Positions 1-13,986 of a stretch of DNA of 13,986 nt are shown here, piece after piece. How positions within the stretch are numbered: the first letter of the stretch is position 1; each line of letters starts with the position of its first letter. The translations under genes and the position numbers were made by a program. The DNA comes from a virus: the UHGV virus genome UHGV-0373582. The stretch is one strand, 5' to 3'. The notes beneath the pieces are model-generated. The model did not search any database, had not been told where the DNA came from, and saw nothing but the letters and a program-made list of their open reading frames with translations.

Positions 1-113
1 TAGGCAGACATGATATAGAAAATAATTTGGAGAATAAAATGGAAAATTTGCCAAAGGTGCTGCTACTCTTCTGAAACGCATCGCTCCAATGTTCAATTAA
101 CGAGGAAATTGTA

Positions 114-329
114 ATGAAACGTAAAATTGTTCAGAACTGCACTAATGACGAATTTGAAGATGTGTTATTCGATCCAGATTTGGTAGTAGTTCAAAAGGAA
201 CACACTGCTAAGTTTACTCACTTGACTTCGGTTTATGTGTATGAAAAGGTTGGGGATAAACAACCAATTTACGGTGTATTTCGTGAAATCACTGAAGATG
301 GTACAACTTACTGGAAGGAAATTTATTAA
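114..329 (+). CDS. hypothetical small early protein (71 aa)
   Basis: ATG preceded by GAGG RBS (cgaggaaattgtaATG); stop overlaps next start (TAATG at 327-331). No recognisable motif. Confidence 0.5.
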
Positions 330-742
330 TGGCTATTAAATTTGAAGTTAATAAATGGTATCAATTTAAAAATAAACAAGCTCAAGAAAATTTTATTAAA
401 GACCATACTGATAACGGAATCTATGCACGCCGTTTAGGTATGCATCCTTTTAAAATTTTAGATGTGGATGCTCTTGGGCGTCCTATTAAAATTATGTCAT
501 TTGCTGGAAATTTAGTACTATCTTCTGGTAAAGATATTTTGGATGAAGATTTTATTTGGCTTTCATCGAATGAAGCTGAATTCTTTAATGAAGTTGAAAA
601 TCCATACCAGGCAGCTGAAGAGCAGGAAGAATCTGCACCGATAACTGATCAATCTAAATTCCCTGTAATGAAAGTTACTATTGAAAATGATGAACAGGCA
701 TGGTCCTTGTATCAGATGTTGAAAGCTCACTTTAAGGAATAA
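329..742 (+). CDS. hypothetical protein (137 aa), acidic C-terminal half
   Basis: Start overlaps upstream stop (TAATG), suggesting translational coupling; uninterrupted ORF. By position it could correspond to one of the T4 genes upstream of gene 39, but I do not recognise the sequence. Confidence 0.5.
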
Positions 743-744
743 TT

Positions 745-921
745 ATGCCGCTTTATGATTATAAATGTCAATCAAAAGACTGCGCAAAAGAATACGAAAA
801 AATCAAGAAAATTTCTGAAAGAGATACTGATGTATGTCCTGATTGTCATCGGATTGCTATTCGGTTAGTTTCCGCTCCTAAGCATGTGAATGGTGGATTT
901 TACGACTTACTTAAAGGGTGA
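745..921 (+). CDS. small zinc-ribbon protein (58 aa), FmdB-like CxxxxC...CxxC
   Basis: AAGGA RBS 6 nt upstream of ATG 745; translation MPLYDYKCQSKDCAKEY...CPDCHRIA has two Cys pairs with the spacing typical of FmdB-family zinc ribbons. Below the 60-aa cutoff of the ORF track. Confidence 0.5.
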   Translation: MPLYDYKCQSKDCAKEYEKIKKISERDTDVCPDCHRIAIRLVSAPKHVNGGFYDLLKG

Positions 922-923
922 TT

Positions 924-1295
924 ATGTTTAAAATCGGTAAGAAATATCGTATTCGCGAAGGTGAAGAAAAGAAATATCTATTTTCTGCTATTTATAGGAA
1001 TGGTTCTATTAATGCTGTAATATCTACAAGCGAATTTATCATTGAAGATATGAAAGGTCATAATGTTACGATGATTAGTACAGCATCTGGAAATGACGGA
1101 AAAATTCTTCACAGTATGCAGAGTAATGTTCTAATTTATGATGAAGAATTTGACTTCTTCGAAGAAGTTCCCGAAGATTTTGATTTTGAATGCACTATCA
1201 CTATGAAATCTGGTGACCCTCTTTCATTTACGGTTAAAGATGAAAGAAGTCGCTTGAGAATTATTAGTCTCCTTCAAGCCATTAAATTTAAGTGA
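924..1295 (+). CDS. hypothetical protein (123 aa)
   Basis: ATG at 924 lies 3 nt after the upstream TGA (919-921); the ORF track's 918 start is a GTG in the same frame. No recognisable motif. Confidence 0.5.
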   Translation: MFKIGKKYRIREGEEKKYLFSAIYRNGSINAVISTSEFIIEDMKGHNVTMISTASGNDGKILHSMQSNVLIYDEEFDFFEEVPEDFDFECTITMKSGDPLSFTVKDERSRLRIISLLQAIKFK

Positions 1296-1300
1296 AAACT

Positions 1301-1561
1301 ATGAAATATATTAATCGTTCTATCGCAGCATTAGTATTAGCAGTGTCTTTAGCAGGATGTACTGATGCTGATAATGCAACCAAAGTTTTGTCTTCAAGTG
1401 GTTTTACTAATATTGAAATCACTGGATACAACTGGTTCGGTTGCTCTGAAAATGATTTTCAACATACTGGATTTCGTGCTATTGGACCTACCGGGCAGAA
1501 AGTAGAAGGAACTGTATGTTCTGGTCTATTCTTCAAGGATTCGACTATCCGTTTTAAATAA
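1301..1561 (+). CDS. putative lipoprotein (86 aa) with signal peptide and LAGC lipobox
   Basis: N-terminus MKYINRSIAALVLAVSLAGC has a basic n-region, hydrophobic core and a lipobox cysteine. The start could instead be GTG 1292. A UUCG hairpin follows the stop. Confidence 0.5.
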   Translation: MKYINRSIAALVLAVSLAGCTDADNATKVLSSSGFTNIEITGYNWFGCSENDFQHTGFRAIGPTGQKVEGTVCSGLFFKDSTIRFK

Positions 1562-1578
1562 AAGGCCTTCGGGCCTTT
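1561..1578 (+). other. UUCG-tetraloop hairpin after the lipoprotein ORF (AAAGGCC-ttcg-GGCCTTT)
   Basis: Perfect 7-bp stem with TTCG loop at the lipoprotein-ORF stop; no T-run follows and it abuts the candidate middle promoter. Confidence 0.5.
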
Positions 1579-1603
1579 AGCTTTATGATTACCGGAGTAT
1601 AAT
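1579..1603 (+). promoter_or_regulatory. candidate MotA-dependent middle promoter for gene 39
   Basis: AGCTTTA (one mismatch to the MotA-box core TGCTTtA) at 1579-1585, 12-nt spacer, then perfect TATAAT at 1598-1603, about 28 nt upstream of the gene 39 ATG. Confidence 0.4.
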
Positions 1604-1630
1604 ATTCCCGAAACCAAACGAGGATAAGTG

Positions 1631-3448
1631 ATGATTAAGAATGAAATTAAAATTCTGAGCGATATTGAACATATCAAAAAGCGTAGCGGCATGTACATTG
1701 GCTCTTCCGCTAATGAAATGCATGAGCGCTTTCTGTTTGGTAAATGGGAAAGTGTTCAGTATGTACCTGGTCTTGTTAAGCTTATTGATGAAATTATCGA
1801 TAACTCGGTAGATGAAGGTATTCGTACTAAGTTTAAATTCGCGAATAAAATTAATGTTACTATCAAAAACAATCAAGTAACAGTTGAAGATAATGGTCGT
1901 GGTATTCCACAAGCGATGGTTAAAACACCTACTGGTGAAGAAATTCCTGGTCCTGTTGCCGCTTGGACTATTCCAAAAGCAGGTGGTAACTTTGGTGATG
2001 ACAAAGAACGCGTCACTGGTGGTATGAACGGTGTTGGTTCTAGTTTAACTAACATTTTTTCTGTGATGTTTGTCGGTGAAACTGGCGACGGTCAAAATAA
2101 TATTGTAGTTCGTTGTTCAAATGGCATGGAAAATAAATCATGGGAAGATATTCCTGGAAAATGGAAAGGAACACGTGTTACTTTCATTCCTGATTTTATG
2201 TCATTTGAAACTAATGAGCTATCTCAGGTTTATCTTGACATTACACTGGATCGTCTCCAGACACTTGCAGTAGTTTATCCTGATATTCAATTTACCTTTA
2301 ATGGTAAAAAGGTTCAGGGCAATTTTAAGAAATACGCACGCCAATATGATGAGCACGCTATCGTTCAAGAACAAGAAAATTGTTCTATTGCGGTTGGTCG
2401 TTCACCGGATGGTTTTCGTCAATTAACATACGTCAATAACATTCATACTAAGAATGGTGGCCATCACATTGACTGCGTTATGGATGATATTTGTGAAGAC
2501 CTTATTCCACAAATCAAACGTAAGTTCAAAATTGATGTAACTAAAGCACGTGTTAAAGAATGTTTGACTATCGTTATGTTTGTTCGTGATATGAAAAACA
2601 TGCGATTTGATTCTCAGACTAAAGAGCGTTTGACTTCTCCATTTGGTGAAATTCGTAGTCATATTCAGCTTGATGCTAAAAAGATTTCACGTGCTATTTT
2701 AAATAATGAAGCAATTTTAATGCCAATTATTGAAGCTGCCTTGGCTCGTAAATTGGCAGCAGAAAAAGCAGCAGAAACTAAAGCAGCTAAAAAGGCTTCT
2801 AAAGCTAAGGTTCATAAACATATTAAAGCGAATCTTTGTGGTAAAGATGCTGACACTACTCTTTTCTTGACTGAGGGTGATTCGGCTATCGGATATCTTA
2901 TTGATGTTCGTGATAAAGAACTTCATGGTGGTTATCCATTGCGCGGTAAAGTTCTCAACAGTTGGGGCATGTCATATGCTGATATGCTTAAAAACAAAGA
3001 ACTGTTTGATATTTGCGCAATCACTGGATTAGTTCTTGGTGAAAAAGCCGAAAACTTGAATTATCATAATATTGCAATTATGACCGATGCCGACCATGAT
3101 GGTCTAGGAAGCATTTATCCTTCTCTGCTCGGATTTTTTAGTAATTGGCCAGAACTGTTTGAACAAGGAAGAATTCGTTTTGTCAAAACTCCTGTAATCA
3201 TCGCTCAGGTCGGTAAAAAACAAGAATGGTTTTATACAGTCGCTGAATATGAGAGTGCCAAAGATGCTCTACCTAAACATAGCATCCGTTATATTAAGGG
3301 ACTTGGCTCTTTAGAAAAATCTGAATATCGTGAGATGATTCAAAACCCAGTATATGATGTTGTTAAACTTCCTGAGAACTGGAAAGAGCTTTTTGAAATG
3401 CTCATGGGAGATAATGCTGACCTTCGTAAAGAATGGATGAGCCAATAG
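1631..3448 (+). CDS. 39: DNA topoisomerase II large subunit, GyrB-like, fused gp39+gp60 form (605 aa)
   Basis: GAGGA RBS 6 nt upstream of ATG 1631. Translation carries GHKL ATPase motifs (EDNGRGIP, GGMNGVGSS) and TOPRIM motifs (LTEGDSA, MTDADHDG). One continuous ORF spans both the ATPase and the TOPRIM/C-terminal part that T4 encodes separately as gene 60. Confidence 0.9.
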   Translation: MIKNEIKILSDIEHIKKRSGMYIGSSANEMHERFLFGKWESVQYVPGLVKLIDEIIDNSVDEGIRTKFKFANKINVTIKNNQVTVEDNGRGIPQAMVKTPTGEEIPGPVAAWTIPKAGGNFGDDKERVTGGMNGVGSSLTNIFSVMFVGETGDGQNNIVVRCSNGMENKSWEDIPGKWKGTRVTFIPDFMSFETNELSQVYLDITLDRLQTLAVVYPDIQFTFNGKKVQGNFKKYARQYDEHAIVQEQENCSIAVGRSPDGFRQLTYVNNIHTKNGGHHIDCVMDDICEDLIPQIKRKFKIDVTKARVKECLTIVMFVRDMKNMRFDSQTKERLTSPFGEIRSHIQLDAKKISRAILNNEAILMPIIEAALARKLAAEKAAETKAAKKASKAKVHKHIKANLCGKDADTTLFLTEGDSAIGYLIDVRDKELHGGYPLRGKVLNSWGMSYADMLKNKELFDICAITGLVLGEKAENLNYHNIAIMTDADHDGLGSIYPSLLGFFSNWPELFEQGRIRFVKTPVIIAQVGKKQEWFYTVAEYESAKDALPKHSIRYIKGLGSLEKSEYREMIQNPVYDVVKLPENWKELFEMLMGDNADLRKEWMSQ

Positions 3449-3477
3449 TTTACTTTACCACAAGGATGTGGTATAAT
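3448..3477 (+). promoter_or_regulatory. T-even early promoter (GTTTAC -35 region, extended -10 TGgTATAAT)
   Basis: GTTTAC at 3448-3453 (overlapping the gene 39 stop), about 17 nt spacer, TGgTATAAT ending at 3477; 25 nt upstream of the rIIA.1 ATG. Same architecture as four other copies in the window. Confidence 0.65.
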
Positions 3478-3502
3478 TAATTGGGCAAATGAGGATATTG
3501 AA

Positions 3503-3706
3503 ATGAAATCATACAGAGTAAATTTAGAACTTTTTGATAAAGCAGTTCATCGAGAATATAGAATCATTCAACGCTTTTTCGATATGGGAGAAGCCGAAGA
3601 GTTTAAAAACCGCTTTAAGGATATTAGAGATAAAATTCAATCCGACACCGCAACTAAAGATGAACTACTAGAAGTTGCTGAAGTTATTAAACGCAATATG
3701 AATTAA
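3503..3706 (+). CDS. rIIA.1: small early protein (67 aa) at the rIIA.1 position
   Basis: GAGGA RBS upstream; sits between gene 39 and rIIA as rIIA.1 does in T4. Assignment is positional, not by recognised sequence. Confidence 0.5.
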
Positions 3707-3716
3707 TGAGGAAATT

Positions 3717-5894
3717 ATGATTATCACCACTGAAAAAGAAACAATTCTTGGTAATGGTTCTAAATCAAAAGCATTTAGCATCACAGCATCTCCTAAAGTA
3801 TTTAAAATTCTGTCATCTGATTTGTATACAAACAAGATTCGCGCAGTAGTCCGTGAATTGATTACCAACATGATTGATGCCCATGCTCTCAATGGAAATC
3901 CTGAAAAATTTATCATTCAAGTTCCAGGACGATTAGATCCGCGATTTGTTTGCCGAGATTTTGGTCCGGGTATGAGCGATTTTGATATTCAAGGTGATGA
4001 TAATTCTCCTGGGTTGTATAATTCATACTTTAGTTCATCTAAGGCTGAATCTAACGATTTCATTGGTGGATTTGGTTTAGGTTCTAAATCTCCGTTTAGT
4101 TATACTGATACATTTAGTATTACTTCATATCATAAAGGCGAAATTCGTGGTTATGTAGCTTACATGGATGGCGATGGTCCACAAATTAAACCTACATTTG
4201 TAAAAGAAATGGGTCCAGATGATAAAACTGGTATTGAAATCGTAGTTCCAGTTGAAGAAAAAGACTTTAGAAACTTTGCTTATGAAGTTTCTTATATCAT
4301 GCGACCATTCAAAGATTTAGCTATCATTAATGGTCTTGACCGCGAAATTGATTATTTTCCGGATTTTGATGACTATTACGGCGTAAATCCAGAAAGATAC
4401 TGGCCAGATCGTGGTGGATTGTATGCTATCTATGGTGGTATTGTTTATCCTATCGATGGTGTTATTAGAGACCGTAACTGGTTAAGCATCCGCAATGAAG
4501 TGAATTACATTAAGTTTCCAATGGGTTCACTTGATATTGCTCCATCACGCGAAGCTCTTTCACTAGATGATCGTACCCGTAAAAATATTATTGAGCGTGT
4601 TAAAGAGCTTAGTGAGAAGGCATTCAATGAAGATGTAAAACGATTTAAAGAATCTACATCTCCTCGTCATACATACCGTGAATTGATGAAGATGGGATAT
4701 TCTGCTCGAGATTATATGATTAGTAATTCAGTCAAATTTACGACTAAAAATCTGTCATATAAGAAGATGCAAAGCATGTTTGAACCTGACAGTAAGTTAT
4801 GCAATGCAGGAGTTGTGTATGAAGTAAATCTTGACCCTCGACTGAAACGCATTAAGCAAAGTCATGAAACTTCAGCCGTTGCATCAAGTTATCGTCTGTT
4901 TGGTATTGATACAACAAAAATTAATATTGTTATTGATAATATTAAAAATCGTGTTAATATTGTCCGTGGATTAGCGCATGCGTTAGATGATAAAGAATTT
5001 AACAACACTTTGAATATTCATCATAATGAGCGTCTTCTGTTTATTAATCCGGAAGTAGAATCGCAGATTGATTTACTTCCTGATATTATGGCAATGTTTG
5101 AAAGTGATGAAGTTAACATTCATTATTTGTCAGAAATTGAAGCTTTAGTTAAAAGCTATATTCCAAAGGTAGTTAAAAGTAAAGCTCCTCGTCCTAAAGC
5201 TGCTACAGCATTTAAGTTTGAAATTAAAGACGGGCGCTGGGAAAAAGAGGAATTATTTACGCTCACATCAGAAGCAGATGAAATTACTGGGTATGTAGCG
5301 TATATGCATCGTTCTGATATTTTCTCTATGGATGGTACTACATCGCTTTGTCATCCATCTACGAGTATTTTGACTCGTATGGCTAATCTTATTGGCATTA
5401 ATGAATTTTATGTTATTCGTCCGCTTTTGCAGAAAAAGGTAAAAGAACTTGGTCAGTGCCAATGTATTTTTGAAACTCTGCGTGATTTATATGTAGATGC
5501 TTTTGATGCTGTAGATTATGATAAGTATGTAGGTTATTCAAGTTCAGCTAAACGATATATTGATAAAATTATCAAGTATCCTGAGTTAGATTTTATGATG
5601 AAGTACTTCAGTGTAGATGAAGTTTCTGAAGAATATACTCGCCTTGGTAATATGGTTAGTTCATTGCAGGGTATATATTTCAACGGTGGAAAAGGTACCA
5701 TCGGCCATGACATCTGGACAGTAACTAATCTTTTTGATGTATTGTCAAATAATGCTTCAAAAAATAGTGATAAAATGGTTGCTGAGTTTACCAAGAAATT
5801 CCGTATTGTTTCCGACTTCATCGGTTATCGCAACTCTTTAAGTGATGATGAAGTTTCCCAAATCGCTAAAACTATGAAGGCCCTTGCGGCCTAA
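3717..5894 (+). CDS. rIIA: rIIA protein (725 aa), GHKL-type ATPase-like N-terminal domain
   Basis: GAGGA RBS (taatgaggaaattATG). Length matches T4 rIIA. N-terminus has GHKL-like boxes ([27 protein letters not shown]). Immediately followed by rIIB. Confidence 0.88.
5498..5522 (+). promoter_or_regulatory. candidate MotA-box middle promoter inside the 3' end of rIIA (could serve rIIB)
   Basis: TGCTTTT at 5498-5504, 12-nt spacer, TATGAT at 5517-5522, about 385 nt upstream of the rIIB ATG. Could be a chance match within coding sequence. Confidence 0.25.
5878..5892 (+). other. short GC hairpin at the rIIA stop (AGGCC-cttgc-GGCCT)
   Basis: Inverted repeat AGGCC / GGCCT with a 5-nt loop, overlapping the last rIIA codons and followed by the AAGGA RBS of rIIB. 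Confidence 0.35.
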
Positions 5895-5905
5895 TAAGGA
5901 AAATT

Positions 5906-6844
5906 ATGTACAATATTAAATGCCTGACCAAAAACGAACAAGCTGAAATTGTCAAACTGTATTCAAGTGGTAATTACACCCAACAGGAATTGGCTGATTG
6001 GCAAGGTGTATCGGTTGACACAATCCGTCGTGTTTTGAAAAATGCTGAAGAAGCTAAACGTCCTAAAGTTACTATTAGCGGTGACATTACGGTTAAAGTT
6101 AATAGCGATATAGCTATTGCTCCAGTTGCTAAATCTGACATTATTTGGAATGCATCTAAAAAATTCATTTCAATTACTGTTGACGGTGTAACTTATAACG
6201 CAACTCCTAATACTCATTCAAACTTCCAGGAAATTCTTAATCTGCTTGTTACAGATAAATTGGAAGAAGCGGCGCAAAAAATTAACGTTCGTCGCGCTGT
6301 TGAAAAATATATTTCCGGTGATGTTCGAATTGAAGGTGGAAGCTTGTTCTATCAAAATATTGAATTGCGGTCTGGTTTAGTTGATCGTATTCTCGATTCG
6401 ATGGAAAAAGGCGAAAACTTTGAATTTTATTTTCCGTTCTTGGAAAATCTGTTGGAAAACCCAAGCCAAAAAGCGGTATCTCGACTCTTTGATTTCTTGG
6501 TAGCAAACGATATTGAAATCACAGAAGATGGTTACTTCTATGCTTGGAAAGTAGTTCGCAGTAATTACTTTGATTGTCATTCAAATACTTTTGATAACAG
6601 TCCTGGTAAAGTAGTTAAAATGCCACGTACTCGTGTGAATGACGATGATACACAAACTTGTTCTCGTGGTCTGCATGTGTGTTCTAAATCTTATATTCGT
6701 CACTTTGGCAGTTCAACCAGCCGAGTTGTAAAAGTTAAAGTACATCCTCGCGATGTAGTATCAATTCCGATTGATTACAATGATGCTAAAATGCGTACCT
6801 GCCAATACGAAGTAGTTGAAGACGTTACTGAACAATTTAAATAA
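5906..6844 (+). CDS. rIIB: rIIB protein (312 aa)
   Basis: AAGGA RBS; length matches T4 rIIB; directly downstream of rIIA in the canonical rII arrangement; N-terminal HTH-like stretch QELADWQGVSVDTIRRVL. Confidence 0.85.
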   Translation: MYNIKCLTKNEQAEIVKLYSSGNYTQQELADWQGVSVDTIRRVLKNAEEAKRPKVTISGDITVKVNSDIAIAPVAKSDIIWNASKKFISITVDGVTYNATPNTHSNFQEILNLLVTDKLEEAAQKINVRRAVEKYISGDVRIEGGSLFYQNIELRSGLVDRILDSMEKGENFEFYFPFLENLLENPSQKAVSRLFDFLVANDIEITEDGYFYAWKVVRSNYFDCHSNTFDNSPGKVVKMPRTRVNDDDTQTCSRGLHVCSKSYIRHFGSSTSRVVKVKVHPRDVVSIPIDYNDAKMRTCQYEVVEDVTEQFK

Positions 6845-6858
6845 GGGCTTCGGCCCTT
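6843..6858 (+). other. UUCG-tetraloop hairpin at the rIIB stop (AAGGGC-ttcg-GCCCTT)
   Basis: Perfect 6-bp stem with TTCG loop overlapping the rIIB TAA; no T-run follows, so more likely an RNA stability or processing element than a terminator. Confidence 0.5.
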
Positions 6859-6872
6859 AACTAAGGAAAATT

Positions 6873-7067
6873 ATGCTAGGTTATCAAGCACGAGTAAAAG
6901 AAGAATACGATCAATTAATGCTCAAAATTAATGCACTGAGCAAATTTTTAGAAAGCACAAAGTTTCTAACGATTAATGAAGTTGAGCAAGAATTACTGCT
7001 TTCACAGTTCATCTCAATGAAATCTTACGCAGATTGTTTAGAAAAAAGAATTGCACAATTCAAATAA
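6873..7067 (+). CDS. hypothetical protein (64 aa), predicted helical
   Basis: AAGGA RBS 6 nt upstream; bracketed by the rIIB-end hairpin and a terminator-like hairpin. Confidence 0.45.
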   Translation: MLGYQARVKEEYDQLMLKINALSKFLESTKFLTINEVEQELLLSQFISMKSYADCLEKRIAQFK

Positions 7068-7070
7068 AAT

Positions 7071-7094
7071 AAGGGGCTTCGGCCCTTTTGTTTT
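7071..7094 (+). terminator. candidate intrinsic terminator (GGGGC-ttcg-GCCC stem followed by TTTTGTTTT)
   Basis: GC-rich stem with UUCG loop (7073-7086) followed directly by a T-rich tract, 4 nt after the stop of the 64-aa ORF. Confidence 0.55.
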
Positions 7095-7104
7095 AAGGTA
7101 AATT

Positions 7105-7434
7105 ATGATTTATTGTATGAATATCGGTGACACCGACATAAAAGAAATTTCTCTACATGGTAATCATTACGTTAATATTGTGTACTGCAATAAATTCGAG
7201 TTTGGGCATGAAAAACTTGGAGTTCTTTACTGCAATGATGTTATAGTCATGGACAAAAAGAATCTCGATGAACTTGATCGTAATTCTTTAGATGAAAATG
7301 ATCGAATTTACTATGGTACTCTTAAAGTGTATAACGCTTATCTTAGTGGTAAAAAGGAAAGTTTAAATGCAGAAAACGAATCCTGGGTTACAGAGACTAT
7401 TTCAGATTCCGTCATTTACCCTATCGAACAGTGA
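7105..7434 (+). CDS. hypothetical protein (109 aa)
   Basis: ATG 7105 with AAGG upstream; uninterrupted ORF. Its 3' end overlaps the next ORF by 68 nt in another frame. Confidence 0.4.
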   Translation: MIYCMNIGDTDIKEISLHGNHYVNIVYCNKFEFGHEKLGVLYCNDVIVMDKKNLDELDRNSLDENDRIYYGTLKVYNAYLSGKKESLNAENESWVTETISDSVIYPIEQ

Positions 7435-7924
7435 CTTGACTAGTGAAATGAAGGTCAAAATTGCTGATACTGCAAGATACTCTTTAAAACAAAACCCGAA
7501 CCAGGATAAAGCAGAAGTTATCGAAAGATGCCGTATCGCTGTGTACGCAGAGTTTTTTGTGGCAGATTGGCTAAGCGGATATGTCAATAAAGGCCAAGAA
7601 GATGTCGATGATCCGTACACATATGCATGGGATGTATTGGCGCATCCAAAATACTGCGGGCTTCGTGTAGAAGTTAAGACACACCAAACTGACTCACGTT
7701 GGATTTCTGTAACAACAGGATGCAGCGGAGAGTATCCATACGGTTCTGGAATAAATCTAGGGCCCATTCTAAATCATCAAGTCGCTGACTGTATAATTAT
7801 ATTCAACACTAAAGAAATTCATCCAGGTGTCATCCAATACACTCCGAAGTTCATCGGTGACAGAGAAGACCTTCGTAAGGTTGTAAGAAAAAGCAACTAC
7901 AATGGATGGTATCTTTCCATTTAA
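7367..7924 (+). CDS. denB: probable endonuclease IV (DenB-like), 185 aa
   Basis: Good RBS (aaaaggaaagtttaaATG). The 185-aa length and the position between rIIB and ndd match T4 denB. I do not recognise the sequence itself, so this is a positional and length call. An alternative in-frame start is ATG 7448. Confidence 0.5.
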   Translation: MQKTNPGLQRLFQIPSFTLSNSDLTSEMKVKIADTARYSLKQNPNQDKAEVIERCRIAVYAEFFVADWLSGYVNKGQEDVDDPYTYAWDVLAHPKYCGLRVEVKTHQTDSRWISVTTGCSGEYPYGSGINLGPILNHQVADCIIIFNTKEIHPGVIQYTPKFIGDREDLRKVVRKSNYNGWYLSI

Positions 7925-7940
7925 AAATTTTCACAAAACG

Positions 7941-7970
7941 GTTTACATACCACAAGGACTGTGGTACTAT
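7941..7970 (+). promoter_or_regulatory. T-even early promoter (GTTTAC ... TGgTACTAT)
   Basis: GTTTAC at 7941-7946, about 17 nt spacer, TGgTACTAT ending at 7970, followed by the conserved leader ACAACTATCAAC; upstream of the ORF starting at 8005. Confidence 0.65.
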
Positions 7971-8004
7971 ACAACTATCAACTGATATGGATTTGGAGAA
8001 TAAA

Positions 8005-8211
8005 ATGTTTACTACAGCTGAATTAAAACGAGCAAAAGCTAAGAAAGGGCAAGGAAAATATAAAGCTGAATTAGTTAAAGAACTTCAGTTTGCTGAGGCT
8101 GAATTGAATTCAATGATTATTCAAAATGCTCCAGAAACTGAAATTGCTCTTAAACGTATTGCGAATAAGTGTCTTCGTGATGCAATCGTCGATCTTTTAG
8201 CAGATTATTGA
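8005..8211 (+). CDS. hypothetical protein (68 aa), helical and Lys/Glu-rich
   Basis: ATG 8005 with GGAGA RBS 5 nt upstream, downstream of the early promoter. The ORF-track start 7906 would run through the promoter and is rejected. Confidence 0.45.
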   Translation: MFTTAELKRAKAKKGQGKYKAELVKELQFAEAELNSMIIQNAPETEIALKRIANKCLRDAIVDLLADY

Positions 8212-8216
8212 GTAAA

Positions 8217-8480
8217 ATGAAATTTAAATTTTATTACGCTAAACATAAAATAACTGATGAGTTTGTGTCAGTTGAATATTCTAGCGATGATGAAGGTATG
8301 ATTTATACTCGCTTGGGATTATCGCATTGGGAGTCTGATACGCCTTATTTTTCAACTCCCGAAGAAATTACACGCTTAGTTAACGGTCATATGAATGACC
8401 ACTGGTGTGTAATTCTTTCAGATAGTCTTAAAGCGGCTATTAATAGTAATGAAATGAAAATCGCTGAGATTGAACTATGA
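8217..8480 (+). CDS. hypothetical protein (87 aa)
   Basis: First ATG after the upstream stop; the track's 8208 start is a TTG. Weak RBS. Confidence 0.4.
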   Translation: MKFKFYYAKHKITDEFVSVEYSSDDEGMIYTRLGLSHWESDTPYFSTPEEITRLVNGHMNDHWCVILSDSLKAAINSNEMKIAEIEL

Positions 8481-8563
8481 GTTCATTGTGGTGGTGTTTT
8501 GTTTGGTTAATTAGTATTCCATTAATTTGTTTAACATTTACTTTTGTAATGAGGTTATTATGA
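8477..8563 (+). CDS. possible tiny hydrophobic peptide (28 aa)
   Basis: ATGA overlap with the upstream stop (ATG 8477 / TGA 8478-8480) and with the next start (ATG 8560 / TGA 8561-8563). Translation MSSLWWCFVWLISIPLICLTFTFVMRLL is strongly hydrophobic. Very short; could be non-coding. Confidence 0.2.
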   Translation: MSSLWWCFVWLISIPLICLTFTFVMRLL

Positions 8564-8658
8564 AAATTTTGAATTCTGTACTTATTGCTTGTGCATGGTG
8601 GGTTGCGCAAGTTTCGGCAGTGGTGATTGGTATTCACATTTATTACGAATATTTTTAA
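8560..8658 (+). CDS. possible small membrane peptide (32 aa)
   Basis: GAGG RBS (gaggttattATG); translation MKILNSVLIACAWWVAQVSAVVIGIHIYYEYF is a single predicted TM helix. Confidence 0.3.
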   Translation: MKILNSVLIACAWWVAQVSAVVIGIHIYYEYF

Positions 8659-8664
8659 AAAGTT

Positions 8665-8694
8665 GTTTACAAGACTGTTCCTCTGTGGTACTAT
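8665..8694 (+). promoter_or_regulatory. T-even early promoter (GTTTAC ... TGgTACTAT)
   Basis: GTTTAC at 8665-8670 and TGgTACTAT ending at 8694, followed by the same ACAACTATCAAC leader as the 7941 copy. Confidence 0.65.
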
Positions 8695-8722
8695 ACAACT
8701 ATCAACTACGGAGGAACAGAAA

Positions 8723-8836
8723 ATGAAAAAGATTGTTAAAGCTATATGGAATGTAGTTATAATACTAGTAGTTTTGAGTATATTCCCAATCGTTTTAATG
8801 ATTGATGTATTAAACGCTTACTTTGGATTTATGTGA
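8723..8836 (+). CDS. small membrane peptide (37 aa)
   Basis: GGAGG RBS (acggaggaacagaaaATG) downstream of the early promoter; translation MKKIVKAIWNVVIILVVLSIFPIVLMIDVLNAYFGFM. The track's longer 8627 start runs through the promoter. Confidence 0.4.
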   Translation: MKKIVKAIWNVVIILVVLSIFPIVLMIDVLNAYFGFM

Positions 8837-8843
8837 GGAAAAT

Positions 8844-9041
8844 ATGAAGCGTAAAAGCACTGCTTTTACATTTATTGAATGGTTTTTCGATAATATTTTT
8901 CCGGCTTTATTCATTTTCATGCTGATTTTTGCCTTAGGTTCAGTTGTAGTTGGAATTTATTTGATGGCAGTTGTCGGAATGGACATTCATCAAAATGGCT
9001 TAAAATCTGTGGTTGAAACAATTTGGAATGGTGTAAAATGA
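8844..9041 (+). CDS. small membrane protein (65 aa)
   Basis: GAGGAAAAT-ATG RBS; long hydrophobic segment FPALFIFMLIFALGSVVVGIYLMAVVG. Confidence 0.45.
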   Translation: MKRKSTAFTFIEWFFDNIFPALFIFMLIFALGSVVVGIYLMAVVGMDIHQNGLKSVVETIWNGVK

Positions 9042-9148
9042 TGAATTTATTGAGTGGTTGGTTTTATATTCTCATGTTTTACGTCGGTGCAAATTTTCCG
9101 TATTGGATGGGATGGTCAACAACTGCATTCGGATTTTATACTCCTTGA
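9041..9148 (+). CDS. possible small aromatic-rich membrane peptide (35 aa)
   Basis: Start follows directly on the upstream TGA (9039-9041); an in-frame ATG also sits at 9038. Translation MNLLSGWFYILMFYVGANFPYWMGWSTTAFGFYTP. Confidence 0.3.
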   Translation: MNLLSGWFYILMFYVGANFPYWMGWSTTAFGFYTP

Positions 9149-9156
9149 GGTGAATT

Positions 9157-9372
9157 ATGAAAATTTTTAAAGATGTAAAAGTTGGTGAAATTTTTTGTTT
9201 AGATAATGGTGATCAGTTAATTCGTATTTCACCTCTTAAGAGCACTAGCGAGAAAATGACAGTTAACGCTACTTTAGAAAACAACAGTAATAAACGTTTC
9301 TGTATTGAAAATGATACTGAAACATATACCGTAGAAGAGTTTCGGGAATTGAGCGTCGACTGCGACGATTAA
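9157..9372 (+). CDS. hypothetical protein (71 aa)
   Basis: GAGGTGA RBS (cttgaggtgaattATG); soluble-looking, acidic C-terminus. Confidence 0.45.
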   Translation: MKIFKDVKVGEIFCLDNGDQLIRISPLKSTSEKMTVNATLENNSNKRFCIENDTETYTVEEFRELSVDCDD

Positions 9373-9432
9373 TTTATCGGCCGTGTGTATTCATGCGGCC
9401 TTGGAGTAGAAAATAATTTAGAGGAAATTAAT

Positions 9433-9891
9433 ATGAAATACATGACTGTTACTGATCTGAATAATGCAGGCGCAACTGTTATTGGTACAATCAAGGGTGG
9501 TGAATGGGTTTTTGGAACTCCACATAAAGACATTTTGTCTAAACCTGGATTTTACTTTTTAGTGAGTAAATTAGATGGTCGTCCATTTAGTAATCCATGC
9601 GTGTCTGCACGATTTTATGTAGGTAATCAGCGTTCTAAGCAAGGATTCAGTGCAGTTCTAAGTCATATTCGTCAACGTCGGTCTCAGCTTGCACGTACTA
9701 TTGCAAATAACAATGTTCCATACGCAGTATTTTATCTGCCTGCTTCTAAGATGAAACCTCTGACGACGGGATTTGGAAAAGGACAGTTAGCTTTAGCGTT
9801 TACTCGTAATCATCATTCTGAGTATCAAACACTTGAAGAAATGAACCGTATGTTGGCTGATAATTTTAAATTCGTTTTGCAGGCATATTAA
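9433..9891 (+). CDS. ndd: nucleoid disruption protein Ndd (152 aa)
   Basis: GAGG RBS (ttagaggaaattaatATG). Length and position (between denB and stp/ac/52) match T4 ndd, and the N-terminus [13 protein letters not shown] matches my recollection of Ndd. The track's 9385 start is not preferred. Confidence 0.7.
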
Positions 9892-9971
9892 TGAGTAATT
9901 TCCACAACGAACACGTGATGCAGTTCTATCGTAATAATCTTAAAACTAAAGGCGTCTTCGGACGCCAGTGA
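9891..9971 (+). CDS. stp: Stp peptide (26 aa), the T4 peptide known to activate the host PrrC anticodon nuclease
   Basis: Translation [26 protein letters not shown] matches the 26-residue T4 Stp as I recall it. Start overlaps the ndd stop (TAATG). Below the ORF-track size cutoff. Confidence 0.7.
9951..9966 (+). other. UUCG-tetraloop hairpin inside the 3' end of stp (GGCGTC-ttcg-GACGCC)
   Basis: Perfect 6-bp GC-rich stem with TTCG loop covering the last stp codons (KGVFGRQ), just upstream of the next RBS. Confidence 0.5.
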
Positions 9972-9978
9972 GGAAAAT

Positions 9979-10137
9979 ATGAATATCGCAAAATTATTAG
10001 GAGTTATTTCATTTATTTGTTGGATAGTAGCATGTGTTTTAACTATCTGTATTGATGCCAGCAGTGTGTTTTCGCAAGCTTTAGCTCAGGGTATGTGTGC
10101 ATATTTAACATTTGTGTTGTTATCTACTAATGATTAA
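9979..10137 (+). CDS. small membrane protein (52 aa); positional candidate for ac
   Basis: GAGGAAAAT-ATG RBS; translation MNIAKLLGVISFICWIVACVLTICIDASSVFSQALAQGMCAYLTFVLLSTND is hydrophobic. T4 ac lies between stp and 52, but I do not recognise the sequence. Confidence 0.4.
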   Translation: MNIAKLLGVISFICWIVACVLTICIDASSVFSQALAQGMCAYLTFVLLSTND

Positions 10138-10270
10138 GAAAATCTTGGGCTATTCATTAGCTCTTGCTATTTTATTGATAGCATTATATTACGGAATAAT
10201 GTTCGGATTAATTCAAGTCGTGCTTTTCATTTCTGATGTTATTATGGCACTACATTCACTAGTATGGTAA
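10130..10270 (+). CDS. small membrane protein (46 aa)
   Basis: ATG 10130 overlaps the end of the upstream ORF by 8 nt in another frame; translation MIKKILGYSLALAILLIALYYGIMFGLIQVVLFISDVIMALHSLVW. Ends 4 nt before gene 52. Confidence 0.35.
   Translation: MIKKILGYSLALAILLIALYYGIMFGLIQVVLFISDVIMALHSLVW
10221..10245 (+). promoter_or_regulatory. candidate MotA-box middle promoter upstream of gene 52
   Basis: TGCTTTT at 10221-10227, 12-nt spacer, TATTAT at 10240-10245, about 30 nt upstream of the gene 52 ATG; lies inside the preceding small ORF. Confidence 0.35.
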
Positions 10271-10274
10271 ATTT

Positions 10275-11603
10275 ATGCAACTGAATAATCGTGATTTAAA
10301 AAGTATCATTGATAATGAAGCATTGGCTTATGCTATGTACACGGTTGAAAATCGTGCCATTCCAAATATGATTGACGGATTTAAGCCAGTTCAACGATTT
10401 GTTATTGCTCGAGCTCTTGATTTGGCACGAGGAAATAAAGATAAGTTTCACAAACTCGCTTCTATCGCAGGCGGTGTAGCGGACCTTGGATATCATCATG
10501 GTGAAAACTCTGCGCAAGACGCAGGTGCTTTGATGGCTAACACTTGGAATAATAACTTTCCTCTGTTAGACGGTCAAGGAAACTTTGGTTCTCGTACTGT
10601 CCAAAAGGCAGCAGCAAGTCGTTATATTTTTGCTCGTGTAAGTAAAAATTTCTATAACGTATATAAAGATACTGAATATGCTCCAGTACATCAAGATAAA
10701 GAACACATTCCGCCTGCTTTCTATTTGCCTATTATTCCTACTGTTCTTCTTAATGGCGTTTCCGGTATTGCAACTGGTTATGCAACTTACATTCTTCCTC
10801 ATAGTGTTTCTTCTGTCAAGAAAGCTGTACTGCAAGCTCTTCAAGGAAAGAAAGTAACTAAACCGAAGGTAGAATTCCCAGAATTTCGTGGTGAAGTCGT
10901 TGAAATTGATGGGCAATATGAAATTCGTGGAACATATAAGTTTACTTCACGAACTCAAATGCATATCACTGAGATTCCATATAAGTATGATCGTGAAACT
11001 TATGTGAGTAAAATCTTAGACCCGCTTGAAGATAAAGGCTTCATTACATGGGATGATGCTTGTGGTGAGCATGGCTTTGGCTTCAAAGTTAAATTCCGAA
11101 AAGAATACTCTTTGAGCGATAATGAAGAAGAACGCCATGCAAAAATTATGAAAGACTTCGGGTTGATTGAGCGTCGTTCCCAGAATATTACCGTCATTAA
11201 TGAGAAAGGAAAGCTGCAAGTTTACGATAATGTAGTTGATTTAATCAAAGACTTCGTTGAAGTTCGTAAAACTTATGTCCAAAAACGAATTGATAACAAA
11301 ATCAAAGAAACTGAATCAGCATTTCGTTTAGCTTTTGCCAAGGCACATTTCATTAAGAAAGTAATTTCAGGTGAAATTGTTGTACAAGGTAAAACTCGCA
11401 AAGAACTGACCGAAGAACTTTCTAAAATTGATATGTATTCTTCTTATGTTGATAAACTAGTTGGAATGAACATTTTTCATATGACTTCCGACGAAGCAAA
11501 GAAACTTGCTGAAGAAGCTAAAGCTAAAAAAGAAGAAAACGAATATTGGAAAACTACTGATGTAGTTACAGAATACACCAAAGATTTAGAGGAAATCAAA
11601 TGA
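10275..11603 (+). CDS. 52: DNA topoisomerase II medium subunit, GyrA-like breakage-reunion subunit (442 aa)
   Basis: Translation contains the type IIA topoisomerase A-subunit hallmarks GYHHGENSAQDA and DGQGNFGS, plus an RY motif (AAASRYIFARV) at the expected catalytic-tyrosine position. Length matches T4 gp52. Confidence 0.88.
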   Translation: MQLNNRDLKSIIDNEALAYAMYTVENRAIPNMIDGFKPVQRFVIARALDLARGNKDKFHKLASIAGGVADLGYHHGENSAQDAGALMANTWNNNFPLLDGQGNFGSRTVQKAAASRYIFARVSKNFYNVYKDTEYAPVHQDKEHIPPAFYLPIIPTVLLNGVSGIATGYATYILPHSVSSVKKAVLQALQGKKVTKPKVEFPEFRGEVVEIDGQYEIRGTYKFTSRTQMHITEIPYKYDRETYVSKILDPLEDKGFITWDDACGEHGFGFKVKFRKEYSLSDNEEERHAKIMKDFGLIERRSQNITVINEKGKLQVYDNVVDLIKDFVEVRKTYVQKRIDNKIKETESAFRLAFAKAHFIKKVISGEIVVQGKTRKELTEELSKIDMYSSYVDKLVGMNIFHMTSDEAKKLAEEAKAKKEENEYWKTTDVVTEYTKDLEEIK

Positions 11604-11749
11604 GTCCATTCATAGGTATTACAAGCGCTGCATTAGTATCTGGTGGCATTTTACTGGCGGGTTTAGGTGTTGTTCCTGCCGTAGCAGGAGGTCTTCTTGC
11701 GTTCGGAATTCAACGTGTTATCATGACAGTTATCACAGTCATGCAGTAA
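11600..11749 (+). CDS. small membrane protein with glycine-zipper motif (49 aa)
   Basis: ATGA overlap with the gene 52 stop; translation MSPFIGITSAALVSGGILLAGLGVVPAVAGGLLAFGIQRVIMTVITVMQ; followed by a strong terminator. Confidence 0.4.
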   Translation: MSPFIGITSAALVSGGILLAGLGVVPAVAGGLLAFGIQRVIMTVITVMQ

Positions 11750-11754
11750 TTTTA

Positions 11755-11784
11755 GGGAGAGCCGAGGCTCTCCCTTTTTTATTT
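11755..11784 (+). terminator. rho-independent terminator (GGGAGAGCC-ga-GGCTCTCCC plus T6)
   Basis: Perfect 9-bp GC-rich stem with 2-nt loop followed by TTTTTTATTT; 5 nt after the stop of the small membrane ORF. Confidence 0.8.
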
Positions 11785-11804
11785 CAAAATTTTTTCACAA
11801 AACG

Positions 11805-11834
11805 GTTTACAAGCATAAAGCTTTATGGTACTAT
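11805..11834 (+). promoter_or_regulatory. T-even early promoter (GTTTAC ... TGgTACTAT)
   Basis: GTTTAC at 11805-11810, 17-nt spacer, TGgTACTAT ending at 11834, then the conserved leader CTATCAAATAAATGAACTGAAAC. Confidence 0.65.
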
Positions 11835-11882
11835 ACAACTATCAAATAAATGAACTGAAACAAACAACCCGGAGATACAAAA

Positions 11883-12110
11883 ATGAAATTTAAAATCGAA
11901 AACGAAATCGTTAAAGCTAAAAATGCTCTGACTGCTAACAAACTGGTTGTAGATGGTATTGAATATGATATCTGTGGAGTTCGTGAAGAAAAACCTGGTG
12001 TTCTGACTTTCTTCACAATGATTTTTAAATTTAAAGGTGACACAGAATTCAAACAGTTTGATTTTGCCCATGAAGACGAAATCGAAGTTCGTAATCTGAA
12101 CATTAAGTAA
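11883..12110 (+). CDS. hypothetical protein (75 aa)
   Basis: GGAG RBS (cccggagatacaaaaATG) downstream of an early promoter. Confidence 0.45.
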   Translation: MKFKIENEIVKAKNALTANKLVVDGIEYDICGVREEKPGVLTFFTMIFKFKGDTEFKQFDFAHEDEIEVRNLNIK

Positions 12111-12149
12111 GTACTTTATTAGAGCTCTTGAAAAAGAGTGCAAAAAAGT

Positions 12150-12178
12150 GTTTACTTCTGCTTTAAACATGATACTAT
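12150..12178 (+). promoter_or_regulatory. T-even early promoter upstream of motA (GTTTAC ... TGaTACTAT)
   Basis: GTTTAC at 12150-12155, about 16 nt spacer, TGaTACTAT ending at 12178, then the same CTATCAAATAAATGAACTGAAAC leader as the 11805 copy. Confidence 0.6.
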
Positions 12179-12215
12179 AGACCTATCAAATAAATGAACT
12201 GAAACGGAGATTAAA

Positions 12216-12851
12216 ATGTCTAAAGTAACTTACATCATCAAAGCTTCTAACGATGTTCTGAATGAAAAAACTGCTGCGATTTTAATTACCATTGCTAAGA
12301 AAGATTTCATTACAGCCGCAGAAGTTCGTGAGGTGCATCCAGATTTAGGTAATGCAGTAGTTAATAGTAATATTGGGGTATTGATTAAAAAAGGTCTGGT
12401 AGAGAAATCTGGTGATGGATTAATCATTACAGGAGAAGCTCAGGATATTATTTCAAATGCAGCAACTTTATATGCACAGGAAAATGCTCCTGAACTACTG
12501 AAAAAACGAGCAACTCGTAAAGCTCGTGAGATTACTTCCGATATGGAAGAAGATAAAGACCTTATGCTAAAACTTTTAGATGAAAATGGATTTGTTCTTA
12601 AAAAGGTTGAAACTTACCGCAGTAACTATCTTGCTATTTTAGAAAAACGCACTCACGGAATTCGTAATTTTGAAATTAATAACAATGGAAATATGCGAAT
12701 TTTTGGATACAAAATGATGGAACACCATATTCAGAAATTTACTGATATTGGAATGTCATGTAAAATCGCTAAAAACGGCAATGTGTATCTTGACATTAAA
12801 CGCTCGGCAGAAAACATTGAAGCAGTAATCACCGTAGCATCTGAACTGTGA
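12216..12851 (+). CDS. motA: middle-transcription activator MotA (211 aa)
   Basis: GGAG RBS; the 211-aa length matches T4 MotA; the gene sits downstream of gene 52 and has its own early promoter. Confidence 0.8.
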   Translation: MSKVTYIIKASNDVLNEKTAAILITIAKKDFITAAEVREVHPDLGNAVVNSNIGVLIKKGLVEKSGDGLIITGEAQDIISNAATLYAQENAPELLKKRATRKAREITSDMEEDKDLMLKLLDENGFVLKKVETYRSNYLAILEKRTHGIRNFEINNNGNMRIFGYKMMEHHIQKFTDIGMSCKIAKNGNVYLDIKRSAENIEAVITVASEL

Positions 12852-12861
12852 GGAATAAATA

Positions 12862-13191
12862 ATGAACAAGTTAGAAATTGTTAATGAACTTCGTCGTTGT
12901 GCAGAACCCACTCAAGAGGGGTGGGATATCTGGTATCATGGAGCTTATCTTGGAACTATCGTAAAGATTAAAACTGGTAAATACATGATTATTCGTGAAA
13001 GTAAAGATGCTCCAGTAGGTATTCGCAATAATTTTATAGCGGCGATAAGTTCATTTACGGATGCAGCTTACGAAATTTACCTTGCTGATTATAAAGAATT
13101 CCAGGAATCTCAACCAGTTATTCGCTCAATTGGTGTTAACAAAGCTCAACAGAAAACTCTGTGGCAGCGTATTAAAGGATGGTTTAAATGA
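12862..13191 (+). CDS. hypothetical protein (109 aa)
   Basis: GAGG RBS (gtgaggaataaataATG); stop overlaps the next start (ATGA). Sits where T4 carries the motA.1/arn.x small ORFs. Confidence 0.5.
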
Positions 13192-13649
13192 ACCCATTTA
13201 TTAATCGTTTAAAAATGCTGAATGTTCCTTTATCTCGTGAAACTCCAGAAAGTCTTGTTGAAAAATTTAAAGCACATGGTTATAAATGCACAGAAGAAGA
13301 TATTCTGAAAGAAGTTCCTGAAATCTGTTGGCAGACCGCATACTGGGATGAAAACCAAAAGTATCAACGACGAATTGTTTGTGCCGCCAACCGTTTTAAA
13401 TTAAAAGATGGACGAACTCTTGTTATTCCAGGTGCTCGTCATTATTCTAAAGATATGGCAGAAGTTTTAGATGTAGTTAAACCTCAATTAGTTACTCAGC
13501 AAGTTTGTGATGATGACCAAGGGTTTATTGATCAGTATAGCAATTACTGGACACGCGAAGAAGCAATGATTATTGCAACTTACGCCGGACAAGTACGTAT
13601 TGAACGTGGTGGTAGTGAAAAAGAACTTTACTCTGAGGACCTTTACTAA
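13188..13649 (+). CDS. hypothetical protein (153 aa)
   Basis: ATGA overlap with upstream ORF and TAATG overlap with downstream ORF; no recognised motif. Confidence 0.5.
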
Positions 13650-13945
13650 TGAATATTAAAAAGTTTCAAATTGATGGAATTAAGAATCAAATCCAGGCAC
13701 TGGAATATGCTAATAAAATGATGTCAACTAATTGGGGAATTTATGCCAATGAACCGGCATTTCAGTTCTGTGATATGGAATTCACCAAAAAGCTCGTAGG
13801 AAAAGATTATGTATGTCCATTTAGTTCTCCAGTAAATGGAATGCTAAAACCTGCTTTACGCGATCTTTATATTGCGATGAACGAAGAAATGATAAAAGAA
13901 CTAAAACGTCAACTAAAGGTTATTCAATTTGGCCAGGGAAATTAA
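13649..13945 (+). CDS. hypothetical protein (98 aa)
   Basis: TAATG coupling to the upstream ORF; no recognised motif. Confidence 0.5.
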   Translation: MNIKKFQIDGIKNQIQALEYANKMMSTNWGIYANEPAFQFCDMEFTKKLVGKDYVCPFSSPVNGMLKPALRDLYIAMNEEMIKELKRQLKVIQFGQGN

Positions 13946-13986
13946 TTCAAAATCCGATTATTTTAATTCTCTCAATGATAAAGATA

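Follow-up and report, generated by a model that had tools for sequence, protein, structure and literature searches.

In the window analysed here (the whole 13,986-nt stretch of UHGV virus genome UHGV-0373582), two small open reading frames (ORFs) lie between rIIB and a denB-like gene, and the second of them runs 68 nt into denB in another frame. This raises the question of whether the long overlap is real, and possibly a means of regulatory coupling, whether denB begins instead at a downstream in-frame ATG, or whether one of the two frames is not expressed, three readings that the initial annotation had placed side by side. The best explanation is probably that two real genes are involved, with denB starting at 7367 and the shared segment encoding an overprinted tail.

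Gene organization of the rIIB-denB interval

All features described below lie on the + strand. The ATG-initiated reading frames at 6873-7067 (64 aa), 7105-7434 (109 aa) and 7367-7924 (185 aa), the overlap and the in-frame ATG at 7448 were all found again when the sequence was re-read. Two accessory genes of a Tequatrovirus make up the interval; both are genuine and early, and each is preceded by a Shine-Dalgarno sequence of its own. The window was placed in Tequatrovirus, with the gene order rIIA-rIIB-denB.1-ORF268c-denB, and the RefSeq record of phage RB14 (NC_012638) annotates an identical layout of denB.1, RB32ORF268c and denB with an overlap of 68 nt. Since the full 109-aa region is also found in 231 of 496 matching phage records, this architecture is neither a peculiarity of the window nor a sequencing error. 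The arrangement is ordinary, old and already part of public annotation; its dual coding is a modest new point, and the understanding of T4 biology is unchanged by it.

A related-locus search on viral contigs returned 8 loci, and the comparison was therefore made by tblastn against a phage collection, in which about 1,100 genomes with denB were recovered. The interval had been described as variable among T-even phages, and deletion alleles, a cassette inserted in L010 and the presence or absence of individual genes all bear this out. Its description as uncharacterised still applies to the 109-aa ORF, a DUF7418 gene, but no longer to the 64-aa ORF, which belongs to the Sequestin family.

The 64-aa ORF had also been said to be bracketed by a UUCG hairpin and a terminator-like hairpin, and both C(UUCG)G hairpins were located. 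The first, TAAGGGCTTCGGCCCTTA (6842-6859; -11.1 kcal/mol, z about -2.35), stands directly 3' of the rIIB stop codon (TAA, 6842-6844) and is kept in T4 and RB14. The second, AAGGGGCTTCGGCCCTTT (7071-7088; -12.8 kcal/mol, z about -2.35), comes after denB.1 and is followed by TGTTTT, the whole element covering 7071-7094; a U-run is found after this hairpin only. With its GC-rich stem, UUCG loop and U-run the second element is terminator-like and may be regarded as a putative intrinsic terminator. It is included among 7 sites recovered by a scan for terminator-like structures (1.5 expected in shuffles) and is labelled a terminator in the fPS-65 record, and the Merlin record has a terminator at the corresponding position. 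Scans for sigma-70 and MotA-box-like promoters on the + strand of 6621-7942 were empty, so that transcription of ORF109 and denB presumably reads through the second hairpin. A search of the whole window against Rfam identified no family.

denB.1, a predicted Sequestin gene

The 64-aa ORF (6873-7067) is preceded by a Shine-Dalgarno sequence, AAGGA (6863-6867), read from the sequence 5 nt before the ATG. It was identified as denB.1, the ortholog of T4 Y16O, from its Pfam match, its identity to the T4 protein and its AF2 model. The protein matches PF21825, named Sequestin in newer Pfam, over residues 4-61 with 69.7 bits (cut-off 24.8, E 1.9e-19) and is identical to T4 Y16O at 58 of 64 positions (91%). 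Its dN/dS is 0.03-0.12. In the AF2 model (pLDDT 95.9), two long helices cover residues 4-27 and 36-62 and are separated by a short one at 29-33, and ORF64 is thus modelled as a short all-alpha protein, a helical hairpin within the size range of Sequestins (about 60-80 aa). Fold searches with ORF64 returned generic helical hairpins only, sequence searches against solved structures gave nothing below E 0.4 for either ORF64 or ORF109, and ten longer ORF64 homologs, searched for partner domains, contained nothing besides PF21825.

Sequestin has been described as an antiparallel homodimer with two 3'cADPR pockets that relieves type I Thoeris, and fusions of Sequestin to Tad2 and Acb4 have been reported; the pocket residues of SequestinB are R7, E11, Q45 and R59, of which E, Q and R are essential (bioRxiv 10.1101/2025.07.12.664507). 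The anti-Thoeris activity of T4 Y16O was shown in 2025 in the same preprint, and the binding and sequestration of 3'cADPR in other Sequestin members (bioRxiv 10.1101/2025.07.12.664507). R7, E11, Q45 and R59 are all present in ORF64, as in T4 Y16O, their equivalence to the pocket residues being drawn from the numbering and the preprint text. The Y16O primers map onto T4 denB.1. T4 DenB.1 (UniProt Y16O; ORF64 of GenBank D16359) resembles its counterpart in the window in its length of 64 aa, its position between rIIB and denB and its flanking hairpins; it differs by six substitutions. On the strength of the tested T4 ortholog, ORF64 is predicted to be a 3'cADPR sponge directed against type I Thoeris. 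It would dimerise and sequester the Thoeris signal 3'cADPR, by which type I Thoeris defence would be blocked.

The start codon of denB

The 185-aa ORF (7367-7924) was identified as denB, encoding T4 endonuclease IV (phrog_1360, Pfam PF26887), from its PHROG match, its identity to T4 and the conservation of its N-terminus. The window protein is 98.9% identical to T4 DenB over residues 1-185, matches phrog_1360 with an E value of 1.5e-97, the profile aligning from residue 1, and carries G71, W88, S176, G180 and W181, which are sites of known loss-of-function or escape mutations. DenB of T4 and T2 is a dC-specific single-stranded-DNA endonuclease (PMC1635256, PMC12916289), and the 185-aa T4 protein expressed from the ATG corresponding to 7367 is active (PMC1635256).

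The true start of denB is the ATG at 7367 and not that at 7448. Its Shine-Dalgarno sequence, AGGA (7355-7358, within AAGGAAAG at 7354-7361), stands 8 nt before the ATG, is placed inside codons 84-86 of ORF109 and is kept in every deletion variant examined. In eight genera, tblastn matches begin at DenB residue 1, extend at least to residue 176 and show 52-73% identity, and the ATG, the Shine-Dalgarno sequence (5-9 nt upstream) and residues 1-27 are conserved in at least 12 genera. The N-terminal motif M-x-K-x-N-P-G-L-x-R-L recurs, with variation, in SP1 as well, and in Acinetobacter phages lacking an upstream ORF the denB ATG and a related N-terminus are retained. In the alignment with the denB genes of other phages, the conserved start is thus 7367.

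An initiation at the internal ATG (7448-7450, Met28) would give a DenB of 158 aa and remove the overlap, and this form is annotated in MT884006, NC_024124 and NC_054924. The proposal is nevertheless very improbable. Met28 is confined to Tequatrovirus and Mosigvirus and is absent from Moon-, Jiaoda-, Karam-, Gelderland-, Winkler-, Kanagawa- and Gaprivervirus, from SP1 and from the Acinetobacter phages. Conservation is seen instead at the upstream ATG, at its Shine-Dalgarno sequence and in residues 1-27, the last of these even where no upstream ORF is present. The context of the internal ATG offers only a weak Shine-Dalgarno sequence, and the PHROG alignment from residue 1 and the 185-aa length of the active recombinant enzyme argue in the same direction. 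Many public records, RefSeq included, cut DenB to 110-177 aa and so avoid the overlap; the 185-aa start should be used in them. The correct start is timely, as DenB is now studied as the trigger of retron Eco2.

The DUF7418 gene

The 109-aa ORF (7105-7434) has its own Shine-Dalgarno sequence, AAGGT (7095-7099), likewise read directly from the letters and 5 nt before the ATG. It is a real gene, as judged from its dN/dS, its Pfam and PHROG matches and its modelled fold, and belongs to the DUF7418 (RB32ORF268c / RB69ORF272c) family. The match to Pfam PF24193 reaches 115.3 bits (cut-off 27) and aligns protein residues 1-109 with profile positions 1-101 of 101, and that to phrog_2237 has an E value of 3e-41. 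Homologs are found in at least 12 genera, and each of the 43 homolog clusters contains PF24193. Over codons 1-87 the dN/dS is 0.05-0.09 (about 0.07), with dS up to 0.67. In the model, residues 1-85 (7105-7359) form a confidently predicted, beta-rich folded domain and residues 89-109 are disordered; four of the five top Foldseek matches in BFVD are named DUF7418 (E 1e-10 to 4e-5). An NCBIfam search gave no matches, and a literature search found no paper naming DUF7418, ORF268c or ORF272c.

The RB14 copy (RB14ORF272) is likewise 109 aa long, is 91% identical to that of the window and overlaps denB by the same 68 nt, and the two differ in that the window carries the other of two ORF109 allele groups (dS about 0.6). 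The consensus of the DUF7418 tail is ...ETEExxD-I/F-Y-P-x-E. The tail is dispensable in nature: about half of the Tequatrovirus records lack the gene, the SP1 homolog lies away from denB and is without a long tail, and in two genera the overlap is only 17 nt.

It had also been suggested that one of the two overlapping ORFs is not expressed or results from a frameshift. An A-run (AAAAAG, 7351-7356) of a length that differs from one deletion-type phage to another does stand before the overlap, which might point to a sequencing frameshift, a pseudogene or a programmed frameshift that fuses ORF109 to DenB. Such an artefact is almost certainly not the explanation, because the same architecture occurs in more than 200 independent genomes and both genes are under purifying selection (dN/dS of denB outside the overlap, 0.01-0.06). 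A fusion is opposed by the TAA immediately 5' of 7367, which leaves the denB frame closed just upstream of its start; moreover, a -1 slip at the A-run leads to the third frame rather than to that of denB, and the ORF109 stop is not accompanied by a slip-prone P-site codon.

Dual coding in the overlap

The overlap (7367-7434) comprises denB codons 1-23 and DUF7418 residues 88-109, the disordered and acidic tail NAENESWVTETISDSVIYPIEQ; with respect to ORF109, denB is read in the +1 frame. As the denB start lies inside the second gene and the tail is out of register with it, the overlap is a true dual-coding (overprinted) segment, and both products are predicted to be translated through it. The overlap measures 68 nt in Tequatro-, Moon-, Jiaoda-, Karam- and Gelderlandvirus, 65 nt in Mosigvirus, 80 nt in Winklervirus and EcS1, and 17 nt in Gapriver- and Kanagawavirus; the relative frame is identical in all of these lineages, both in the eight genera with 65-80 nt and in the two with 17 nt. 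The view that the long overlap is real is thereby upheld: other genera keep both the start at 7367 and its Shine-Dalgarno sequence, and the 109-aa frame is uninterrupted, evolves under purifying selection and falls into a Pfam family.

Codon usage within the overlap was analysed by a recoding test, in which the DenB protein was held fixed and codons were resampled from local usage; raw G3 composition is suggestive but confounded by amino-acid content, and recoding tests were used in its place. Only 6-32% of recodings left the tail frame open. The tail contained 5-8 acidic residues against 1.4-3.6 expected, with P<=0.005 in nine of nine genomes, although these per-genome P values are not independent since the nine genomes share ancestry. 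The signal was limited to denB codons 2-23 (P<=0.007 in 7 of 7) and was absent in 48 of 49 other blocks. It was absent also from the same denB block of four control phages, whose upstream ORF is lacking or stops within the first 17 nt of denB, and control denB genes of this kind (overlap of 17 nt or less, or none) contain stops in the tail frame. At codons for the same amino acid, third-base identity was 63% in the overlap versus 48% elsewhere, and a column-wise test of wobble conservation was marginal (p=0.056, 8 columns).

These results bear on the possibility that the tail is a neutral read-through to the next stop codon, its conservation and acidity being by-products of DenB constraint or of ancestry. 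The predicted disorder of the tail, the range of overlap lengths from 17 to 80 nt and the tail-less SP1 homolog would fit this possibility, as would the facts that all three frames are open at the overlap in Tequatrovirus and that the DIYP motif is largely forced by the DenB P-T-F-T codons. It is nonetheless improbable, as the excess of acidity and openness persists when the DenB protein is conditioned on, the control denB genes show neither the signal nor an open frame, and G-rich wobble positions run counter to the AT-rich usage of these phages. The overprinted tail is thus the preferred reading. The DenB N-terminus is conserved where the overlap is lacking and is therefore the older reading; the DUF7418 tail is a later extension into denB, and selection on denB wobble positions keeps it open and acidic.

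In the overlapping genes of phiX174 and in Rz/Rz1 of lambda, one DNA segment encodes two proteins in different frames. In overprinted overlaps of this type, the newer reading tends to be disordered and the constraint appears at synonymous sites of the older gene. The present case differs in that only a 22-residue C-terminal tail is overprinted and in that the overlapping gene is often lost. It offers a clean natural example of overprinting with built-in controls, namely lineages with overlaps of 0, 17, 68 and 80 nt, a widespread deletion allele and one genome with a cassette-duplicated overlap. In this last genome, L010, the inserted cassette encodes a methyltransferase, measures about 1.5 kb and lies within the overlap, and a segment of about 75 nt is duplicated so that both ORFs are complete.

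Deletion alleles and translational coupling

T4, T2 and about half of the Tequatrovirus records lack a 213-bp in-frame segment of the window (7140-7352), the deletion junction falling in A-run microhomology. In deletion-type phages the remnants of ORF109 are variously decayed and denB is intact: the remnant ORF may be in frame or out of frame, and may end at the denB ATG or 11-12 nt before it. T4 'ORF37' (GenBank D16359; unannotated in NC_000866) shares with ORF109 the ATG, the Shine-Dalgarno sequence, the last 26 codons and the 68-nt overlap, but is a 37-aa relic with in-frame deletions of 71 codons and of 1 codon. Since its counterparts in related phages are frameshifted or cut to 4 codons, it is a decaying remnant rather than a gene.

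These alleles are relevant to the proposal that the overlap is a device of translational control, in which ribosomes on ORF109 either throttle the synthesis of the highly toxic DenB or unfold and enable its start, the tail being secondary. Cloning of DenB is lethal, its Shine-Dalgarno sequence and ATG fall within an ORF predicted to be translated, and the relative frame and the length of about 68 nt are conserved across genera, all of which would agree with such a device. In operons of T4 and E. coli, classically coupled genes are same-strand neighbours with ATGA or TAATG junctions, and the second gene starts before the first has ended. There the stop is within a few nucleotides of the start, whereas the ORF109 stop (7432-7434) is 65-68 nt downstream of the ATG at 7367, which makes termination-reinitiation implausible; a TAATG junction at denB was seen only in the degenerate remnant of PhiZZ30. 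RNA folding around the denB start was like that of shuffles (z 0.04 and -0.04), so that a model with a hidden Shine-Dalgarno sequence is rejected.

The remnants vary, so that translation across the denB start would be lost or scrambled, while the denB Shine-Dalgarno sequence and ATG are unchanged, and the T4 and T2 deletion variants keep a working denB in vivo (PMC1635256, PMC12916289). Coupling between ORF109 and denB, which had been raised as a possible purpose of the overlap, is accordingly neither supported nor required, as natural deletion variants have an intact denB. Regulation alone would also leave the acidic bias of the tail frame unexplained, and translational control is on the whole an unlikely account of the overlap. 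We infer that DenB initiates independently of ORF109 and that the overlap serves mainly to encode the tail, through protein-level constraint and genome compaction, rather than to couple translation.

Possible role of DUF7418

As to its function, it is conceivable, though doubtful, that DUF7418 is a counter-defence protein or an accessory protein linked to DenB, with the acidic tail as an interaction motif or a nucleic-acid mimic. DUF7418 could then, for example, act on DenB as a modulator, or protect the phage against a host system, such as retron Eco2, by which DenB activity is sensed, and its interlocked layout with denB would ensure that both genes are inherited together. Circumstantial support for the counter-defence reading is found in the linkage of DUF7418 to denB in about ten genera, in its adjoining an anti-Thoeris sponge, and in its being early, small, polymorphic for presence or absence and divided into two divergent allele groups. 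The Eco2 paper, taken as an argument against a DenB-inhibitor role, is weak evidence at most. The DUF7418 gene has as neighbours the DenB nuclease gene and that of the anti-Thoeris sponge, whose activity is proven for the T4 ortholog, and in view of this position its inclusion in anti-defence screens would be reasonable.

Layout of the rIIB-denB interval

The genes of this region follow the order rIIA (3717-5894), rIIB (5906-6844), ORF64, ORF109, denB and the ndd region. ORF64 (6873-7067, 64 aa), ORF109 (7105-7434, 109 aa) and denB (7367-7924, 185 aa) each begin with ATG, and the last two have 68 nt in common (7367-7434), read in different frames. An internal in-frame ATG of denB is located at 7448. 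Two GGGCTTCGGCCC hairpins bracket ORF64, one upstream (6842-6859) and one downstream (7071-7088), the latter followed by a T-run and with a terminator-like score; their fold energies are about -11 to -13 kcal/mol (z about -2.35). The ORFs, overlap, hairpins and ATG of the initial annotation were thus all recovered. The 1.8-kb region is matched at 80-99% identity by 514 phage records, among which Tequatrovirus predominates, and the RefSeq annotation of RB14 shows the identical layout: denB.1 (64 aa), RB32ORF268c (109 aa), denB (185 aa) and the 68-nt overlap. GenBank entries with this layout (RB14, RB32, D16359 ORF37) date back years. In the 3' end of rIIA, upstream of rIIB, a MotA-box-like TGCTT precedes a -10-like TAAAAT (5753-5776), at the location of a T4 rIIB middle promoter; the scan of the window identified no such site between denB.1 and denB.

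Translation start of denB

A tblastn search with the 185-aa DenB returned 1,092 phage records. The matches run from residue 1 through at least residue 176, with 52-73% identity, in Mosig-, Karam-, Moon-, Gelderland-, Jiaoda- and Winklervirus, and span residues 3-184 in Acinetobacter phages. An ATG is aligned with 7367 in every lineage, with a Shine-Dalgarno sequence 5-9 nt before it, and the N-terminal motif M-x-K-x-N-P-G-L-x-R-L...D-L-T-x-E-x-x-V-K-I is kept across lineages, with variation. The N-terminus is recognisably related even in SP1, whose preceding ORF overlaps denB by 4 nt only, and in Acinetobacter phage Bhz15, where rIIB directly precedes denB. In the window, a TAA directly before 7367 closes the denB frame. 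The recombinant T4 enzyme made from this ATG (ATGCAGAAAACGAATCCTGG) is an active 185-aa, 21.1-kDa endonuclease IV (PMC1635256). Together these data argue strongly for 7367 as the start of denB. The suggestion that translation begins instead at 7448 is very improbable, as Met28 occurs only in Tequatro- and Mosigvirus and is replaced by D, A, L or V in other lineages, the Shine-Dalgarno context is poor and the region of residues 1-27 upstream is conserved; even taken together with an artefact or a frameshift, it has a very low probability.

Many GenBank and RefSeq records and metagenome gene calls cut the DenB N-terminus, giving 110-177 aa instead of 185 (for related records, at L002 1453, L013 1582, L014 1617, L016 1258, L017 1390, L018 1509, L023 981 and L030 1626). 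Some begin denB at Met28 or later, and DenB of X20 is annotated with 196 aa instead of 215. These shortened annotations apparently serve to dodge the overlap with the DUF7418 ORF.

ORF109 as a member of DUF7418

ORF109 is a real gene and a DUF7418 member, matching the Pfam family at 115 bits and also phrog_2237. The profile search for DUF7418 gathered 43 protein clusters, PF24193 throughout, of about 85-109 aa. For codons 1-87 of ORF109, dN/dS lies at 0.05-0.09 and dS reaches 0.67. The gene has two allele groups, which diverge more than the flanking denB: across 7105-7365, comparison with three related records (L001, L006, L023) gives a dS of about 0.6 between the groups and 0.07-0.25 for the adjacent denB, a contrast that points to probable mosaic recombination within the interval. 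In the AlphaFold2 model, built on a 39-sequence alignment, residues 1-85 form a confident beta-rich domain (pLDDT about 86-94) and residues 89-109 a disordered tail (pLDDT below 50), so that the folded domain stops where denB starts; the overlap codes for nothing of ORF109 but the tail NAENESWVTETISDSVIYPIEQ.

Conservation and dual coding of the overlap

Overlap of the DUF7418 ORF with denB measures 68 nt in Tequatro-, Moon-, Jiaoda-, Karam- and Gelderlandvirus, 65 nt in Mosigvirus, 80 nt in Winklervirus and EcS1, and 17 nt in Gapriver- and Kanagawavirus. The denB frame is +1 relative to the upstream ORF in all overlap lineages, a register that places the wobble position of denB at the start of each tail codon. 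To test for selection on the tail frame, the DenB protein of each genome was held fixed and synonymous codons were resampled from local usage. Only 6-32% of recodings left the tail frame open as far as its observed stop, and the observed tails contain 5-8 acidic residues against a mean of 1.4-3.6 among open recodings (P<=0.005 in all nine genomes, which share ancestry, so that the P values are non-independent). Even so, with DenB identity of only 52-73% between these genera, synonymous sites would otherwise be expected to be nearly randomised. In the block-wise control, the acidic excess appeared at denB codons 2-23 of overlap lineages only (P<=0.007 in 7/7), while one of 49 other blocks reached P=0.015. 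The same block showed no excess (P=0.14-1.0) in VR7, Entb45, Bhz15 and SP1, four phages serving as controls, whose upstream ORF is missing or reaches no further than 17 nt into denB; the tail frame has early stops in the first three and is open in SP1. Codons for the same amino acid agree at the third base in 63% of cases within the overlap and in 48% elsewhere; tested column by column, the difference is marginal (p=0.056).

Both small ORFs are genes, and codon usage in the conserved overlap favours an open, acidic second reading. The proposal of a real long overlap is supported by the denB start at 7367, kept with its Shine-Dalgarno sequence across genera, and by an intact ORF109 frame under purifying selection. 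A tail produced by neutral read-through is improbable in view of the recoding tests and the block-wise control. The arrangement fits phage overprinting and not classical translational coupling. We consider it probable that the DenB N-terminus is the ancestral reading, that DUF7418 gained its C-terminal extension, disordered and acidic, when its frame ran on into denB, that protein-level constraint on the tail and genome compaction would have retained the overlap, and that ORF109 and denB would each initiate from their own Shine-Dalgarno sequence. The DUF7418 homolog of SP1, situated away from denB, is without the long tail, indicating that the latter is a derived extension.

Natural variants of the interval

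In about half of the Tequatrovirus records (265 of 496), a 403-nt query finds matches for its two ends only. T4 is without 7140-7352, which corresponds to 71 codons, in frame and at an A-run microhomology, and without one more codon; its 37-aa product is "ORF37" in the old annotation of GenBank D16359 and is absent from NC_000866. This ORF can be read, as a modestly new point, as a decaying relic of the DUF7418 gene, and the selected acidic tail and the mis-started denB of many records are likewise modest additions. The relic keeps the tail in frame in T2 and UFV06, is lengthened to 42 aa in RB3, enters the third frame in three IMG/VR contigs, ends in TAATG in PhiZZ30, and in Sf22 and fPS-65 is cut down to 4 codons, with its end 11-12 nt upstream of the denB ATG. 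The deletion junctions (window 7351-7356; L003, L004 and L024-L029 among the related records) fall at a short A-run, AAAAG, whose length varies among phages and thereby places the relic ORF in different frames.

The denB Shine-Dalgarno sequence AAGGAAAG and ATG are intact in all deletion-type phages examined, and the DenB of T2 and T4 works in vivo. Expression of denB therefore does not require ribosomes to translate across its start. The regulatory coupling raised in the initial annotation is not supported, given these variants with functional denB, and the ORF109 stop and denB start do not show the stop-start proximity of classical coupling. That ribosome occlusion from ORF109 translation throttles a toxic DenB is unlikely, if somewhat less so than neutral read-through, given the deletion variants and a denB start without RNA structure.

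The DUF7418/denB overlap of L010 (IMGVR_UViG_2706796257_000001, 355-2068) has a cassette of about 1.5 kb inserted exactly inside it. The cassette encodes a 205-aa protein with a below-threshold Pfam match only (Hjc, Holliday-junction resolvase family, E 0.005), together with a 281-aa D12 N6-adenine DNA methyltransferase (PF02086, E 3e-37). The overlap segment of about 75 nt is duplicated, one copy on each side, and as a result the DUF7418 ORF retains its tail and stop and denB its start and N-terminus. Gaprivervirus VR7 (L020) carries an HNH endonuclease gene between rIIB and denB.1 (527-1018), another mobile insertion in the interval. A 1,394-nt ENA contig (P0042) encodes a 184-aa fusion of an RloB-like domain (PF13707, E 7e-11) with the C-terminal two-thirds of a Mosigvirus-type DUF7418, representing either a mobile-element insertion into the DUF7418 gene or a chimeric call.

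ORF64 and the Sequestin family

ORF64 belongs to the Sequestin family, with a score of 69.7 bits against Pfam PF21825 (cut-off 24.8), which is labelled "crAss001_48 related" in the Pfam copy used and "Sequestin" in the precomputed Pfam labels of related contigs. PF21825 proteins are small homodimeric sponges for 3'cADPR, the signal of type I Thoeris, to which they bind, and T4 "Y16O" (64 aa), when knocked into phage SBSphiJ, confers Thoeris resistance (Tal et al., bioRxiv 10.1101/2025.07.12.664507). The Y16O primers of that study map exactly onto T4 denB.1, to which the ORF64 protein is identical at 58 of 64 residues. The description of ORF64 as uncharacterised is thus outdated, and its T4 ortholog suggests a putative anti-Thoeris function. 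R7, E11, Q45 and R59 of ORF64 carry the numbers given for the SequestinB pocket residues (matched by numbering). The protein is modelled with high confidence as a helical hairpin (pLDDT 95.9), and dN/dS within Tequatrovirus is 0.03-0.12. Its homologues in a phmmer scan comprise 255 cluster representatives, mainly stand-alone and of 62-70 aa. Because DUF7418 lies beside this anti-Thoeris sponge, is polymorphic for presence and absence and is tightly linked to denB, an anti-defence or DenB-related role, of low probability at present, is a lead worth testing rather than a finding. DenB is the trigger of retron Eco2 (PMC12916289).

Downstream of denB

A mechanically called 101-aa ORF (7906-8211) shares 19 nt with the 3' end of denB. 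It is probably over-extended: its PHROG match starts at residue 34, and RB14 has a 68-aa gene annotated at this position. Inside it, at 7942-7970, lies a T4-early-like promoter (TTTACA-17-TACTAT with TG), near-identical to a sequence at 8666-8694 (TTTACA, 17-nt spacer, TGnTACTAT). Both are within a repeated stretch, translated as ...CGTIQLST... in two different ORFs, and are probably repeated T4-type early promoters.

Follow-up and report, generated by a model that had tools for sequence, protein, structure and literature searches.

The five small open reading frames between denB and ndd (8477-9148) in the window, the whole stretch of 13,986 nucleotides analyzed here, are the T4 genes ndd.6, ndd.5, ndd.4, a fused ndd.3 and ndd.2a (Pfam DUF7248) and ndd.2; all five are already catalogued in T4, and their products are small early proteins that the phage can do without in the laboratory and that are probably membrane-inserted. 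We put the joint claim of identity, coding status, early expression and membrane character at a probability of about 0.8, a figure that leaves the specific target of the peptides aside. It is an unremarkable accessory-gene cluster with an earlier annotation, and genes listed for T4 some 30 years ago are not a new find. What is new here is comparative evidence that the five frames are coding, that one of them is a single DUF7248 gene, that ndd.6 appears to be coupled to the frame upstream, and that four of the five peptides occur across genera.

The window is a segment of a Tequatrovirus (T4-like) genome, the regional DNA being 95-99.7% identical to Tequatrovirus genomes with which its annotations agree. 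The T4 counterparts are T4p275 to T4p270, entered in UniProt as Y16x "ndd-denB intergenic region" proteins. Gene order and position between denB and ndd.1/ndd are shared with T4, promoter and junctions are alike, and identity is 94-95% for the DNA and 91-97% for the peptides; unlike T4, between denB and ndd.6 the window has two additional genes, for soluble proteins of 68 aa and 87 aa. Each of the five peptides is kept in about 490 of about 495 ndd-bearing Tequatrovirus genomes (tblastn), and all but ndd.5 are also found in further genera of the Tevenvirinae, in some cases with the gene order changed. An earlier sequence-only reading had placed the five ORFs exactly at the coordinates given in Table 1, and the setting that it proposed, a denB-ndd-stp accessory region behind early promoters, is borne out. 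It had called the cluster the least characterised part of the window and did not recognize the named T4 genes ndd.2 to ndd.6, and it passed over the soluble 87-aa ORF (8217-8480) inside its own range of 8217-9148 and the 68-aa ORF (8005-8211) between denB and the cluster.

Table 1. Features in and around the ndd.6 to ndd.2 cluster, in window coordinates.
Feature	Coordinates	Strand	Evidence
T4-type early promoter after denB	7942..7970	+	TTTACA-17-TACTAT with TG extension; exact consensus
68-aa soluble ORF, RB32ORF266c-like, variable cassette	8005..8211	+	PHROG 4535, E=4e-24; annotated in RB14, RB7
87-aa soluble ORF, RB14ORF269-like	8217..8480	+	PHROG 2390, E=3e-45; stop overlaps ndd.6 start (ATGA)
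ndd.6, 28-aa hydrophobic peptide	8477..8563	+	PHROG 8851, E=3.2e-17, residues 1-28 of 28; T4p275
ndd.5, 32-aa hydrophobic peptide, ATGA-coupled to ndd.6	8560..8658	+	PHROG 5011, E=3.9e-26, residues 1-32 of 32
T4-type early promoter before ndd.4	8666..8694	+	TTTACA-17-TACTAT with TG extension; exact consensus
ndd.4, 37 aa, basic N-terminus and one TM segment	8723..8836	+	PHROG 3098, E=3.1e-21, full length
DUF7248 gene, 65 aa, T4 "ndd.3" plus "ndd.2a"	8844..9041	+	PF23906, 69.0 bits vs cut-off 27
ndd.2, 35-aa uncharged aromatic-rich peptide, start overlaps DUF7248 stop	9041..9148	+	PHROG 4135, E=2.5e-23, residues 1-35
ndd.1, 71-aa soluble acidic protein, last gene of the ndd.4 transcription unit	9157..9372	+	PHROG 2183, E=3e-36
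GC-rich stem-loop between ndd.1 and ndd	9379..9400	+	GGCCG...CGGCC stem, fold z=-2.08

The T-rich plus strand gives hydrophobic translations in any frame, and 19 of its 39 small ATG ORFs exceed the hydropathy threshold for a TM segment, many of them spurious and some lying within large genes, which makes hydrophobicity alone weak evidence. Some or all of the five frames could then be non-coding chance ORFs, a reading that would also fit the pN/pS above 1 of ndd.4 within the genus and T4 proteomics, where ndd.2 to ndd.6 are listed as not detected (PMC9697503 supplement); peptides this tiny and hydrophobic, having few tryptic sites, would however be expected to escape detection. Conservation speaks against chance. 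In four of the ORFs (not ndd.4), variation within Tequatrovirus is biased to third codon positions with pN/pS of 0.06-0.16, and this bias is confined to the annotated frame, the other two frames having pN/pS of about 1 or above. Frame-breaking indels among 15 genomes occur only in the T4 reference and in one metagenomic contig. Peptide sequences, start positions and ATGA overlaps are preserved in phages at 58-72% DNA identity. ORFs tile 99% of 8477-9148, whereas 2000 dinucleotide shuffles average 30% and never exceed 86%, and since every shuffle falls short the tiling is not due to chance.

The codon-level signal is uneven between genes. A purifying-selection signal is absent from ndd.4 within the genus, where its 5 variable sites are spread 2/2/1 over the codon positions, but third-position bias appears across genera, the Dhakavirus homologue (61% identity) differing by 11/5/19. 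RNA structure was ruled out as the source of the low synonymous diversity of ndd.4, with an unremarkable fold (z=-1.13) and no Rfam matches. The cross-genus codon bias of ndd.6 is weaker (11/6/12 and 16/7/12; pN/pS 0.46 and 0.54). The chance reading is nonetheless effectively refuted and retains next to no probability. The sequence-only reading had left open whether the shortest frames are coding and had proposed a comparison across T-even genomes; run here, that comparison finds codon-position bias and conservation across genera and, together with the PHROG and Pfam families of the frames, answers the question in the affirmative. Judged by these patterns of conservation, all five frames, the 28-aa one included, are protein-coding.

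Upstream, the 68-aa ORF is missing from T4 and many relatives, with gene-precise indel boundaries. The 87-aa ORF has 67% identity in Mosigvirus and is deleted in T4 and RB7, where only its last 8 codons are left; its protein gave a weak AF2 model (one of five models confident, pLDDT 81) and no Foldseek match in the PDB at E<0.1. The product of ndd.6 is 96% identical to T4 Ndd.6, with pN/pS of 0.16 within Tequatrovirus, and tblastn finds it in 742 phage records, Mosigvirus and Dhakavirus among them; phiC120 and MX01 have unannotated homologues at the equivalent position. For ndd.5 (variable sites 1/1/9 by codon position, pN/pS 0.06) there are 494 phage records and none below 60% identity, so this gene is apparently limited to Tequatrovirus.

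The ndd.4 gene, preceded by a GGAGG Shine-Dalgarno 8 nt upstream, was found in 601 phage records (tblastn), with a weak match in a Winklervirus phage, an apparently frameshifted copy in Karamvirus PG7, and, at the corresponding position in a Klebsiella phage, an equivalent whose sequence pattern is similar. Two homologues, P0007 and the gene in metagenomic locus L024, bear Pfam Phage_T4_Y16N (PF26889) in precomputed annotation, an assignment known from these homologues, the window gene itself being matched through PHROG 3098. The window uses a conserved ATG, whereas the 42-aa annotation in T4 uses an upstream ATG unique to T4. Codon-position variation in ndd.2 is 6/3/12 (pN/pS 0.10); the gene occurs in 519 phage records, about 25 of them from Klebsiella phages, and its motif G-x-N-x-(P/A)-Y-W-x-G is seen again in Karamvirus PG7 and in L024.

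On the comparative record, "ndd.3" and "ndd.2a" are a single DUF7248 gene. The T4 reference record splits it through a 1-nt deletion that is found in that record only, and not in T4D or in 14 relatives. Codon-position variation is 5/2/22 with pN/pS of 0.09, tblastn finds the gene in 661 phage records, and it is present in Karamvirus, Winklervirus and a Klebsiella phage. At 50% identity the family falls into about 24 clusters that share invariant residues, a further point against chance ORFs: among 25 diverse members G52, K54, W61 and G63 never vary and conservation of L53 is at least 90%, giving the motif G-L-K-x6-W-x-G. In the protein a basic N-terminus precedes one long TM helix, and the C-terminal GLKSVVETIWNG helix is conserved; its AF2 model (pLDDT 86) places helices at residues 6-17, 19-51 (the central one, of 33 residues) and 53-62. 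An obligate complex of ndd.4, DUF7248 and ndd.2 had been suggested by their neighboring positions in four lineages and by phage Sf25, which has a natural ndd.4::ndd.2a fusion. This idea is weakened by the different gene order in L024 and by DUF7248 genes that stand without these partners in Aeromonas phage ZPAH1 and on a contig encoding a P22-type portal.

The published T4/PST early-promoter consensus, TTTACW-N17-TAYWAT (PMC4122927), has 4 matches in the window, all on the plus strand, compared with 0.07 expected. An early promoter had been claimed at 8665, one nucleotide before the exact match in Table 1. A 25-nt stretch at the promoter at 7942 (7959-7983) is repeated exactly at this one. In an alignment of 15 Tequatrovirus sequences, 13 keep both hexamers of the promoter at 8666, while RB7 and IMGVR6 each have one change in the -10. 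A "promoter" annotated in phage Lutter is a prediction only and does not coincide with 8666. T4 RNA-seq classes ndd.2 to ndd.6 as early (PMC9697503 supplement). We infer that host sigma-70 RNA polymerase would transcribe the five genes immediately after infection as two units: one from 7942 with the 68-aa ORF, the 87-aa ORF, ndd.6 and ndd.5, and one from 8666 with ndd.4, the DUF7248 gene, ndd.2 and ndd.1, at spacings of 0-8 nt.

Within these units, the expected close packing or coupling of the five ORFs is borne out: there are ATGA overlaps at 8477 and 8560-8563 and a TGATG at 9039-9043, and the 8836/8844 junction has a 7-nt spacer carrying a GAGG Shine-Dalgarno. An alternative ATG at 9038 would yield an ATGA and is not conserved. 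The ndd.6 start overlaps the preceding stop as ATGA (8477-8480) in the window; T4, RB7 and Mosigvirus have this overlap too, and Dhakavirus has it in the form TTGA. In T4 and RB7 the remnant of the 87-aa gene forms an 8-codon leader ORF (MKIAEIEL in T4, MKIVEIEL in RB7) that ends in the same ATGA into ndd.6 and in T4 has a GGAG Shine-Dalgarno. From this arrangement ndd.6 appears to depend on translational coupling that is kept even where the upstream gene is deleted. Having no good ribosome-binding site of its own, ndd.6 would be fed by ribosomes terminating on the upstream ORF at the ATGA, and translation of ndd.5 would likewise be fed from ndd.6.

The promoters resemble the PeSL (promoter-early/stem-loop) cassettes of T4-type phages, which are mobile regulatory elements, (Arbiol 2010; Comeau 2014, PMC4122927) in their consensus, in their near-identical repeats (25 nt exact) and in adjoining gene content that varies between close relatives. 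The authors of that work take the ndd.4/ndd.5 locus as their own example, a shuffling hot spot for promoter cassettes (PMC4122927 Fig. 6A). The window may differ in having just a T5A5 palindrome (at about 8652-8661) directly upstream of 8666, where a terminator scan found no stem-loop, and it does differ in that the indel breakpoints of the 68-aa and 87-aa genes lie at start-codon microhomologies (TAAAATG, AAATGAAA) and not at promoters.

Each product would be a peptide of 28-65 aa that is essentially one hydrophobic helix. In a 19-residue Kyte-Doolittle window, four of the peptides reach 2.2-3.1, and the claim of one TM helix each is clear for these; for ndd.2 it is borderline, since the peak of 1.16 lies below the usual threshold, yet this peptide is uncharged and aromatic-rich. 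The hydropathy values and the AF2 model of the DUF7248 protein suggest that the peptides are probably membrane-inserted. N-terminal positive charges predict an N-in/C-out orientation in the inner membrane for ndd.5, ndd.4 and the DUF7248 protein, which would place their short conserved tails on the periplasmic side, as is clearest for the GLK...W.G helix of DUF7248; the charge distribution of ndd.6 is ambiguous. Some of these segments may instead be signal peptides, as with the VSA site in ndd.5. T4 annotations label several of the peptides "outer membrane" or "periplasmic".

Two groups of known proteins invite comparison. The bacterial proteins AcrZ, MgrB, MgtS, KdpF and CydX are small inner-membrane regulators of like size range with a single TM helix. 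The mode of action proposed here, binding and tuning a larger membrane protein, would by analogy be shared with them, but they are unrelated in sequence, and the ndd.x peptides are phage-encoded and made only early in infection. T4 Imm, Sp, rI and Ac are small, early, dispensable proteins predicted to reside in the membrane or periplasm, and ac and 52.1 lie just downstream within the window. They are like ndd.2 to ndd.6 in size, timing and dispensability, but none of their phenotypes maps to these genes.

The T4 transposon screen HIDEN-SEQ found all of ndd.2 to ndd.6 non-essential, with insertions in nearly every TA site, and CRISPRi-ART in T4 called all five "Not Fit". The sa-delta-9 deletion still yields about 50% of wild-type phage (PMC6071114). 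No knockdown or insertion phenotype has been reported in any condition tested, and ndd.2 to ndd.6 are not among the reported hits of a T4 library challenged with RexAB, RnlAB, CBASS, DarTG1, DarTG2 or minimal medium. When all peptides were scanned against Pfam, NCBIfam and PADLOC, no functional family came up, only DUF7248 and a chance-level KwaA match (E=0.0085); DUF7248 alone passed the Pfam threshold, and the Imm, Sp, rI, Ac and holin families gave no match. A literature search for ndd.2a, DUF7248 and the Y16x names found no function, "ndd.N" returning mostly neurodevelopmental-disorder papers; a phiR1-RT toxicity screen and a DruSM1 knockout paper were set aside as concerning other genes. 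The host-shutoff, superinfection-exclusion or anti-defence role that had been thought plausible for the cluster thus finds no supporting evidence in family similarity, requirement or challenge data.

Type I toxins such as TisB, Hok, Ibs and ShoB are small single-helix hydrophobic proteins, and by analogy the peptides, which match them in size and single-helix composition, might act as membrane-damaging host-shutoff toxins that insert in the inner membrane and perturb its potential or permeability. Early expression next to ndd, stp and ac would suit this role, and according to Kutter et al. (PMC6071114) many of the small immediate-early genes of T4 kill the host once cloned. T4 nevertheless requires an energized membrane throughout infection, and phage fitness is unaffected by knockdown or insertion. 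The conserved parts are, moreover, specific extramembrane motifs (GLK..W.G in DUF7248, NxPYWxG in ndd.2) and not generic amphipathic helices, which argues for specific binding. Type I toxins are also paired with an antisense RNA antitoxin encoded in cis; no Rfam family was found in the window, and its consensus early promoters are all on the plus strand. We consider a toxin function quite unlikely.

T4 Imm and the Sie proteins of siphophages block DNA entry of competing phages, and the five peptides might similarly exclude superinfecting phages or neutralize membrane-associated host or prophage defenses. The accessory region is hyperplastic and flanked by the counter-defense genes rIIA/rIIB (against RexAB) and stp, it is the promoter-cassette hot spot mentioned above, and its genes are near-universal in the genus yet dispensable in the laboratory host. 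The DUF7248 tail also resembles the WNGIK repeat of tape-measure proteins. We treat this as motif likeness and reject it as homology because the E-values add up many repeats; the matching proteins look like Firmicutes phage proteins, and the likeness may be convergent. Nor do the defense challenges support the idea, the ndd.x genes being absent from the reported hits under all five systems. In the visible portion of one library comparison, taken as RnlAB from dmd being the only significant gene visible there alongside alpha-gt, q is 1.0 for ndd.1, ndd.2, ndd.2a, ndd.3, ndd.4 and ndd.6. The peptides are also unlike Imm and Sp and, apart from the KwaA match noted above, unlike every functional family in Pfam or PADLOC. 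An anti-defense or exclusion role appears unlikely.

The reading of the ndd.x products that we prefer, at low confidence, is that they are dispensable "monkey-wrench" accessory proteins, each probably binding and modulating a host inner-membrane component. The sole phenotype mapped to the interval concerns lipids. The stimulation of phospholipid synthesis by T4 is abolished by sa-delta-9 (52.1 to denB), and the overlapping rII-delta-DD2 deletion abolishes the stimulation of phosphatidylglycerol synthesis. The deletion to which the phenotype maps spans 3.4 kb and takes out denB, ndd, ndd.1, stp, ac and 52.1 as well, and some strains in the lipid assays were multiple mutants. That one or more of the five peptides cause this stimulation is the best available lead, though the odds are well against it. 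Distinctly improbable is the narrower version, in which one or more of the microproteins bind a host inner-membrane component of lipid synthesis or envelope stress, the likeliest being DUF7248 with its invariant, putatively periplasmic G-L-K...W-x-G helix, ndd.4 or ndd.2. A target, if found, would explain part of the T-even "monkey-wrench" gene set and could account for a long-known but unexplained influence of T4 on phospholipid synthesis in its host.

Beyond the five genes, ndd.1 has pN/pS of 0.14 and in T4 is represented by early RNA and early protein. The stem-loop that follows it is not a canonical terminator because no T-tract comes after it; its stem is conserved and its loop variable among relatives.

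The window comes from a Tequatrovirus (T4-like) genome, and its + strand runs antiparallel to the T4 map. Positions 7300-9900 were matched by 535 phage records, 437 of them over at least 80% of the query, and the top match, Salmonella phage UAB_60, agreed at 97.5% over this query and at 99.7% over 8217-9148. Gene order was taken from the annotated relatives RB14, PaulHMueller, UGKSEcP1, T4, and RB7, and all five small ORFs between denB and ndd matched their PHROG families with E values of 1e-17 to 1e-29. As order and annotation match the relatives, the five ORFs are the named T4 genes ndd.6, ndd.5, ndd.4, ndd.3 plus ndd.2a, and ndd.2, a cluster of T4 accessory genes catalogued before. It would not surprise a T4 specialist; the small useful refinements are the corrected ndd.3/2a gene model and a retained leader ORF.

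Features of the denB-ndd region (window positions unless a relative is named)
Feature	Position	Strand	Description
denB	7367-7924
Sister early promoter	7942-7970	+
68-aa ORF	8005-8211		RB32ORF266c-like, soluble
87-aa ORF	8217-8480		RB14ORF269-like, soluble
Mini-ORF, T4 (L004)	4498-4521	minus	equivalent to window 8454-8480
Mini-ORF, RB7 (L015)	1204-1230		equivalent to window 8454-8480
ndd.6	8477-8563		PHROG family
ndd.5	8560-8658		PHROG family
ndd.4	8723-8836		PHROG family; homologues with Pfam PF26889, Phage_T4_Y16N
65-aa gene, 'ndd.2a' in relatives	8844-9041		Pfam DUF7248 (69 bits, cut-off 27); PHROG family
ndd.2	9041-9148		PHROG family
ndd.1	9157-9372
ndd	9433-9891		followed by stp, ac, 52.1, gene 52

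The coordinates, lengths, and junctions that the sequence-only reading had assigned to the five ORFs held when checked in the window. The ndd.6 start overlaps the stop of the 87-aa ORF as ATGA, and the ndd.5 start overlaps the ndd.6 stop in the same manner; ndd.4 has its own GGAGG Shine-Dalgarno sequence and lies 7 nt from the 65-aa gene, the stop of which overlaps the ndd.2 start as TGATG. ORFs cover 99% of 8477-9148; across 2000 dinucleotide shuffles, mean coverage was 30% and the highest value 86%, and this tiling is not chance. The claim of a single transmembrane helix in each product stood clearly for four peptides (19-residue windows of 2.2-3.1) and is borderline for ndd.2, which reached only 1.16 but has no charged residues and many Trp, Tyr, and Phe. 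Since 19 of the 39 small + strand ATG ORFs in the window, many clearly spurious, passed the transmembrane threshold, hydrophobicity alone is weak evidence here.

Whether the shortest of these frames are coding had been left open; codon-position bias, pN/pS, and homologues in related phages show that all five are. When the window was aligned with 14 Tequatrovirus sequences, the ORFs contained just two indels, 1 nt deleted in the T4 reference and 2 nt inserted in one metagenomic contig. Variable sites within the genus at first, second, and third codon positions numbered 2/1/3 in ndd.6, 1/1/9 in ndd.5, 5/2/22 in ndd.3/2a, 6/3/12 in ndd.2, and 3/5/13 in ndd.1, and pN/pS for the annotated frame lay at 0.06-0.16, while both alternative frames gave values of about 1 or above. 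ndd.4 is almost invariant within the genus (5 variable sites, 2/2/1); its protein is 61% identical to that of Dhakavirus MX01, with differences of 11/5/19 by codon position. It is extremely improbable that the five frames are non-coding. At 8720-8930, which takes in ndd.4 and the initial third of the DUF7248 gene, synonymous diversity within Tequatrovirus was unusually low: only 1 of the 37 third positions in ndd.4 varied, compared with 59 of 231 in neighbouring genes (binomial p=2.5e-4, computed from 15 non-independent sequences). RNA folding predicted for this interval was unremarkable (z=-1.13), and a recent sweep or gene conversion is a possible cause.

The T4 reference NC_000866 reads ATGAA-CGTAAACGC where the other 14 of 14 sequences read ATGAAGCGTAAA... 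(window 8844-8860; T4 166548-166628 region, L004). This one missing G created 'ndd.3', a PHROG singleton, and truncated 'ndd.2a'. The T4D genome accompanying the preprint of HIDEN-SEQ, a T4 transposon screen, carries the intact sequence, and as the ORF is intact there and in the 14 other genomes, ndd.3/ndd.2a is a single 65-aa DUF7248 gene. The 42-aa T4 annotation of ndd.4 starts at an upstream ATG that is ACG in all relatives, and judging from these aligned codons the conserved start is 8723.

A tblastn search of 50,697 phage records found ndd.6 in 742, ndd.5 in 494, ndd.4 in 601, DUF7248 in 661, ndd.2 in 519, and Ndd in 1080. At 80% identity or more, each peptide was present in 488-494 records and Ndd in 495, so the cluster is nearly universal in Tequatrovirus. 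At the equivalent position, Mosigvirus phiC120 has an unannotated ndd.6 homologue (MSSKMWIGIWLLSIPMICIIFSIVLRYL) that is coupled through ATGA to the 87-aa homologue; another unannotated one occupies this position in Dhakavirus MX01 (L012 2338-2427), where the coupled start is TTG and overlaps the upstream ORF as TTGA. An ndd.4-like gene followed by DUF7248 occurs in Karamvirus PG7, Klebsiella phage Roth34, and Winklervirus Gravdalen, with a short hydrophobic ORF coupled 3' of DUF7248 in PG7 and Roth34. The PG7 ndd.4 homologue (L017 1902-2022) looks frameshifted, its N-terminus (MNIIKKILKAIL...) in one frame and its hydrophobic C-terminus in another, because of a sequencing error or because it is a pseudogene. 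The T4-like contig L024, from a metagenome, has the order ndd.6-like, ndd.4, ndd.2-like, 45-aa CxxC protein, DUF7248, ndd, and DUF7248 is found by itself in Aeromonas phage ZPAH1 and on a contig carrying a P22-type portal. The recurring neighbours, altered order, and lone DUF7248 genes suggest independent cassettes that tend to travel together. The reordered contig and both lone occurrences weigh against an obligate complex of the peptides.

The early promoter proposed near 8665 was recovered at 8666-8694 as TTTACA-17-TACTAT with a TG extension. The early-promoter consensus for the T4/PST pair, TTTACW-N17-TAYWAT (Comeau et al., PMC4122927), has four matches in the window, all on the + strand (3449, 7942, 8666, 11806), with 0.07 expected. 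Of 15 aligned genomes, 13 keep both hexamers at 8666 intact, and RB7 and IMGVR6 have one -10 hexamer change each. A 25-nt exact direct repeat, CTGTGGTACTATACAACTATCAACT, at 7959-7983 and 8683-8707 spans the extended -10 and start-site regions of both the 7942 and 8666 promoters. In T4, ndd.2 to ndd.6 are early transcripts by RNA-seq with protein class 'NA', i.e., not detected, and ndd and ndd.1 are early as both RNA and protein (PMC9697503 supplement).

The genes fall into two units, of which unit A comprises the 7942 promoter, the 68-aa and 87-aa ORFs, ndd.6, and ndd.5. All four combinations of presence and absence of the 68-aa and 87-aa genes occur among close relatives (window 8005-8480 compared with loci L001-L016): both in the window, RB14, and PaulHMueller, only the 87-aa gene in many relatives, only the 68-aa gene in RB7, and neither in T4. 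Each breakpoint is gene-precise and lies at a start-codon microhomology, either TAAAATG (8001-8007 and 8213-8219) or, within the 87-aa gene, AAATGAAA. In relatives that lack the 87-aa gene, its last 8 codons are kept as an unannotated mini-ORF (MKIAEIEL in T4, MKIVEIEL in RB7) whose stop overlaps the ndd.6 ATG as ATGA, as in the window; the T4 mini-ORF is preceded by the GGAG Shine-Dalgarno used by the 68-aa gene in the window. ndd.6 lacks a good Shine-Dalgarno of its own, and its ATGA overlap with an upstream ORF in every arrangement suggests that ribosomes terminating upstream feed it. The pattern is consistent with dependence of ndd.6 on translational coupling, although one deletion in a common ancestor could also account for it; the TTG start in MX01 would fit re-initiation by terminating ribosomes. 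Unit B comprises the 8666 promoter, ndd.4, DUF7248, ndd.2, and ndd.1, and a conserved GC-rich hairpin comes next. This stem-loop, GGCCGTGTGTATTCATGCGGCC (9379-9400, between ndd.1 and ndd), has a conserved stem, a loop variable among relatives, and a fold z-score of -2.08; no T-tract was found 3' of it, and it may serve in RNA processing or stability.

Among 1.84 billion representative proteins searched by profile, DUF7248 forms about 24 clusters of 47-76-aa proteins; their shared hydrophobic helix is variable and their tail conserved, (E/Q)xGLKS(V/I)(V/I)Ex(I/V)W(N/E)G, with G52, K54, W61, and G63 invariant. The AF2 model of the 65-aa protein (pLDDT 86) has a short helix at 6-17, a 33-residue helix at 19-51, and a short C-terminal helix at 53-62, with a break at G52. 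The N-termini of DUF7248, ndd.4, and ndd.5 are basic (MKRK, MKK..K, and MK), from which we predict N-in/C-out orientation; charge leaves ndd.6 ambiguous, and ndd.2 has none. In Shigella phage Sf25 gp120 (P0007; 62 aa, PF26889 and PF23906), the ndd.4 N-terminus and transmembrane segment are naturally fused in frame to the C-terminal half of DUF7248, which implies the same membrane orientation for both proteins. Most of the conservation falls in short motifs outside the membrane (the DUF7248 tail; G-x-N-x-(P/A)-Y-W-x-G in ndd.2), and this favours specific partner binding over generic membrane damage; we consider a membrane-toxin role unlikely. The DUF7248 tail, NGLKSVVETIWNGVK (residues 50-65; window 8991-9038), also resembles about 1.4 copies of an 11-residue WNGIK...ET repeat of phage tape-measure proteins; four tape-measure-like proteins (P0013, P0019, P0023, P0025; 820-976 aa) were matched through 5-10 repeats each. 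This likeness is probably motif-level or convergent.

Kutter et al. 2018 (PMC6071114) state that the ndd.1-ndd.6 products are unknown. The T4 deletion sa-delta-9 (52.1 to denB) still gave about 50% of the wild-type phage yield but abolished the stimulation of phospholipid synthesis, and the overlapping rII-delta-DD2 lost specific phosphatidylglycerol stimulation (PMC6071114). As the interval also holds denB, ndd, ndd.1, stp, ac, and 52.1, and some strains in the lipid assays were multiple mutants (PMC6071114), the microprotein-lipid link is only a lead, and a lipid-synthesis role is doubtful. In HIDEN-SEQ, ndd.1-ndd.6 were non-essential, with insertions in 6/7 to 18/18 TA sites, and the T4 knockdown screen CRISPRi-ART scored all as 'Not Fit'. 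An anti-defence or exclusion role seems similarly improbable: the HIDEN-SEQ main text reports only other genes under RexAB, RnlAB, CBASS, DarTG1, DarTG2, and minimal medium, and the part of its data covered here gives q=1.0 for ndd.1, ndd.2, ndd.2a, ndd.3, ndd.4, and ndd.6 in a comparison where dmd and alpha-gt are significant, which we take to be that for RnlAB. We put at about 0.8 the probability that the cluster encodes real, early, coupled membrane microproteins that are dispensable in the laboratory.

Further small single-helix ORFs lie at 9979-10137, 10130-10270, 11600-11749, and 755-868 (ac, 52.1/DUF7396, motA.1, and one more), showing an enrichment of tiny hydrophobic proteins along the entire stretch from rIIB to motA. 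Upstream, denB.1 (64 aa; 6873-7067) falls in Pfam PF21825, named crAss001_48-related in the Pfam copy used and 'Sequestin' in a newer precomputed annotation. Beside it lies a 109-aa DUF7418 ORF (7105-7434), the 3' end of which runs over the annotated start of denB.

Follow-up and report, generated by a model that had tools for sequence, protein, structure and literature searches.

The interval from 11,883 to 13,945 of the window (the whole stretch of 13,986 nucleotides analysed here) corresponds to the motA-arn transcription unit of T4, here from a Tequatrovirus. Three of the four open reading frames (ORFs) that flank motA in it are already known as the T4 genes arn.4, arn.3 and arn.2, and the finding is mostly an ordinary one. 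The explanation we favour, with modest confidence as a whole, is that orthologues of arn.4 to arn.2 lie in the motA-arn unit together with a cassette for a 75-aa protein, tandem early promoters and an ArcZ site, and that the encoded products are accessory proteins directed at the host.

Organization of the locus

The window DNA belongs to a Tequatrovirus and was 97-99% identical to that of many E. coli T4-like phages. Its gene order is the one seen in phage PBM-1, which is 99% identical, and also agrees with the T4 annotation. A previous sequence-only reading had placed the four ORFs in the T4 motA-arn-asiA neighbourhood, in agreement with the T4 annotation, and all four exist at the stated coordinates and with the stated lengths, each with an ATG start and on the plus strand. 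The genes are as follows.

11,600-11,749, plus strand: motA.1 orthologue, a 49-aa hydrophobic protein, 98% identical to T4 MotA.1 (phrog_3487, E 7e-31)
11,883-12,110, plus strand: 75-aa ORF upstream of motA, ATG start
12,216-12,851, plus strand: motA, middle-transcription activator, 98% identical to T4 MotA by blastp
12,862-13,191, plus strand: arn.4 orthologue, full-length 109-aa form, ATG start
13,188-13,649, plus strand: arn.3 orthologue, 153 aa, ATG start
13,649-13,945, plus strand: arn.2 orthologue, 98 aa, ATG start

The identity of MotA was confirmed by matches to the Pfam families MotA_activ (E 5e-61) and MotCF (E 3e-67). Blastp found no match to arn or asiA inside the window. In PBM-1, about 290 bp separate the arn.2 stop codon from the start of arn, and about 730 bp from that of asiA, corresponding to positions beyond base 13,986. 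The earlier statement that neither gene could be matched here was thus correct, because both fall past the end of the window.

Identity and distribution of arn.4, arn.3 and arn.2

The ORFs downstream of motA had been described as unassigned. Blastp comparison with T4 showed that they correspond to the named genes arn.4 (T4p261, NP_049872; 98.5% identity), arn.3 (T4p260, NP_049871; 98%) and arn.2 (T4p259, NP_049870; 97%), whose arn-operon products are conserved hypothetical proteins. Their order, orientation and overlaps downstream of motA are all the same as in T4, and the proteins share with T4 the PHROG families 839, 1844 and, for the C-terminal part of Arn.4, 33982 (T4 assignments from PMC11879866). 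In T4, Merlin and TG1, as here, arn.4 directly follows motA (at annotated distances of 0-133 bp), and the overlap arrangement of arn.4 and arn.3 is common to those three phages. Arn.3 has one extra residue (153 aa versus 152 in T4). The main difference lies in arn.4, which starts here with ATG and encodes 109 aa, whereas T4 has ATA at that position and is annotated from Met42 as a 68-aa protein; the 41 codons upstream of Met42 are nevertheless intact in T4.

Over its full length (residues 1-109), Arn.4 matched phrog_1594 (E 3e-53) and belongs to family PF26821. Its homologues form 55 clusters with PF26821, nearly all of them 107-114 aa in length, in which M1, E9, L10, C13, W21, D22, W24, G27, Y29, L30 and G31 are invariant; the conserved N-terminal block W-D-x-W-x-x-G-x-Y-L-G is present here. 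Arn.3 matched phrog_839 (E 4e-74) and belongs to family PF26092, with L(Y/F)SEDLY among the core motifs, and the protein from the window retains every invariant column of the family in alignments of 62 and 22 sequences. Arn.2 matched phrog_1844 (E 3e-51), and a set of 1.84 billion proteins contained 11 representative clusters of it. The suggestion that the ORFs are lineage-specific fails for these three, which occur in 1,002 (arn.4), 1,587 (arn.3, in at least 20 lineages) and 948 (arn.2) phage records.

Coding capacity and translational coupling

Plausible ribosome-binding sites had been noted for all four ORFs, and they were found 7-10 nt before the four starts: GGAG 8 nt upstream of the 75-aa ORF, GAGGA 7 nt upstream of arn.4 (overlapping the motA stop codon), AAGGA about 9 nt upstream of arn.3 and GAGGA 10 nt upstream of arn.2. 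The accompanying claim of start-stop coupling holds for the arn.4/arn.3 junction (ATGA, a 4-nt overlap) and the arn.3/arn.2 junction (TAATG, a 1-nt overlap); motA and arn.4 are separated by a 10-nt gap, and the claim does not apply to the 75-aa ORF, which is separated from motA.1 by 133 nt and from motA by 105 nt and has a predicted promoter to itself. The overlaps between arn.4, arn.3 and arn.2 fit coupled translation off one mRNA.

Patterns of substitution show that all four ORFs are real genes under purifying selection. The dN/dS values against T4 were 0.034 for arn.4, 0.039 for arn.3 and 0.069 for arn.2, with 0.050 for MotA; for the 75-aa ORF they were 0.26 against the homologue of Citrobacter phage Merlin and 0.14 against that of a Proteus phage. 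The ORFs are short and without known domains, as would be seen if they had arisen by chance in A+T-rich DNA between genes. That explanation is already refuted by the dN/dS range of 0.03-0.26, by homologues that number hundreds to thousands, by confident AF2 models and by the detection of Arn.2 on an immunoblot, as a plasmid-expressed His-tagged construct (10.64898/2026.06.19.733364).

The 75-aa gene and its promoter-flanked insert

The 75-aa ORF is without a T4 counterpart, both by blastp and by alignment to T4. It matched phrog_10955 (E 1e-48) and was found in only 168 phage records, as against about 1,000 for its neighbours; across seven homologues, 41 of the 75 residues are invariant. Relative to T4, the window carries an insert of 344 bp that contains this ORF, with one copy of a duplicated T4-early-type promoter and leader on either side. 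The elements of this region are as follows.

11,754-11,775, plus strand: intrinsic terminator stem-loop downstream of motA.1, with a T run behind a G+C-rich stem of 9 bp
11,805-11,834, plus strand: predicted T4-early-type promoter of the 75-aa ORF (GTTTAC, 15-nt spacer, TGGTACTAT)
11,825-11,861, plus strand: left copy of the 37-nt direct repeat D1 (-10 region and leader), 92% identical to the right copy at a spacing of 344 nt
12,150-12,178, plus strand: predicted second, diverged early-type promoter, for motA and the later genes (GTTTAC, 17-nt spacer, TACTAT; pattern match)
12,169-12,205, plus strand: right copy of D1, overlapped by the second early promoter

The first promoter was also found by a sigma-70 scan, has a TG before the -10 hexamer, and corresponds to the single promoter that T4 has upstream of motA. 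The early-promoter pattern GTTTAC-N15-18-TANNNT occurred five times on the plus strand, versus 0.69 expected. The stem-loop after motA.1 (-18.5 kcal/mol, z = -4.1) is identical in T4 and forms the stem-loop half of a PeSL-like element. A hairpin before the second promoter is weak (-9.1 kcal/mol) and without a T run, so that read-through from the first promoter is likely.

PeSL-mediated shuffling has been described in T4-type phages (Arbiol et al. 2010, PMC2839356; Comeau et al. 2014, PMC4122927). Like the cassettes in those reports, the insert places a small ORF in a variable intergenic slot, with a stem-loop terminator and a predicted sigma-70-type early promoter before it and an early promoter after it, and the 75-aa ORF varies in presence among close relatives and is found at another locus in another genus. 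The gap between motA.1 and motA holds no ORF in T4, one here, three in Merlin and one in TG1. In Merlin and in Proteus phage ABTNLPp2, homologues of the 75-aa ORF also have early promoters on both sides, and in the Proteus phage the gene is located elsewhere in the genome. Unlike a PeSL, the downstream element here is a promoter accompanied by the weak hairpin alone. Mobile PeSL cassettes would also be expected to give excised mini-circles when PeSLs recombine with one another. Judging from these arrangements, the 75-aa ORF appears to be a mobile accessory gene of small size that forms a cassette by itself, early promoter included, and it may spread as a promoter-flanked, PeSL-like cassette via recombination between early promoters.

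Transcription of the unit and the putative ArcZ site

On the basis of the promoter consensus and the T2 and T4 literature, the host sigma-70 RNA polymerase is predicted to fire both tandem early promoters immediately after infection. No terminator-like site was found on the plus strand from 12,216 to the window end; hence the transcript probably runs from motA through arn.4, arn.3 and arn.2 into the genes just past the window, arn.1 and the McrBC inhibitor gene arn. A pattern search of 11,883-13,945 found no canonical MotA-box middle promoter. For phage T2, a single transcript has been reported to carry arn together with arn.4, arn.3 and arn.2 (10.64898/2026.06.19.733364).

The 3′ end of arn.2 carries a further element.

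13,933-13,942, plus strand: ArcZ-complementary 10-nt site CCAGGGAAAT, at arn.2 positions +285 to +294

The site CCAGGGAAAT is the exact complement of AUUUCCCUGG in the host sRNA ArcZ, whose sequence was confirmed via Rfam RF00081 on an E. coli locus; the window itself gave no match to Rfam families. The same position, arn.2 +285 to +294, is that of the site in the ArcZ-regulated arn transcript, for which an RNase E site (GcAUU) ending the 70-nt spacer before arn.1 and an ArcZ- and Hfq-dependent mRNA stability were also described (10.64898/2026.06.19.733364); here, arn.1 and the end of that spacer fall past base 13,986. By its complementarity and position, the site at the 3′ end of arn.2 may let ArcZ shield the motA-arn mRNA from RNase E.

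Comparison with Arn, AsiA and known protein families

Searches of Pfam, NCBIfam, PADLOC, PHROGs and PDB sequences with the four proteins found no family of known function, in line with the earlier remark that none carries a recognisable motif. Single sequences and profiles of all four families gave no match to PDB sequences, and the Pfam, NCBIfam and PADLOC scans returned sub-threshold noise only (Prok-E2_B, E 0.066; Nif11 leader, 0.0044; REase_II, 0.0031; PD-T4-9_B, 0.0027). When the four families were compared by hhalign, both with one another and with Arn, AsiA, Arn.1 and AsiA.1, no pair reached a probability of 1%. The closest known systems also include alpha+beta protein-interaction domains of the RWD type (Mcm21/Ctf19, CENP-O, Csm1, the Mad1 C-terminal domain, Knl1).

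T4 Arn, an anti-McrBC DNA mimic, and AsiA, an anti-sigma-70 protein, are encoded in the same neighbourhood and transcription direction as these ORFs, but differ from their products in charge and share no sequence or profile similarity with them. Searching for Arn-like DNA-mimic folds had been proposed as a check, and at the profile level its outcome is unfavourable. Against Arn, blastp gave nothing better than E ~5 and hhalign at most 0.65% for all four families; against AsiA there was no blastp similarity, and hhalign gave at most 0.56%. The isoelectric points are 5.4 for the 75-aa protein, 9.2 for Arn.4, 5.3 for Arn.3 and 8.9 for Arn.2, versus 4.55 for Arn, and the net charges are -2.4, +3.6, -4.3 and +2.5, respectively, versus -9 on the 92 aa of Arn. 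That at least one of the ORFs encodes an Arn-like DNA mimic blocking restriction enzymes directly is therefore disfavoured and, in our opinion, very improbable: Arn.4 and Arn.2 are basic, and Arn.3 and the 75-aa protein just mildly acidic. The idea draws on co-transcription with arn in T2 (10.64898/2026.06.19.733364) and on some database records that label these proteins "anti-restriction nuclease". The label probably comes from the arn.N names, since a test is described in none of the papers found and the functions are unknown according to the 2026 preprint.

The Arn.3 domain

Arn.3 begins with some 40 residues of variable, helical sequence, followed by a conserved alpha/beta core (residues ~44-153). 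The core domain is encoded in 1,587 phage genomes, about 3% of those sequenced, including Straboviridae, Ackermannviridae, Phapecoctavirus and several jumbo-phage groups. A search of bacteria and archaea (one genome per species, 185,579 species) yielded one locus, on a 139-kb contig of a metagenome-assembled genome, and plasmids gave just two tblastn matches. By these counts the Arn.3 family is phage-restricted.

The AF2 model of Arn.3 is confident and matched no solved fold. Foldseek found structural relatives in many phage families and, weakly, within large polyvalent proteins: in BFVD, the core matched three proteins of polyvalent type (E 3e-3 to 5e-2, TM 0.35 by query). Among 89 loci there was no ORF with an Arn.3 domain above about 220 aa, and a Pfam scan of 62 homologues produced no consistent family, the best being Prok-E2_B in 8 of the 62 members at E 0.035 or worse.

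Although copies from different phage families are only 30-40% identical, some ten polar or aromatic positions (R84, H85, Q111, D115, Y120, R123, Q135 and others) never vary among them, and these hold both in the 62-sequence alignment and in the 22-sequence alignment restricted to divergent members. From sequence conservation and secondary-structure position, we tentatively suggest that these residues fit a ligand-binding or catalytic pocket better than a fast-evolving protein-binding surface; the ligand, with similarly low confidence, would probably be a nucleotide or other phosphate-bearing molecule. A bolder reading, which we consider rather unlikely, is that Arn.3 is the structurally unprecedented founding member of a phage-exclusive family of enzymes or small-molecule binders, whose R-H / Q-G-F-x-D / R / Q / S-E pocket would destroy or sequester some host molecule of nucleotide type, such as a second messenger of immunity or a nucleic-acid end that has been damaged, making the arn operon a multi-gene counter-defence island. 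If true, the T4 arn operon would be such an island and not a single anti-McrBC gene plus passengers.

No gene recurs beside Arn.3 across the 20 lineages (89 loci), where only within-lineage synteny was seen, so that genomic context yields no mechanism. The ORFs beside arn.3 in non-T4 phages are not homologues of Arn.4 or Arn.2 (best, Yaphecito gp308 with E 0.015 among 19 sequences). One neighbourhood would suit a role as an accessory part of nucleic-acid end-healing or RNA repair, for instance against anticodon nucleases: in Phapecoctavirus, the gene for the Arn.3-like protein shares 1 nt with the start of a metallophosphoesterase gene; it is preceded by a gene for cREC (cyclic-phosphate processing receiver), and genes for a T4 Rnl1-type RNA ligase and an AAA_33 kinase come past the phosphoesterase. 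One structural relative of Arn.3 is also annotated as a putative polynucleotide kinase, and the invariant R, H, D and Q would suit phosphate chemistry. However, this neighbourhood is confined to Phapecoctavirus, 1 of the 20 lineages and 4 of the 89 loci, and in T4-like phages arn.3 lies away from pseT and rnlA, and we regard the RNA repair role as improbable.

Evidence on function

In T4, transposon-type disruption counts from HIDEN-SEQ show arn.2 (21 of 22 TA sites disrupted), arn.3 (33 of 34) and arn.4 (16 of 16) to be non-essential, and motA (2 of 53) and asiA to be essential (10.1101/2025.11.20.689424). All three arn genes were "Not Fit" by CRISPRi-ART (PMC11879866). None of them is among the hits that HIDEN-SEQ named for RexAB, RnlAB, CBASS and DarTG1, or for DarTG2, where tk.4 alone was named, and in one comparison table of that study arn.2 to arn.4 are not depleted (10.1101/2025.11.20.689424). 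These T4 screens may say nothing on full-length Arn.4, because T4 has the ATA start and only the 68-aa annotation was screened. When the literature was searched for arn.2, arn.3, arn.4 and their accessions in Pfam and PHROG, the 2026 ArcZ preprint was the sole result; this work on T2 describes arn.1 to arn.4 as genes of unknown function and independently calls a counter-defence role "conceivable" (10.64898/2026.06.19.733364).

These data bear on a second proposal for the ORFs, that they encode transcription-takeover cofactors working with MotA and AsiA, for example in sigma appropriation or as modulators of the host RNA polymerase. The ORFs do lie between motA and asiA, arn.4 comes right after motA in T4, Merlin, TG1 and here, and the early promoter of motA is probably shared. 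Against this, arn.2, arn.3 and arn.4 are fully dispensable in T4 while motA and asiA are essential, hhalign against AsiA remained below 1%, and no DNA-binding or sigma-binding family was matched. Arn.3 is moreover found in Ackermannviridae, Phapecoctavirus and jumbo-phage loci without annotated MotA or AsiA, and this speaks against a role in transcription that is tied to MotA. We consider a takeover function improbable.

It is plausible that the four proteins are accessory factors acting on the host or countering its defences. In the explanation favoured here they would be dispensable, conditionally useful early proteins acting on host components, a step held with low confidence. The model of Arn.4 has an alpha+beta core and a basic amphipathic C-terminal helix. 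For Arn.4, Arn.2 and the 75-aa protein, a role as small binders of host proteins seems the more likely one, again tentatively.

Significance

The main value of this analysis is that a seemingly open finding is closed as ordinary, known and named genes of the T4 family, with the expected arn and asiA just past the window end. The gap between motA.1 and motA is a clean natural example of promoter-bracketed cassette insertion, useful for studying accessory-gene acquisition in T4-like phages. Phages with an ATG-started arn.4, such as this one, would be better models for Arn.4 than T4. Arn.3, being widespread and phage-restricted, with a confident model, no solved relative and invariant polar residues, is a good structural and biochemical target.

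Identity of the ORFs flanking motA

The sequence-only reading had placed four ORFs around motA, and all were confirmed at their positions with ATG starts:

11883-12110, + strand, 75-aa ORF, phrog_10955
12216-12851, + strand, motA
12862-13191, + strand, 109-aa ORF, arn.4 orthologue
13188-13649, + strand, 153-aa ORF, arn.3 orthologue
13649-13945, + strand, 98-aa ORF, arn.2 orthologue

The product of the gene between the 75-aa ORF and the other three has the Pfam domains MotA_activ and MotCF. The proposed ribosome-binding sites were found, a GGAG- or GAGGA-type site being read from the sequence 7-10 nt upstream of every ORF. Start-stop coupling held for the 109-aa/153-aa (ATGA) and 153-aa/98-aa (TAATG) pairs, but the 75-aa ORF is uncoupled to any neighbour; the 109-aa ORF starts 10 nt past the motA stop. 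The dN/dS values against T4 were 0.034, 0.039 and 0.069 for the 109-, 153- and 98-aa ORFs and 0.050 for MotA, and, for the 75-aa ORF, comparison with its homologues from Citrobacter phage Merlin and a phage of Proteus gave 0.14-0.26; the four ORFs are therefore genes rather than chance frames.

Blastp against the T4 proteins of the region matched the 153-aa ORF to Arn.3 (98% identity), the 98-aa ORF to Arn.2 (97%) and residues 42-109 of the 109-aa ORF to Arn.4 (98.5%), and found no T4 counterpart of the 75-aa ORF. Since three of the ORFs are long-named T4 genes and the fourth falls in a PHROG family catalogued as hypothetical proteins, these ORFs, earlier called unassigned, are already known. 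Many GenBank and UniRef records of Arn.2, Arn.3 and Arn.4 homologues are labelled "anti-restriction nuclease". No paper testing this label for the three proteins was found in literature searches, and a 2026 preprint terms their functions unknown (10.64898/2026.06.19.733364); the label thus probably derives from the arn.N gene names.

Genomic setting

Megablast of the 2.4 kb at 11600-13986 matched 818 phage records, nearly all Tequatrovirus with E. coli, Shigella or Yersinia as hosts; coverage of the query reaches 80% or more in 469, and the top identity is 99%. Upstream, PHROG matches followed the T4 order: topoisomerase II large subunit, rIIA, rIIB, denB, ndd, two small ORFs filling the slots held by ac and 52.1 in T4, and gene 52. 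Together with the T4 annotation, this order places the ORFs at the T4 52 - motA - arn - asiA junction. In PBM-1, a 99% identical relative, arn starts about 290 bp and asiA about 730 bp after the arn.2 stop, that is, past base 13986. The earlier failure to match either gene was therefore correct, both lying beyond the window end.

The topoisomerase II large subunit is encoded by one 606-aa ORF (1628-3448) matching both phrog_543 and the gp60-type phrog_7229, and the T4-style gene 39/gene 60 split thus appears to be missing from this phage.

The arn.4 start codon

Where the window has the arn.4 ATG, T4 reads ATA, and for this reason T4 Arn.4 is annotated as just 68 aa. The 41 codons upstream of that annotation (window 12862-12984; T4 locus L001, 3335-3457, - strand) specify the stretch of the protein best conserved in the family and are intact in T4, with 7 synonymous and 0 non-synonymous changes relative to the window besides the start codon. 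In IMG/VR, the 24-mer at the arn.4 start occurred in its ATG version in 6 contigs and in its ATA version in 0, and the homologues listed are 107-119 aa long with one exception. Full-length Arn.4, as found in the window, is therefore the norm. The 68-aa annotation in T4 probably reflects a private start-codon mutant, or initiation at AUA.

Transcription and published genetics

No terminator-like site was found on the + strand from 12216 to the window end, and a pattern search of 11883-13945 found no canonical MotA-box promoter. For these reasons motA, arn.4, arn.3 and arn.2 are most simply read as a single unit, which would be fired by early promoters. In T2, arn.4-arn.3-arn.2-arn.1-arn are reported to lie on one transcript, and the host sRNA ArcZ pairs at arn.2 +285 to +294, shielding the mRNA from RNase E (10.64898/2026.06.19.733364). 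Exactly at the T2 pairing positions, near the arn.2 3′ end, the window carries CCAGGGAAAT (13933-13942), a perfect complement of ArcZ AUUUCCCUGG; matching Rfam RF00081 to an E. coli locus confirmed the ArcZ sequence.

In T4 transposon sequencing, insertions were tolerated at 21/22 TA sites in arn.2, 33/34 in arn.3 and 16/16 in arn.4, all non-essential (10.1101/2025.11.20.689424, supplementary file 7), and motA and asiA were essential; challenges with RexAB, RnlAB, CBASS, DarTG1 and DarTG2 gave hits in genes other than arn.2-4 (10.1101/2025.11.20.689424). CRISPRi-ART scored all three genes "Not Fit" (PMC11879866, supplementary file 15). Hence arn.2-4 are dispensable in the laboratory host and unneeded against those five systems, with the caveat that the T4 arn.4 allele lacks a normal start codon, so that the T4 screens may say nothing on full-length Arn.4. 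The proposal of lineage-specific anti-defence or takeover candidates thus stands as regards uncharacterised, accessory genes in the arn neighbourhood, and fails as regards "unassigned" and lineage-specific.

The 75-aa ORF and its putative cassette

Alignment of the motA.1-motA spacer with T4 revealed an insert of about 340 bp in the window, flanked by a 37-nt direct repeat (copies 92% identical, spacing 344 nt) that takes in the -10 region of a T4-early-type promoter together with its leader. The early-promoter pattern GTTTAC-N15-18-TANNNT was found 5 times on the + strand of the window, against 0.69 expected by chance:

3448, + strand, pattern match
7941, + strand, pattern match
8665, + strand, pattern match
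11805-11834, + strand, pattern match, predicted early promoter at the insert
12150-12178, + strand, pattern match, predicted early promoter at the insert

Of the hairpins before the two insert promoters, the upstream one is a strong terminator (-18.5 kcal/mol, z = -4.1) and the other is weak and has no T run. The 75-aa ORF was found in just 168 phage records, versus about 1,000 each for Arn.4 and Arn.2, and 41 of its 75 residues are invariant across homologues. Early-type promoters lie on both sides of the homologue in Merlin, and also at another locus in Proteus phage ABTNLPp2. ORFs in the motA.1-motA gap number 0 in T4, 1 each in the window and TG1, and 3 in Merlin. In T4-type phages, accessory genes are shuffled by promoter-early stem-loop (PeSL) cassettes (PMC2839356, PMC4122927), and the predicted elements of the insert have the same anatomy.

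Opposite the 75-aa gene, the - strand holds a 115-aa ORF with an ATG start (11823-12170), which the promoter, ribosome-binding site and purifying selection of the sense frame mark as probably spurious.

Comparison with Arn and AsiA

The Arn.4 model (pLDDT 80 overall, about 88 over residues 1-83) predicts a helix, an antiparallel sheet and two helices, then a basic amphipathic C-terminal helix attached through a floppy linker. Arn.2 has just 11 representative clusters among 1.84 billion proteins. Homologues of Arn.4 and Arn.2 adjoin Arn.3 in T4 and in TG1, where arn is not annotated, and Merlin has Arn.4-Arn.3-Arn without Arn.2; the arn genes thus co-travel within Tevenvirinae, not rigidly.

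The suggested Arn-like reading is disfavoured. Hhalign found no relatedness among the four families or to Arn, AsiA, Arn.1 or AsiA.1 (probability <1%), and the pI values (75-aa 5.4, Arn.4 9.2, Arn.3 5.3, Arn.2 8.9) are unlike that of the DNA mimic Arn (4.55).

Arn.3, a widespread phage domain

Sequence searches with Arn.3 gave no match to anything of known function. Arn.3 was modelled confidently from 62 homologues (mean pLDDT 89.9): about 40 helical N-terminal residues are followed by an alpha/beta core rich in beta structure. Foldseek against predicted viral structures found relatives in T4-like, Acinetobacter, Serratia, Klebsiella, Pseudomonas, Erwinia, Agrobacterium and Pseudoalteromonas phages, and weak matches within three large polyvalent proteins. 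By tblastn the core is present in 1,587 of 50,697 phage records, a spread that makes "lineage-specific" wrong. Among bacteria and archaea (one genome per species, 185,579 species) it was found at only one locus.

No neighbour of Arn.3 recurred beyond lineage-level synteny among 89 loci in 20 lineages, and genomic context is thus uninformative on its function. Such synteny includes the gene-52 topoisomerase subunit upstream of the Arn.3 gene in Straboviridae and Ackermannviridae. In the latter (Salmonella phage GG32, L003 1-4282) the order is topoisomerase II subunits, small membrane protein, DUF6527 protein and Arn.3-like gene, without motA, so that the linkage of gene 52 to arn.3 predates, or is independent of, MotA. 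Phapecoctavirus (Escherichia phage ETEC-TG, L004 3464-6226) has an Arn.3-like gene within an apparent RNA-repair cluster: cREC receiver domain, 47-aa ORF, Arn.3-like gene, metallophosphoesterase (overlapping the Arn.3-like gene by 1 nt), T4 Rnl1-type RNA ligase and AAA_33 kinase. This arrangement was confined to that lineage among the same loci. In the jumbo phages below an SspB-like (ClpX adaptor) protein is encoded just upstream of the Arn.3-like gene, the two genes overlapping in Yaphecito:

L005 3396-3881, Serratia phage Yaphecito, SspB-like/Arn.3-like locus
L011 2514-2942, Klebsiella phage LPKP23, SspB-like/Arn.3-like locus
L068 3342-3827, IMG/VR contig, SspB-like/Arn.3-like locus

The IncF conjugative plasmid LC746220.1 (L009) carries an Arn.3-core open frame at 5731-6276 (HMM E 7.8e-12; annotated CDS just 75 aa). 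The trimethoprim-resistance gene dfrA18 (6293-6844) lies directly downstream, which hints at capture of the dfrA18 segment from phage DNA.

Residues A66, A67, R84, H85, Q111, G112, F113, D115, Y120, R123 and Q135 are invariant in Arn.3, and a near-identical set was obtained from divergent non-T4 members alone (30-50% identical). This pattern suggests that they belong to a conserved site for ligand binding or catalysis, not to a binding surface that evolves fast. Arn.3 is the most interesting residue of the finding: a domain without a solved structural relative, phage-only and widespread.
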